This document shows positions 1 to 64,000 of a stretch of DNA of 64,000 bases, one piece after another; positions within the stretch are counted from its first letter, which is position 1; the number at the start of each line of letters is the position of its first letter. A program made the translations under genes and the position numbers. Under the pieces are notes generated by a model that worked only from the letters and a program-made list of their open reading frames with translations, ran no database searches and had not been told where the DNA came from. The stretch comes from Lophium mytilinum (taxonomy: Eukaryota): assembly GCA_010093605.1 (NCBI GenBank), contig MU004194.1, positions 1,588,323-1,652,322 on the forward strand, in the 5' to 3' direction.

Positions 1-3000
1 TCCTGCCAGCACTGACATAGCTCTCGTTCTCCGAATGCAATGCCTTAATAGGGACTTGATTCACAGCGTTGCAATAGCCAGCTGCTGTCGAGCGACGAGT
101 TCCCGTTTAGATAACTGAGATCTGACCACATCCATGCCCACGTACACAGAGATACCCACATCCGAACATGTATACAGCGCTATCTCGGAACAGCGCTTGT
201 CTGACATCAGCCTCTGTCCCAAAGCAGCAGTCTTCGAGAAGCTATTTCGGCCCCAACCCGCCACTCTTGAGGCTGAAAACGGTGTCAGCCTCATCATCAC
301 ACTGCTTCCTCCACCAACGACGGGTATCCCAGCCCTAGCACTCTCTCATCCTCGCTAACCGGGCGCCAGGGCCAACATAAAACCCACAAGATGAAGGACT
401 AGGTAGACCATAAGCGGGCTCGCAAGCACGCACCACCTCATCTATCGAATTAACCCTCTTCCCACCAATCCCACGTCTTTCGCACTGTGTTCGTCTGCTT
501 ACGAAGTCCCAGAAATAATGCTCCGGGCTACCAACCCCAGGAAAACAAGCCCATGTCCCAAGTTTAACTCCCGTGTTCACCGGCGCGCTCGATAACGGGC
601 ACGCAACGGTCCATCCACAATGGGGAGCCGAGTCCGCGCTGCCATGACCTCATACGCCTGTATGCAGCCTATCACGCACGCACTCGTTAATTGGGAGTGG
701 GAATTATCACGGTGAATTTAGAGGGTGCTGAGTAAACGTGCGGAATGGGCAACGTGCCCAGCCGAAGCGCTTAAAAATAGAGATCGGGGACGCTAGCGCA
801 CACTAATCGGTGCCGTCTGTGCGCGGGGGGGCATCGTGCACCTTTTCGAACGACGTCGCTCCATCCGATCGTCGAGCAAAGAGAAGCCCGCCGAAGAGCC
901 ACACCCCGCTTGCTGAAGATGACAGTTGTCGCGGCTCTAGTATAGCACTATCTACGCTTAGAGAATCTGCATGACGTTTCTACAGCCCGCCAGAACCTTC
1001 CCTGCCTTGGTAACTCTTCAACTAATAGCCACGCCAAGGGGAGAAGAGACACTTCGTATCGGATCCCCCCGTCTCTACCTCGAACTACGAGGGCCACTAG
1101 CTCCCCTAGAGGCGTCCGTTCCGCTAACTTCCCTATTCAAAGCATGCCAAATATATCCCCAAGCACTCCTCTGCGCGACTCGCTCGTTCTTGAGCCCTCG
1201 CTAACGAGCTCCAGACTCCCATCAAGCCACTGTCCCGAACAATTGCTGCAGTTGCTCAGTGCTTGCTCAGAGAACTGTCATGCCCGTCCCCATCATCTCC
1301 CTTCCCGCAAATCCCCTAATGCTGCCCTCACATGTAACTAGCTCGCTATACGAGAAATCATCCCATGCCTATTACTACCTACCCAGAGCTTGAGACATGA
1401 CAATTTCCTTCAGCTTGCTCACCGTTCGCCTGAGTCCGGTTGATCGTGCCCGTGTTCGCCTCCCTGCCTACTTTCTTGAACATACTACATATCACAACCC
1501 TTCCTCCACCCTCTTCATATCACTTGTCTCCGCCCCAAACCGACCACTTCCCTAATCCAATCCGGCCAAGACAGCCATCCATTACACAGCATCCATGAGG
1601 CTCCTATAAGCATCTGACAACCCACCTGCAGTCACCCACCGTGTCCCTGTCTCCAGATCGGCGGCGCCCCATCCGCCCCTTCGGTTCCTCTAGCCACCAG
1701 ACGCCCTCATCCTCTCACCGGCAGACAGCGCCCAGTCTCCACAGCCATCAGCGGCCGCCGGTTCGACCTGCCTCATCCCCCCGTCTCGGTGACCTCTTCT
1801 GGGGCCAAAAGCCAGGGCTCCCACACCACCACCTCTCCCATCCGAGTCCCGGGCGCCAGGTTACGCGAATCTGACTGAACGACATTCCCGTTGCCCAGCC
1901 AGACGGGTGCCGCTTCGTTTCGTGTCGTGTCTGCAGCCGTCCCACCTGGCCACAGCAGCATCCCTCGTCCTCAGCCCTCGCCCTACTCCCTCCTCTTGGC
2001 ACGACGTAGGTCAGTCCATCCACCGCGCCGGTCCACCACGCACCTGACCGGTCCACAGCACCAGGCCTGCACCCACCATCCACCTGCAGCTCCTGACATC
2101 TCTCGTGCAGCCCTAGCCCTCTTTCCGCGCTCTGACGCACCCATCGGCCCACTCTTAGACCCACCAACCCACCAACAACGCCAACCGTCTTTCCCGCACG
2201 TCCCCTCGTGCTACCAAACCGATCTCAGCCCCCAATCCACCCACACCCTTCTCCCGCCCTTCTACGCGCCTTCTAGCGCCCTTCCGTGCACCTTCTAGCG
2301 TCCTTCCTTTCACCCTTCCATCTTCCACGCTACTGCAGCCCACCCACCACCCCCAGCACCCGCATCACCCTTCCAGAAGCCTTCCTCTCTCGTCACCCGC
2401 ACGGAGCCCGCGCTGGCACTCGCCCTCGATTACGTCTCTCTCCTCCTGCTTACTGTCCCTGGCTCAGGATATTCTGAGCACCCACGGCAACCTCTAGCAG
2501 CATCCCCATCCCGCTTCTGCTGCTCTACTATTCTTGGCGGGCCGCCAGAGCATCAAGCCACCGCCTTTTCCCACTGGTTATCCGGGAAACCGGTTCGAGG
2601 CGCCGTTAGTTCTTGGGACCCAACGGGGGGTACGCACGGTTGTGTTTCTTTTTGTTGCTGTCTTTGCAAGCAGCACGCTTTTGGGTCTTGATAGCCAACG
2701 TCTTCTTTTCGCGTTCGTGCGCGTGCTCGTCTCGTCTCGTTGCTAAGTCCGGGCGGGCGCGGTTGGGGAGAAAATAGTAACTTGAGGCGTTCCCAGGCAC
2801 ACCCAAACGGAGCCCGAGCGATCCTTTCTTGGGGGTGCAGGCGTTGGGAATCCTGTACTTGTCGCGTGGCCGGGCTGCGGGAACGGCACCCACCACCAAC
2901 CGTGCGTCCGCGTGGTGTGCAACGTGGGTTTTCGCTAGGGAAGGGAGCCGGGAAAGCGGGTCCGCCGAGGCGCTGGGTCGGGGACTGGGGGATGGGGTGG

Positions 3001-3279
3001 ATGAGTGTGGGAGTGTGTATATAAGACGGGACGGGAGACGCAGTGTCGGGTTCCTAGCATCGACCATCAGCATCAGCTTCAGCAACACAACGACTTCCGA
3101 ACCCACACCACTCCACTAAAGAGTCATCCGAGAAAGAACTTCACTGTTTGCCCGACCTCATCACTTCAACTTTTTTCTCGATTCGAATATTCGACGAACT
3201 TCACTTCGACTCTTGATAGCGGCACTAGCGGATCTACTTCGCGGAGACGTTAGCACTTGAGCACACTTTTATACCTTTC

Positions 3280-3867
3280 ATGAGCGAAACGAACGAACCT
3301 TCAAACAAAGCATCCACACCCAGCCAGCAAGACCGACCAAACACCACCAGCGATCCGAACGAGCAAGCCCAGACCCAACAGGCCTGCCCTACACCAATAG
3401 TCGTCCTCGGATCAACCCACACGCCAGAGCCAGCATCACCACCCACCAACCAAACGCAAGACCCGTGCAATCCCACAGGCACTGCCAGCTCTCAACCAGA
3501 ACAGCCAGCCCTCAACCCAGCTCTTCTCCAACCACCACCAACCGAAGGGCCCTTCGCCTCCGCCCCATCTCCAGCCACAACCTCCAGCTCGACCACGACT
3601 TCAACCGGCGTCAGCACTCCCACCTCTACGTCAGGAGCCATCCCCGCTACCCAGGAACCCCAGACCTCGAACCCAGCAAGCATGTCCTCCTCCAGCTCCT
3701 CGTCGCCCGGCAACACCGGCACCTCAGGCCCCACGGGCAGCACCACGCAGTCCGGCGGCAATCCCGCGTACCACCTCCCCTACGCCCCGTTTCCCTTCCG
3801 CATGCCCGACGGCACGTCCGTCCGAGGGAGCGGCGGGAGCTCCAGCGGCGGCGGAAAGGGAAAGTAG
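3280..3867 (+). CDS. Hypothetical low-complexity Ser/Thr/Pro/Gln-rich protein (195 aa)
   Basis: Uninterrupted ORF with C-ending codon bias and a TATATAA at ~3017 upstream; no recognisable domain. Confidence 0.55.
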   Translation: MSETNEPSNKASTPSQQDRPNTTSDPNEQAQTQQACPTPIVVLGSTHTPEPASPPTNQTQDPCNPTGTASSQPEQPALNPALLQPPPTEGPFASAPSPATTSSSTTTSTGVSTPTSTSGAIPATQEPQTSNPASMSSSSSSSPGNTGTSGPTGSTTQSGGNPAYHLPYAPFPFRMPDGTSVRGSGGSSSGGGKGK

Positions 3868-4446
3868 CGCGCAGCGACAGACAGGTTTGACAATGATGAA
3901 CCTTAAGAAAGGGACAACGCACGAGAGAGATTGAGATTATAGAGCGGTTTTCATAGGTCCGATGACGCATAGCGAATTGCATGACTGGGCATTTTCCGGA
4001 GTTTTGTTTTTGCATGCAGACTGGGAACCGAGATTGGAGGGGTGGGAAAGGGACGACTAGAGCGGGGTTCTGTTTGGGTGTGGATGCTTTCTTTTCCTTT
4101 TTTTCCTTTTTCCCTTTTTCTTTTGTTGGCATTTGATTTTCTGACCGATGGGAGGTTTTCTGATGAAGAGCATGTATAACGATAGATGTACAATAACAAC
4201 AACAGCAGCAGCAGCAAGCAAAGAGCAACATTTTGGCACTAGAATAGAACTTTCAAACCCTGGCGAAGAAAACGGAGACTTTATAGCTATTGCCACGTGA
4301 CATGGTGTGATAAACGAGACCCAACTTCTAAGGCTTGCAAGATATGAACACGGATATGTATTTATGACACAGGTTGAATTTGGAAGCCTACCTAACCTAC
4401 CCAACGCCAAGTACGAAAATGCAAAGGTGGAAGAAGAAGATGGTGA

Positions 4447-5707
4447 TCAGACGGCGCTGTAGCCTCCGCGGCTACCCGGGCCTTGAAGCGTGTTGGCAAC
4501 TCGTCGGGCCCAGTCTTTGAGGATGTAGGGCACGTCTCGGATCGTGTCGCCGTGGGGCAGAAGGTCCCATCCGCGAGCACCGTAGCGGTTGTAGTTGAGC
4601 CAGGAGCCAAAGATGAGGTACGAGGCTATGACGAGGAAAAGACTGCGGGGTGATTTAGCACGGCTCGCTTGCACGTCCTGATCGGTGGGGGAAGGTACTC
4701 ACATGATGATAAACCAAGTAAAGAAGCCCCAGCCACTAGATGATCCGGGCTTCGAGTCTTTCGCATCCTCACACGCGTACTTGGTCCGCCACTGCAGTCG
4801 AAGAACGCCGACTTTCTTCCCCTTGTCCTGTTCTTCCTCCCAGTACTTTAAGAATTGCAGGCTGCGACCCTTCTTGCTATCTCCGTCGTCTTCATCGTCA
4901 TCCCGCTTGACCTTGTCCTCCTCGTCGTCGTCCTCTTTATCCGAGTCATCCGTTTCATCGCCTTCAAGACCTGTCCTGTCATGGTCGCAGATAAATTCGA
5001 CAATGGCTTGCTGGTCGACTCCCTTCTTGTCGTTGAAGGGGTATTTCCCTCCATGTAGCACGCCTCGCACGCCCTGCAAGTTCGTGTCGTGGTTGGACTT
5101 TGAGTCACGTAGTAGTTCCCACTGGGCGTCGATTGTTCGGCCATTCTGCGTTTTGTAGTCGCCAGCGATAGGGATAGCTCGCACGAATTCCGTCTCGTTG
5201 GCTGAGACCTCTCGTCGTTCGACACCGCATACTATTGCACAGTTGTGTTAGCTAGATGAATTCGGACATCATCTTGAAAAGATTTCATAGAAACCATGTG
5301 TTCGGCCTAATATCAGGCACCAGGAAATGTCGAGCCGGAGGTTCCAAAACGATGCGGTTGGATTATGCAGATATTCGGAACAACTCACTCCTTGTCCCGT
5401 GCGGACACTCCTCGTCCTTATTCCCGCCCTTGGTCCATTTCAGCTTATCGCAGATGTCGATCGTGAACGTTGTGTTGAAAAAGACTCCCGGCGCGCCGTC
5501 GGTCAACTCCCTCCTCCAGTGCACCTGGTGAGGTCCGCCGAGCGGAGAGAGGTCGAAATGCTGCCCCTTAGCCCCAATATCATGACAGTTGAGATTCGCC
5601 GACACGACAGCTGGTAGTGCTAGGAATAGCGTTGATAGAGATGCTAATGAGAGATGTGATGGGGGCGTCGAGGAGGAGGTGGACGAGGACGATGTGCGGA
5701 GTCGCAT
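4447..5707 (-). CDS. ATG27: Autophagy-related protein 27 (MRH-domain type I membrane protein); exons ~5707-5389, 5231-4703, 4642-4447
   Basis: Signal peptide, 'FDLSPLGGPH', 'IDICDKL', 'AIVEFICD', 'LRLQWRTKYACE', TM 'WGFFTWFIIM..YLIFGSWLNYNRYGARGWDLLPH', C-terminal 'RGGYSAV' (YxxPhi); GT-AG introns join the frames. Confidence 0.92.
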
Positions 5708-6919
5708 GATTGCGGGTATGGGGATAAGCTCCGGGATGGAAGATGGGGCCGCGGGTGAAGGAGACTGGGGAGAAGGAAGGTGGCCCAAAGGAGTGACGAG
5801 AAGGTAGCGGTCTTATGGTGCTGGCACGGGGGCGGAGGTCGCGTGAGTGGTGATGCGGAGGAGCTGCTGTGGGTGCGGATGATGGTTAATCGGCATGACG
5901 AGAGAGGACCTGCGGCTTGCTTTCCGGTGTTTCCCGCCATTCCTAAACCGGCATTGAAAACGAGGCTGATTAGCCAAGCCACTTTCTGCACTGCACAATT
6001 CGAGGTAGCCTGGACAATTACTTGAACAGCCTAGAGCTCTCCCGGCTGCAGCTGCTACAGGTCATAGAACAAGAAATTTCCTTGTACAGTAACATCACAA
6101 CTTTAGCTTTGTCCTAGTCAAGCTCATTATGTTGCCTAACTACAGTTAAAGTTACCGATTATAATGCTACCTAGAAGCAAAGCACCGCTCACTCCTACCC
6201 AAGATATGCTCGTTAACAAAAGTCATACTCTTACTTAGTGGTAATAGAAATAATCAGTAAGGTTGCTTCACGTGACCTTTGCAACGAATAGCACGTGATG
6301 AATGAGTCCTTCAGCAACAAAACCACTAAGAGACTTTCTCTAGAGCTGCTATCATATAATACTCCAAAGAGAAGGATCTCAGAATCCAACTTAATTATTT
6401 TCGCTGTATTCAAGGGAAGTATGAACATACCCTTGTAACCTCAAGAGCGATGCTCAAGAGAGCAAGGGTCCTTGCCGAACAGCATTTATTGCCCTCTCTA
6501 GGAAGGTCAGCACTCTCTAAAATGGAACCACAATACACTGCTCAGCCTGTTAAAATGTTCCCATATGTAGCTATTCGATGTTGTTTCGTCTGCCCACTGG
6601 GACGATTTCCATACAAGGGAGGTCCACGCGGCGCTTCTTATCTGGTTCTACAGCCTAGTGGACCACCAACGTCAACACATACGATGGCTATATAAACAAT
6701 CTACCCTCAATGTAAGGGTCCAATAATGTAACTACACCAAGGATCACGCATGTCGAACTCTCCTGATCTGTTCTTCTTGACACTGCTCTCTTGAATCGTG
6801 TACCTTTTTGCGCTGTCACTCTTTCCAAATCCCTTCCGTCTCCACATACTCAGAAAAATCAAACATAAAACACATCTATTCTCAACCTCAAAACCTTTCC
6901 CTCCAACCAATCCTCCACC

Positions 6920-8439
6920 ATGGACGCCCGCGCCCGCATCCCCGTCTCCCTACCCCATCCCAACCCCACCCCCTCCTACTGGCACAACCCCCCATCACCC
7001 CTCGCCAACCACCTCAGCGGCGCCCTCCCCTCCACAACCGACACCCTCATAATCGGAAGCGGCATCAGCGGCGCAATGGTTGCCTGGAACCTCCTCTCCG
7101 CCCCCTCGCCCCCCTCAATCACCATGCTCGAAGCCCGCACAGCATGCGGCGGCGCCTCTGGCCGAAACGGCGGCCACACGAAAGCCGCATCCTATCGCAC
7201 TTATGCCACTCATGCTTCTGAGCTGGGTAAAGCCGAAGCGCTGCGCATTGCGAGGCTCGAGCATGCGAACATTCTAGCCACTCATGTGTTTGCGAAGGAG
7301 CATGGCATTGAGTGTGAGAATGCGCTTTGTGAGACTGTGGATATCGTCTACGACCGCGCGACGTTCGAGCAGGGCGTTGCGGCGGTGAAGATGATTGAAG
7401 CAGATGTTACGCCCGAAGAGCGGGAGGACGGCGGGGTAGGCGCGTATAAGATCTGGGGTAAGGAAGTGGCGATGGAGAAGTTCTGGGTGGCGGGCACGAA
7501 TGAGAGTCCAGCTGTGACAGGGAAAGAAGAGGTTGTAGGCGCAATATCATACCTCGCCGGTCGGTTGAGCGCGTACAAGTTCGTAGTGGGGGTGTTGGGG
7601 TTGTGCGTTAAGAAAGGGATGGGATTGTTCACGCATACACCTGCTTTGGAGATCAAGCCCGTGCATAATGCGAAGGATGAGTACAGATGGGAGATCCGCA
7701 CCGTGCGAGGAACTGTCAGGGCGAAGAACGTTGTTGTAACTACGAATGGCTATACGGCGAATCTGCTGCCGGAAATGCAGGGGAGGATTGTCCCGTTACG
7801 CGGTCAGATTACGGCTCAGAGACCTGGTCCGAAGGCGAGGCTTCCAAAGCTGTTACCGACGACGTATTCGTTCATTTACAGGGATGGGTATGAGTACATG
7901 ATACCGCGCCCCGTTCCCGGCTCGCGTGAGGGCCAGCACATTGTTATTGGAGGTGGGCTGGGAAGGTTGCCGAATGAGGGGGCGAGTGAGTTTGGGACGT
8001 GTGATGATAGCGTGCTGAATCCGGAAACGTCAAGGTATCTAAAGGAGACTTGTAAAGGGTACTTTGGGGAGAAGAATTGGGGCGAGGAAGGGGGGAGTGA
8101 AAAGGAGAGGATAGTGCAGGAGTGGACGGGCATTATGGGTGCAACTACAGATGGGGTTCCGTTTGTCGGGGAGATGCCTGGAAAGAAAGGCATGTGGGTG
8201 AGTGCAGGGTTTAACGGGCATGGTACGTGATGGTCTTTTCGACTTGTCCTATTTCTGAACCCTTGCTGATGAACATATCTATAGGCATGGTCTTGTGCTT
8301 GAAGTCTGCGGAAGCCTTGACACATCTCATTTCCGGAGGCACGCTGGCCGCAATTGACTGGTTCCCAAAGAGCTTCCTCCTCACTGAGAAACGGATCAAA
8401 GAAAGCGTTTTTGAGGGAAGAAGAGACATGAAGCTCTGA
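6920..8439 (+). CDS. FAD-dependent oxidoreductase, DAO family; intron 8223-8284
   Basis: 'IIGSGISG' dinucleotide motif, 'GGASGRNGGH', 'WTGIMG', 'AGFNGHGM' restored by splicing. Confidence 0.9.
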
Positions 8440-8751
8440 TGGGGATGTAGCCAGTGTAGCGGGCGATGTGGGAAACGAAGAAGATTAGATTGAGCATAAA
8501 ATTGGTCAGACGTGCTGCCCACAAATGAAGATGCTCGCCAGGAAGGCTTCAATATACTTGGGCGGTACTTCCTATTCCTATGAACGTCGCCCGTACCGAA
8601 AATGTGCCAAAACAATGTTGTATTCTTGGTATCATATTCGTCCAAAGATTCTAAGCGCGCAAGCCAGCACCAAGTCTCGCACATAAACTTCAAAGCCATG
8701 TGCCCTGTATGATCCCATGCGGAGGGTCGATGCGTTCAAGATTGAAGCCGA

Positions 8752-10116
8752 TCAGAAAGAGACTCTCATAAACTGACTTGGCCACCAGACATCCACACCC
8801 AGCTTCCACGCAACCTTCAACACCCACTCCGGTTCCCGCAAGAACTGCCTAGCGACTAGAATAACGTCGGCCATGGGCTGTTTACCGTCTTTGGCATCGG
8901 TCGTGTCCTTCGCCGCCTCAGCTTCCTCGCCGATACTGCTATCGAGCGGGGCGACGGTGCCAGCCTGCTCGACTATGTCTCTCGCCTGCTCTGCGTCCGT
9001 GATCAGGCCAACAGCGCCGATGAGGAGCTTCAAGTTATCGCTATGCACAGCGTTCCTAATACGATCGGCGATCTTGACCTGGTAGTCCTTGGTGTTAGTC
9101 CCGTCGATACGTTGGGCAGGGTGGTTGCCGCCGCTACTGACGTCCAACAGATCAACGCCGAGAGCCGGAAGTTGCTTGGCCACCTTGATCGTTGATTCCA
9201 CAACCCAGGACCCTAGTTCTTTGCCAATATCGGTATCGTCCAGGTATTCAGTTGATGACATGCGCAGAAAGAGCGGCATGCTCGCGGGAATGACGTCTCT
9301 AATCGCTTTGATGACTTCAAAAAGAAGCCTTGTCCTGTTTTCGAAACTCCCGCCGTACTCATCCGTCCTTCGGTTAGAGACTGGCGACAGGAACTGGTGT
9401 ATGAGATACCCGTGTGCAGCATGAATCTCAATCACGTCAACTCCAGCCTTCAGACTCCTTTCCGCCGCCTTTGCAAAATCCCGCACGAGATCCTTCACCT
9501 CTTGAGTCGTGAAAGCCTTCGGAGGCCAGAATCTGTTTGTCTCGCTATCGTAAACCCCATCCCAGACTTGACTCTCCCCGCCAGACGGCCCTTTCACGTC
9601 GTCCGGCCACCCACCAATATCCTTGTCAGCGCGCTTGGATTTTCTGCCCGCGACTTCCGCTAACCACGGTGCAGCGGTGCTGCTCTTCCGGCCAGCGTGC
9701 GCAAGCTGTATGCCTACGAGCGCGCCTTGGGACTTGACAAAGTCGGCAACTCGCTTCAAGCCTGCGATCTGCGCGTCGTCCCATAGGCCGGGGCAATTCG
9801 GTGAGATTCTTCCGTTGGGCTGGACAGCTGTAGCTTCGACGAACACTAGAGCGGCTCCTTTGATAGCATAATGACCCAGGGTTGCGACGTGCCAGTCCGT
9901 TAGCGCGCCGATCTCAGGTCCAGAGGCTGCGGCGGAGTACTGGCACATAGGACCGACGATGATGCGGTTGCGGAGAGTGACATCGCGGATTTGGAGCGGT
10001 GTGAATAGCGTGGGTGTTTTCGAAGATAGCTCCTTGGGAGTGCCGGGCGAGTGCCTATGTTGTGGGGTGAAGTATGGTATGTTCGGTGCTGGGGCGTTGA
10101 GGTTGGATGGAGCCAT
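8752..10116 (-). CDS. NADH:flavin oxidoreductase / Old Yellow Enzyme (YqjM-like subclass)
   Basis: 'LRNRIIVGPMCQYSA', 'IQLAHAGRK', 'EIHAAHGYLIHQFLSP', 'RTDEYGGSFENR', 'ARQFLREP'. Confidence 0.95.
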   Translation of the reverse strand: MAPSNLNAPAPNIPYFTPQHRHSPGTPKELSSKTPTLFTPLQIRDVTLRNRIIVGPMCQYSAAASGPEIGALTDWHVATLGHYAIKGAALVFVEATAVQPNGRISPNCPGLWDDAQIAGLKRVADFVKSQGALVGIQLAHAGRKSSTAAPWLAEVAGRKSKRADKDIGGWPDDVKGPSGGESQVWDGVYDSETNRFWPPKAFTTQEVKDLVRDFAKAAERSLKAGVDVIEIHAAHGYLIHQFLSPVSNRRTDEYGGSFENRTRLLFEVIKAIRDVIPASMPLFLRMSSTEYLDDTDIGKELGSWVVESTIKVAKQLPALGVDLLDVSSGGNHPAQRIDGTNTKDYQVKIADRIRNAVHSDNLKLLIGAVGLITDAEQARDIVEQAGTVAPLDSSIGEEAEAAKDTTDAKDGKQPMADVILVARQFLREPEWVLKVAWKLGVDVWWPSQFMRVSF

Positions 10117-10800
10117 TGGGATGATTACTTGGTTTTATTGGAGAGTTTAGAAGAAGGGGAGGTAAATGGCCGCAATTCCAATATGGGGATTTATAGCAGG
10201 ACGTTGTGTTCTCTCACCATTAATAATGCTGGGATGTCGTGATCTGCTCCGGTTCCGCTGCCGGTTCCGCTGATCTACGCGATATCGGCCTCTAGAGCAC
10301 GTCAGTGGATAAGGATCCAAGGCGAAGCTAATGGGATCAGGGCTACCCAGGTGCCGGATACCATTGAAGAGAACTCAACAGCAAATTTGGATATGCTCGT
10401 AAGCATCCTAGAAAATTTCAATGGTTTCTCAGTTGAGCTTGAATATACGGAGGTATAGTAGAGTCTAATTATCATAGTAACTAATGTAGAGACAGTAAGA
10501 CGAATCGCCCGCACTTACGATTTATGTCGTATACGGCTACCAATTCTATAAGAGTGGGCTCCGTAGCCTCTCGAATGCCCTTTATCGGGCTACAGAGTAG
10601 CTTAAAAGTTGGCAGCACGGGACCTTAGACACAATGTTACTTCCTATAGAGCGACAATCCTGCTAGCGCCTAACTCCAGTTTCTATACCCAAAACCGCTG
10701 CAAAAGCGACTCTTATGAAAGGAAAGCGTCTATTGCTGTGAGAATATCCTGACTATCTCTGGCAGCCAAATGATAGCATAGAGGCCGCTCGGTACCCCCG

Positions 10801-12180
10801 CTACTGCAACAATGGATCGTTGTCCTCCTCTCCAATATAATCCTCGATAGGAGAAGGAGATGGTATCACTGGCAGTTGCCGCGTAACAGGGACCCAGGCC
10901 AGAAGTGCCAAGATAGACAAAATAACAACTGCGAACGGGAAAATGCCGATTCCCAGTGCCTGGATGAAAGCACCAATGCCAAAAGGTAACAATGCAGCTC
11001 CAACCTGACCAGCGGAAGCTGTAAATGAGACGCCTGCGACGTGTAATTCCGCAGGTAGTAGTCGAGTGAGCATAACGACCCCGGAGGCAAACATCGGGCC
11101 CATGAAAAAGCCGATCAATGTCATGAAGACGATGGACGCGATAGGTACGTGAACAAAGGCAAAGCCCACCTGAAACGCTATGGTGATGAGAAAGTAAATA
11201 ATGGTTGCGCGCCCGACGCCCAGTCTGTCGGTTACGACACCAAGGGTCAATCTTCCAACAGCCATGCCACCCCAAAATCCGCCCGAAGCATTGCTTGCCA
11301 CATTGGGCGTGGCGTTTTGATGGCGTGTCATGAACGAGACTATCCAGCCTGATATAGCAGTTTCTGTTCCCACTTCCGCAAGGAAATACAAGGAGATGAA
11401 CCAGGTTGCGAGGTATTTGAACATGGCTTTTGGATTGATTTTGCGGCGTGTTGATACTGCTTCGGTGTGCTTCTCATTACGATATTTTGATGCGTTCTCG
11501 TGTCTAAAAGCGAAGAATAGAATGAATAGTTCTACAACAGATATTACGACCTAACGGAGTCTTGTTAATTGGGCATCCCGAGAATCGTCTTCTCTTAGAC
11601 TTACCAGGATATAATACCAATCATACCACGGCTTGTGCCATGCAGGCAAAAGATTGCCAGCAAGGATAGGTCCGGCGGCCGCACCCACAGAGTATGCTGC
11701 TTGCAACATACCAGAAACAGTGTTCGCCATGCTCCCGCTCGCAGCCCAGGCGCACCACGAACCGTCCAAAAACCCTGCTCCCATTGCTACGGCGGCAAAT
11801 GCCACGAGAACTATACCAAAAGGCGGGTGGACAGCAATGCCCAGAGCACCGAGAATGTGTAGTAGGGGTGCAAGAATTGCAATGCCCCTCTGACCCCATT
11901 TGCAATGAACAAAGTCGCTGGACTGGGCTGCGATGACGTAGCCCAGGGGCCCCACGATGAAGATAAACGAGACGTGGAGGTCCCCGAGTGAGTAGTGCTG
12001 GGAGAGGGGCTGCAGCATCACACCGATTGAGGATTGGAAGAGGCCGAGTACGATGAATGAGTACATTGCCGCGCCGACGCGCCATGCAATGTGCGGGGAC
12101 ACGTGGTGGGCTGCATCGTGAGTAGCACAGTCCGAATTTTCAAGTAAAGAGCTTTCCTCAGAAGGTGTATTGGGGATCAT
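10801..12180 (-). CDS. MFS transporter (fucose-permease/Bsc6-like); intron 11551-11604
   Basis: About 12 hydrophobic segments; 'EVGTETAISGWIVSF', 'FWGGMAVGRLTLG', 'GFFMGPMF'; canonical intron joins the two ORFs. Confidence 0.88.
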
Positions 12181-12645
12181 GGCTTTGCGCGGACAACCCT
12201 CTCGTGTGAATATGTGAATGTCTGAGTAGAGCTCTACCGGAGGTCAATGCCGCAACCTCGATACACACGGGCCAATACGGGTCACGTGATGATGACCTCC
12301 TCAACACCAGTAATAACATCACCAGTGTGTGATCCGTATTATCATAGTCAGCATCCTTGTGAGAACGACTTTGACCAAGAGAGGGAAGGCTTCTATTATC
12401 ATGGGAAGATGCTAAGGCATTATTTCCATTTTCCATATTGAGCCTAGTGGCTACCTCGCCAACTCAACCTCCAGCCTCGCAGCTTAGGCACTCATCATCT
12501 CCCAGCTTCCTCATCTCGGAACACTTGCCCATCAGGCGTCCCTGCACACGACCATAGAATCTTCTTGAGCTGAACCTTATAGCGTTCTAGGCTTTTCAGC
12601 CCAACAAGTCACCGGTTCGGCCGCATTAGGATGTAAGCAGCTCCA

Positions 12646-14368
12646 ATGTGGCTCATTAATACGACCACTCTTAAGCTAGAGTTTTTCGTCAATCCCGAGA
12701 AAGCGTCTTACGCCATTCTATCACACACTTGGGGAGATGAAGAAGTCATGTTCCACGAATTACAGAGTCCCGACAAGGCAAGCTTCCAGAAGAAGGGGTT
12801 CGACAAAATCGCGCGAACTTGTGAAATAGCCCGTCAGCAAGGCCTCCAATATGCTTGGGTCGACACCTGCAGTATCGACAAGTCTAGCAGTGCCGAGCTT
12901 TCAGAGGCCATCAACTCGATGTTTGCATGGTACAAAAACTCAGCTGTTTGTCTGGCTTATTTGGAGGATCTCCCAGCCAGCGTTGATTTTGAAAATGGGC
13001 TTGCTTCTTGTAGATGGGTTAGCAGAGGCTGGACCCTACAAGAACTGATTGCGCCTCAAGAAGTGGAGTTCTACGACCAAGCCTGGACCAAAAGGACAAC
13101 CAAAAGAGCTTCGGCAGATCTTCTGGCGAAGGCGACTGGGGTTCAAGAAGCAGTGTTAGCAGACAGCGCCTACTTGACCAATCTATCCGTTGCTCAGCGA
13201 ATGTCATGGGTTTCTCGACGTCAGACTACACGAGCCGAGGACATCGCATATTGCATGTTGGGTATATTCGACATTCACATACCCCTCGTATACGGTGAGG
13301 GCGACAAGGCATTCAAGCGGCTGCAAGAGGAGATTGCAAAGCAGGTTCGAATCCCACTGTTGTCAATAACTCTTCTATCGTTTTTTCGTATGTTAATTGC
13401 ATTTACAGACTTGCGATCTGTCACTCTTTGCATGGCTGGCCCCGCTACCTGAGCCTTCCAGCGACCCCCAGAACTTCCGAGGAATATTTGCCAAGTCACC
13501 TGCAGAGTTTAGCGAAGGCTATAGGATAGTGCCTAGGAACACAATTGTCCCCCACAAAGAATTCACCATCACTAATCGAGGATTGCAAATCGAAGCAACA
13601 TTAGTACGCCTGATGTCCAACTACTCGCCTAACGATCTTGTATTCAATCTCGGTGTTTCTTGTTCTGATAGAGATAAAGTGCCCGGTGGCGAAGGCTGGA
13701 TAGGCATATACGTCCGGAAATCGGTCCACGGTTATGTTCGAGTATGGTCGCATAGACTGTGCATGTCCGAACAGCACGATAGATCACGTTGTGCTCGAGC
13801 GATGCTACACATTCGCAAGACAATCGACGAAAACGACATCGAAACGCTCCAAAAGCAATATTTGCGCGCGATACGAATTCAGGCTCTACCGGCTAATATC
13901 AATATAGATCAGATTCAACCTTTCGACTTGTGGGATAATCAGAAATCACTGTTCTTGGATCCTGGATCTGGGCTCAACGCTTACTGTCAGTTCACTGTTT
14001 CGGCTGGGTTGGCTGGGTTGGCTTTCCGAAGCGAGAGATTTGAGACTTTCTCTGCCATACTAGCTTGCTCCACTATGAGCTCCCCCCCAATGATAGAGAT
14101 GTGGAGCCAACAAGAAGAGGGATACAATAGAATATGCTCTTTCTTGAACCGAGCTAAGGAAGTTACAGACTATGTTTGTGTTGACTACCTGTTAAGAGAC
14201 TTTCTTACAATCAAAAGCGGGAACAAGTCAGTTGGGATATGTGACTTCGTGGATATGAAGAACGGCTGTCAAGTCAGACTTCAAGCTACGCTAAGCAACG
14301 TTACTGTAGAGGGTTCAGATGGATTCTTCGTGGAACTCTTCAAAAGCACAGTGATGATTGCAGAATAG
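12646..14368 (+). CDS. Heterokaryon incompatibility (HET) domain protein with unrecognised C-terminal region; intron 13345-13408
   Basis: 'MWLINTTTLKL', 'YAILSHTWGDEEV', 'WVDTCSIDKSSSAELSEAINSMFAWY', 'RGWTLQELIAP', 'AQRMSWVSRRQTTRAEDIAYCMLGIF', 'DLSLFAW', 'GIFAKSPAEF'. Confidence 0.93.
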
Positions 14369-14469
14369 CTAGAAGGATATCCTTAAGATAGAGTCTAGCC
14401 TCATTTACCACTGCTCCATTCATTCAATATCCATGAGGAAAGAAATGAACTGCTTCCTCCTAGTATACC

Positions 14470-14999
14470 AGATCAGAACCCCTCAGCCGGCCTTCAAGTG
14501 TCACCTCTCCGCTTCCGCTACGAACAAGACACTTTCTGGGATGCGTCTGAATGCTGCCTTATTCACGCGGATCTCATTTATCTACGACACGGCCGCAATA
14601 TCACGACAAAGTCTAGTATCTTCATCAATCCTTACATCCGCGTGGCTTATGATTCGCAGACTCTTAGTTGTCTCCCTTTCACGCGGCGAGCAGAACGTCT
14701 ATACTCTTTTGTGCATAATACGCTCAACTATTTGGTCGGCATGTTTTATTGAAGTCCGCGAAGGCTAAGAAGACCCTGGGGACGAGGTGGTAGAGAGGGT
14801 CTGGAGATGGGATATGACCAAGAAGAAACCTGCGCATTATGATTCCGCTAGTAGTCTCACGGGATCATACCGTGATGTCAAGCGGGTGGTTGGCCCTGGA
14901 CGCTTCTGTGGAAGCAGGGCGCTACTGGTGTTGAAGGAAGATCCCGGACCAGGGGAAAAGAAGTGGAAGAGCATTCCACTTCCGGCACCACCTACATGA
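14470..14999 (+). pseudogene. 3' remnant of a GT69 (CAP59/cryptococcal mannosyltransferase-like) glycosyltransferase
   Basis: 'LRFRYEQDTFWDASECCLIHADL', 'FINPYIRVAY', 'RRAERLY', 'PGRFCGSRAL'; in-frame TGA at 14750 then a frameshift; no 5' part present. Confidence 0.72.
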
Positions 15000-15574
15000 G
15001 ATCATTCCTGTGGTCTTGCAGTGTCTGACGTGAGTATCTCATCTAAGAACTTCTTTAAAGCCCAAAGAAGAAGTAAAAACAAGTCTACCGGCAGTCTACA
15101 GCGCCTCATTTGCCCTCGACGTCCACCGAGCATAGACTAAACGCCTTCTCCATTCCGCTTTCCCTGTATTTACCAACTCGTTCTCCCTCGTTCCCCATTC
15201 GCAACGCGCTCTCCCTTTCCCCTCTACGCCCCTCTTCCAGATCGAACTAGCGGCTTGGTGGCGCTGTGGATACGAACGATCTACAACAGAGGTGCATCTG
15301 TTCTTCAGCTATCCCTCAGCTATCTTTAAGCGACCTCTCAGCTCGCTACAGGATTGTGGCGCTGGGGCGTTAGTATGGCCTATCTATCAGCCACATGCCC
15401 GGTGTGATACACGATTTGGATGGTTCCGGCACATCATGCAGCAGCCATGACGTCCAGGCAACTCCAAAGAAGAGAGCAAAAGAGAAAAGAAGTGAAAAGA
15501 CTAGACGCATTTGATCTGCCAGCATAGCTCTCAAACGTTCCCGCCATTGATTTGTTCTCGTCGAATTACCGTCC

Positions 15575-15885
15575 CTTCGGGATCAAATCAGGTTCGGATG
15601 CTTTACACCAGGCCAAACTTATATGACGTCGAAAAAGAGCTTCTGAGGTATGGAGAATCACTACTCCAGCCAGCCACGAGGAGTCTGGCCTTGGATAGAA
15701 CAATTCTTCGACCAGTGCAAGAGGTCCCATCTCTTCGGGGCCAAATCAGACACAGAAGCTCTACACCAGCACAGATCCATACGGCGTCGACGTAGAGCCT
15801 CTGAGTTATGAAGAATCATATCTCCAGCCAGCCACGAAAGTATAGGCTTGCACAGAACAGGTTTTCGACCAGAATAAAGAATACT
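15575..15885 (+). repeat. Diverged tandem duplication, period ~158 bp, probably a decayed coding repeat
   Basis: ctgaggtatggagaatcactactccagccagccacga (15643) vs ctgagttatgaagaatcatatctccagccagccacga (15801), with alignable flanks. Confidence 0.7.
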
Positions 15886-17369
15886 TAAGGTTTGCACTTC
15901 TCTCCTCAAAAGATGTAAGCTCAGAAGACACCAAATCCAGAATTATACAAACAAGTACGTCAAGACGCCTCTCATTCCCGATGTCGGTTTAATATTTGAG
16001 TAACAGTCAGCTATCAGACCCCAAAAACCCTTCGCACCAAGTATTCACCCCCCAGAACCGGATATGCAGATCAAGGCATATCTAGCAGTATCGACACTGC
16101 TCCTTGCAACCGCCTGGGGAAGGACACTTCCTCTTTAACTGGGCAGTGAGTTCCGCTTTCAGACGACCCCTCCCTTATACCTATCTGACAGTCTCGCAGA
16201 CCCGCAGGCCGACATGTCTCTCCCCTTGCCTCCAGTCCATGCTGAGTGTGTCGACTACTGGTGCAGCTGGGGATGTTCGATCGCGGGATGTAATGGAGGA
16301 GATTGCAATAACGGGGATTGTGCTTGTCACTGTTGAGCTCAGACTTGTTGGCGCATATTCCAATGCGAACTACGCAGCTGAATCAATGTTTGGCGTGCTG
16401 GGAGTACGAATACCACACTCTTTTCGTCTGGTTCTGGTAGAAACGTGTAGTTGTGGGCGCGGATGGGTAGTCGAGCAGGGAATTTCTCTGGTGAGAGGCA
16501 GCAGTAGCGAAGCACATGAACGTGTTTGGAACAAATCTGTCTTCTGAAATGTCAGTATACTGCAATGCACACCTGTGAGATCAGGAGGCTGTGAATGTGC
16601 ATTAGTGAAGTGAGACGCAAGCAATGGACGAAACTGAGGGAAGCGGGAAATATGTTTGGGTCGACTACCTACTCAAAAACCTTGGTTCAACGAAAGGTCA
16701 AGACGGGCTAAAGGCAACTTGTAATTCCGTACGCATGAGGGTGGGCTGTCAGGTCTGTCAGGTCACCCAGGTCGCTAAGCCGATCAAATCTGATATCAAG
16801 AACTCCGATGGGTTTTGGTGAGTTGTTCCACGTATGAAGTGAAAAACATAGAGCAGGAAGCAATATCAGCTCTTACTAGACCTACCAATGGAGGGAGCAT
16901 GCTGTTGGAAATCACATCTTCCATAACAATCCCAGTAACGGCCTCGAACTTCCTATATACTTCCTCTCATACCTGGAGACAAGTATTCAAAGTACGATCT
17001 GGATATCTTCTTACTACTTTCCCCCCTGCCTCCGTCAGTGTTCCCGTCCGTGAACTCCAGTACGGATATTGAAAGTCCCCTTCTCTAGGCCGGCGAAGGT
17101 TCGGTAGCATGGTGTGGTAAGGTGAGGTGAAGTTTCGATGCGGCCGCAGAGATGGCGATAAGATGCGACGGATAGGGGAAAGGTATTAAGAAGAAATATC
17201 AGAAAAAAGCATGTGAGAGGCGCGCGACACGTGATGACGATCTAGTGTTTGTTGTGATTTTCGAGTCCAGGGTGCAGTAGATGTGAAACGGATGCGGGAA
17301 GGGAATTGCATAAAATGGAAGGAGCTTTGGTGAGGTAAGCGATACACATGGAGAAGGGAGTCCGTGAGG

Positions 17370-17630
17370 TGAATCACGGGCCGAGCGGTAAACGCGTCTG
17401 TTATTCGGGATGCCGACTTTCAGGGTCCAGTGTCAAGAATCCTACCTTTATAAACCTATTATTTTTGAACGCCCTCCGTGAACTAACATACAGAGAGAGA
17501 AGTACCCCGCTCAGCTACCTACAACGGTCCCGTATAATTGGAAGGGAAAAGCTGGGCGCCCAGGCGAACTCTTTTTGCTACTCGAGGGTTAGGGGTTCGA
17601 GTCCGGTGGCGGGTGACCTTTTTCTTTTTA
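17370..17630 (+). other. Degenerate tRNA-like / Pol III-type element
   Basis: A-box-like GGGCCGAGCGGTAAA (~17378), B-box GGTTCGAGTCC (17594-17604), T-runs from 17619; a cloverleaf could not be folded. Confidence 0.3.
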
Positions 17631-18599
17631 GGAATTTGATTTTTTGAGCACGAGATACGTCAGAGCTGGCAAGGGCGTCTCTTGCTTGACTTCAGTGTGT
17701 CTAAGGGCTGCGTTGGAGCAGTAGTACCCCCTTTCTGATCACTCTCAGCACCAAACGGTGGCACCGACCATCCTCATCACCTTCCAAGAGCACCCGCCGA
17801 CTCTCACTCCACCATGGGCCCTCCCTCCCCTCCTCTCTTCATTCCACTTCATCAGCCTCGTTGTAAACGTAGTTTGCTACGCGTCTTACACCACACCCTT
17901 CGAAGTGGCTGCGGCACGATTTGATCCACATCATAAAATTTGGCCGAAAGTTTTTTGCCAGACCGCAAGGCCCGACCCAGACATCCAGGGTCCCAACTCT
18001 GGATGTCGATCCCCAACCCCCAAGTGCAAGTTAAACCCCTCGACTCCACCGACTGTCCCATCCATGTGACTTCAACCAGAACTATTTTGAAACCACCGCC
18101 ACACCGTCGAACCCCAACCCTGCCCTGAAAAAAAGGCGGTCAAAAACGGCGGCGGCCAGTCTTTTGTAGGAGAAATCTGGCGCCAAGAGACGGGGGCATG
18201 TGACAGACACACGGTAGGGGCATGCGCTGGCATGCGACCATGGCTTACCCATGTCGTGAGTTGTTAATTCAAAATGTAACTTGACGTGGCATGTGATCTC
18301 TGAGCTTAAGCAGGTAGAAAGTGGTTTTTGAAACATCCACAGGTCTTCCACTTCTTCATTAATTTAGGGATCTTACAAAAGTGTCGTGAAACTACCTTCA
18401 CCGTCAAGAACCCTCCCACTCAGGTATCGAAAGTACGTAATCAGAAAGCCAATGCCGACGCCAGTAGACCTCCGCTCCGATCCCAGACGCCCCACCTATC
18501 CTTTCCCTTTTCTGATGCGATTCTTCAAAGGCTGCTAGCGTTGTAGCGTTATAATACACCACTCCTATGCCCTCGAAGCGGGCCCAAGGAGCCGAGTCA

Positions 18600-19452
18600 T
18601 CACCTCTTTACTTCCTCTTTGCTCTTAACCTCGATCTTCGTGACCTCGACAACTCGTTTACCGCCCATGCTCCTTATCGTGCTCTCTAGCTTGCCCTTCT
18701 GGTGTAGCGCTTCCACGTCGTCACCGCCGCCTATACTTCGGCCATTTATGAGAACGTTGGGGACGGTGTGACGGCGAGTGCTTTTGGCGAGGGCAGCTTG
18801 CAGCGCGGGGCCAAGCGGGTGTTTATCGAGTTCGACGACGTAGGGCGGGGGTACAATTTTGTATTGCTGGAGGAGGATTGTCTTTGCTTTGCGGGAGAAG
18901 GGGCAGAACGATTTCGAGAAGATGATCACTGTGACCATTTAGCTTAAGCTCACAAATCCCATTCAGTCGGAGTAGCTCACTCGGGCTCTTCTTCAAAATT
19001 GCATTCAACTCCACCTCGACCTCATGATCCTCCTTGGTCTCCGGCTCCTGCTTCGCCTTCACGACCTTCTCCTCCTTCTCCTCCGCCGCATGCGGGATGT
19101 CAACCACGCGATCACTCTCTTTCTCCTCGTCCTGCTCCTTCATCAACACCCGCCCCGCCACGCTCTTCTCCCCCTTCCCCTCGTCCTCCTCGGTCAGCAG
19201 CTTCTGCCCCTTCACATCCGCCGCCTTCTTCGCCGCGTCCTCGGCCGCCTTCAGCCGCGCACCAACATCGTCGGCGTCGATTTTCTCCGCCGCCGCCTTC
19301 TCGGCCAGGTCATTCGCGACGAGCGCGTCGGACGTCTTGGTGTAGAAGTCTGAGTTCTGGGTGCTGCGCGCCGAGGAGGTCATGTAGAGGGTTATGAGGA
19401 CGGTGAGGAGGACCATCAGCCCGAAAACTTTGATGCGGCGTTGGGAGGGCAT
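18600..19452 (-). CDS. Monothiol glutaredoxin with N-terminal membrane anchor (Grx6/7-like); intron 18929-18980
   Basis: N-terminal TM helix, 'IIFSKSFCPFS' active site, 'TVPNVLINGRSIGGGDD'. Confidence 0.9.
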
Positions 19453-21275
19453 GGTGGGTGGTGGTGGTGTATTAGTTTAGGTATTTGGGGGGAGGGTGGT
19501 GGTGTTGGGCGAAAGGAGAATCTGGAGGTGGCGTTGCGTCGATCGGCGACGGGGCCAGGGGTTTGGGTGCACGAGAAACGGGCCGAGGTTGGAGGGTCTG
19601 AGCGGCCCGGGCTAGGCTGTGGAGGGGAAGTTTATGCAGGAACACTGTCTAGGCGGGTTTATTGATGTTTTTTGATAGTAAGGAGTATGGGAATAGGAGT
19701 TTTGATGGAGTGTTTCCATAGTTTGGGCTGTTGCGTGCTCTTAGCAGCATTTGACCCTATCAAGAAGGGGAGACTGTCGCTGTCAGATTTTTCGAGTTTG
19801 CATAGTCTACAGACGTGATAATTCCTACCTCATTGTCGTCGAAGATCCAAAGGTTTGTGTCATGTTCAGGCTCCTTTGGGGGCTGAGTCGGACTCCTCTT
19901 CGGGAATAGAAATTCCAGTGTCAGGACGTGAGTGTGAAGATGCAACACATCCATAGTCGGAGGTCGCACAAAGAGGAGGGGGATCTAGAAAGAGCAGCCA
20001 AGATATGGCAAGCGACCATCGCTATATGTCTGTTGGCACATTCGGACGAGGTGGACTGCACGTTAAGTATAAAAGAATCACGTGATAGTCACGTGCCAAG
20101 TTCCTCGTAGGCATTTTATGTGGTGAATTAAAGTGTAATGTCCTGAGTATTCCGTTGACCTCGACACCATGCTGGTGTCGAAGGTCTTGCTGGGTACTCT
20201 ATATTTGGTCGGGTCTCCCCAAAGCTTGCCTGCGCGTGCTAAACCTCAAGCATACTCACGTTTCAAACTACGGGAGGTGTGAGGGTGGCTTCTGGGTGTC
20301 ATTGGCTGCAAACCGGGTAAGCTGCATAGTCGACGTAAAGACAGTGAGGATGCTGCAAGACGACACTGAGACGAATCGAGTACTGCAGAGGCTGCTGGAC
20401 CAGACCCAATAGTATGGAACTAGAGGGTCTCGCCTGTCACCTGTTCCTACCGGCGTTAGTATCAATGTCTTAAGACAGCGCTCTCATCGCAAAGCGCGGG
20501 CCACATAAAGCCCTAAGATAGATCGGCATGGGCGTTTCTGGACTCGGGAGCGGGGGACTACTGCAGCCGCCCTTGATGCAGAAGCTTAATTGCAACGCAC
20601 CCTGTGTCGTGAGATTCTTCAGTCTTCAATTTTCAGTATGAGCGGCTTAAATCCAGTTCATTGTCATTACATGTAGGGCGGCAGTGCCCTTTGATCCCAT
20701 CAGCATCTCGAAAACAGCATCCCGCCCAGGGGCCGAGGGTGTGAGCTGCTCCCGACAGCAGGCATTCCGACCCGGCTGCAGGCAGCTTTCCCACAGCTCT
20801 GGCGCTCATGCGGGATATATCCAACACGGAATCCCGGCCGGGGCTGTGCTCGACTCCACACCTCAATTCGCGATGGTAGCCGTCGATGTCATGGCGTTGG
20901 CGTTGAGGCATTTTCGCCCTCCAATTCCATGGCGACGATAACGCGACAACTCTGATAGTGACCGACACTGCTCACCCTCTCCAAATGCTATCCGCACTGG
21001 AGGAACCTGCTCTAGGAAGCTGGTGGCCGTGTGAATGCGCCTCCGCCGGCACAAACCCTTCTTTGTCCTCATGGCTGCAACTCTGCCGCAGCCAACCATT
21101 TGCCGGCGTTACCACACGCACTCGTTGCCTCCCGTCTCTGCTAATGGCTACAGCTTGTGATGGTGAGTATTTACTATAAAGTGCCCCGCTGTGTCGTGTG
21201 TTCCCGAGCTCTTACAACTTCTCCCAATCTTACTTCCCCTCACCTTTATCTGCCTCCACCACTGTTCCGCCTGGC

Positions 21276-23900
21276 ATGCAGGAACAAAATGATGTTCAAT
21301 TCTCAATAACCCAGGAACCCGGTCGACGTGCGCCTGAGAATGGGCGCGTCGGCTCTATCTACTCCGATCCCGGCGACTTGAAAATGTCCAAAGTACGGAC
21401 CAAAGACGTCGAGTTCGCTGAGGATGGTCAGGAAGTTCGCGAGGACGATTACAAGAAGAAACAAGTTTGTTCTTTCTGCTCACAACCGTCCTTGCTTGGT
21501 GCTGACTACTTCCAGGTCTTCAAAGGAGCTACGTTGTTCTGGTTAGCCTACCAGTCCACTGGAGTCATCTACGGTGACATCGGAACCTCCCCGCTCTACG
21601 TGTATTCGTCGACCTTCACATCCGAACCCAACAAAACAGATCTGCTTGGAGTCTTGTCTCTGATCATCTGGTCCATCACATTGATTGTCACGGTAAAATA
21701 TGTCCTCATTGTGCTCTGCGCCGATGATCAGGGCGAGGGTGGTACCTTTGCCATGTACAGTCTCCTCGCACGCTATGTAAGGTTCTACTGACCCTCGTGC
21801 TTTTGATGATACTGACATGATATCAGAGCAACATCTCCGAACAGGACCCGAAGATGAAACACACCATCAAGCTCGAACGCTATATGAGCACCGATCTGAA
21901 GCCCAGCAACAGATCCGTGAGGAACTTTCTGGAACGTAGTTCGATTGCTCGCGTTCTCTTGAAGGTTTTGGCGGTCTTAGGAGTCAGTCTCATTCTGGCA
22001 GACGGAATTCTCACTCCTGCGCAGTCTGTTCTTGGGGCCATCCAAGGTGAGCACAGCCCAAACCCTTCCGTGTAGGAACCTGCTCATCTCTCCTCAGGTC
22101 TCAAAGTTGTAAAACCGGATATCTCAAATGGCACCATCATCGGTGTCTCATGCGCTATACTCGTTTGCCTCTTCCTCGTCCAACCCTTCGGTATTCATCG
22201 GGTTGGCAGTGCTTGGGCACCAATTGTTGTGCTCTGGCTGGTCTTCAACATGGCTTTTGGTATCTACAATTTGGCCCACCATGACTATACCGTCCTGAAG
22301 GCCTTTTCTCCCTACTTTGCCGGCCATTACTTGGTCACGAATAAAAAGGACGGGTGGATTTCTCTCGGAGGAATCTTGCTGGCTTTTACCGGAGTTGAAG
22401 CCCTCTTTGCTGATCTCGGCGCCTTCTCCAAGAAGTGGGTCGACCTTTTCGGAAGAAGCACATATTCTAACACAACCTAGAGCTATTCAGATCTCCTGGC
22501 TGGGCTTGGCCTACCCCTGCTTACTCTTGGCTTATATTGGTCAAGCAGCATATCTTGCCGACGACCCTTCGGCCTACTCGAATCCTTTCTTCCAAACTGT
22601 GCCACCCGGAATGTTCTATCCCTCTCTGGTCCTCTCTATCTTAGCGGCAATTGTCGCATCGCAAGCTATGATCACCTCCTCATTCCAGCTTTTGAGTCAG
22701 GTTATGAACATGAGCTACTTCCCACAGATCAAGATGATCTATACCAGCGACAAGTTCCATGGCCAGGTATATATTCCGTTAGCAAACTGGCTCTTGATGA
22801 TTGGAACAGTCATAGTCACTGCAGTTTACAACAATGTGAGTATACATGGAACCTAAAAGCGCTTCTTGGCTGACATATTCCAGACTACCCGCCTGGGTCA
22901 CGCGTACGGCGTATGCGTCATTCTCGTTACCTTCATCACAACCAACATCGTCGCCATTGTCGCCATCGTGGTATGGCGGCTGAACTGGATCCTGGTTATC
23001 ACCATCTGGCTCCCGTTCATTCTTCTCGACAGCGTATTCCTCAGCTCCGCTCTGACCAAGGTCCCCGACGGAGCTTGGTTCACGCTTCTGCTCGCGGTTC
23101 TTCTTGCTACCTTCTTCATTCTCTGGAGGTACGGAAAGGAGAATCAATGGCGTTCCGAAGCAAAGGACCGCCCACGTCTCCACCATTTAGTCACCAAAGG
23201 CACTGACGGCAAACACAAGCTCTCCGACGCTTTCGGCGGTGGCGAGCTCACCACTATCAAAGGCCTTGGCATTTTCTTCGACAAAGCTGGAGAGATGGTA
23301 CCCATGGTGTATCAAGAGTTCCTCCGCAAATTCGAAGCGCAGCAGGAAGTCCACGTCTTCCTGCACCTACGCGCTCTCTCAAAACCGCACGTCTCTGAAG
23401 AAGACCGTTATGCCGTCTCAAGGACTACGTTGGTGAACTGCTACCGCCTAACCATCCGTCACGGCTACAACGATCGCGTCATCAGCGCCGACCTCGGCGA
23501 AATCGTGTACACGGAGCTCCGTCGCGCCATCATGGCCTTCCCCTCCCTCCCAGCCCTTTCATCCTCTGAGTCCGACGGTGTTGCATCGTCCTGCGCCGTC
23601 TCCAGTTCCTCATCCGCGGTCCAGTCCGACGCCAACAGCGTCTCTAAGCTTTCGTTCGCGATCCCGAATGACGCGTCCGTGGAGCGGCGGATTCACAAGC
23701 TCGACTCGGCGTACAAGAAGCAAGTTGTCTACATCGTCGGCAAAGAGCAGTTGCGCCTTCTCGCGAAAAAGAACAATCTTTTCAAACGGTTTGTCTTGTA
23801 TGTCTTCATTTGGTTGAGGGAGAATACGAGGGCCAAGATTAGCCAGATGGAAGTGCCGATTGAGAAGCTTGTGGAGGTTGGCTTCGTCAAGGATATGTGA
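21276..23900 (+). CDS. HAK1: KUP/HAK/KT family potassium transporter, multi-exon
   Basis: '[14 protein letters not shown]', '[15 protein letters not shown]', '[16 protein letters not shown]', '[11 protein letters not shown]', 'GQVYIP', C-terminal '[10 protein letters not shown]'; about five GT-AG introns. Confidence 0.93.
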
Positions 23901-24728
23901 GCGTGAGAGATGCACAAGAAAGTTAAGCCAAATTGATTGCTTCGAGGTATACGAGACGGCCATATCGGTATATGTGACGGCGATGATAGGGTTTTCAAGG
24001 TAAAGACAAAGGCAGCTACTAGAAGTCATTCAACTATCTTTATTTTAGTCGTTATTCCACTCATCTCCACATCGTTATATGACTTCTCTGCTTCAAATTC
24101 ATCGTCGTGATCATCTTTGTGTCATAAGTATGCAACAATGAAAAGCTCTGAGCCAAGAACTTCTTGAACCCCCTTTCATTCCTCTTATCATCTGAGACTT
24201 CCCCGTTGACATAACAAACTCCTCTCAAACGCGACATAAAGAGCCGTGAAATTGCTCCTCACTATTTTAAGACCCGCTCGGACACGCTTGTTTTGCTTGG
24301 AAAGGCCATGGCGCGACAAGGTGGAAGGGTGTGTTTTCCTTTGATAGCCAACCCAAAACTCACGATCTGCTCTCCAAACGCACCCTCGTCACCAATCTCC
24401 ACGAACACATCATAACCTTAAGAATAGCGTCAGCCAGCACTCCTCCGCTTCGCTTCTCCTTCCCCGCACTACCACTACTTCACCCTCTCCTCCGCGCGCT
24501 GCTGACCTCCAGCACCCCGCCACCGCACCCATCTCCGGCGGTGAATCCGCATCACCTGCGCCACGAACCCGCCGTCGGAGCCCCTCACAGACCCCCACAG
24601 ACCTCCACCCTCAGCTCCTCACCTCACCTACATACAACCTCAGCCCGCCATCTTGCATCACGAACTCACGCAACTCGCCCTCTCAACCGCCTCCACGACA
24701 AAAGCTCGCCCTACCAATCAACCCAACC

Positions 24729-25088
24729 ATGTGCATCACCCGCAACAAACTCTTCACCTGCGGCTGCCGCCAGGGCCTGAAGCGCGAGATCTGCCGCGCC
24801 GCCATCGCCGCGGACATGGTGTGCGAGCCGATCCCCGAGCGCGAGGAGCGCAAGAGCTTCTTCCCTTGCTACGACTGCATCCGGCTGGACGTGTTCCGCG
24901 AGAGGGAGGCGGCGCATCAGGAGGCGCTGCGGATGGCAATGGAGGCGGAGAAGGAGAAGGAGAAGGGGTGGGTCAAGGCGAAGGGGGGGAAGGGGGGAAC
25001 TTGGGGGAAGGGAGGGGGCGGGATGGGGATGGGGTTGGGGATTGATCTGGGTGGGTCTTCGGGGGCGTGGAAGAGATCGGGAGGCTAG
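24729..25088 (+). CDS. Small Cys-rich hypothetical protein (119 aa) with Gly-rich tail
   Basis: Good Kozak context (caaccATG), strong C/G third-position bias, 'MC...TCGC...C...C...PCYDC' pattern. Confidence 0.65.
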   Translation: MCITRNKLFTCGCRQGLKREICRAAIAADMVCEPIPEREERKSFFPCYDCIRLDVFREREAAHQEALRMAMEAEKEKEKGWVKAKGGKGGTWGKGGGGMGMGLGIDLGGSSGAWKRSGG

Positions 25089-26302
25089 GGGACGGAGGGG
25101 AGGGGAGGGAGGAGGAGAGGTGTAGGTTTGAGGGTGGAGGTTGATAAGGGTGGATGTGGGTGTGGGCGCTATACTGGGGGGACACGGTGCAGCGGTATAC
25201 GAGAGCGGCAGTGCTGGGGGTGCTTTGATGGGGTACCGAAAATGGCGCGACGGGGTTGAGAATGAGATGGAGGTTGAGATTTGGAAAGGCGGAAAGGGCC
25301 TTGGAAAGCGGCTTTCCTGAGCTACCTCAGGGGTAGTTCGAGGCATCAAAAGCAGTGCCCAAATAGATGGTTGCGAAAGACAATCAATACAGCATTCCAA
25401 TACAAAGTCCCTTCTCAAGGAAGAATACTTCACCCTACGGTTCTCCTAAAACGCCAATCGTGAAACACCCATGTCCCTGGATATGCCAATGAATTGCCAT
25501 CACATCATCTCCATCTCATATTCGAAAGTCCCATCGCCAAGCCCTCTCCATTCATCAATCCGTGGAGATACACTCTCTGATTAATCTGAATTTCTTCGTG
25601 GAGCTTTCGCCTTTATTCAGCTGCTCTCCTTGTGCGTCGGTCCCAATCGAGACGATCGGGACGTGGACCCGGGACATAATACAGGTGCGAAGGCGTGACT
25701 CTATTGGAATTTTGTTCTGACTGCTTGATGCATACCTGATGGTATTGAGAAAATCGTGGTGTTGAGTTACGAATGATGAGGCATGTGAGGCTCGCTAGCC
25801 CGGCAGTTCGACCTGCCCTTTTGTGAGAGACCCTCAGCCCCTGTCAGATTATCATAACCCTAGCACCCCAAGTATCTTGACATACCATAACTATGTACAC
25901 CCGCTGCCACCCCACAGAGCCGTCCATCATAGTGTCCTAGTATCCCATCATGGCCACCTCGCCAACACTGTTCACACCTCGATGCTCTTTTCTTCACGCG
26001 CGTGGTCCCTCAATCAAATCGCCTGCCCAACACGCCCTCTGCGTCGCCGAAAATTCGGGGCCCGGAAGGCAGCATCCACTAAATCACACACCTTGGTACT
26101 AACACAGCATCACGGAGCCTATGCTTTCAACATAAATAACGTATTATCTATCTATCTGTACCTGCCCAGTACGTTTATGAAGCCGCTTTATCTACTACCT
26201 GTAAAAATTGATAATCTTCCCTTCTCTTTCAGCCGCGTCAAGATTCAACAATCGAATTTTGCTTCTTTTCTCACGCCACGCTCTTCCACCAACTGAGACA
26301 TC

Positions 26303-27286
26303 ATGACCATCGAGATCACTTCTGATGCCAACCTTCCCAAATGTTTGAACACAGCAACGAAACAGGCCGCAAAGGCGCGACAACTGGCCGAATTACACTC
26401 GGGCATTGCCACTACCAAGGCTTGAGGCCCTCGTCCGCAAGGGTTCTTCAGCAGGACCATGATCGTAACTCTAAAAAAAAAGCCCAGGAGGTTGTTATTC
26501 AGTTCCGACCTGAGCCCCTGGATATTGAGCCCTTCGAACTTGCTCGGACGGTACTTGGGCCAGTCGTCCCGGATGTTCAGCTTCTCAAAGACGAAAATTT
26601 GGCGAGCGAGGGAATATGGGCGTATTGGATGACATGTACTCCAGGCAAAACATGGCTGGATGGCGCAAGAGGGAGACGTAGCCAATCTCGAGTCACTACC
26701 GTCAGATTTCGGGCCGGAATTTGTCCAAAGGTCTGTTGAGGGCAGCAGCAAGCTCGTGATTGATAACAAGCTCCGCCCGCATCTGGAATTGCTCTTATCC
26801 TCTCCGAACGAACGAAGCTATGAATTCCGTGATTTTGCAAGAGACCTGCTCGGTAAACTGGATTGGCTTCAGATACTACCACTTTTCGTCTCTCATTTCG
26901 ACCTGAACGACATCAACATCTTGGTTGACGACAACTGCGAGGTATCTGGGCTTATTGACTGGGAATTGTCAACACGCCTTCCCTTTGGAATGGGCTTTGG
27001 CCGCATTTATACGCTGGCCGGCGAATACTCTGACCGCAAATTCCACATGCCGCCTGAGTTTGAAGACGCGGAGAAGGGATTCTGCGAGGAGGTCTACAAG
27101 GGGATCCCTGCGGAGGTTCGCAAGTCGATCGAAGAGAATCCGGACATCGTTCAAATCGCTGTCACTCTTGGCACGCTGCTGAATGCCTTTCGGCTAGATG
27201 ATGATGTTATTGGGTCATGTAACCCCGTTGTCATCGAGGCTCTCCCGAAGCTTCTCACCTACCGTATCCCCGTGATAAGGGGCTAA
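26303..27286 (+). pseudogene. Aminoglycoside-phosphotransferase (APH/kinase-like) family pseudogene
   Basis: 'QGFFSRT', 'VVIQFRPEPLD', 'HFDLNDINILVD', 'GLIDWE' lie in different frames; in-frame TGA at 26423; frameshift at the A9 run 26473-26481; further shifts at ~26708-26735. Confidence 0.78.
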
Positions 27287-28258
27287 GATCCACCTTATTC
27301 CGAGTGAGCAAAAGGAAAGGGTCTGGACCATGTTTAGTCATGGGATGCGGTATTGTGTTAGCAAGGTGCTTCACGCTGCTTGTGCGGCGCCTAGAACCGT
27401 ACAGTCTGCATTGCATTTCTCCACGCCCATGTACTAGCTCTTAGGTCGTTCCTAGGCGAGCATGGTAGAAAATGGAAAGTGGGTCTAAGGGGCGTTTGCG
27501 TTTGTCTGAGTCTGATTACCATCTTTAAACTTCCAGCTGGATTTGTAGGCCATGGGCCGTCTCGTCTGAGATACTAGATCTTGAAGACCTTTGGGAGTAA
27601 GAAAAGTATTTTGATATGCGACATCAGACGGTTTATTGCTTTTCGATACATTTCGTTATGCCTTTCAACCTTAATCGGCCCTCCTAGCTTCGAAATCTTA
27701 GACTTACCTTCAACTTACTTTATTTAACTCTTTGCTGCGTCATGACAGTATTGATTGGAACTGCATCGTCGAAAGCTGAAAACGAAACGGTGACAACGGC
27801 GTTGCCGTTGTTGCTGGGCCTGATTTTCCTAGCGCTGATCATCTCGGAACGCTAACCCATTTTCGTCGTCCAAACAGCGTTGACTTCATCTCGCAACACT
27901 ACACCCAAGACGGCCCTTCAGCCAAAAGAAAATAAACTCAATTGATGACATACCTGTAGGAGAGCTATTCTAGACCTGAAGGAAGCGTTGCATGCGAGAT
28001 AAACGCCATAGATGCGCCTCTCAGCTAGCATGGCTCTCGGAGAATGCGTAAACGGACGAAAGCTCTGTATCCTACGCCCCTGAAACGCCTTCGAATTAAA
28101 GATACCTTATATGCGATGAGCACATAAAAGCCAGAAGTCGCCAAAAGAAAATCAGTCCTACACAGTAGCTCTGGTGCTTCGTTCTTCGAACTCTATCATC
28201 ACACCAGTCAATTGGTCAATTGAGTTCTACCTCGATCTCATTCTCTATCTCTACCATC

Positions 28259-29274
28259 ATGTTTCTCGAGCATCTCTTCTTAGCCCTCACCGGCGCTCTC
28301 TTCCTCTCCACCGCTCTGGTCTCCGCCCAACGCCCCAGCTCCACCCCCATCTGCGACTACTACGCCGAAACTATCCTCGGCGCTAACACAGAAGCAAATC
28401 AGCGGCTGCTCATGGTTCTCCTACTGCATACTACCGTACTCGGGAACTACACAACCCCCAACACCGGCATCGCCGTGCACGGCATTGCTGCTCCAGGCAC
28501 CTTCCGCGGGCAAAAAGTGAATCTCATCAAATACTTCACCGGCGAAATCGCCTCGACGAACAACGGGACGACACCGCACGGTGTTCCAATCCTGCTTCTA
28601 GACGGTGGCGGAGCGGCGCCGTTGCTAAAGAACGTGAGCTCGTACAACACAAGCTCGCTACAATAGTGAGTATCCCCTCTTCTTACCCATCAACCTCGAG
28701 TGATGAAAAGCCAAAACGGACATCCAGTCACATCTTCGACCACATCGAACAGTACTTCGGCACTCTGCTCGGCTGCTCCAAGCAAGGCGGCAGCGCCCTC
28801 CCAGCCTACCAGGGCCGCGCTTCGATGTACGAAGTGCATAAGTTCATGGATCTCTCCGCGGCTGAGATGGGGTGGTTCAACCTCCAAGCTACCCTCGCTA
28901 TCGCCTCGCTCGGGTTCTCAAAGCAGGATGTTGGAATTGTGAATGATACGCTTTACAACGTGTTCAGCCAGCGGTGCTCGCCGGCTGTGTCGCTAGTTCC
29001 GAAGAATGCGGGACCCCAGTTGCAGTCGTTGTGTATCAATGAGGATTGTCCGTTGGATAAGAACGCGACGTGTGCGCTGTATCCGAATAAGGGGGTCGGG
29101 GTCGCGCCGGAGGTGGTGAATGCGACAAATGCGAGTGCGAGTGGCACGGGGACTGTGACCGGAACTGCGGCGGTTGCTACGTCGACGGGAGCTGGTGTGC
29201 CAGCGGTGGCTGTGGAAGCCTGGGGAACGGTTGGGGCTATTTTGGGGGCCATCGTGTTGGCGGTGGCGTTGTAG
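28259..29274 (+). CDS. Secreted, probably GPI-anchored protein with a truncated-globin-like core; intron 28666-28727
   Basis: Signal peptide ending VSA|Q, N-glycosylation sequons, S/T/A-rich stalk and hydrophobic C-terminus; 'EQYFGTLLGC..YQGRASMYEVHKFMDL' motif. Confidence 0.8.
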
Positions 29275-30402
29275 AGGTGCGAGATTTCGTGGGTATGGCG
29301 GAGAGATGCGATCTGTGGTGGCTAATAATCAAATGTATGGTCTATGTGATGGATAGTTCTCCCAGCGATTTCATTAGGGGCAGCAATTATGTTAAGACCG
29401 GTGCTAGCTTTTGATAGTGCAGTGGTGGAAAGTAGACTGTGATATCTGGTATACATGGACGAAGGAAACTTGTGTGACTCAAAGAGACTTCCATAGACAC
29501 TCAGTTGCAGTTTTCCCTTCGCGCACAGTGACCGCAGCATCCATCATCAAAGCCAGAGTTTGATCTCCCACCACCGATTAAATTATGTTTGGGATGAATT
29601 GCATGTCATAGAAAGACAAAGCGACAAAAGAGAAACCCGCCGCGCTGTCGACCTCCAGCTCTAGATAGTAGGCCCAGCCTTCCTCAAGCTTCTCTAGGTG
29701 ATTATTGCTGCATTTATCGAGCTCCGTCTTCCATGCTGGACCGAGAATGTTGGTGATCATGGCAGGGGTATCTGTTCATAGGGAGATGACTGTGCTCATC
29801 AGCTTTAATTCTGGATACGCCCAGAGGAGGTACTCATATTCCGTAGGGCCGACTGGACGCCTCTGCTTATAATTTAGTTCCCGTTGAATCGTGAACGATT
29901 TTAGTGAGGCGGCGCAAAAATCATACCAGGGAGAGGATTTACAGAAGAGACCAAATTCGCCATGAGCCCGACGACTATCATGAAGCTCCCACCTGTGATC
30001 ATTGACGGCAAGACGCGGTCGCCAACGTGCAGGAGCTATGTCGTAGGACGAACCAGCTTGGTCTGATCAAGTCGCTGGGTAATGGGGGCCTCGGCATGTG
30101 GCCTACGCTGGGCAGAACATAGCAACAGCGCGGCGATGCAACGAGGCGAAGCTCTGTCCCAAAAGATATGGCCCAAATGGCCCGTAAGCACGTTGAATGC
30201 ATTCTCTCATTACAGAGTCAAACTAGATACCAAGGCTTTCTGTTCTGGAGGAACTAGGTACCCAAGGGTCCTGCTTCTTAATGTAACGGTACTGTGAATA
30301 TTGCACTGCTGTCACAGTTTTGCGAAGATCGGTCTCATGGAGGAGCAGGAAGTCTGGGAGCAGTCTTGAGGTTGGGATGTTCTTTGTCCAAATTTCCTCG
30401 CA

Positions 30403-33053
30403 TCAGACATTCCCGGGCCCCTTTCCGCTTGCATTTTTCTTCTTGTTTTCCCCCAAGAGGCGACGACGGATTGACAGTCCAGTTTTTGGAAGTCCGCCCT
30501 GCTTCTCATCGTTTCGACTCGTCTGACTACCAACTGTGGCTCCAGTCGCTGCACTCTGATTCGGCCCCATGTTTGCGCCTACTCCTTTCGATTTATCGTC
30601 CTTCTCACCACCCTCACTCGTCAACTTGGTATCAGAGGTCCACTGCCACTTCTTGAGCGCCCACAATAAGAGAACCATTGCGCCCCAGGTGAGTCCGCCA
30701 GTGATGATGATAGTGAGAAACTCAACTCCAACTACGAGAGCATTAACGTGGAGTACTTAGACAGTCAAAGCCCGTATAAAGAAGGTGGAGGACTTGCCAA
30801 AGATTCCAGCCATCTTTCTACCCGAGAAGACATCAGAGCTGCTGTTGCTGGATGAGTTTCCCGTGGATAATTTGCTGCCATTAGGAGTGTACTTTAGACC
30901 GCCGAACGTATCGATGTCTAGCGCAAAAAGACCGACTAAAAAGGACAGCGGAGTGAAAATGAGAGTGATGATGGTGAAGCCGATGACTACCAATGAGAGG
31001 AGTTTGGATTCGCGGGCCTCTTTGATGCTAGCAAGGGCTTGGTCCATACTCGCGGCCGTTCTCTTGAGATTCAATTTGTCTTGAATCACCTGCTGTACTC
31101 GTGCAGCATCCCCGTCGATCTTTTCGGTCCGCTTGCGATATGCAAGTATCATGTCCCTGGCATCGTCGACTTCTCTCCATTCTGGATCGCCGCTACGCCC
31201 TGATCCAAGGCAGCTGTTCATCACATCTTCTTGTTGGTTTAGGACGTCTTGGATCATGACAAGCTCGTCTCGGATGTCGGATATTATATGAATGAATTCA
31301 CCCTCTCTCTGGACGTCGACAACTTCATTGCGCATGTAATCGTCCACGTCAGATAAGACTGACACCACCGCTGTTTCGAAGATGTTCAGGGTGGGAGGAA
31401 ATCTTTCATTGCCGTTTTCGTATTCGGTCCCGAAAGCTTTGATCCGGCTTGCCATGATGAGGCACATTCGTAGGTTGGGACTACTTGTGAACTGACCCGG
31501 TGTATGGAAGGAGTTGCGGAATGACTCCATCACCCGGCCATCCTCATAATCGGTATAATCGTAGAAGGAGTTTTGGAAGTACTCATTCGCTGCGGTTTGC
31601 TCGCCCGACGCAAAAGCAGAAACCACGAAATTTTCCATACTCCAAAGCCATAGTTGCGGGACTAACAGGATGGGTAGGTGCTCGGTGCTTCCCGGCCTAA
31701 CTGATCCGTCGAAGTCTCTCGACACTACTTGGTCCTCGTTTCGCTTTTTCAGGGCATCAGGACCAAGCCCTGGATAGTAGGCTTCGTCAAGCGTTCGCGC
31801 CATGTGTATGATTTTGTCAGCGAATTCATGCTTGAAAAGGTCACTCGCTCCTTTCCTTTTGATTCTCATATTGCCGTGATATTTAGCCGAGCTCAAAACC
31901 AAACATGGAAACTAGCTTGTGTGAGTGTGGTTGATGAGAAGGGAGAGCATGTACATACTACAATGGTCGTGCTTTTCTCTTCCCTATTCCCTACTCCCAC
32001 TTCCAGTGTATACACTGGCTGCCTATACACTGGCTGCCTATACCACAGCAATGGGTCACCAGGAGGGTCTGATGGGTTCAGTGGCACGCGGCAGAAATCA
32101 GCCGGAAAAGGAGTGTACGGTGGTCGCATGGCTTCGATATCCCTTGAGAGTTTCTGGAAGGTATCAGCTTATGATTCCATGGACTGGGTTGTGCATACTG
32201 CAAGAATGACGCCCTAAACCTTGTAAGCAATTGATGGCTTGATGATGATAGATGTATGGAGTCAGACGACATACATTGGTAGATGGAACATGAATCCAAG
32301 TCAGGCTTTCACGATCATCATTATTATTAAGTGTGAGCCAGAACCTTTCGCTTTCCACGGTAGACGATCCCTTTCGCATGGCCGATATAGGCATTGAAAA
32401 TGAATCCCAACATCTGTATCCGTCACCAGGAGCCACAGGAGCCAAAGTAAAGACTGTAATAGACTCATCTGGGAAGTTTTTTATAAGGGTGTCGAACTCC
32501 AGTACTTCGTACATGTGTCGCTCTGGATCATTCCGCTTCGACCTATACCTTTGAAATGCTACTTCGGCGTCTCCAGACAGGGCGTGCGGATTAGCGCCGT
32601 GGACAAGAAGCAGCTCAGCGCAGTCGAATCTCATTGATTGTGCCGCAACGTGCAAGGGGGTCAGCTTTTGTGTACCCTTTTTGTTCACCTCCGACAGCTT
32701 GCCAGTTTTGTCAAGAACGGCCTTGAGTTGATCGTATTGAAGCCTCCTATTGTTCAGTGACTGTTGACGCATCATGAAGTCCGCGATGTCCACTGCAAAT
32801 GGTTGCCCAGCCTCAAGACCGTCCAAAATGACTTGGTTGTGAGCGACTAGTCGCGTGAGTTAGTCCGGACGGAAAGATGGAGACATCAAGTCTCTCCGCA
32901 AGGAGAAAACACACGTGAACCCATTCTATCATCGAGGTTGTTGATCTTATCCTGCGGCAAGTTGGTACCCAGTGATGCTCCTTGAGGCGATGCAGTACTC
33001 CCTCCTACCGCCGTGCTGGGAGGAACGCTGGCAGGAGGCGAGGAAGTGAACAT
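30403..33053 (-). CDS. Ankyrin-repeat protein with a C-terminal CorA-like two-TM domain; about six exons
   Basis: Ank 'TPLHVAAQ..AELLLVHGANP', 'WIHVPSTN', 'ILLVPQLWLW', 'DIRDELVMIQDVLNQQ', 'FTIITLIFTPLSFLVGLFALDI'; splice sites traced by eye. Confidence 0.82.
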
Positions 33054-33924
33054 GGCTGAGTAATGTGTGTAATTGATAAGAAGAGAATTGACGTATATCA
33101 GGCCGTTGGATTTGCGATTCGCGCTGAAGTCAGAGCCTCGAGTCTGAATCTGTGAAAGTCTTGTTGACCCGTAGCAGACCGGTCAATTGCGAAAGTTGAC
33201 GCAGACTTGGGGCTCTCGATTTGAATGCGAAGAGGCGCCATTTTGAATCAGTGGTCTGAAAGACACTTGTAGAGCCGGAGAGGCTGAAACCACACCTCCA
33301 TTGTCGACGCAGACCCGATACGTTTCTCCCTATGATTGGGCAATGTCTCGGAGGGAATTGACTTTCGTAATCCCAAAAGCAAAAGCGACGGGCTGAAGAT
33401 TGTTTTGGGAGAAGGGTGCATCAGCTGCGAGGCCTGCATGTTCGTGTTGCAGCTTGCCCGCTGCAGAGCACAGAGCAGACCAATCTGAGTGTGCCAGCCC
33501 CACACCCAGCGGGATGCCCGCACCAGTCACAGAGGATTGTAAACGCTAGCTCGATGGAGGCACAGAGAGGCTGAGCGAGTCCGTTCCATGGACTTGAAAA
33601 TAATATACATCTCAGGGTTCATGTGCTAGAGTTATTGATGATTCTATTCTGTCGCCTTCTTTTCAACTTGCGTACTTCCGCGTACTTCTCAGATCGACTG
33701 ATTTCCCTTTTCGATTGAGACAATTCTCCCAGAATTTTCTACCATACGTGTATCGCCGTCCATTATGACACATCTACGAAGAACACGAATCCAGGCTCAG
33801 GGAAAATGATCTGGAACCGATATCATAATCTAGCAATACGCAGAACAGTCAAAACGAGTTCGTTCAAGAAATCTTCCTGCACAGTAAAGCGATACCAACG
33901 AAGTCCACGACTTCCCCAGCCGTG

Positions 33925-34611
33925 TCAATTAGCCACAACCACTGCGCTTTGAACAAAAAGTCCTTCGACCGCAACCTTGACCAGGAATCTAGCCACACTA
34001 GTAACACTCACGCTGTCGGTCAAGCTCATTCCATCGCCCTTACTTCCCAGCGTTCTCACGTACGTCTTCGTGTCGGTCGGCTTCTGATCGTCAAATTGCA
34101 GCCTCACAGCCCTCACAAGAGTCCAATCCATCTTCGTCAATCGAATCTCCTTGTCTACGAGTCCGTGATCCTCGAGCGCGTACTTGACGTTGGTCCACCC
34201 CAAGAAAGCCTTGCTCAACCACGGTAGGTTACCCCATGAATCCCCGACACCCGCTGTCGACATCACTACCACGCGAAAAACGCCGGCATGCTCTAGAACC
34301 TCGCAAACATTGGCGCATGAGTCGGCCATGAATCGAGGAGGCGAGAGCTGAGCCGCGAAAGGGCTGTCAGACTTGCGGACTGTGTTCAATGTGATAATCG
34401 CTGCAGAAGGCGATAGAGAAGGCGCCGCGAGGAGAGTGCTGCGTATGTCGGATTTTGATAGTGGCGAGCCAATGACGATAGTTAGGCCAGGACGAGGGGC
34501 GAGGCTGCCAGAAGTACGCACGAGGGCTACCGCTGTGTGACCTTGAGAGAGTAATTCAGATACAACGTGCTGGCCGGTCCGTCCGCTGGCGCCGAGGAGG
34601 AGCAAATGCAT
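33925..34611 (-). CDS. NAD(P)H-binding atypical SDR (flavin reductase/BLVRB-like)
   Basis: 'LLLLGASGRTG', 'ALVR', 'VVVMSTAGVGDS', 'DWTLVR'. Confidence 0.88.
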   Translation of the reverse strand: MHLLLLGASGRTGQHVVSELLSQGHTAVALVRTSGSLAPRPGLTIVIGSPLSKSDIRSTLLAAPSLSPSAAIITLNTVRKSDSPFAAQLSPPRFMADSCANVCEVLEHAGVFRVVVMSTAGVGDSWGNLPWLSKAFLGWTNVKYALEDHGLVDKEIRLTKMDWTLVRAVRLQFDDQKPTDTKTYVRTLGSKGDGMSLTDSVSVTSVARFLVKVAVEGLFVQSAVVVAN

Positions 34612-34951
34612 AGTTTTTGCGGGTGAAAAGTGCCGGTGGGTACTCGTCTGCCTGGGAGACGAAGAGGCTTTGTTACAAAAGAACGACGGGGTTGGGGATC
34701 CATTTATGAAGTTGACCAGTCCTCCAGAGCAGACACCGTGGCTAGTGAGGGAAGCTAGTTCAGAAACAGGGTCAGCCGCTGATTGGTCAGTTCGGTACGT
34801 ATTCTGCAATTGGAAGCCGGCGCATGTAATCTTACGTACGGCAACTTGAGCAACTTGGTTTTCTTGGCTTTCTACCTGGAGAAGCGCTACGCCGCGTCAA
34901 TAGTGCCGCCGGTGCGTGGCTAGGGAAGATTGCGCCACTTCCCCATAAGTA

Positions 34952-36352
34952 TCAGCGCATTTTGGATCGATCCTCTTGACCACTACTAGTCCCACTGCAC
35001 GTTATATAAGTCCTGACTCTTTCGCCCACGTCGTCAGCTATGCCCTGCAACCGGTCGTCCTCAGTCCGTAGCTTGGCATCAAGATCTGGTGAGGAGTCTA
35101 GTGCCCCCAAGAGAACGATTTTCAGTATTAGATGGAAGAGGCGCAAGAACGACACTGAAATAAGCTCAGGGCCAGGATGTCCGATTTCTGTCTGAACGAG
35201 TTCAAAATCAATGAGCCACGATGCTAAGGAGTCCAGCAAAGCTGTTTTCTCGGAAAGTAGTCGAAGAGCGGTTCCTACCGATTCGACTCGCGACACTTTG
35301 CCGAGGAAGTCCAGCGTCAACGTCGCGACTCTTCTAAGCTCTGTCCGCATGTCGGGTGCAATCGTGCGAAGATCGCGAGATTCAAGAGGCTGTTGATGGG
35401 GCGGAGTTGGACACACAGACGATGTCGTCCCGCTTACGTCGGCTGTTGCTGGAGTGTCCGCAAATTTACAGGGTGCAGCAAAAATCTTAATGATAAAAAC
35501 ATCCAGGAAGGGTAGTTGGTCATGGTGTGCTGGCACCAGTTTGTTCGCGGCAACAAAATGTGGTCTGGCCCGGTACTCGTGCATGATCCTGAGCCCTCGA
35601 ATGATATGCTGGGCCATAGCAGCGTAGTTCTTCCGCACTTGCTCAATGCTGATGAAGATCTGACAGCAAAGTAATGCCGATTTTAACCCGTTAGAGCTCG
35701 GAGGGGACAAACTAGACACTAGACCCCGCAAAGCCACGCCGTATTGCTGGAGGCCATAGTGATAGCTTGCGGTCTGTTGCGCGACAGACGTTGCACCGTC
35801 TCCGGTTGTCTCGAGATCTTCCCGAAGAGCTCTGAGGGACAAGACAGCGTGTCGTATAGGCGGATTAGTCAAGCTAGCTTGGAGAAGTTGCCTGGCTTCT
35901 TCGTCACAGTCCAGCTTCACGTCGAACATGGTTTTAGTCGAGAAGTAACGATTGAGGAGGTCGATGTCCTGAGGGGCGATCTCAATGATGCTGGGCCGGA
36001 TGGGTTGTAGACCAGCGTCTGACTTGATGCGGCCAGCATAAGCGTTTATCACGCAGGTGGGTTGACTGGTAAAATGTCTAAATGGGGACTCGTAGCCGTC
36101 GCAAGTACGACCAGTACTGACACATTTTTGGCAAAACGGCTTATTTTCGTCGCATTTCACCTTCCTTATTCTATTGCTATTAAGTTCACGGTCTTGGGGT
36201 GTAGATCGGTAATGGTATCTGTCTGCTATGACTGACCTGCAGGTTGCACAGCCAGTTTTCACCTTGGTTCGACATTCAATGTTCCGTTTTGGGCGACACC
36301 GCTTTCGGCCATCGTTGGGCGGAGTGGGACATTCACGCTTGTCGCGCATCAT
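34952..36352 (-). CDS. Zn(II)2Cys6 transcription factor; in-frame intron 36171-36236
   Basis: After splicing: 'KTGCATCRIRKVKCDENKPFCQKCVSTGRTCDGY'. Confidence 0.92.
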   Translation of the reverse strand: MMRDKRECPTPPNDGRKRCRPKRNIECRTKVKTGCATCRSVIADRYHYRSTPQDRELNSNRIRKVKCDENKPFCQKCVSTGRTCDGYESPFRHFTSQPTCVINAYAGRIKSDAGLQPIRPSIIEIAPQDIDLLNRYFSTKTMFDVKLDCDEEARQLLQASLTNPPIRHAVLSLRALREDLETTGDGATSVAQQTASYHYGLQQYGVALRGLVSSLSPPSSNGLKSALLCCQIFISIEQVRKNYAAMAQHIIRGLRIMHEYRARPHFVAANKLVPAHHDQLPFLDVFIIKIFAAPCKFADTPATADVSGTTSSVCPTPPHQQPLESRDLRTIAPDMRTELRRVATLTLDFLGKVSRVESVGTALRLLSEKTALLDSLASWLIDFELVQTEIGHPGPELISVSFLRLFHLILKIVLLGALDSSPDLDAKLRTEDDRLQGIADDVGERVRTYITCSGTSSGQEDRSKMR

Positions 36353-36788
36353 CCTTCAGACGAGAGGAAGAATCGTAGCCAGCCAAAAATCCGAGCAGGC
36401 GAGTAAAAGGTACGCGGCATGATTCATCACTGGGACTGAGGAAGGCGAGTTGTCGGGACCCGCTTCGTGCCAAGTGGCATGCTGACAAACAAAATGGGGC
36501 GGGCTTCGGCGCTACCTCGATTGGGAATCGAAAGCGAATCCACCAATCATACATGCTGTTTCGAAGGGCTTCACCCAGCATCCAGCACACGTCGGCGTGT
36601 GGCTGCGTTCCGAGATCCTATTATTTCGATAGAAGTGAAGATACCCAGTTTCTGCAGGTGCCGCTAGCTCCTGCTCTCGGCGAGATGTCTTCAGCTTATA
36701 TACCGAGTGCCTGTCCCGATCTTCTCAAACGATGTCGAGGCTCACAAATAGCCCCAGATTCGCTTCGAAATTACTACACAGATCGAAA

Positions 36789-37589
36789 ATGCCAGCGTTC
36801 ACTCTGTATGGGTTTCGCGGTTCGACCAACACCGATCGTGTCCGCCTAACTCTCGCCGAAGGTGGTTTTACGGATTACGACCTCGTGCTTCTCAACCTTC
36901 AAAAGGGGGAGCAAAAGGTACGTGGCTCGTTTCTCTTGGAAAAGGATAGATCTGCTCCTTGCTAGAGCACATCTTATATCGTATCGAGCCTCAGAATGTC
37001 TTCCCACCCATTTCGATTCTCATGAGTGCTGACACCGTTGCATCAGTCCGAAGAGCACAAGAAACGTCACCCGTGGGGTAAAATACCTGTCCTAATTTCC
37101 GCCGAGGGCTTTACACTCTACGAGAGTCGTGCAATCTGCAAATACCTCGCAAAGAAATACTCCTTTCCGCTTCTACCCCCCGACTCCGACGTCGAAGCTG
37201 CAGCGCTGTTCGACCAGGCGCAGAGCTCAGAAATCTTCTACTTCGCAGAACCTGCAGGTAGAATCACATTCGAAAAGTTTGTCAAAAAAATATTCATGGG
37301 GCTACCTCCGGATGAGGCCGTGGTCTCAGATGCACTGCGGTCGGTCGAGGCGTTTTTCGACGTTGCAGAATGTCTCTTACACCACAAAGACTACATGGCT
37401 GGAAATGACTTCACTCTCGTGGATATCTACTACATTCCGCTGATCCAAAGACTTTTCGTATGCGGGTTAGGAGATCTTATCGTCAGTCGTGAAGCCGTGA
37501 GTGCTTGGTGGGGCCGCTGTGTGAATCGCCCAGCAATACAGAGGGTGTTGGCCGCTGACAAGGAGGCTGTGGTTGCTGCTGGTAGATAG
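36789..37589 (+). CDS. Glutathione S-transferase (phi-like); intron 36918-37046
   Basis: 'KGEQKSEEH..RHPWGKIPVL', 'LYESRAICKYL', 'YMAGNDFTLVDI'. Confidence 0.93.
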
Positions 37590-38015
37590 GATAAATAGCT
37601 GCCGTACCTATTCTACTATAGTTTAGAAGAGGAATAGTCGCTTTTGAGAGCGAGACGGACCCCACTAGTCAGTTCTAAACCCACAGATCTTAGGTTCGAA
37701 AGAGGAAATGGACTTTTGTGACGTCAGTTTTCCCCTAAGAGAAAGGGTATCGCGTACCTCAGTACACAACAGTGTGTTGTCAGACGTTAATATACTTGGC
37801 CTGCCACGATCACGCTGCAATCCCGATGTAGGTCTCGGGGTTGTTCTGGGGTAACGATCGGCAAGGGCGGGATATGGCAAAATCCTGAAAAGGCAGGATG
37901 GTTCACAACAATAAGACCTTATCTTCTGAGAAGAGAAGGATCTCTCTAATGAGATATATAATTTGCAAATGGTGATTTTGATGAGGAGGAGCTGAGAGAA
38001 GCGGAGAAATTATAA

Positions 38016-38326
38016 ATTTGTCGGGTGCGAAATAGCGAAGAATCCCTTAGCGCGTTTCTCTCCGCGTTCCTCACCAAAATTTGTGTGAGAATCGCAGGGA
38101 GCACCACCTAATTGAATGTCAACTTGTTAATGTCCCCTTGATAAGGATACCAAAGGTTATCTACACTTGCTAAACACGCAGAGAGCCTGATTTACCCTTT
38201 TCGAAGTGACGTTGAGAGGTTGACATTCAATTGGGTGGTGCTCCCTGCGATTCTCACACAAATTTTGATGAGGACCGCGGAGAAAAACGCGCTAAGGGAT
38301 TCTTCGCTATTTCGCACCCGACAAAT
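38016..38326. mobile_element. 311-bp foldback element / MITE-like with 108-bp terminal inverted repeats
   Basis: 38016-38123 is the reverse complement of 38219-38326 with 4 mismatches by eye; non-coding 95-bp spacer; no clear TSD. Confidence 0.75.
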
Positions 38327-38529
38327 AGCTACAGTGCTTCCCTAGTGCTCCCCAAGATAGACTAGGCTATGCACGTCCCTTATGGTCTTCACTTTGCGCG
38401 GACCCTTCTTTGCTATCACTCCAACCCATCTGCAATTACTCCTAGTCTCATCATCGCAGCACGTTCGATCATAAACCTTCTACAGTTACGCAAGAAAAGC
38501 AGCCAGCGGGCGACGACGAGAAGCGAAAA

Positions 38530-39405
38530 TTAGTCTTCTGGAACGACGCAAAGACACTCCTCTCCCGTGCCCTCATCCATCAGCTCTTCGCCATCTAGCC
38601 CGAATTCACCTCCGGTTGCATCATCTTCCGCAAGCCCTTCAACCTCAAACCCCAGCTCCAATTCTTCCTGAGCCCTCTTCTCATACATCGCCTTGTACCC
38701 ATCCAGATCGTATAGCGCCCCTTTGTTGTACTGCTTATGGCTGACTTCTCCGGTCTTCTTGACTTTGATATGTCTCAACCGAAACGCAAAGACAAAGTCA
38801 TCCGCCCCTTCGAAAGCGACATCAGTCTTCGTCGTCTGATGCCCCTCGAACTTTGGACCTCCCGCGAAAGGAACTCCGCATGGGATCGTCGCGTCAACGC
38901 CTACATGTGCGTAGATGCCATTGTCTCTCATATACGAGTTCAGCCCCGAAGCCCCCGATGCAATCATGACTCCGGTAATCATAAAGAGCCTTTCACGAAA
39001 CTTGTTGTTGATAATGTATTCTCGGACAGAATCCTCCATGACAGTCGCTCTGACATATTCCTGACTCGGCACGAAGTACCGAGTGCACATGTTCTTTGCC
39101 ATCAATAGCTGGCTATCCTCGTTTTTCCAACCCACACTCACATCACCGCCGGCACCCACCACGAATTGTAGAAAGGAGCCCCACACTCCGATTCGCCCGC
39201 TCTTAGTCTTCGCATGACACGACGTCCAGTTTGTCTGATTGTGTGTATGAATAGCAGATGCTTCCAATGGCAGCGGCATGGTGTTTATCGGCTCGTCGGG
39301 CAAGGAGGGCGAGCTAATGATGCTACCGAGTCTGATCGGGCCTTCGGGGGGGCAAGTGCGAGTGGGCGCTAGGAAGTAACATGGTTTCTGCCCTGCCTTC
39401 GACAT
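38530..39405 (-). CDS. Fungal gasdermin-like pore-forming protein (HET-Q1/RCD-1 family), 291 aa
   Basis: 'PPEGPIRLGSIISSP', alternating beta-strand segments 'GAGGDVSVGW', 'TRYFVPSQEYV', 'LFMITGVMIA', 'DFVFAFRLRHI', 'KGALY' then an acidic tail; the motif order matches HET-Q1 as I recall it; adjacent S8 protease. Confidence 0.85.
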   Translation of the reverse strand: MSKAGQKPCYFLAPTRTCPPEGPIRLGSIISSPSLPDEPINTMPLPLEASAIHTHNQTNWTSCHAKTKSGRIGVWGSFLQFVVGAGGDVSVGWKNEDSQLLMAKNMCTRYFVPSQEYVRATVMEDSVREYIINNKFRERLFMITGVMIASGASGLNSYMRDNGIYAHVGVDATIPCGVPFAGGPKFEGHQTTKTDVAFEGADDFVFAFRLRHIKVKKTGEVSHKQYNKGALYDLDGYKAMYEKRAQEELELGFEVEGLAEDDATGGEFGLDGEELMDEGTGEECLCVVPED

Positions 39406-39557
39406 GGCAGATCCTGGAGTCTCGTCTGAGAGTGTGGCCTTTGATTCCGCACTTCTCTCGTCACTGATCAATCAGGTTACCTAGGAGCTTGGTTTCGAGA
39501 AAGTGGTGCTCATTCTTTTTCTTGATGCTACTACGAATGGGTCAGCTCAAACGGGCA

Positions 39558-40178
39558 TCAAGTACGGAAAGAAAGGTGCCAAGCTACCCGCGTAGGAACT
39601 TCGAAAGGTGATCCTCGGCCGGCTGAACCTGCAGCCCTTGGCGGGCTTCCAATCGCTTGATCGGTCCGGTCTGAAAAACTCGAGCCCTCTTGCGAATCCG
39701 TCACGGTCAGACTGACTTCTAGACCACTTTGAGCTCTTTCTTCGGTATCGAGTCGGGCCTCTTCTCCGTTGTATGGCCCCTCTTCAACGATAACAAGTCT
39801 ATCGTTCCTTTCTATTCTATTTCTTTCCAAGCTGAGCAATTCTCTTCGCAGCCCTTGTTTGTTAGTAGGCAAAGATTTTCGTCGCGCAAGCTTGGACTGT
39901 GAACGTCCGCCTTGACAGCAACAGAGACAGCAGACGACAAATATCGCGACTAGCCCAAGAAGAGAACCGATCGCTGCACCGGCAATCACGCCCGGACTTT
40001 GGTCGCTAATCCTTGGTTCGATGTATCCAGTCGAAGCAACCGAGTCAGATTCTTTGGTTCGATAGATGGTGGTTATGTAGGTTGTAGTTGATCTTTCGAT
40101 AGTGAGCACAATCGGAGGTGGTGTGCTAGTTGGTACGGGCGAAATCCATGCCGGTCCTCGTAGTGCTAAGTGGGGCAT
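39558..40178 (-). CDS. Hypothetical single-pass membrane protein with juxtamembrane Cys cluster
   Basis: Thr-rich N-region, TM 'GVIAGAAIGSLLGLVAIFVV', 'CCLCCC', basic stop-transfer; both ends could be changed by splicing. Confidence 0.55.
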   Translation of the reverse strand: MPHLALRGPAWISPVPTSTPPPIVLTIERSTTTYITTIYRTKESDSVASTGYIEPRISDQSPGVIAGAAIGSLLGLVAIFVVCCLCCCQGGRSQSKLARRKSLPTNKQGLRRELLSLERNRIERNDRLVIVEEGPYNGEEARLDTEERAQSGLEVSLTVTDSQEGSSFSDRTDQAIGSPPRAAGSAGRGSPFEVPTRVAWHLSFRT

Positions 40179-40591
40179 CAGTCTCGTGAAGTCATCGCTA
40201 AGTCATTCTGGAAATCAGGATCCAAAGTCGCGAGACGCAAGTTATGGAAAATGAGCTTGAAGCGCCGATACCCTGCTTCTCGATGTATGTGAAGTTATAG
40301 CAAGAATGGGGCTATGGAAATCCTAGAAATTGGAAATCAGGAGCGGGGAAACTTGTATCATCTGACGGCGGCCCAAAGCCAGTGGTACGACCAAATACAT
40401 GATGAAGCCTCATTTGCGCTACCTAGGTACGTGATACCGTACCACGGCTAACTCTTCTTCAAGAGCAGCCAGCTTTTGCTCCTCGACTACCGAACGACTC
40501 TCCAGCTGCTAATGTTTGCCACCAGAGTTTCTGCATCGAATCAACCCGCTCTTTCCGCAACAGCCAGGCCAGATCACCAAAGCCGTCCAAG

Positions 40592-43500
40592 ATGAGTAGA
40601 CGCCGGGCCCGATCTTGTGCTCCCGAAAGGACCGCCATCGTACGACTTGCTGAAGAAGGAGACCAGCATAGAAAAAGTGGAAATCATAGCGAGGCTACTC
40701 AATCGTACCGTCAAGCTGCTCAGCAATTTGAAGATCTCTATGGCGCTGAAGCCCACCGAACCCTGCTATTGAGAGATAAATTAGCTACTAGCCTTCATGA
40801 TGCTGGAGACTTCAAAGGAGCTGCGTCATGCAACGAGGAAACTCTACACAGGCGACAGAAGAGCGCACCCAACGAATCATCCGAGACATACGACAAATGG
40901 CTGAAAGATGTACTGGAAAACCGAAGACGACTGGCAGTAGATTACGTTAAGCTGGAGAGGGTTTCCGACGCCCTAACGCAATACCGAGGAGTCCTGCATG
41001 ATGCAGGTTCGTCGCACTTGTCTCTGGGCCACGATGTCTTTTGTCGGGATCGGAACAATCTTGCACAGGTACTATCAAGAACAGGAGTATCACAAGATGC
41101 GAGGGAAGCAGTAGATCTAAATTTCAATACCCTGAAAACTGCGGAGGCTACACTTGGGAAGAGTCATAGAGAGGTATCGAAATCACGGTACTCACTTGGG
41201 CGGGAGCTCGCGCGACTAGGGAAAATCGACGATGCTACGGAGCATTTTCGAGACAACGTCGTCATCCTGAGTGCGCTTTCTTGGGGAGAGCGGGACAGTA
41301 GAGACCTAGAAGGCGTTTTCCAAGATTCTAAAGTCATGCTTCAGAGGTGCATGCGGAATGGCCAAGAGACTAGAAGACCGAGAGACGAATGCAACGAAGC
41401 CGAGAAACAAGACATGGAACCTCGGACGACGAGCTCAGTAAGACATACAAACATACCCGACGAAAAGCCGCCGAATGCGATATCGCAGACAAAAGAAGTA
41501 AATCAAAAGGGAAAGAACCGGTCTGATCTAGAGCTACTTCAAGACGCTGGTCTCTCCAAAACAGCGGCTGAGAACAACAACGCAGACGGAAAAAGGGAGG
41601 ATCAAACCGTCAGTACGAGTGCTTCGGAAATAAACCCAAACGAGGTATTACCAGCGAGACAGATACAGCCCGTATTAGTCGCAAAAGCCCTCGTCCCATC
41701 AGCACAAACCCAATACCACGAAGCGTCCATCAAGAACATCATTAACAAGCCTCCAAGACTGGAGGGAAAACTTGGACAAAAATCCACGGAGCAGCAAACT
41801 AGTCTGGGTACAGGCCACCTGTTACCAACGGAAGACAGTACTCAAAAGCCGCCACAGTCTCAGGAAGTCATTCGCAAGAAACAGCTTGATGATCCAAACT
41901 CGGCCCTCGAGTCAAACACCGATAAACTTTCCATTGACAAACGAGAGACAATTCCCAGACTAGCATCACCCAAACAGTCACCTCTCCTGGAAATCAAAGC
42001 GGCACCAACTTCCGGAGACCTCCCGCTACTTGATACCCTTCAGGGAGCCAGTGTCGGGCCCCTGACCCATGAACCGGGAGATGAGAAAAAGCCCAGCCGA
42101 TCAGACAGCGTCGTCTCCACACCTGTACCAACCATCGTGGAGCCAATCGAACGTAGCTCAGATCTTGGAAATCTTGTCGACGACTTAACTCCCGCTATTA
42201 GCACCCCATTGCTCCATCTCTCCGTGCCAGATGTTTCTGAACCCAGCAATATACCTGGAGGTTGGAAGGCCGAATATGAGGCCGAAGATGATCCTCCCGG
42301 GATTTTTGAGTCTTTCAAGCCTCTCAGGCAAGCAAGATCCACTGCTAATCTAAGACCTTCCAACCTTCACCTCGATTTCGCAGGCAGACCAAGCCGATCT
42401 TTGTCGGTGTCGAACCTGAGGCCTCGAAACCAATCGCATTCGCGATCTTCCAGCATTTCGCGCTCCTGTGTTGGACATGACAGAGGGTGAGTACTACTGG
42501 AAAGCTTTTCGTACCTGCGGCTAATAAAACTTAGAGCGGACCTTGCGGATAAATGGTTCCAAGACCTAGAAAAAGACACACACCCGATGCTTGAAAAGTA
42601 CAGCAATTTCACACCCGATGCCGATGGTAAGAAAACTTACAAGCATGTCAAAATCGCAATACTAGACTCCGGTGTGGCACGGAAGGCGGACAAAAGAAGT
42701 GGAGAGAACAATATACCGTCCACGATTCAGCTTGCACGACCCCATATCAAAGAAGGAAAAATGAAGGGTGTGTCCGGCACTTTACCCTGGGACGAGGATG
42801 TCATTGGTCATGGCACTCACGGGGTCGGTCTTTTACTGAAAGTTTGCCCCTGGGCCGATATCTATGTGTATCGGGTCATCGAAAGCCAGCTGGGGTCTAT
42901 CCGCCAAGACCTCGTAGCAGCAGCGATAGAGGATGCAGCCGGCAAAGTTGACATCATTTCAATGTCCTTGGGATGGGAGCGAGACGACCCGCAGGTTGGT
43001 GAAGCCCTTGAACGCGCCAAGAAGAAAGGTGTACTGCTCTTCGCGGCTAGTTCCAACGATGGAGTCAATGGTGGCATGTCATTTCCAGCACGAGCGGACG
43101 AGGTTATTGCAATCGACTCAGCCAACTACCACGGCGAACCATCGCCATTCAATACCCCCGAAGATGACCGAAAGCAACGATTCACTGCTCTCGGCGAAGA
43201 CGTTGAATCAGCCTTTCCGCCGGCACTTCAAGGCTTGGATGACGATAGTGATGGTTTTTTGAGGGTTGGTTTCAAACGCAGTACAGGAAGTTCGTGCGCA
43301 ACGCCTATCGCCGCGGCGACTGCGGCGTTGATCCTAGAGTTTGCTAAACAGCCGCCGCTGTGCTACGACCCCCGGGTGCTGAACCATCTAAAGACTCTGA
43401 AAGGGATGCGGTACGTCTTTAATGAGTTGGTTAGTCAAAAGAAGAGCCAGACGTCACGCTTCAATCACCTGAACATTAGAAACCTACTATGCTGTGACGA

Positions 43501-43678
43501 GGGGTATCTTGATGGTGGTGATTGGGCGGACTCTTCTTTTGCCCCTCGATATCGAGCCGCCAGGAAAATTATCGACTGTCTACAACGTTTCCTTGAACCA
43601 GATTTGGGAGCGCCTATGCTTGACGAAATGAGCCGTGCAACTCGCAAGATGTTTGAAAGAAAGTCAACTTGGACCTAG
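40592..43678 (+). CDS. Cytosolic TPR-repeat / subtilisin-like (S8) serine protease, 1012 aa; intron 42487-42534
   Basis: N-terminal KLC-type TPRs ('LYGAEAHRTLLLRDKLA', 'LGKSHREVSKSRYSLG'); long disordered linker; triad 'AILDSG', 'GHGTH', 'TGSSCATP', oxyanion 'AASSNDG'; no signal peptide; the intron joins the two ORFs in frame. Confidence 0.9.
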
Positions 43679-44319
43679 TTCATCACCTTCGTACAGGTCA
43701 ACGTAACGCCACCCTCGCTGTTCTTTTAACTACACTATCCTTCTCTATCTCCACCCGCACATAGCCGATATCAAACACTGAACTCTTTAGTAATGTAGGG
43801 AGGAACTCTAGGGTCTGAACATGGTGGTTATGGCCGCGTTCGATTGCGATACTCAAACCCACGGGCATTCCAAATTTAGATCGCAGATGTCATACTCAGC
43901 CACGGACAGGATCCCAAGGTCTCATTCACCCCGGCAGCTGGGAAACAACCTTCGGGACGTACTTGGTGGCGAAACTACTATTACCAACTCCAGTTCATCT
44001 ATCGATGCAAAATCGACGACTGTGAACGAAACCTCCACGACAACCCGCGGCATTTATAGTTGATTATGCTGCATTGCCAGCAACATTTCTCTAACAACTT
44101 CATCCATCTAGCTCGTAATCGCGACCGAGTGCGGAAAAGCAGGAGAAATCGGTAGTGATTTGATGGTGGACTCAAGAAGAACTTTCAGAGATGTCAAGGA
44201 GGATGTGAATGACTTGGATGAAGCGACAAACATCAAGTTAGGCAAGGATATCTGGTTTAGCTGGTCACGTCACGTCTTATGATCTAACAGATAGGCAATC
44301 TTAAATTCATTCCTCCATT

Positions 44320-45876
44320 TCAGCACTCGTATACTCTATACAAGACTTTCTCAAAAACCAGATCTACCCCAACTTCCGCAAAAATAGCGATGAAATCCTC
44401 CTGTTCTGCCTCTGGGATCGCACAGTACGTCCGCACAACCACGCGACGAAGCCACGGCAGGCAATCTGGAATGTACGGAACCAGTTCGGCAAGCGGCGTG
44501 AATGATATGTCGTTCTCATCATGCCTCATCTCGTCCTCCTCTTCCTCGTCCTCGTCCTCCGCTTCCTCGTCCTCTTGACCCCAAGGGCCATAGGCATCCT
44601 CCTCGTCCTCCAGCTCCTCGTCCGCCTCCACGCCATCCTCATCGACATCGTCTTCCTCGAATTCGTCCTGTTCATCCTCCTCGTCTTGGTAATGCCAAGT
44701 AAGGAAGACAAGTTCTTCGAGCGACTTCGGCAAACTCAACGCAATCTTATTCCCCGCACGCGCCGGGGACATCGTCTCGTTGATGAGGACGCGATCATCC
44801 ACTTCCAGCGTCTGCAATTGCTCGAATGCCACGAACGTCCTGACCGGCGCCCTGATCTCATACGCCGGGAGCATGCGAAAGCCCTGCTGATTCCTCTTCA
44901 CCGCATGCACATCGAGCTTAAGGTGCTCGATCGTGCCAGAATGCGAGAGGAACGAGTCGACTACCTGGTTCCACGTGAACGGAGCGAAGCTCAGGTCCGC
45001 CTCCAACCGCGTCAAGCTTTGGAAAGACTTGAAGAAAGAGCTGAAAAGGGTGGGCCAGAACACCCCGGTTATGCAGACTTCTTTGACTGCAGAAGCGTTT
45101 TCCAGAGCTGCGAAGTGGGGGAGCGATTCCATGTCATCCGTGCTAACGATGACAAGCCGCTTGAGTAATGGGAGACGTAAAAGCGAGTCGTCTAGCCTGT
45201 TTCCGATAGCTCCATGGATCGGCTGATTTTTGTCGAAATGATACGCGCCGAACGAGCGCAAAGATCCAAAGATCGGGGCGGAAGGCTCGTTGGCCAGCTG
45301 TCGCAAGAGGAGCGGGACGCCAGACTCGGTGATCACATAAAACATGCGAAGATTCGGCATTTGCGACAGAACACCAGCCAGGAAGGCGATGTAAGGTGAC
45401 TCTTGGATTGTCTGGAGCCAAGAATTTCTGACATTGTCAGAGAGGCGCATTTCCCGGACTGTTTTATACAGAAGCTTCCAAACATTGCGTGGCACAGCTT
45501 GTTCAGCTTGCAGTCTCCGTTGGCCACTCCAGAACTTGACGCTTAGGTCACGCACTTTGACGCCTAAACCTGGAGTAGTGTTCAGTGTCCGGAAGAGCTG
45601 CCACAGCTTTCGGAAGCTGGTTTCTTCCCCAAAGGCCTCTAGGCTGATATCATGGTATATCGCCTCCTGGGTGCATCGGTGGAACTTGTGGGAAACGAGT
45701 GCCGTCTTACTGGGTTTCCTCAAGGTTTCCGACTTGACCATTGTGAGTATCTCCTCTGGCAAGTCTTTGATGGTAGCTGGTGCCCGTTGGAGCTGGACGT
45801 TCGAGTGATTTTCGAACAGGGTCGCGATCGGGGGAGAAGCATACTTTTTGTTGGATGATTCTGAGGACTGTACCAT
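44320..45876 (-). CDS. F-box-like / leucine-rich hypothetical protein with acidic insert (518 aa)
   Basis: 'IKDLPEEILTMV', 'ALVSHKFH..QEAIYHDI', 'LFRTL..PGLGVKVRDL', LRR-like 'MPNLR', 'LPKSLEEL'. Confidence 0.7.
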   Translation of the reverse strand: MVQSSESSNKKYASPPIATLFENHSNVQLQRAPATIKDLPEEILTMVKSETLRKPSKTALVSHKFHRCTQEAIYHDISLEAFGEETSFRKLWQLFRTLNTTPGLGVKVRDLSVKFWSGQRRLQAEQAVPRNVWKLLYKTVREMRLSDNVRNSWLQTIQESPYIAFLAGVLSQMPNLRMFYVITESGVPLLLRQLANEPSAPIFGSLRSFGAYHFDKNQPIHGAIGNRLDDSLLRLPLLKRLVIVSTDDMESLPHFAALENASAVKEVCITGVFWPTLFSSFFKSFQSLTRLEADLSFAPFTWNQVVDSFLSHSGTIEHLKLDVHAVKRNQQGFRMLPAYEIRAPVRTFVAFEQLQTLEVDDRVLINETMSPARAGNKIALSLPKSLEELVFLTWHYQDEEDEQDEFEEDDVDEDGVEADEELEDEEDAYGPWGQEDEEAEDEDEEEEDEMRHDENDISFTPLAELVPYIPDCLPWLRRVVVRTYCAIPEAEQEDFIAIFAEVGVDLVFEKVLYRVYEC

Positions 45877-46641
45877 GTTGACAGATGATAGAGATAGGGG
45901 AAAATTGTTGGGGCGAGACCTTTCGGCAGTAGGTGTCGAGTATGATACTCAGCTGTGGGTTGCAAGTGTTGGAAAGTTGTGCTGTGTGGTTACGCGGTGG
46001 GTGGTGGTGATGAAGGAAAGACAATGTGTGGAGGCGATAGTATTTATATAGTCGACGGAGGTGGTGTTTTCGTTAATCAGATTAACAAGTCACTGAAGAA
46101 CATTGAATGCGCTCAATAGCAAGAAACATGAAGTTCCGGAGTATACAGGAGTCGTGAAAGTGAGCATCACGTGACTAGCGAAAATGTAACCTTTGAAGCG
46201 CCAGGAATGGAGTCGGTACATACCTGCTTACCCGTGTATGACCTCCTTCATCCCGTTATAAGAATCTTAGATAATATATGGGGTCCAAGACAGCGCAGAT
46301 TTAGACTGCAAAGAGACGAAGAGGTACACTTAAATGCTTGAATTTGGGAGTATATGAGCTCGTCGCTGATTAATGCAATTTCCTGCCAGCGGGTGTGGTG
46401 CTCTGCACTGGTAGGATTTTGGAAGGACGGATGGTACTTCAAAGATGTGTATAGCCCACTAGCCCTATCGGAGGTAGCCTCACGACTTTCATTGAAGGAC
46501 CAAAGTGCTTGAATTTCATCAGATTCGGAGTTATAGAATAACTATGAAGGACCCTGAAACAGTGCCAGGAAGGAGTAAAAATGTTGTTGAGATATTATCT
46601 GAGCTCGCTCAAATCTGTTATCCCCCCCAGCCTGTGGAGCC

Positions 46642-48378
46642 TTATCCAGTCTTTTCAGCAGGGACTTCCTCATGGTGCATCGCAGCCTCCTTGTCGGTCA
46701 TATCGCCATGTTCCGCCGCAATAATCTTGCGGAACTCGACTCTAGTGTTCCACGGCTTGATACCGCTAAAGAACATCTCCTCCACATCCTCCAAGGTCTT
46801 GCCTGAGGTCTCAGGGAAGCAGAAGAACGTGTGAATCGACATCGTGGTGCAGAAAACGCCGAAGATAACATACACCTTCCACTGAATGTTGACGAACGCA
46901 GGCGGGACGAAGTAGGAGAGCGCGAAGTTGAAGATCCAGTTTGCAGATGTGCAGAGCGCAACGGCCTTGCCACGGACGCGGAGAGGGAAGAGCTCAGGAG
47001 GGTAGATCCAGGATACGGGGCCCCAAGTGGGCGCGTATGAAGCGACGAAAAGGTATGTGCATGCGATGACGGCCTTTGCCGGTGCTCCTGCGATTTGCCA
47101 GCTTTCCTCCGGTACGTTGTCGACGCCTCCTTTCGGGGCCGGTTTGCCGTAGGTAGCCATCAAGCCCGCGTTGGCGTACATCCAGATGGACATTAAGGTA
47201 GCGCCGATGATGAGAGGCCCGCGGCGACCCCAGCGATCAATAAAAACGAGCGCGAAGATGGTCATCACGACATTGATGACATATTGAATAGAAGACGCGA
47301 CGAGGTTTGTGTTGCCGGTCAAACCAGCCATGCCGAAAACGTAGGTGATGTAGTACCTGAGTCGCTCTACATTAGCAATGGCATGTAAAGATAAATACGA
47401 GAAACTTACATCATGACGTTCATTCCCGTGAGCTGCGACCAAATTTGCGTAGATACACCGATGTGGGTTCGGTTGATCATTGATGGCTTGAAAAGCTCGA
47501 AATAGGTGACGTCGGCATTGTTGCGCTCGAACTCGCACATATCCTCGATCTCGCGAAGCTCACGTCCAACGAAGGGTGCATTAGGGTCACCCTTACCATG
47601 CACCAGTGTGAGTACCTCATGGCACTCCTCCCATCTATCTTTCTTGGCGAGCCAACGAGGAGACTCGGGCAGGAAGAGCAGGCCTATAAACAGTCCAATT
47701 GCGGGAATCATTTGCAATCCCCAGGGGACGCGGAAGGCAGCAGTGCCTTTGATGAAGGAGCAGCCGTAACTAATATAGAACATGATCTATTTGCTGTCAG
47801 TAAGGGTAGCATAAACAACGAGACTATTTTTGCACGTACCAAGATGCCCCATGTAATGGCCCACTGCTGGGTTCCTACGACACGGCCTCGCATACTCGGG
47901 ATAGCAAGTTCGGAAACGTAGACGGGAACTTGTGCGGAACAGATGCCGACCGCGAGGCCGTTGATAAATCGACCGACGATGAGCATGCCGATGTTTTGAG
48001 ACGCGCAAATGAGGATAGATCCAATGCACCAGATGACAGAACCGACTTGAATGGCCCTTTTTCTACCAAGCTTATCCGAAAGGAATCCTGAAAGGAGGGC
48101 GCCAACAAAGGAGCCTCCAGGCATAGAAGCAGTTATACCACCCTGAACGTCGGCCTTTGGTCCAGAGCAGCTGTCATTGTTGAAAGGCGGCCCATCGGGG
48201 CCTTGATTGAAGTAACACTTGTATTGCTGGGTACCCAGACTGATTGTACGTCAGTAAACAGCTACCGTTGTCTGTTGACAGTAGGAGCTCACATAGCACT
48301 CATCGAGGAGATATCGAAGCCAAAAAGGCCTCCTCCGATGACCGCAATAGCGGTGATGATGTAGATGTTTCCAATCAT
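46642..48378 (-). CDS. Sugar porter family hexose transporter (HGT1-like), 4 exons
   Basis: 'GGGLFGFDISSMS', 'SDKLGRK', 'PESPRWL', 'QLTGMNVMM', 'DRWGRR', 'PETSGKTLE'. Confidence 0.94.
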
Positions 48379-50314
48379 GTTGGCGGTTCGTGGACAACGA
48401 CCAAGCTGTTACTCTGGAAAGGAGGCGCTTGTAGTGCTCTGGAAACACGCCCAAAGCTGGGAAAGATGGCCACTTAAGTAGTTGTGCCCCAGCACCATGG
48501 CAAGAAGAGCTTCCCGCCCCGTTTGGGGTAACATCTCCTCCACCACGGGTTCCCCGCGAAAGGGGACGTTGGCGTGGCGCCGGGCCCACCCCTCTCCAAG
48601 TTGGTATGGAGCCCGGTGAGCGGCAAGAAGTGATCTCCGCAAGACCCACAATGGTGAGAAGGTCTTGTACGGGGTTGGCTGACATGCAGTGGGCACGGCA
48701 TGTGAGTCCCTCGTCCCTGGATCCGCGCTGAAGTCTTACCGATCAGCAAGAACCTCGCTGGGAGGAGAACCAAGACCGACCTTCCCAATCAGAAACCGAA
48801 GTGTTCAGACTTCCAACTCTTTTTTCCCCTCTGCTCAAGCGTTTGCAACATCTTGCAAGCGTTTCGAAGCTTCCACACCCTCGTCTGGGTTCCCCATCAT
48901 ACCAGCATCGCATCCAAACATCCGACAGCGACGTCACCTGCACAGACACCGCAACGCACCTAGTAGCCTCGCGTTTCGTACACCCTGTCACGCCGCTGAC
49001 GACTTCCCGTGTCTGGCGCGCGATGTTACGGCGTTAAGCTTCAAGACGCGATGGGGGGCCGCAGAGCTCTGCCGATCAATGCTAGGCAGCCTGCCATCAG
49101 AAACGAGCAATTATGCCGCTAGCAAGCCGATGAGCCGAGAAGGCGTGGAAGGCTTCCATGCGCCTCACCCGGCGCGCATCGAAGCCGGTTAGAGCTTATT
49201 ATTCTCTCGGCAGCGCTGCCTTGCAATTGGAGCAGCGAAAGAGACGGCTCAATGCCCGGGCGCGAGGGAGGTGGCAAGCGGCATGGCAACCCGTCTCCGC
49301 AAAGTCGGATTTGATTGCGGGGTGAAGGTCGATGTCACGATGCTTCTACAGCGGCTCGCGTAGTTTCTATTCCAGGATTCGTGGCCAAAGCTAGCAAGCG
49401 AGATGTTGGAACGTGGTCGCCTGATGGTGGGTTTGAAGTCGTGTTGATTTAGAAGGCGCCGTGCGAAGGTCCTGTCTCGCGATGTGGATGTCGGGACACA
49501 GCACACTGAAGGCTGGTGAAAGGTTAATGCGAACGAACTGAGCTAGCGTATACGTAGTCTTGATGCCCGAAGGCCTTGGTTGGGAGGCTCCGGGCTCCTG
49601 GGTATATGCACTGGAGTCGTGGAGGAAGTGGAGAGCTACAGCCTTGCATCAGATATTGATTGAGGAGGCGGGCCGATTTCCATTTTAGGAAGCATACCGA
49701 TCCCAACAAGGAGGAATGACCAAACAGAAAATAGTCTCAACTCTGACGGAGATATCGGCTGCGACGGCACACTTTATGTATAGTTAGACCTTCTGTGTAG
49801 CTGGTTATGAGCAAACCGTTTGATCTGAGGCCAACAGCTCTCCGCAAACTTGCTTTCCTAAAACCTACAAGTTAGTCTTGGAACAAGCGAAACAAACTAC
49901 ATTGATACATGGAAGCATAGAGTACCCTCAACTATCAATTCGTCTCACCACTGATTGTTCAAGACCTGTTACTATGTTCTTCATCCGCTCGACTACCACA
50001 GTAAATGCCTGAGAGCAAGAGGAGAGCACTAGCATCGAGCGACCGGGCGAATCAAAGTAGTCCTCGCTGCAAGCTGTCGCAAATTCAGGCATGCTAGGAA
50101 ACCCCGCAAGCTAACCCCGTACGCGACTTGCATCCCTGAGTCTGGGTATGCGCACTAATGCGCAGTGGGAGTAACGCTGAGCAGCTTGTTGTAGAGGTTG
50201 CCACATGGCTTCGATTTCGTGGAAGCCCTTTGGCCTGTGCTCGGGTTTCCCAACAATGTATCGAGAGGTTTTGGGCGGTACTAGTGGACTTGCCACCGCG
50301 TGGAGAACCCCCGA

Positions 50315-50606
50315 GGATTTCCAAAGTCTAAACCCGATGTCAAATTCCAAGCAGTGCAAATCAGACAGCCTTTTGACTTATCAGCTGCTTACTAGCCAGG
50401 CTACCCCCTACAATGGTATCGAGTGAGCAGTATTAAAGCCAACGGTGACAGATCCACGTGTCACAGGATTCCAAGGATCTAAAGGCGATGTCAAGTTCCA
50501 AGTAGTGCAAATTAGACTTCCTCTTAATTGGTTAGCTGCTTAGCAGTCGGGCTACCCCCTACAGTGGTATCAAGTGAGCAACATCAAAGCCAAGCAGTGA
50601 CAGATC
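50315..50606. repeat. Diverged tandem direct repeat, two ~140-bp copies (50315-50454, 50466-50606)
   Basis: Shared blocks 'gatgtcaa.ttccaag.agtgcaaat.agac', 'ggctaccccctaca.tggtatc.agtgagca', 'gtgacagatc'. Confidence 0.8.
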
Positions 50607-50905
50607 AGTGTGTGCAGACGTTTGGCTTAGTACTGTAGCACAGAAGGTGATAGAGGCACCAGAGCATCATTTTATATTGTTTTTGGATTTATGTAGGTAG
50701 ACTTGAAGGAAAAAAAGAAAAGAGAGAAAGACAATCAACAAGACCCGGACCCACTGACCCAGACGCATACCTAGACCCACGCAGAATAGTCTGAAAACAA
50801 CATAAAGACTACCACTTCTCTCGCTCATAGCGGCCGCAGACACTTCAATCTGCGAGCTGAAAAATCAATCAATCAAGATGTAGGATGACGGACGCCTCCC
50901 CTCGT

Positions 50906-52918
50906 TTAAGTACGCAGCCTCTTCGACGTCCACGGCGCCTCAACCACCCCAAACACACCCCCAAACACCCTCCCCTCCTCGCTCAACTTCCGCTTCCCGT
51001 CTCGCACAGCGTTCTTATCCTGCACGAACATCGACATCGGATCATGCGTAAACCACGTACACGCGTTCTTGCGCAACGGGCCACTCTCATCGTCTCCAAC
51101 ATTGCCGAAGCGCTCGCGCTTCCGGCTGGCAAGGGAGCCACCAAATACAGCCGGAGGGGTCATGGAGCGACGCTTGGTCGGGCGCTCTGCGTTCTCCTGC
51201 ACGCCGTCGTCGCGTCCGTGCTTGGTGCCGCGCGCGGTGTTGTCGGCTGGGTCATGGAGGAAGGCTATCTTCCGCTTCTGGTGCTTTGAAGCGGGTGCCT
51301 GAGACGGCTCGGGAGTGTCTTCATACCAGCGCTTGCCGAGCACCATGGGTGGTGGGATGATGCTGCGGAAGCGGGGTGGTGGGCGGGTTGGTGGAGGGGG
51401 GTGTGATGGCGCAGTTGGAGGAGGGCAGGGAGAGGTGCCCTGGGCCTGGAAGGCGCTGGGAGCATTGCGAGTTGATGGTCCGGTGTAGTAGGACGAGCCA
51501 TTCTGCGCGGTGAAGAAGCGCCCACCGGATGGAGTGGTCGTCGTGTCAGTGTTCGAGATATCAGCTGTCGTTGGTGTGTCTCGCGGCTTGCGAGCTTGGA
51601 GCATGGGAGGGAGGAGGTGGTGGAGCTCGACAATCGCCTCAAACGGCATAAGGGCGACCTTCTCGTAGATGTCGCGAGTACCATCGTCAGCGGCAAACAG
51701 GTTGCCTCGCGGGATTTTCGACTCGTCCGCGGGAACGGTGTGTATACCGTCAGCGAACAGCTTCTCCAGCACATCCCGGCAGGCATACTTTGCCTCCAGC
51801 AGTGCATCAACGTAGAGGGCGATTGCGTTGTTGTACAAAACAGTTCCCTCAGCCTTCTGGGCAACGTCCATTTCCTGTCGGAATCCTTCTGTCATGAAGT
51901 ATTTCCGATAGGCTGCATGGCCAACGCAACATTCCAGGCAAACATAGGCAACTTTGTTGCTGTGGCCTGGGGAAGCGCAGTTAGGTGCGCAAAACGAGTT
52001 CTTATCCGGTCGGACGATGTGCTTGCATGCCAAGACATGTCGACGTGGCTTGCAACGCTCGCGCTGCGTGGGAGGAGAGTGAATATTGTCATTCGTGGTA
52101 ACGTTAGGCTTCGCTACAGGAGGACTGAATAGGTTGGAGCGAGGAAGGCTCGCGGAGCCGAAGGTTGGGTTAGAGCTACACGAGTTAGACCTGTTGCTTT
52201 TGGCACTCGAAGCACTACCCGTGAAGCTCGAGCCGGTGGATAAGTCTGGAGAGGGAATGCTTGGGACTCCAAAGATGAGACCCCCACTGTTTGGGCTTGA
52301 GCGTCCGCTCTGGGTCTTGTGGGAGGAGTTCGCAGTGTTCGAAGCTGCAGAAGGCTGGAAAACGGGACGAAACTTCGTGTTCGGGAAGAGAGGGCTTGGA
52401 AGTCCAAAGGGAGGACGTCCAAAGGGAGGACGTCCAACGCTCGCGCTCGAGCTTCCGCTTCTAGCGCTACCATTGCGGTTGCTCCCGGTCCGAGGGCCTC
52501 CATTCCGGGTGCCATAAGGGTGTGGCGCGGTTTTGGAGGTAGCCGCAGGCGGGGGCGTCATCTTCAGCTTCTTGGACGGCGGCATCGGGGTAGCACGTGC
52601 CCCTTGCGCAATAGCATCTTGATATTGGGACACAGTCGCAGCAAAAGCAGTAGAGAAGGACTTGGAGGTGGTGGCTGGTGGAGTAGGAGAGTACGCCGCC
52701 CCTCTGCGAGATATTGGCGTCAGAGTCGCGCGCTGCGCTGTCGTGGGCTGCGGGACGCGGCCGTAGACTTCCGCCTCGTCGTCCTCGTCGTCGTCGCGCA
52801 AGCGCTTGCCGAGCAAAATGTCGATAGCCATCTGTGGCGTAAAGGTCGGAGCAATGAGTCCTAAGACGAAGTTGGACACCTTGGAGAAGGCGGCCCGGGC
52901 AGAGAAACCAAAAACCAT
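50906..52918 (-). CDS. Hypothetical 670-aa mostly disordered protein with a central Cys/His cluster
   Basis: Long intronless ORF with good Kozak context; 'C..RRHVLACKH..CAPNC..VCLECC'; basic NLS-like patches. Confidence 0.7.
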   Translation of the reverse strand: MVFGFSARAAFSKVSNFVLGLIAPTFTPQMAIDILLGKRLRDDDEDDEAEVYGRVPQPTTAQRATLTPISRRGAAYSPTPPATTSKSFSTAFAATVSQYQDAIAQGARATPMPPSKKLKMTPPPAATSKTAPHPYGTRNGGPRTGSNRNGSARSGSSSASVGRPPFGRPPFGLPSPLFPNTKFRPVFQPSAASNTANSSHKTQSGRSSPNSGGLIFGVPSIPSPDLSTGSSFTGSASSAKSNRSNSCSSNPTFGSASLPRSNLFSPPVAKPNVTTNDNIHSPPTQRERCKPRRHVLACKHIVRPDKNSFCAPNCASPGHSNKVAYVCLECCVGHAAYRKYFMTEGFRQEMDVAQKAEGTVLYNNAIALYVDALLEAKYACRDVLEKLFADGIHTVPADESKIPRGNLFAADDGTRDIYEKVALMPFEAIVELHHLLPPMLQARKPRDTPTTADISNTDTTTTPSGGRFFTAQNGSSYYTGPSTRNAPSAFQAQGTSPCPPPTAPSHPPPPTRPPPRFRSIIPPPMVLGKRWYEDTPEPSQAPASKHQKRKIAFLHDPADNTARGTKHGRDDGVQENAERPTKRRSMTPPAVFGGSLASRKRERFGNVGDDESGPLRKNACTWFTHDPMSMFVQDKNAVRDGKRKLSEEGRVFGGVFGVVEAPWTSKRLRT

Positions 52919-54031
52919 GGTGGTGGCGCTGACGAAAGACTGTCGCGGGTGTTTGGTCGGGTGTGTGTGAAAGGAGTTGGTTGAAGGTGTCAGGAAGTCG
53001 AGGAAAGGCTGGGGCTTTGTGGGCGCTGAGTCTTAGCGGCGCCAGTTCACGGATGAACTGAAAGTCCTGTTCCGGCCGTTTCGTGATTCAGCGATACGGC
53101 GGGTGGTGAATGACTGTCGATACAGACTGATAGACGCTTACTATGTAATAGAGCGGCTACACAATGAAACTTGATATGAACATATATAATGGTGAGAAGA
53201 TCGGGAGAAGTGGCTGAAGGGGATGGTATAGAGATCTACATGATCAAGCTTAAGTTTCCCATAATTTGACCTACGACGATTGATACTGTAATATAGACGT
53301 TTCTCGAATAGACTCTCAAGCCAACTTTCCAAACTTCTAGATGTTCGGCCTTCCTTTAGAAACGAAACCAGCGCTTCCGCCAGCTTTAGTAGTCTGAAGC
53401 CTCCTTCACACATGCTCCGAGCTACTTCCTTCAGAAACTTCGAAAGCTCTCGTAGTAGTGATATCAGATCCGAGCACTCGGCGTTACGTTCGTTCAGTGA
53501 CCACTACCAGGCAGCCCTTGAAGTTTCCATCTTGAGCGATCAACTCCGCTTCAACGGCGTTAGCTAGAGTCCAAAGCCCCATCTGTGAGCAAAACATGTG
53601 TTTCAATTAGAACAACTGTTATAACTGATACATTAAGAAGGCTGTCGTTTCATAATAGCGACGATGAGAGATGAAGAGCGGATGAGGTGAGGTTGAAACA
53701 GAACCAAGATTTAGCGAGGTCACGTGCATTTTTAATCCTACAAAGTCAACCTTCCAATTCAGGTAAGTGGTACAAGCGCGATGAAGGCGCCCATAAGACC
53801 TTGGAATTCTCCTAGTGGGGTCAAGGTTTCGAAATCAAGATGGAAATTCCAGACACCGTCAATCAGGCTAGCAGCACCACAGCTATGCATCCGCCACCCT
53901 TCTTCGCGCGGTGTTCAGATAACGCACAAAGCAACAGCACACTGCAGAACCAGGTACGAGCTTGGAAGACCCCTGGGCCATATTAAAGCTGTGGATCATG
54001 TACTCATAATCCCCACCTCCAACTCCACCAC

Positions 54032-57000
54032 CTACCCCATCATCTCAATATCACTCGCGCTCTCACTCTCCTCTGCCTCCACACCCTCTCCTTCCCCTTC
54101 TCTCTTCTTATTCTCATCTTCCCTGAACCCTAAGTCCAGCACTCTAACCCTCCGCCTCCCCTTTTCCAACACAGCCACTACCCTCCGATCCTTTCGCCCA
54201 TTCACGACGATCTCCTCGGGCTCGAATCCGTCGTTCGCAAAGACGTGCTTGATATACGGCTTCAGCCGCGCGGGGTTGGAGAGGTCTAGCGCGGGGCCCT
54301 GCGTCTGAGACCGGTTAGGGGCGGCAGGGAAGAAGGTAGGGTAGGAGAGGGGGTGGTAAGGCAGCGGCGGTAGAGGTTGCGCAGAGGTGGAGGGGGAAGT
54401 GATGAGGGGGCGGTTGGGATTGTAGGGAATGGAGAGGAGGTAGGATGACTCTGCTGGCTTAATTAGCTCTGTCTAAGTTTGAAGGCGTGGTGGAGGCGTT
54501 GGGATATGGAGGCGAAAGGAAGTGGACTTCGTACCGTTAACATGCACAAGTGCGACCAGCTCGGCATCGTCGGCAAACTTCACGTCGAGAACGGTTCCAG
54601 GGCCGAATTGCAATGTCGCGGTATCACACGATCGAACGGAATTAGGAGATTCGTCGAAGACGTCCGCGTGGGTGATGCGATGGAGGCGGACTAGGGATGT
54701 CAGCGTATATTTACATACTAGCACTGTAATTTGAAGTAGCAGACTTACTCTCATTCATGCTGGTCTTCGGCAGTACAGCGGCGTAGGTGGTGATATCGGT
54801 TGAGCCGCCAATGTCCTAGTCTTGTTAGTATGTATTCAAATCAACATCTGCTGCGGAAAATGAGGGGAAAGAGCTCGCCTCAAACACCATCCTCAAATCG
54901 GCCCCTCTAGTCTCCCCGTCCTCGAGCACAACACCCGTCCCCAGTCCCGTGCTTTCCGCTTGCCATTTCCCAATTTTCTCAAACAACCTTCCACACACAC
55001 CCTTCAACCGCTCATTCCCGAGGTCTAATGAGATGGCGTCTTCTTTATACACCTTGCCCTCCTTCGCCGCCTGCACCGCCTTCCGCGTGTCATCGTACCC
55101 GATCTCCGCTTCCGTGCCCGGAGGCGGAGCAAGAGCAGCGAGTTCTGTCCCTGGCCGCAAGTAAGGTGCAACATCACTCTGGCGTAGTGGCCCTTGCAAA
55201 TACTCTAGTAACAGGCTGTAGTCAATACCGGGATCTCGATCGCCTTCCGATTCCTCACGACTACCTTCTGCGCCTCTGACATCGATCTCCCATCGTAGCC
55301 AGCGGGAAAACGTGGCGAATTGCCGCTTTTCGTCGCCAGTGGCAATGAGAACCGTGTGCGCGAGGAATCGGACACAGCGGATGGATTCGAGGATGGCGCC
55401 GAAGACGGGAAGGGGAATGGAGAAGAGGCGGGAGGATGATTCGTCATGGTAGCGAGCAAGGCCGCGGAGCGTGCTGGTGACTATGCTGCAGCGATCGAGT
55501 GCTGGGAGGAGTGAGGTGTGGATGAGGTCGAGGAGTTTGGTAAGGCCAGTGATGGCGGCGTGGTCCCAGCGTTTGTGGCCCTGTAGATTTACGTTAGACT
55601 TCCATTTTCGAGATGTAGAGGAGATTTGAGGAAAGCAATAGGTGAAATAGACAGCAGCGAGCTTCCGTCTGTATAGATATGCAAACGGAAGTTTGTAAAT
55701 GGACTCACACTCTCCGCCAATTCCTCTACCAACCACTCCTTCAGCGTAGCCGGGCAGCTCCCCGTAACCGCCAGATGGTAGAGCGCCTGTTCCAGAGTAC
55801 CCTCTCTTTTCTCCTCTAGCGTTTCGCTAATGTTGCGCATAAACCGCGCTGGCAGATCTTGCGCGTGAGTCCAGAAGGCACGCATGCGCTGGAGACATTG
55901 CGCCACATACTGCAGTAGGTTTTGCAATTGAGTCGTCTTAGATGCAATAAGATGCAGGTATATTCCCGCAGAAGAGATGAAGCGCAGAGAAAGAGGGACG
56001 AGGACAAGGCGGGTCTCTGACTTGATACTTGAACGAGAGCCGGTGGCATGTTGGGAAGTGATCTCCATTAGAAGGCCGTGACTGCAGCTGTAAGGATGGC
56101 TCGCGTGCACTAGAGGCCGTGTTTTCTCAACCTGCCACGCAGCCGGCAGGCCAACGCTTACGGCGCTCAAAGAATCGTAGATAGTCGGGCTGATGGTTCC
56201 ATCGTCCATGCACCTGACGAGCACGTCTACAGCATTGTGATCTTTCAGATGGTGAGAGTGGAAGATACTATCGATTTGAGCCTGTGAGCTAAATGCGCCG
56301 GTATCGCCAGCAGCGGGTCGAGCGAATGGATTTGCAGGTGGTACTGGGATCACAGGAAGCTTTGGAAGCAACGATTCTACATCCATCATGGCCAGCTGGT
56401 CCGGTAAGTCCGGACTGACATCAAGACTATTGAGATCAGGCTGGCGCTGGAGGAAATCGTCGAGCGTCGTATCGTCGCGGAACGAATCCCAATCCTCTGT
56501 CGTGAGCGGTTCTTTCCCATTCCATTTTGTTGAAGGTTCGATCGAGAGCGGATCTTCATCAGAGCGCTGTTTTAGCGCCTTCGTAGAGATGCCCGTCCTA
56601 GCCTTGACAGCATCCACGTCGATGAAGTTGACGCCCCAACCCAAGCATGCAACCTTAGCCTGGCTCTTCCCAGCCTTCTCTTGTGAACCATGCACAGTAG
56701 TTGAATCTTTCAGCAAGAATTTTCCTGTCTCTGCAGAGATCACGTCGACCGTCCCATCGCTCCAGGCGACTGCGATGGCTTGACCTGATATTGATATTAG
56801 CACGTGACTGAATTTTGACCTCAGAGAAGCAGAAAGAACGAAACAATGACAATTGAACTGGAAGACATACCATTAAACTTCCAACACACCCGTTCAACTT
56901 CTGACATGCCTTTCCTCTTGACCCCGAAAGCCCTCTGCCCGCTGATCCTCCACACGTCCACCTCCTCCTCTTCAGACACCGTTGCGACAAGGTCCATCGT

Positions 57001-57090
57001 GGGGCAGTACGTTAGCAGATGCGGCTTCACAGGATGTAGAAGCGTTTTCTCTGCGTGCAGCAGCAGGTTGGGGGGGCGTGGGCTCTCCAT
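54032..57090 (-). CDS. APC4: Anaphase-promoting complex subunit 4, multi-exon
   Basis: 'YCPTMDLVA..VWRISGQR', 'CWKFNGQAIAVAWSDG', 'LYHLAVTGSCPATLKEWLVEELAE..GHKRWD', 'LLPALDRC', 'VNGRKDRRVVAVL'. Confidence 0.9.
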
Positions 57091-58173
57091 CCTGTGCGAG
57101 TACTTGGGGCTTTGGTGAGTGGAGGGTACAAAGTGCTGAGACACGCGTGTGCAGAATTTCATTTATGTTTGGATTATCGTCATCGTTCTTCCCCCGATCT
57201 CATCTGATATATGGAGCCTCCAAGCGAGTAACTCAAGTATCCGTGCACTGGGAGTTTCGCAGAATTTGTCCTTGTTGGTGGTTGAGTTTAGAGATGAAGT
57301 CGCGTCGCGTCACGCTTGCTGTATTTTCGGGTGAACGCTAGCATAGATGAATCGAGAATCGACAATATGATATCAACGTCCCTTGGACTACAATGTCTCA
57401 CAAGCCTAGGCACGCTCTTCTGCCACTGCAACTGATGCCGCGCTGAGCTTTACATATCTACAGAATTGTGCAATCTGAACGCAGGCTTTCACGTAAATAT
57501 TCGCACACGGTTGATGGACGTAAAGACAACGCTATCTGAGGTCGTCCAGCGAGCCAGCCAATCATTACCAAACCAAGACTACTTCTCGTTCCGATCTTTT
57601 GGGACTTAATTGATGCACCGCTTAAAATATCATGCAAGTCTCTCAAGAGCCAGAACGAAGCAATTGCAATCATAGAGAATATGCGATTCAAACGCTCCAC
57701 GCCAATGCGTGACGATGCCCTTCCCCTTAGGGAAGCAATGCCGCGTACTCTATAACAAGTCATACATATGCCATCCCGTCCCTCTCATACAATTCCATCT
57801 CATCCAGTCCAGTGCATTTCAATTCAGTCCCCATTCTTGACTCAAGGACGCCGTCCATCATGCCGTAATCAAATAATCAAACAGGTCCCAAAACCCTTAA
57901 CAATGACGCCAATGATCGGGCAAAGTAAAGACTTCAAGCCCGATCCAACCCAAACAAAACGCCGGCTCTTGCGAGTTGCTGGATCCCCCACCATGTGTTT
58001 CTCTCTAACGATGAAAACGCCAACCACACCGCCACAGCCAGCGCGCGCGGTTTTACGTTGGGAAAGGGGGTGGAAGGGCCCTATCCGTACTCTTATGTAT
58101 GTACATGGATCAACAAGCCTGTGTCCGGAATGCAGGCAGGTCGACAAGAAAGCAGAAGTTACGGTGCGCGGGA

Positions 58174-59854
58174 TTATCGCTCGGAGCCCTTCATCCCACC
58201 CCGGACACTCTGCTTCTTGACGCGCACGCTTCCGCTAGCGTTGCTGTTGGCATCAGGTAGTACCTCGTCGAAGCTTGTGCGTTTTCCGCCGGCCTCACCT
58301 TCATCTGAGTCCTCGACTAGCTCGCCAAGGCCAAAGCTCTGATTTTCGACGTCGTAACTGCGCACTAGGCCTTCTCGTTCGCTGAAACTGTTCCTGGCGC
58401 TACCACCACTGAGGTATGGGCTCCGGAAGCCGTTCTCGATGCTGCTCCTCCTCGCTTGCATGCTTCGCCGTGTATAGACGCCGGAGATACCATCCGCAGG
58501 TGGGGCATCGGTCAAGCGGTTTCCAAGGTGTTTGTTGCCGTCTGGATCTTCGCGGGAAAGATTGAGTAGGTATACGCCGGAGAAGATGATCAAGAAGCCG
58601 CAAAGGAGGGAGAGCGTATTGACAGCTGAGGTAGTATTGAAGCCGCGGAAGAGGATGAAGGATGCGACCAATGTGCACGTTGTGAAGGTCACGTAGTAGA
58701 GAGGATTGACACTGGGGTAGATTAGCGTTTGAGCACACAAGAAGCAAATTTGCTGGGAATTCGTACATATTGGTCGAAAATTGGCTCAGTGCCTTGTTGA
58801 AGTAATTCATTTGCGTAAGAATGCAAACGATCACCACAATTACGAAAACGTAAGTCGAAGGATGTGTGAACTGGTTGTTGCCCGCGAAAGTCATCTTCAA
58901 TGCAATGCCGAACGCTTTGATGGCCATAATAGAGACGGATCCGACGGTCGAGCAGATGGAGAGGTAGATCAGCGGGTTTTTGCGGCCGTACTTGGGGGAG
59001 ATTTTGTATATCATGACGATGGCAAAAATCGCGGTGATGAGGCAATAGATCAAGAACCCTGGAATGGAGCATATCAGTGGCTATCCGCGCGCGTGAATGC
59101 AGACAACGTACCTGGTTGAATCGCAAAGTTCAGGATTTCGTCAATGGATTCAACGGGTGTATCTGGCGGCGCATGGAGCACGATAATGACAGATCCTATG
59201 AGACATATGGCGCATCCAATCTTTCCGAGCAGTCCCAATTTCTCGTTGAGGAAGTATGAGCCTAGAACAGAGCTGCTCGATAGTTAGCGGCTGGGTAGAA
59301 ATGCGCGGAGAATTCCAACATACCCGATGAGCACGCTGAGTGCGCCCAGTGGGGTCACCAGGATAGCCGGCGCAAAGGCGTAAGCTGCAAAATTGAAGAT
59401 CTCTCCGAGTACCACTGTGGCCGTTAGTGGGTATCCGCGGGATCGTTGGTGCAGAAGCGCGTACTCGTTACAATGCCGGCCCACCACGTAGGGCTTCGTA
59501 GGTATGAGTAGCCATCGCCTTCAAATCCATGCTTGTCTGCCGCTTCGTTCAATCCCTAAATCCAACGCGCAATCAGTATGGCATTCGTAGGTAGGCGCGT
59601 GAGGGCGCGAATCGGTCACTTGGGACGCGCTGAGGTGTGGGCGACAGACCTTTTTGGTGATGACGAAACTTGTGCCTGGCAAACAACTCATTAGTATGCT
59701 GCATGTATCTAGCATGCGCAGTGCAGACTCACCGATTGCCAAAGACGACGTTACCGCCAGTGCCAAACCCACATATCTGTCCGCATGTTAGCCATCGGTC
59801 ACCAAGTGGTGAGCCGAAGTCCGGCATCAGGGCAACGCACTTATCCTCCAGCAT
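58174..59854 (-). CDS. NIPA-family magnesium transporter, multi-exon
   Basis: '[13 protein letters not shown]', '[26 protein letters not shown]', '[12 protein letters not shown]', 'QMNYFNKAL', '[10 protein letters not shown]'. Confidence 0.93.
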
Positions 59855-61367
59855 CGTGTCCGCAAAGAGTCTCCCGAGACTCTATCGCAGTCCTTCGTTC
59901 AGTAGTATGAGTCGTGATAAGTGGCGGTCGTGGTCGTGGTCTCGCCGTGGCAAAGCGTGAAGGCTCGAAAGCTGAGTCGTGGTTCGTATCGATAGGGCCG
60001 GGCTGGAGAGGCCAGATGGCACGGCCGAGCGCGGCGTCAAGTATGGTGATGCAGGTGGCTAACAGGCTGTTCCTGAGGCAGGACGGTCGAGGGGCAGTCG
60101 CGATGGATGCAGGACGGGGAAGGGAGAGGCCGTTCGCGTTTCACCAAACGCCTGAGAGGGGACGAGGTGGTTTGACAGGTGGGCAGAAAGCGAGTGGGTG
60201 CCGCGGTCGGCGAACGAGTGTCGGGGAGGCAGCGCACGGAGAGTATATCGAATGGTTTGTAGCGGCGTGTGTTTTGATGGAGGGAAGGGTGGTTAAAGGA
60301 GGCGCATCTCAGTCAGCGTTTTTCGAAGTGCCGGCGCGTCAGGCTGGATTTTGGCGCTGAACCTGGCTCTCTGCTCAAGGTTGCAGCTGGAGACAGCGCC
60401 GCGGGAGCAGGGGCGCCACTACTAAAGTGCTCCACTCAGCGGCCCTTGGTCCACGTCTACGCAAGCCTGGGCAATCCGTCACATGTTGCATCTCCTGCAT
60501 CGCGCCGATCGACATGAAACGCTTGCACCGCTGAGGCGATCGCGGCGATTGGCGATGGGCAAAGCACTGGAATTGACTCTATCTGTCTATCACGACTTGA
60601 ATGCCTCAACACCAGGGAAAATCTCGAAAAATCTGAAGCTATAAATATACCGTATTTGAACAGCAGGGCCTGATTTGTATTGGAGGCCACGCCTCCTGGG
60701 GCGCCCTAGTAGTTTGCGGCTAGGTGCAGATCGAGCACGAGCGTCACGAGATTGAAGGTAACAGACGGGCCAAAGCAGTAGATCCACAGATTTGCTACGT
60801 GTTCGGAAAGGTGAGAAAGACACCTGAATTAGTAGCCCAAGTGTCAGTGCATGGTGCAGAAGTGGTGAACAGCAGATCGCATCGGCTTCAATATTTTGTA
60901 CAAAAGTGCCAGGCCAAAACGCCGGAAGACGCCATAACCGATGGTCCCGGTAGCCCTACGACGAACAGACCGGTACCTGACCAGCGCCAGCTTATCACCT
61001 GTCCCCATTGCTGCGCCCCAAGCTTAGTCACACTGACCAGGCCTGAATATCGCCACCACTATCAGAAGATAGCAGAAGCTTTGATCGCACCCAGATACCC
61101 AGGAACCAGATCCCAGAACATGTAAACCCAGCCCCCAGTGCCAACCACGGAGAAAGAAACGCCAATTATCACCAGAACCAAGGAAGGGATCCGTCGTGCA
61201 AGAACATAGAAAGGTAAAACTCGCTCACCTTTTGAGAACTGTAGCAGTCAACTCTGGAATCCATCCAACTTTTCCATTAATCCCTGTGCTGTGAGCTATG
61301 TCAGTGTCGAAGCCTCCAAAGTGAATTCCGCTGGACGGCGCTGGCAGCCATGGGCGCTAGAGCCAGA

Positions 61368-61439
61368 GTCGCCATTCGCCAGAAGTCGCCATTCGCCCGT
61401 TGCCGTTCGCCATTCGCCGTTCGCCATTCGCCGTTCGCC
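61368..61439. repeat. Imperfect heptamer minisatellite (TTCGCCA/G)n
   Basis: Visible directly: tcgccattcgccgttcgccattcgccgttcgcc. Confidence 0.85.
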
Positions 61440-61684
61440 TGGATCCATATGTGTGGTGTAGATACGTACCATGATTTCTGGAACAATGTCCAAATCAAAC
61501 ACTCTGTGATAGAGCCAGCCAGTCAGCCATATGGCCGTGACACCTAGAAGTTAGTAGTAGTACAAGACTGAGATTCTAAAATTGACTGCTTGAAGTCGGG
61601 TTAGAGGGTATTGCCTCGCAAAAAAACGTGCCAAGACATTACTGCCGAGTGTAGTACGCGACCTGGTCGCATCTGAGCGCATAT

Positions 61685-64000
61685 TCAGTCCAGCCGCGTC
61701 TTCTTGTGAATATCTTGTTCATCGTCTTCCTGATCGTCGCGGGAGCGTTTGGCTGGAGGCGATGCGCTGGGTCGGTGAGCCACCTGCAGAGTCTCCAGAA
61801 CGGTCTTGGGTGCCGCTGGAGGTGACTCGTCTTCATCATCATCGTAGTCGATTGAGTCCGAATCGTAGCCAGCGTCCCCCTTGACAGCCTTCACCTTGCT
61901 AGTAGTCGGAAGGCTACCGTTTGCTTTCTGATCAGCGACGTGGCTGGCGTCAGGGTTCGGCAAGGTCTCGTCTTCGAAGTCGAGGTAGTCTCCGACCTCG
62001 TCGCCATCGTAATTAATTTCGTCGAAACCAGCGCCGTCGCCACCATTGCCGGCAGTGTCTTCGTACGACTCTTGCCCTTGATATTCTTGGCCATGCTCTT
62101 GGTCACCTTCTTGGAAGTTGTAATGGCCTTGCTCGAACTCTGGGGCGTAATTCTGGTCAAAGCCCTCACCAAAGTCATAGTCAGCTTCGTGCTCGAATTG
62201 GCTCGCGTGCTGCGTATCGTCAATGTCATGGAGTTGTTCCAATCCGCCTGCAACGTCTTGCTCGGTGTCGTGCTTGGTATCGCTAGTCAGCGCTTGTTCG
62301 AGCTCCTTCTCAAGCTCGAGGTCCAAGTCAAACTCATCCTCTCCTGTCCGCTGCTGACCTTGTCCGGGCGACTGGAATGTGCCTACTGCTTCGCCTTGGA
62401 CACCATTCAAGGTAGTAGCATTTGCATCTGTCGAACCGAAGTCGTCGTCGAGTTCGTCCAAGTCATCAAAGTCATCTTCCGGATGATGTGGCTGGCTGCC
62501 AGCTGCTGGATCAACTGGGCCCGTTGGTGGCTGATTTGCGTCGCCTTGAACTGTTGAAGAAGCTGAAGAAGGGCCTGACCCGGAATTTCCCACGTTGGGC
62601 GTCGGATTAGTGTCCGCTTCGTCGTCGGAATAATCGATCAGATCATCATCATCGATGACGTCTTTACGGGGTTCCGGTACTGCCTTGCTCTCCGGCTTGT
62701 GTTCAACTTGCTTTGCGGCGGTACTAACGTCAGTTCCAGCGGGCCCGTTGTCTTCAGTGCTGGTCTTGACATGGCTTGCTGTTGAGGCATCCGCGGTCAA
62801 GCCCTCCACTTGGGTGTCGAGCTCAAGGAGGTCATCCAATTTGGTCTCTGCTGGATCATGCGCCACGATAACCTCTGTTCCCTGTTCGGCACTGTGCTGC
62901 TCTTGCGCAGTGTGACCTGGATATTCATCATGAGCGTCGTCCTCCCCCAGCTCGTTCGAACCGTCTCGCTGTTCATGCACATCTATGGAGGCGTCAAACT
63001 GTCCGAAGTGCTCGTTTTCGGCGTCTTCGTAGGGCGGATACTCCGAGTCGTCTTCGTCGGAATGTTCGAGGAATGTTAGCTGCGATATACCTTGTCCTTG
63101 GGAAGCAGCCTCGCCTAGTTGAGCCAAACGAGTAGAGAATCGGGTTTTGACTGAGAGAGTCATGTATAAGGGATCAGGATCAGGCACACCGTCGTGTTGG
63201 CAGAGCGAGAGATAAGTATAGAGGATCTGGGAAAAGTTCACTTTGGATGCAAAAACACAGTCCTATAGTTTGTTAGTTTTTGAGAAGAGTAGAGAGCAGG
63301 AATATGCGCAGACTTACTTCACGAATGCATAAGCCAAGCTTAGCTATGTCCATCTCCAACTCGCCCTCATCGCCGATCGTGTCACCGAGGACGGTTCTGC
63401 AAGCTTGCAAGAGCTCATAGATACTCCGGTGCGCGATTGATTCATCTTCGAGGAAGTAGGTTTGGGACTCATCCTCCACGCGAGGATGGAAAAGTGACAT
63501 TGGCTGATTCTCACCATAGATCACGATGACAGGGTGGAGGGAAGGAGGACCCGTAGAGTAATTGTCCTCGTGCTGGGAAGGAGAATTTGCGAACTCTTCG
63601 AAATCATCATGACCTGCATAGGGGGAGCCGGAATCACCATGAGTCGGCACTTCATCCTGGTCTTTATGTTTCTCACCTAGCGAGCCGGGTGGGCTGATGT
63701 AATGCGGCTGTTCTTCGCTCTGCGTAACATCGGCCGTAACAAGATTCGAGGAAGTGGTTTCGATATTGTCGGCTGAACCGTCTACAACGGGAAGGGAGGG
63801 TGCGGGTTGCGCATTACCGTGGGGAGTTGGTGAAAGAGCAGCAGGTACTGTATGAGTGATCACATCTTCTTGCACAGCTTGTTCCGCAGTTTTCGGGGCC
63901 ATATCATCAAAGGATTGTCCATATTGGGCCTGGGTGGTTAAGAGCTCTTGTCCGACAGCGCCGGGTTCCTTGGAGATCTCGTCGTCGAAGTCGAAATCGA
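61685..64000 (-). CDS. Highly acidic protein with DUF2420/Rmr1-like domain, 5' end beyond the window; intron ~63264-63318
   Basis: 'HPVIVIY..MSLF', 'YFLEDE..ELLQACRTVL', 'LGLCIRE', 'DG..DPDPLYMTL..RFSTRL'; C-terminal 'KRSR..KKTR' NLS-like motif. Confidence 0.75.

Follow-up and report, generated by a model that had tools for sequence, protein, structure and literature searches.

The window analysed here, a 64,000-nt stretch of Lophium mytilinum contig MU004194.1, contains a gasdermin gene, a gene for a small membrane protein and a gene encoding TPR-type repeats together with an S8 subtilase domain (Table 1). The first-pass annotation had described the gasdermin and the protease as a head-to-head pair about 1.2 kb apart. 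The two genes do lie on divergent strands with start codons 1186 bp apart, but the gap holds the membrane-protein gene (product P0106), which is in tandem with the gasdermin, the latter starting 152 nt downstream. Therefore, the protease is head-to-head with P0106 and not with the gasdermin. In P0106, a hydrophobic stretch begins at approximately residue 70 of 206 and is followed by CCLCCC, and a homologue (P0107) is present in Mytilinidion resinicola.

Table 1. Features of the gasdermin locus, in positions of the window
Feature	Positions	Strand	Description and basis
Gasdermin gene (het-Q1 homologue)	38530..39405	-	291 codons plus stop, intronless; ORF call
Predicted pore-forming N-terminal domain	38710..39405	-	residues 1-232; structure alignment and model
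Predicted cleavage motif G229-A230-L231-Y232	38710..38721	-	predicted cut after Y232; column conservation in A1
C-terminal tail, predicted inhibitory peptide	38533..38709	-	residues 233-291; 59 aa, acidic
Membrane-protein gene (P0106), third gene	39558..40178	-	206 aa, single-pass; called gene, on the gasdermin's strand
uORF in protease leader	40399..40599	+	33 codons once the leader intron is out
5' leader intron	40427..40525	+	99 nt, GTACGT..CACCAG; skipped by run X1 contig
Protease coding exon 1	40592..42486	+	TPR domain and linker; ORF calls, spliced frame
TPR-type helical repeat domain	40592..41413	+	residues 1-274 of 1012; Pfam and AF2
Linker	41414..42478	+	~355 residues, predicted disordered, little conserved; AF2 and alignment
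Intron at linker/protease-domain boundary	42487..42534	+	48 nt, GTGAGT..CTAAT..TAG; sequence reading
Protease exon 2	42535..43678	+	conserved pre-domain helix, S8 subtilase domain, C-terminal helices; Pfam, PDB, Foldseek

The 291-aa open reading frame, which had been singled out for its gasdermin features, has 57 homologues at E ≤ 0.001 (best 4.9e-115) and is thus more than a chance reading frame. A Pfam-A search of this ORF matched no family. When the single sequence was compared with the PDB using phmmer, RCD-1-2 was matched at E 1.2e-5, and the profile of the gasdermin alignment (A1) matched RCD-1-2 (2.3e-24), RCD-1-1 (1e-21) and the HET-Q1 pore (3.3e-14). The AF2 model (pLDDT 79.6) has long beta-hairpins at residues 52-111 and 140-201, and the fold check that had been proposed, here a Foldseek search with this model, placed the RCD-1 pore first (4.4e-13), ahead of the pores of a bacterial gasdermin, Trichoplax GSDM and GSDMD. 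By sequence and by fold, the product is a fungal gasdermin. The earlier label of HET-Q1-like is loose, the nearest solved relatives in both sequence score and fold being RCD-1-1 and RCD-1-2 of Neurospora crassa. RCD-1 causes death when two divergent alleles are co-expressed, with no neighbouring protease, and its chains of 248-261 aa are without the long acidic tail present here.

The region that aligns to the RCD-1 and HET-Q1 structures stops near residue 220 (the HMMER alignment to 9uv9 reaches residue 220 only, short of the cleavage motif), and the putative C-terminal limit of the pore-forming domain, residue 232, is taken from the G-A-L-Y motif. In the 37 rows of A1, the motif columns hold G in 35 and A in 36; position 231 is L, F, M or V in every row, and position 232 is F (22), L (9), Y (5) or M (1). 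The tail that follows carries 21 D+E versus 3 K+R, and tails across A1 have a median length of 59 aa. HET-Q1 of Podospora anserina is cleaved after F238, both L237 and F238 being required, with the loss of a tail of ~5 kDa. Position and chemistry suggest that the motif is equivalent to HET-Q1 F238, the stretch itself lying outside the scored alignment, and an aromatic residue follows Leu both in L237-F238 and in the predicted site L231-Y232. Likeness to the HET-Q1 tail points to an inhibitory role for the tail here, which is longer (59 aa versus ~40 aa, A239-A277).

On the other strand, a TPR ORF (40592..42490, Pfam TPR_12 at 7.2e-10) is followed by an S8 ORF (42587..43678, Pfam Peptidase_S8 at E 5.9e-21). 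Joining the two across the 48-nt intron corrects the first reading: they are two exons of a single gene (40592..43678) encoding 1012 aa, since the splice junction is identical in the annotated model P0059 and the intron is skipped by a contig of run X1 (type guessed as RNA) that covers the protease region. The exons are in frame and together give 3039 nt free of internal stops, and the product equals P0059 without its first 51 residues. In the repeat region, TPR_10, TPR_2 and TPR_1 were also matched below the Pfam cut-offs, and AF2 predicts 13 helices with pLDDT ~93 (P0059 residues 51-325). The S-, P- and L-rich linker has a pLDDT of 25-38 and no secondary structure in AF2 (P0059 residues 326-680), with an identity to homologues of 0.07-0.15 per 30-residue block. 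Exon 2 best matches the intracellular serine protease 7y6m in the PDB (2.1e-14), and the S8 domain aligns to subtilisin BPN' variants in Foldseek with a TM (target) of ~0.75. The D/H/S triad had been reported as intact, and it is: the codons for D (42665-42667), H (42809-42811), the oxyanion N (43055-43057) and S (43292-43294) are all in place, and none of these residues varies among the 15 aligned S8 homologues (A2). The N-terminus is charged and without hydrophobic character, which by reading of the sequence agrees with the earlier description of a protease lacking a signal peptide. TPR_12 and S8 occur together in 11 of 47 longer S8 homologues, and neither a NOD module nor an adaptor was found in the protease by Pfam or AF2. 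The protease is probably a cytosolic 1012-aa protein whose TPR part binds a ligand or partner and is repressive.

The first-pass annotation had considered this architecture uncharacterised, which does not hold: the pair was already catalogued in 2022. Dataset S1 of Clave et al. 2022 (PMC8851545) lists KAF2492478.1/KAF2492480.1 of Lophium mytilinum in row 622, the two numbers being two apart because the membrane-protein gene sits between, and row 502 of Dataset S2 gives the protease as TPR / Peptidase_S8 with an N-terminal part of 717 aa whose sequence is that of the P0059 N-terminus. The main text of that paper makes no mention of the membrane-protein gene. Proteases fused to TPR are an architecture already described, and the window pair does not differ in kind from the TPR-S8 class of Clave et al., sharing a short-tailed gasdermin, an S8 partner within 10 kb and a long repeat-bearing N-terminal extension. 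Of the 1,884 fungal gasdermins in the same study, 63% are clustered with S8 genes, and 1,374 of 1,601 het-Q2-like proteins have N-termini of >100 aa. The membrane-protein gene aside, the locus is a typical example of an already known system of cell death in fungi. The trigger, which the earlier annotation could not identify as characterised, stands as described, the activating stimuli of fungal gasdermin systems being a major open question for the whole field (2025 review).

A linkage check had also been proposed, and it was run on 11 metagenome loci. Within the fetched flanks, the gasdermin homologue has an S8 gene nearby at 8 of the 11, and six of these eight neighbours are upstream and divergent; the three loci without an S8 gene have an upstream flank of 1385 nt or less, and one locus is represented twice, as L004 and L005. 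The same TPR-S8 layout recurs in three distinct loci (L001, L002 and L005/L004). Counting against a maintained partnership, the orthologous S8 protein published for the sister species Mytilinidion resinicola begins just before the His box, with an N-terminus of 32 aa and without the Asp box or TPR, which reflects either a faulty gene model or a decayed partner gene. The neighbourhood could be meaningless for the pair, with the gasdermin activated by an incompatible allele (as in RCD-1) or by some different protease, while the TPR-S8 protein acts on other substrates. The score nearer to RCD-1 than to HET-Q1, the intervening membrane-protein gene and the 20% of fungal gasdermins that have no protease neighbour (Clave et al. 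2022, PMC8851545) are consistent with this, but the divergent S8 neighbour is kept even where the gasdermin shares only 39-53% identity with that of the window, and the gasdermin carries the conserved G-A-L-[F/Y] motif and a ~59-aa acidic tail where the aligned region of RCD-1 ends near the C-terminus. We thus regard a functionally unrelated pair as very improbable.

Taken together, these results point, with a probability of roughly 80%, to a cis-encoded cluster of a fungal gasdermin and a het-Q2-like protease in which S8 cleavage frees the gasdermin. While the cell is at rest, the protease in its full-length form would be idle towards the gasdermin encoded nearby. On some cue, the S8 domain would cleave the gasdermin after Y232, the acidic tail would depart, and the 232-aa N-terminal domain would extend long beta-hairpins, oligomerize and perforate the membrane, leading to cell death. 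HET-Q1/HET-Q2 likewise combines a short inhibitory tail (predicted here) with a subtilisin-like S8 partner, but HET-Q2 is a bare S8 domain with D35 near its N-terminus, while the catalytic Asp here is D676. This homology would also accommodate het-Q-type allorecognition, in which gasdermin and protease are alternative alleles that meet after strain fusion. However, het-Q1 and het-Q2, being idiomorphs, come together only in heterokaryons, whereas both genes here lie in cis in one haplotype, ~1.2 kb apart, and cis clusters are the ancestral, non-allorecognition form according to Clave et al. (PMC8851545), which makes an allorecognition role extremely unlikely. The P. anserina cluster Q1-6/Q2L-6 resembles the proposed arrangement in being a two-gene cis cluster with a full-length protease presumed to be repressed, and its isolated protease domain processes the adjoining gasdermin; the Q2L-6 domain is a caspase-like CHAT cysteine protease, in contrast to the S8 serine protease here. 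This TPR-CHAT protease activated its gasdermin only once cut down to the protease domain (PMC8851545). Bacterial operons and mammalian GSDMD/caspase-1, though they belong to other kingdoms, also free a pore-forming N-domain by proteolysis, as proposed here. The bacterial operons have short inhibitory tails and adjacent multidomain proteases, including subtilases and repeat-bearing forms, whereas mammalian gasdermins, unlike the window pair, have a large C-terminal domain and a protease encoded elsewhere.

The same molecular mechanism could serve development instead of the immune role that the first-pass annotation had proposed, killing selected cells during differentiation, for example in spore release or fruit-body formation. 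In Coccidioides posadasii, where such a pair lies in cis, enteroarthroconidial chains were impaired in their maturation when either a het-q1 homologue or its syntenic CHAT het-q2-like gene had been deleted (preprint), and a developmental role would suit both the shared haplotype of gasdermin and protease and the coverage of the region by the X1 contig. The Coccidioides partner is a CHAT and not an S8 protease, however, and TPR-type repeats are a typical feature of NLR-like sensors in fungi (2025 review). Moreover, Lophium has three clusters with differing sensor parts (Patatin-S8, TPR-S8 and CVNH>TPR-CHAT; Clave et al. 2022, PMC8851545), a diversity more readily explained by a varied repertoire of recognition than by a single switch in development; we consider the developmental role unlikely.

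The membrane-protein gene is directly upstream of the gasdermin and on the same strand in five distinct loci including the window, its homologues being recognised by position and sequence in L001, L002, L005 (the same as L004) and L006, and in all four distinct loci with a long enough flank a TPR-S8 gene lies divergent to it. The membrane-protein gene is missing from the three loci whose S8 partner has no Pfam TPR (L003, L008 and L011). The L006 protein, which was outside the profile, was matched at 3.2e-12 as the sole extra match among 732 ORFs, and the L001 and L002 proteins are 35% identical across 205 aa. The gasdermins of the membrane-gene loci are 31-36% identical among themselves and 40-53% to that of the window. 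This kept position beside diverged gasdermins, together with the absence of the gene where TPR is lacking, would fit a three-component module in which the TPR domain has the membrane protein as its partner on the trigger side (a bait, an anchor or a sensor of damage), and perturbing the membrane protein frees the protease. TPR domains often bind short peptide tails, which would suit such a partnership. Set against this, the five distinct loci were all retrieved by a single search that started from one gasdermin clade, in which TPR and the membrane gene may be merely co-inherited, and a Pfam search of the membrane proteins gave nothing significant; we judge a third component distinctly unlikely. 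A 'Mid2-like' label for the membrane protein is a weak lead only.

At the 5' end of the protease gene, P0059 has a 37-nt intron (40427-40463) in place of the 99-nt leader intron. The X1 contig is spliced differently, which contradicts the annotated N-terminus, and the first 51 residues of P0059 are probably not translated. With the splicing seen in this contig, a uORF that may be used ends 8 nt within the main ORF of the protease.

The first-pass annotation had described a gasdermin gene lying head-to-head with a gene for a TPR-subtilisin, and all three of the ORFs on which that description rested are present as it gave them. The 291-aa protein matched none of the families in Pfam-A. Of 670 candidate homologues, 57 passed E ≤ 0.001; none of these has a name, and they are mainly from Dothideomycetes, lichen-forming fungi and Fusarium. 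When the single sequence was searched against the PDB with phmmer, Neurospora RCD-1-2 was matched (1.2e-5). We then used the alignment A1, which consists of the window gasdermin and 36 of the 57 matches, hand-picked with near-duplicates and fragments thinned out. The A1 profile matched RCD-1-2 (2.3e-24), RCD-1-1 (1e-21) and the pore chain of HET-Q1, the Podospora anserina gasdermin (9uv9; 3.3e-14). The AF2 model built from A1 (mean pLDDT 79.6) has long paired strands in a pore-like form, in which strands 52-79/85-111 and 140-172/185-201 make up the two long beta-hairpins of the N-domain fold. With this model as the query, the best Foldseek match was the RCD-1 pore 8jyz_A (4.4e-13, TM (target) 0.66), and the top matches were all gasdermin pores, those after RCD-1 being bacterial oligomers, Trichoplax, GSDMD, GSDME, GSDMA3 and GSDMB. 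Since both the profile matches and the fold matches lead to the same family, the protein is a member of the gasdermin family by sequence and by fold, as had been proposed. With its extended hairpins the full-length model resembles the pore state rather than a compact, auto-inhibited one; the pLDDT of the tail (residues 233-291) is 42-70, and the model is therefore silent on how the tail might inhibit.

Features of the gasdermin/protease cluster and of its surroundings (window coordinates unless residues of P0059, the annotated protease model, are given; X1 is a public sequencing run)
Feature	Position	Strand	Description
HET-domain ORF	12637-13452	+	Pfam 4.2e-13
323-aa ORF	13397-14368	+	no Pfam family
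CorA-like ORF	30757-31911	-	5.4e-6, below cut-off
Ankyrin ORF	32164-32859	-	Ank 1.4e-6
Gasdermin ORF	38530..39405	-	291 aa
Membrane-protein gene P0106 (called gene)	39558..40178	-	206 aa, single-pass membrane protein
uORF	40399-40599	+	ATG 40399, 33 codons after the 99-nt splice, TAG 40597-40599, overlaps main start
Leader intron, 99 nt	40427-40525	+	GT..AG; skipped by the X1 contig, upstream of ATG 40592
TPR ORF	40592..42490	+	632 aa; Pfam TPR_12 7.2e-10
Protease intron, 48 nt	42487-42534	+	GTGAGT start, CTAAT branch site, TAG end
Helix before S8 core	42535-42640	+	residues ~632-654
S8 ORF	42587..43678	+	363 aa; Pfam Peptidase_S8 5.9e-21
518-aa ORF	44320-45876	-	no Pfam family
P0059, helical part	residues 51-325		13 helices; pLDDT ~93 (AF2 with A2)
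P0059, linker	residues 326-680		disordered, no secondary structure; pLDDT 25-38 (AF2 with A2)
P0059, single helix	residues 680-703		one helix; pLDDT high (AF2 with A2)
P0059, S8 part	residues 720-1062		S8 fold; pLDDT ~88 (AF2 with A2)

The window is fungal, and its S8 ORF matches a part of P0059 (1063 aa, labelled Lophium mytilinum BU16DRAFT_594086) with 100% identity. Excision of the 48-nt intron joins the TPR and S8 ORFs in frame, and P0059 uses the identical junction. A 7537-nt contig from X1 spans 38430-43800 and beyond and leaves out exactly these 48 nt; X1 is a single run whose RNA nature is a guess, and it was used for what the contig bridges and not for expression level. Upstream, where the contig skips the 99-nt leader intron, the annotated model removes 37 nt instead (40427-40463), so that an ATG further upstream stays in frame. 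Residues 1-50 of P0059 have a pLDDT below 50 in AF2, and the N-terminus is mostly gaps in the homologues (gap fraction 0.86 for residues 1-30 and 0.62 for residues 31-60). Since the X1 splice, the low N-terminal pLDDT and the homologue gaps agree on a start at 40592, the first 51 annotated residues are probably wrong, and the coding sequence is most likely 40592..42486 plus 42535..43678 (1012 aa), with an N-terminus that reads as charged. The corrected model, with its start at 40592, leader intron and uORF, matters for anyone cloning the gene.

The S8 part superposed on subtilisin BPN' variants with a TM (target) of ~0.75, and the best PDB sequence match of the protease was a Bacillus intracellular serine protease. 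In the protease alignment A2, which contains P0059 and 14 of the 46 other matches from the S8-homologue search, the catalytic triad (D727, H775 and S936 in P0059 numbering) and the oxyanion Asn (N857) are the same in all 15 sequences. The catalytic codons are intact in the window, and the His and the Asn aligned to those of subtilisin BPN', which upholds the intact triad reported from the sequence. Pfam found TPR and S8 alone in P0059, with no NACHT or NB-ARC domain, and the stretch between TPR and S8 is predicted to be disordered; we therefore rejected the reading of the protease as an NLR, and it may work like a sensor-protease. The helix before the S8 core begins with the opening codons of exon 2, and its residues D637, W639, F640, L643, H648, L651 and Y654 (1012-aa numbering) are kept in 11-13 of 15 homologues.

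The start codons of the protease and the gasdermin are 1186 bp apart, well inside the 10 kb that Clave et al. 2022 set as their limit. Metagenome contigs were scanned with A1, and in the 11 loci obtained (L001-L011) an S8 partner was sought by tblastn with P0059. An S8 gene was found beside the gasdermin homologue in 8 of the 11, so the proposed linkage recurs in related loci. The S8 gene is upstream and divergent in L001, L002, L003, L004, L005 and L008; the gasdermins of L004 and L005 are identical, which leaves five distinct loci with this arrangement. It is downstream and convergent in L011 and also, weakly, in L010 (E 7.8e-4), and the loci that lack an S8 gene, L006, L007 and L009, have upstream flanks of 1385, 619 and 865 nt, respectively. 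According to Pfam, the partner ORFs of L001, L002 and L005 combine TPR with S8 and that of L011 combines DUF7580 with S8, while no Pfam domain was found in the N-terminal part of the S8 partner in L003 and L008. TPR_12 together with S8 was also present in 11 of 47 longer S8 homologues, including those of Alternaria, Neofusicoccum and Parastagonospora. An idiomorphic het-Q allorecognition locus was considered as another description of the pair. With idiomorphs, strains differ in which of the genes occupies a given locus (PMC12881547); here the gasdermin and the protease occur in one haplotype in the window and in L001, L002, L003, L005 and L008, and because both genes are in cis, this description is excluded.

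The pair and its TPR-S8 architecture are already catalogued, and the cluster belongs to a known system. In the survey of Clave et al. 2022 (PMC8851545), which took in 1,884 fungal gasdermins, 63% were clustered with S8 genes and 19% with CHAT genes. N-termini of more than 100 aa were present in 1,374 of the 1,601 partner proteins, and the commonest annotated architectures included TPR, ANK and WD40. Dataset S1 of that study lists the window pair, and row 502 of its Dataset S2 gives KAF2492480.1, the sequence of P0059, with a 717-aa N-terminus annotated as TPR. The observation made in the first-pass annotation was confirmed and its interpretation was right in substance, and its claim to novelty, that the architecture could not be identified as characterised, is not supported. 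The same datasets give Lophium two further clusters, Patatin-S8 and CVNH>TPR-CHAT, for three in all. A 2025 review (PMC12881547) describes proteases fused to WD40, TPR or ANK as frequent and their activating stimuli as a major open question. The literature searched contained no published experiment on a TPR-S8 member. Of the tested relatives, the P. anserina protease HET-Q2 is a bare S8 domain, whereas the window protease consists of TPR, linker and S8; Q2L-6, also of P. anserina, is a TPR-CHAT protease that is active once trimmed to its protease domain (Clave 2022, PMC8851545). The pair is one more confirmed, well-annotated example of a fungal gasdermin and its protease and brings no new principle; what is new at the locus is limited to a third gene and a correction to the 5′ end of the protease.

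An orthologous pair is found in the sister species Mytilinidion resinicola, KAF2815768.1/KAF2815771.1, with an accession gap of 3 and two numbers between (Dataset S1 row 647, S2 row 524). Its S8 protein is clearly orthologous; the published model has an N-terminus of 32 aa and begins only a little ahead of the His box, so that the Asp box and the TPR part are missing as published, and it is either a split gene model or a decaying gene. The Glonium pair OCL10863.1/OCL10865.1 (accession gap 2) was rejected as a parallel, its protease being of an unrelated subtilase type with a 63-aa N-terminus.

HET-Q2 cuts HET-Q1 after F238, a step that needs both L237 and F238 and removes a fragment of about 5 kDa (Clave 2022; Su 2026). 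In the 37 rows of A1, columns 229-232, just past the last strand, hold G in 35, A in 36, one of L, F, M or V in all 37, and F in 22, L in 9, Y in 5 and M in 1. The family thus has a conserved motif, G-A-[LFMV]-[FLYM], with hydrophobic residues in the predicted P2 and P1 positions, the putative counterpart of L237-F238. After this motif the window gasdermin has a tail of 59 aa, also the median in A1, which is acidic (21 D+E versus 3 K+R). Because the scored alignment to 9uv9 stops at residue 220, the predicted cut after Y232 is drawn from position and chemistry. A complex prediction of the S8 domain (P0059 690-1063) with the gasdermin scored 0.00 in two runs in which the controls did not fold, and speaks neither for nor against cleavage. 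The linker of the protease has no gasdermin-like site of the form G-[AVST]-[LFMV]-[FYLM], which might have served in self-processing, and the single match in the protein lies within the S8 core.

In the best-supported reading, the published gasdermin/protease model applied to the pair, the full-length protease would be restrained through its N-terminal part until a cue activates it; the S8 domain would then cut the gasdermin after Y232, and the freed N-domain would form pores. We give this reading a probability of about 0.8, the identity of the parts being close to certain and the cleavage step and its site less so. The role of the pair could be immune, developmental or another; a developmental one was described for a gasdermin/CHAT pair in a Coccidioides preprint.

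Between the two genes lies P0106. Its start is 413 nt away from that of the protease, which is on the other strand, and its stop is 152 nt upstream of the gasdermin start. The N-terminal part of the protein is rich in S, T and P and is followed by a membrane helix rich in glycine, a juxtamembrane stretch rich in Cys, and a charged tail; the protein has one close homologue, P0107 in M. resinicola (42% identity). ORFs of like build, placed and oriented as in the window, are present in L001 (5082-5654), L002 (7187-7714), L005 (9217-9768; the same locus as L004, 3418-3969) and L006 (726-1163). In L006, the 720 nt of flank upstream contain no protease ORF. The proteins of L001 and L002 are 35% identical over 205 aa (E 4e-25). 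A tblastn search of the loci with the P0106 ORF gave a best E of 0.10, and the relation is visible only through the positional ORFs and a profile. A profile of five of the proteins, run over all 732 ORFs of at least 80 aa from the 11 loci and the window, matched the membrane ORFs and the L006 ORF alone, the latter from outside the profile (3.2e-12). The gene is thus kept in position, and weakly in sequence, in five distinct loci, the window included. The profile search found no such gene among the ORFs of L003, L008 and L011, whose S8 partners are without a Pfam TPR. Taken together, these results, which come from one seeded search, are no more than suggestive of a conserved membrane gene in the TPR-S8/gasdermin clusters.

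Against 1.84 billion representatives, the profile gave 165 matches at E ≤ 0.001 and 18 at E ≤ 1e-10, mostly of 145-200 aa. An identity as a Mid2-like cell-wall stress sensor is not supported, as the window protein did not reach the gathering score of Pfam Mid2 (PF04478). It gave no match to this family at all, and one of the five cluster proteins matched it at E 0.17. Among the 27 best relatives (with the 2398-aa P0123 excluded), five matched Mid2 at E ≤ 0.01 and one, P0127, was above the cut-off (27.3 versus 23.2 bits). The Atlas label is 'putative Mid2 domain-containing protein' (0.91), and we take the label and the Mid2 matches as no more than leads. In the main text of Clave 2022 the words 'transmembrane', 'third gene' and 'intervening' do not occur, and our search for literature linking a fungal gasdermin with Mid2 found nothing relevant.

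We consider it possible, if rather unlikely, that in this clade a TPR-S8/gasdermin cluster is a module of three genes in which the fast-evolving membrane protein is the partner of the TPR part, as bait, anchor or damage sensor, and in which its cytosolic tail restrains the protease or positions it at the membrane. If true, this would be the first concrete handle on the trigger of a fungal gasdermin protease, and the uORF, which overlaps the start codon of the protease, would be a further brake at the level of translation. If its place in the clusters is upheld by a genome-wide synteny survey, the membrane gene would be a candidate, open to testing, for the upstream signal that is still missing.

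Other ORFs were observed near the cluster. The HET-domain ORF is about 25 kb from the gasdermin cluster, and the 323-aa ORF that follows it is probably the remaining part of its gene. The CorA-like ORF adjoins the ankyrin ORF, and the two may be exons of one gene. The 518-aa ORF lies just downstream of the protease and has a long Asp/Glu-rich stretch near its C-terminus; the X1 contig runs 2313 nt past 43800 and therefore probably reaches into the gene of this ORF.

Follow-up and report, generated by a model that had tools for sequence, protein, structure and literature searches.

Fungi have a counterpart of pyroptosis in gene pairs of a protease and a gasdermin. In Podospora anserina the subtilase HET-Q2 cuts the gasdermin HET-Q1 after F238, and Clave et al. 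(2022) describe both L237 and F238, as well as the catalytic triad of the protease, as required for this cut; according to Su (2026), purified HET-Q2 also cleaves HET-Q1 in vitro. The truncated TPR-CHAT protease Q2L-6 is likewise reported to process the product of its neighbour, Q1-6 (Clave et al. 2022). The same survey counts a protease gene within 10 kb of 80% of 1,884 fungal gasdermin genes, and long N-termini on 1,374 of 1,601 HET-Q2-like proteins. A 2025 review (PMC12881547) speaks of 'multidomain molecular sensors' in which the protease and WD40, TPR or ANK repeats are directly fused, and names the activating stimuli of such repeat-bearing proteases as a major open question. For the TPR-S8 architecture, the parts surveyed of the literature on fungal gasdermin proteases report no member as tested.

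Here we describe a TPR-S8 gene in a 64,000-nucleotide stretch of Lophium mytilinum DNA (GCA_010093605.1, contig MU004194.1, positions 1,588,323 to 1,652,322, forward strand; hereafter the window). It occupies window positions 40592-43678 (+) as a single gene, and its database protein is KAF2492480.1 (P0005). Clave et al. (2022) have already catalogued the gene together with its gasdermin neighbour: in a term search of Datasets S1 and S2, row 622 of Dataset S1 pairs KAF2492478.1 (het-Q1 homolog) with KAF2492480.1 (Peptidase_S8), and row 502 of Dataset S2 gives KAF2492480.1 an N-terminus of 717 aa and the architecture "TPR / Peptidase_S8". The protein falls among HET-Q2-like gasdermin-associated proteases both by its S8/CHAT domain (Peptidase_S8, 75.3 bits against a cut-off of 21.8) and by its distance of no more than 10 kb from a het-Q1 homolog (1186 bp to the protease ATG at 40592), and it scores on the PADLOC 'subtilase' model (E 4.4e-11). 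We consider it probable that this gene supplies the protease in a two-gene gasdermin cell-death module of the het-Q1/het-Q2-like kind.

A preliminary description of this DNA had proposed a "one-component" sensor. That proposal fails, as a gasdermin gene, the likely substrate and executioner, adjoins the protease gene divergently 1.19 kb away; protease and gasdermin together make up a two-gene module of a class already described, and the locus is no new one-component system. The accompanying idea of a repeat-bearing sensor protease agrees with the field's own proposal for the class as worded in PMC12881547. The Lophium locus is thus no new kind of system, yet it is a clean, compact example of the NTPase-free TPR-S8 subclass, for which we give a corrected gene model, the predicted position of the cut and a specific candidate latch motif open to mutation. 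What could be new here is the RNA support for the start codon at 40592, the predicted gasdermin cut after Y232 and the tryptophan-acidic motif of the linker as a candidate latch.

One spliced gene encodes the TPR block, the linker and the protease

Two same-frame ORFs, 40427-42490 and 42491-43678 (+), are parted by a single TGA, and the ORF track accordingly splits the gene in two, as had been remarked at the outset. The TGA lies in an intron, and the RNA-supported model of the locus has the following parts:

40592..42486, + strand: coding exon 1, 631 codons plus 2 nt, TPR block and linker, from ORF translation
42487..42534, + strand: intron, 48 nt, phase 2, GTGAGT..GCTAAT..TAG, holding the in-frame TGA
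42535..43678, + strand: coding exon 2, 380 aa and stop TAG, comprising the entire S8 module
40427..40525, + strand: 5' leader intron, 99 nt, GTACGT..GCTAAT..CAG, skipped by the same contig of run X1 (see below)
40399..40599, + strand: predicted upstream ORF (uORF), 33 codons, ATG at 40399, spliced across the 5' intron, stop TAG at 40597-40599

The splice evidence is a single 7537-nt contig from run X1, whose kind ('RNA?') is a guess: it skips the 48 nt exactly, with GT..AG ends, and otherwise has 0 differing letters from the window. This spliced contig, from an ordinary culture sample, spans both the protease and the gasdermin genes. The database protein P0005 uses the same 42487-42534 junction, reading ...GHDR-G-ADLADKWF..., and two environmental relatives, L001 and L002, have phase-2 introns of 50 and 48 nt that lie 3 codons before the AD.WF helix (4 codons in the window). 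The contig, the P0005 junction and the conserved position in L001 and L002 together bear out the earlier proposal that a 48-nt intron fuses the two ORFs. The product of the RNA-supported model is a protein of 1012 aa, consisting of the TPR block, the linker and the S8 protease.

At the 5' end, the long frame of the RNA-supported splice form has its earliest ATG at 40592, and this start is better supported than that of the database model, which, as deduced from P0005, has a 37-nt intron (40427-40463) instead of the 99-nt leader intron. The uORF reaches past the main ATG, with an overlap of 8 nt.

The S8 module is catalytically complete and of intracellular type

The features of the module are:

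42536..42577, + strand: pre-S8 helix motif ADLADKWFQDLEKD, clade-wide D.WF..L, with the F invariant in alignment A2
42641..43351, + strand: Peptidase_S8 core, by Pfam and by alignments to PDB subtilisin and intracellular serine protease
42665-42667, + strand: catalytic Asp D676 (LDSG), codon verified
42809-42811, + strand: catalytic His H724 (GHGTH), codon verified
43055-43057, + strand: oxyanion Asn N806 (SSND), codon verified
43292-43294, + strand: catalytic Ser S885 (GSSCATP), codon verified
43352..43675, + strand: C-terminal extension of the S8 module, ~108 aa, with a clade-conserved GG.W...S.R..AA..I in A2

Pfam assigns residues 36-272 of the exon 2 product to Peptidase_S8 (E 6.7e-21). 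All 17 sequences aligned in A2 keep the Asp, His, Asn and Ser, which stand in the subtilase triad order together with the oxyanion Asn, so that the C-terminal S8 protease noted earlier has its Asp-His-Asn-Ser set intact. The pre-S8 helix motif lies ~35 aa ahead of the catalytic Asp in long and short relatives alike. Of the 69 long S8 relatives (at least 500 aa), 35 were scanned against Pfam.

Neither exon product has a Pfam match to NACHT or NB-ARC at E<=1, and the protein thus does not present the NTPase of an NLR or other STAND protein. The sole G/AxxxxGK[ST] match is the Walker-A-like string AEATLGKS (aa 184), which is best read as chance because it lies inside a TPR helix. Inhibitor_I9 is also without a Pfam match at E<=1 in either exon product, and in the first 50 aa the highest Kyte-Doolittle mean over 10 residues is 0.37, therefore no hydrophobic core of a signal peptide is present. 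The original reading, which saw neither an NTPase nor a signal peptide and no evident I9 propeptide, is upheld on all three counts. Since HET-Q2, too, has neither I9 nor a signal peptide, the sequence places the window protein among the intracellular subtilases, and these absences do not exclude it from S8. Matches to NCBIfam were sub-threshold only (FxSxx_TPR, QhpE and mycosin).

The N-terminal repeats are divergent TPRs

The N-terminal part of the protein is occupied by one repeat block:

40652..41350, + strand: N-terminal TPR block (aa 21-253), kinesin-light-chain-like TPR_10/TPR_12 type, by Pfam

Both TPR_12 (E 7.2e-10, 39.4 bits, cut-off 30.1) and TPR_10 (E 1.5e-6, 28.5 bits, cut-off 27.5) exceed their Pfam gathering scores within aa 21-220 of the exon 1 product, which agrees with the earlier assignment of N-terminal TPRs of the fungal NLR type; PF13374 served as a TPR signature for fungal NLRs in the account given by Dyrka (2014). 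Atlas features match TPR_12/TPR_10 clusters with a score of 0.95, and residues 39-253 align to the proteins P0007 (35% identity, E 1e-27) and P0009 (31%, E 8e-20). Compared with PDB sequences, the TPR piece gave insignificant matches only (best E 0.21).

The repeats are divergent: at the DNA level, the only tandem repeat in the gene is one 12-nt, 2-copy array in the linker, and the TPR block of the window does not display the highly conserved internal repeats that are enriched in NLR sensor domains. When the TPR block alone was compared with a set of 5.8 billion proteins, it returned just the query itself, a result that is uninformative on its presence in NLRs.

The protease gene is paired with a gasdermin gene here and in other fungi

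Upstream of the protease gene lies a divergent gene:

38530..39405, - strand: fungal gasdermin partner (HET-Q1/RCD-1 family), 291 aa, KAF2492478.1

As a single sequence this neighbour matches RCD-1-2 (E 1.3e-5), and a 38-sequence profile matches the structures of RCD-1-2 (8jyz_B, 4e-24), RCD-1-1 (8jyz_A, 5.1e-22) and the HET-Q1 pore (9uv9_A, 1.3e-13) over profile positions 7-220, that is, over the pore-forming domain; the PADLOC bGSDM model is matched at E 4.1e-5. The neighbour is a gasdermin. A KGAL[FY] motif is nearly invariant among its relatives and is followed by a 59-aa acidic tail, and we predict a cut after Y232 (codon 38710-38712) that would release this tail. The analogy of this site to L237-F238 of HET-Q1 is positional only: the conserved L-[FY] comes 22 residues after the FAFRL strand here, compared with ~30 in HET-Q1 if PDB chain numbering equals residue numbering. 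The predicted cut site is not exactly aligned with F238 of HET-Q1.

The pairing recurs in other fungi. A term search of the Clave listings found a het-Q1 homolog paired with two of three checkable relatives, Saccharata KAF2087530.1 and Diplodia OMP83012.1; Westerdykella KAF2275199.1, a close relative, did not appear there beside a gasdermin. Among 11 environmental loci fetched by the gasdermin profile (L004 and L005 being apparently one sequence filed twice), 8 carry an S8 relative, and the remaining 3 are contigs of no more than 3.8 kb. At L001 and L002 a TPR-S8 gene diverges from the gasdermin gene just as in Lophium, and the gene starts are 1.2-1.5 kb apart. The relatives for which DNA was available share 34-35% protein identity, a divergence too great for dN/dS on the concave face of the TPRs.

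The members of the Saccharata and Diplodia pairs bear consecutive accession numbers, and in Lophium an annotated 206-aa ORF lies between the protease and gasdermin genes. We rejected this ORF as a part of the module, as it has no match in the 11 related loci and belongs to no Pfam, NCBIfam or PADLOC family. A search for a shared promoter element found none, the best match of the intergenic DNA to L001 or L002 having E 0.4.

The linker carries a tryptophan-acidic motif

Between the TPR block and the protease are:

41372..42486, + strand: low-complexity linker (aa 261-632), S/P/E/K-rich, ~370 aa, by composition and alignment A2
42254..42292, + strand: tryptophan-acidic motif PGGWKAEYEAEDD (aa 555-567), within the linker

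The linker had been put at ~380 aa, close to the ~370 aa found here, and 58% of its residues (~261-632) are S/T/P/Q/N/E/K/G. Between relatives it is unalignable in A2 save for short islands, and its length ranges from ~200 to 550 aa. Such strong variation in length and sequence is more in keeping with a presumably flexible tether than with a specific decoy. The conserved islands are only two: the tryptophan-acidic motif, which in the form P-x-x-W-acidic stands 61-79 aa upstream of the S8 helix in 6 of the 15 TPR-S8 proteins examined, and the basic-x-x-Ser sites, RSLS, RNQS and RSSS at aa 602-621 of the window protein, with a conserved R..RS island in relatives. In the window protein, PGGWKAEYEAEDD sits about 70 aa ahead of the S8 module.

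The TPRs of kinesin light chain (KLC) are reported to bind short W-acidic motifs (PMC13078783 and PMC5450233). This suggests a speculative reading, to which we attach little confidence, in which the KLC-like TPR block would bind PGGWKAEYEAEDD of its own linker in cis and latch the protease in an inactive state; a competing foreign or danger-derived protein of W-acidic type, or phosphorylation of the basic-x-x-Ser sites, would then open the latch and free the protease onto the gasdermin. If true, the latch would give the first mechanistic insight into the restraint and activation of such sensors: it would define an NTPase-free switch shared by an entire subfamily of them among the fungal gasdermin systems and indicate what kind of ligand to look for.

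A proposed mechanism and its alternatives

By homology to HET-Q2/HET-Q1 and Q2L-6/Q1-6, the window protease would cleave the neighbouring gasdermin and cause cell death. We infer four steps, in which autoinhibition, cue and exact cut site are conjectural. The N-terminal part would keep the S8 module inactive or off its substrate, and a cue acting on the TPR block would lift this restraint. The protease would then cut the 291-aa gasdermin in its KGAL[FY] segment, after L231-Y232, and so remove the 59-aa acidic inhibitory tail, whereupon the freed N-domain would oligomerise to membrane pores and kill the cell.

The cue need not be immune or related to non-self: an internal signal, for example phosphorylation of the basic-x-x-Ser sites before the S8 module, might switch the protease on and kill cells in the course of sporulation or fruit-body formation. 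We regard such a developmental cell death as unlikely, if worth keeping in mind. A 2026 preprint describes a het-q1/het-q2-like pair of another ascomycete as needed for spore-chain maturation, with the proteins located in dying cells, and the RSLS, RNQS and RSSS sites, the R..RS island of the relatives and the presence of both genes on one transcript-like contig from an ordinary culture would also fit the developmental reading; the protease tested in the preprint is of the CHAT type, however, not S8. This reading addresses what the module is for, and the biochemical mechanism could be the same.

It is rather doubtful that the protease is constitutively active, with the TPRs as a substrate-recruiting or scaffold domain and control residing in expression (including the uORF) or in polymorphic-partner incompatibility as in the het-Q system of Podospora. 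Stand-alone HET-Q2 does seem to be active without an N-terminal domain and in purified form cleaves HET-Q1 (Su 2026), and the RNA-supported leader contains a 33-codon uORF overlapping the main ATG; yet an active protease adjacent to and co-expressed with its gasdermin would be self-lethal unless restrained, and the long N-termini that Clave et al. (2022) count on 1,374 of 1,601 HET-Q2-like proteins argue for a regulatory role.

A foreign protease might instead cut the linker as a tripwire and free the S8 module from the TPR block, leading to gasdermin cleavage. The linker is long, of low complexity and probably exposed, and the intron cleanly separates the S8 module from the rest, but relatives that share the TPR and S8 parts differ in linker length (~200 to 550 aa) and show no conservation of its sequence, unlike what a specific decoy site would lead one to expect, and only its W-acidic motif and basic-x-x-Ser sites are conserved, making this reading very improbable. 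We give least credence to an incidental adjacency of the gasdermin gene, with the TPR-S8 protein an intracellular processing protease for other substrates: an annotated ORF does sit between the two genes and the listings do not place the Westerdykella relative beside a gasdermin, but the pairing recurs at 8 of the 11 environmental loci and in two of the three relatives checked, and a protease gene lies within 10 kb in 80% of 1,884 cases of a fungal gasdermin gene (Clave et al. 2022).

Comparison with known systems

Like the window protein, HET-Q2 of P. anserina is a cytosolic S8 subtilase without a signal peptide or I9, and both proteases are genetically tied to a short-tailed fungal gasdermin. 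HET-Q2 has a length of 366 aa as given by Clave et al. (2022), compared with 380 aa for the exon 2 product, and, taking the published positions rather than a direct alignment, its triad D35/H105/S266 has a spacing similar to D44/H92/S253 of the window protease in exon 2 numbering. HET-Q2 is an S8 module alone, encoded by an idiomorph of het-Q1, so that the partners meet only after cell fusion, whereas the window protease has a 632-aa TPR-linker N-terminus and its gasdermin is encoded adjacently in the same genome.

Bacterial gasdermin-protease operons resemble the window pair in that the protease gene adjoins a gasdermin gene whose product ends in a short inhibitory peptide, putatively so in the window pair; the latter differs in being eukaryotic, intron-bearing and divergent, and the similarity is weak (PADLOC, 4.4e-11 and 4.1e-5). 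Kinesin light chain shares the TPR_10/TPR_12 repeat type, and the linker in the window carries a P-x-x-W-acidic motif like that of KLC cargo. This is a resemblance only, the PDB sequence match between the window TPRs and KLC1 being insignificant (E 0.94).

Fungal NLRs with S8-NACHT-WD40 architecture (for example P0068, 1675 aa) belong to the same S8 clade (E 4.8e-29 to the S8 module of the window) and are placed in the gasdermin-associated class in published descriptions. Their S8 domain is N-terminal and followed by NACHT and WD40, whereas the window protein has the reverse order and no NTPase.

The same arrangement as in the window, with TPRs at the N-terminus, the protease at the C-terminus, a length of ~1000 aa and an adjacent gasdermin, is described for Q2L-6/Q1-6 of P. 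anserina. Its authors treat full-length Q2L-6 as probably repressed, and it was the truncated protease that processed the gasdermin; the protease of Q2L-6 is a caspase-like CHAT, whereas that of the window is an S8.

The protease is paired with a divergent gasdermin gene

The preliminary description had cast the TPR-linker-S8 protease as a candidate one-component system, a view contradicted by a divergently oriented gasdermin gene whose start codon lies 1186 bp from that of the protease. The genes concerned, and others in the window, are:

12637-13449 (+), ORF with a HET (heterokaryon incompatibility) domain (E 4.2e-13)
30757-32859 (-), adjacent ORFs, with ankyrin repeats (E 1.4e-6) and a CorA-like match that is weak and under the cut-off (E 5.4e-6)
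38530-39405 (-), gasdermin gene, 291 aa, the next substantial ORF upstream of the protease gene, on the opposite strand
39558-40178 (-), annotated ORF between gasdermin and protease, 206 aa, with a single predicted membrane helix
40592-43678 (+), protease gene
44323-45948 (-), convergent ORF downstream, 542 aa from stop to stop, with a long Asp/Glu-rich stretch

As a single sequence, the 291-aa protein matched two gasdermin-like proteins of Neurospora, RCD-1-2 and RCD-1-1 (8jyz), over nearly their full length (E 1.3e-5 and 5e-5), and 57 relatives were found at E<=1e-5, all nameless ascomycete or environmental proteins. A profile built from 38 of them matched RCD-1-2 (E 4e-24), RCD-1-1 (E 5.1e-22) and the cryo-EM pore of HET-Q1 (9uv9, E 1.3e-13), the Podospora anserina gasdermin that is paired with the S8 protease HET-Q2. 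The PADLOC models for bacterial gasdermin and 'subtilase' matched the window gasdermin (E 4.1e-5) and protease (E 4.4e-11), respectively.

Clave et al. 2022 (PNAS, PMC8851545) describe HET-Q2 as a 366-aa S8 protease without signal peptide or I9 propeptide (triad D35/H105/S266) that activates HET-Q1 by cutting after F238, and report a protease gene at most 10 kb from 80% of 1,884 fungal gasdermin genes, with N-termini of more than 100 aa, often TPR, ANK or WD40 repeats, in 1,374 of 1,601 'HET-Q2-like' proteins. Their Dataset S1 (row 622, Lophium mytilinum CBS 269.34) lists KAF2492478.1 (het-Q1 homolog) with KAF2492480.1 (Peptidase_S8), and Dataset S2 (row 502) gives the latter as 'N-ter 717 aa, TPR; Peptidase_S8; C-ter 86 aa'. 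The window protease is the protease half of a two-gene gasdermin module of this published class, and the pair KAF2492478.1/KAF2492480.1 is already in the published catalogue. The same datasets hold a second L. mytilinum pair outside the window, KAF2491074.1 with the Patatin-S8 protease KAF2491073.1 (S1 row 621, S2 row 501), and Dataset S3 counts three gasdermins in the genome.

Gene model of the protease

The two same-frame plus-strand ORFs 40427-42490 and 42491-43678, separated by one TGA, had been joined through a 48-nt intron at 42487-42534 (5' end GTGAGT, GCTAAT fourteen bases from the end, 3' end TAG), whose excision fuses ...GHDR with ADLADKWF... via a split Gly codon. Once spliced, the frame runs from ATG 40592 through TAG 43676-43678 and encodes 1012 aa (111.9 kDa). 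An exact-sequence look-up identified the deposited model as KAF2492480.1 (P0005 among the database relatives; 'hypothetical protein BU16DRAFT_594086', Lophium mytilinum, 1063 aa), which is 100% identical to the window protease part and uses the 42487-42534 junction too. We also compared window 38000-46200 with X1, the sole public run covering the protease stretch, which is kept as contigs and whose kind, 'RNA?', is a guess. One 7537-nt contig spans 38430-46113 with zero differing letters and two GT..AG joints, omitting 48 nt that correspond to 42487-42534 (stated +1 shift applied) and 99 nt that correspond to 40427-40525 (+2 shift applied). Since two canonical introns are absent from a contig otherwise identical to the genome, an explanation other than cDNA is hard to find; this support comes from a single contig of a single run, and, because the contig covers four genes on both strands, it is no proof of a single transcript. 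L001 and L002, two environmental (metagenome) loci of matching architecture, each have a phase-2 intron three codons ahead of the AD.WF helix (L001, 50 nt, GTATGC..CTAAC..AG; L002, 48 nt, GTATGT..AG), compared with four codons in the window. The proposed fusion is thus borne out by agreement between the P0005 junction, the intron position in L001 and L002, and removal of the intron in one transcript-like contig of a run of guessed kind.

At the 5' end, the deposited model shares its donor with the X1 contig but places the acceptor at 40463, so that its intron has 37 nt and its N-terminus 51 extra residues (MKPHLRYLEQPAF...). The contig's acceptor puts the upstream ATGs 40399 and 40402 out of the main frame, where they open a 33-codon uORF that ends at TAG 40597-40599 and overlaps the main ATG 40592 (40399-40599, +). 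Because the 99-nt leader intron takes these ATGs out of frame, the coordinates of the preliminary description are better supported than the deposited model, and we prefer the start at 40592.

Domain organization

Pfam matches and linker composition upheld the TPR, linker and S8 anatomy described earlier. In exon 1, TPR_12 (E 7.2e-10) and TPR_10 (E 1.5e-6) match above the Pfam gathering score within aa 21-220, and the block is conserved as a unit, aa 39-253 aligning with the N-termini of the relatives P0007 (Alternaria; 35% identity, E 1e-27) and P0009 (Neofusicoccum; 31% identity, E 8e-20). By Atlas features it resembles TPR_12/TPR_10 proteins, among them a 'bacterial kinesin light chain' cluster (score 0.94-0.95). 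Dyrka et al. 2014 took TPR_10 (PF13374) as the signature for fungal NLR TPR motifs, which they modelled on kinesin light chain, so that to liken these TPRs to the fungal NLR type is fair at Pfam level; internally conserved repeats, as in many NLR sensor arrays, were not found in the window TPRs, and the only tandem repeat in the protease gene, a 12-nt array of two copies, belongs to the linker. The linker (residues about 261-632) is 58% S/T/P/Q/N/E/K/G and, in a 17-sequence alignment, unalignable and variable in length. Exon 2 matches Peptidase_S8 (E 6.7e-21), its top PDB matches being 7y6m (E 2.4e-14), an intracellular serine protease, and subtilisin BPN', and D676, H724, oxyanion N806 and S885 (1012-aa numbering, codons checked) are invariant in the 17 sequences.

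The absences reported earlier held as well: NACHT, NB-ARC and I9 had no Pfam match in the protease at E<=1, its N-terminus has no hydrophobic core indicative of a signal peptide, and its one Walker-A-like string is located within a TPR helix. With no NTPase domain matched, the protease is not an NLR. The exon-2 product starts with a clade-wide helix, D.WF..L, ~35 residues ahead of the catalytic Asp, which short and long relatives share, and the conserved intron lies exactly at the border between the S8 module and the N-terminal part.

The pairing recurs in relatives

A HMMER search of 1.84 billion representatives returned 6031 S8 relatives at E<=1e-3; at E<=1e-30 there were 54. We scanned with Pfam (E<=1e-5) 35 of the 69 relatives of at least 500 aa among the best 150 matches.

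Table. N-terminal or extra domains in the 35 scanned S8 relatives
TPR: 9
DUF7580: 7
Patatin: 1
Thioredoxin_7: 1
S8-NACHT-WD40 NLR: 1
S8 match alone: 16

Three TPR-S8 relatives could be traced to accessions and were looked up in Dataset S1 of Clave et al. 2022: Saccharata KAF2087530.1 and Diplodia OMP83012.1 adjoin het-Q1 homologs, with consecutive accession numbers, and Westerdykella KAF2275199.1 is absent from that dataset as consulted. Scanning with the gasdermin profile yielded 11 loci from metagenome contigs, 8 of which carry an S8 relative (tblastn, E 3.6e-68 to 3e-4); none was found in the other three, on contigs of 1.5-3.8 kb. L004 and L005, with identical figures, are probably one sequence. 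L001 and L002 have a window-like TPR block (E 3e-19 and 3e-18) between S8 part and gasdermin, and a divergent layout as in the window, with starts 1.2-1.5 kb apart; L005 has an N-terminal ORF with strong TPR_10/TPR_12 matches. At L011 (810-3704), two separate stretches, 810-1088 and 2197-2304, match the gasdermin relative, which may contain an intron or be broken; the S8 relative there points towards it (convergent, not divergent).

The intervening 206-aa ORF has a counterpart in none of the 11 loci and is therefore probably not a module member; it matched no Pfam, NCBIfam or PADLOC family, and its Atlas feature look-alikes, 'Mid2 domain' proteins (score 0.91), are a lead only. Elsewhere in the window, the HET-domain ORF represents another cell-death-associated gene family, and the ORFs at 30757-32859 may be exons of one gene. 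The downstream convergent ORF has an F-box-like LPEEIL segment, seen by eye, and no Pfam match at E<=0.01; its simple ATG-to-stop translation has no entry in the protein collection, which means that the deposited model is a different one.

Proposed mechanism and comparison with known systems

By homology, the substrate of the S8 module would be the gasdermin next to it. Across the aligned gasdermin family, a nearly invariant K-G-A-L-[FY] comes after the strand FVFAFRLR, represented in the window protein by G229-A230-L231-Y232. Since HET-Q1 requires L237-F238 and is cut after F238 (Clave et al. 2022, PMC8851545), we predict a cut after Y232, by analogy rather than alignment, because the distance from last strand to L-[FY] differs by ~8 residues between window and HET-Q1 if HET-Q1 chain numbering equals residue numbering. 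The 59 residues after Y232 are strongly acidic (21 D/E vs 3 K/R; 6.4 kDa, pI 4.05). In this tail (38530-38709, -), the acidic C-terminus of the clade ends in a conserved G-E-x-C-x-C-V, ECLCVV in the window.

That a protease and its lethal substrate lie side by side on the same transcript-like contig suggests that the protease is under some restraint, for which the N-terminal TPR-linker part would be the obvious candidate. The variability of the linker speaks against a specific tripwire within it, the alternative suggested earlier. Tryptophan is scarce in TPR-S8 linkers (0-6 per linker), and 6 of the 15 TPR-S8 proteins examined (the window protein, P0007, P0008, P0009, P0010 and P0097) carry P-x-x-W and, after it, acidic residues 61-79 aa ahead of the S8 helix, PGGWKAEYEAEDD in the window, with basic-x-x-Ser sites downstream. 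Short tryptophan-acidic motifs are ligands of kinesin-light-chain TPR domains, and by this analogy a cis latch of the TPR block on the linker motif is conceivable. The basic-x-x-Ser sites RSLS, RNQS and RSSS (aa 602-621; 42394-42456, +), just ahead of the S8 module, are possible phosphorylation sites; relatives have a conserved R..RS island at a comparable place.

A 2025 review (PMC12881547) sees such proteases, joined directly to WD40, TPR or ANK repeats, as multidomain molecular sensors, and counts their activating stimuli among the major open questions. Cleavage of HET-Q1 by HET-Q2, at F238-A239, was reconstituted in vitro by Su et al. 2026 (PMC13475620), who regard Podospora HET-Q2 as a simplified single-domain version of these proteases. 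The cases tested in the literature searched on these proteases were HET-Q2, the Podospora TPR-CHAT protease Q2L-6 and, in a preprint on another ascomycete, a CHAT neighbour pair, and no experiment on a TPR-S8 member was found there. The present analysis corrects the start and the leader (5' intron, uORF), predicts a cleavage site, confirms the pairing independently and supplies a candidate latch motif that can be mutated. In size and motif spacing, the window exon-2 product is comparable to the whole of HET-Q2, and its N-terminal extension would be the candidate restraint, as Clave et al. 2022 (PMC8851545) assumed for Q2L-6.
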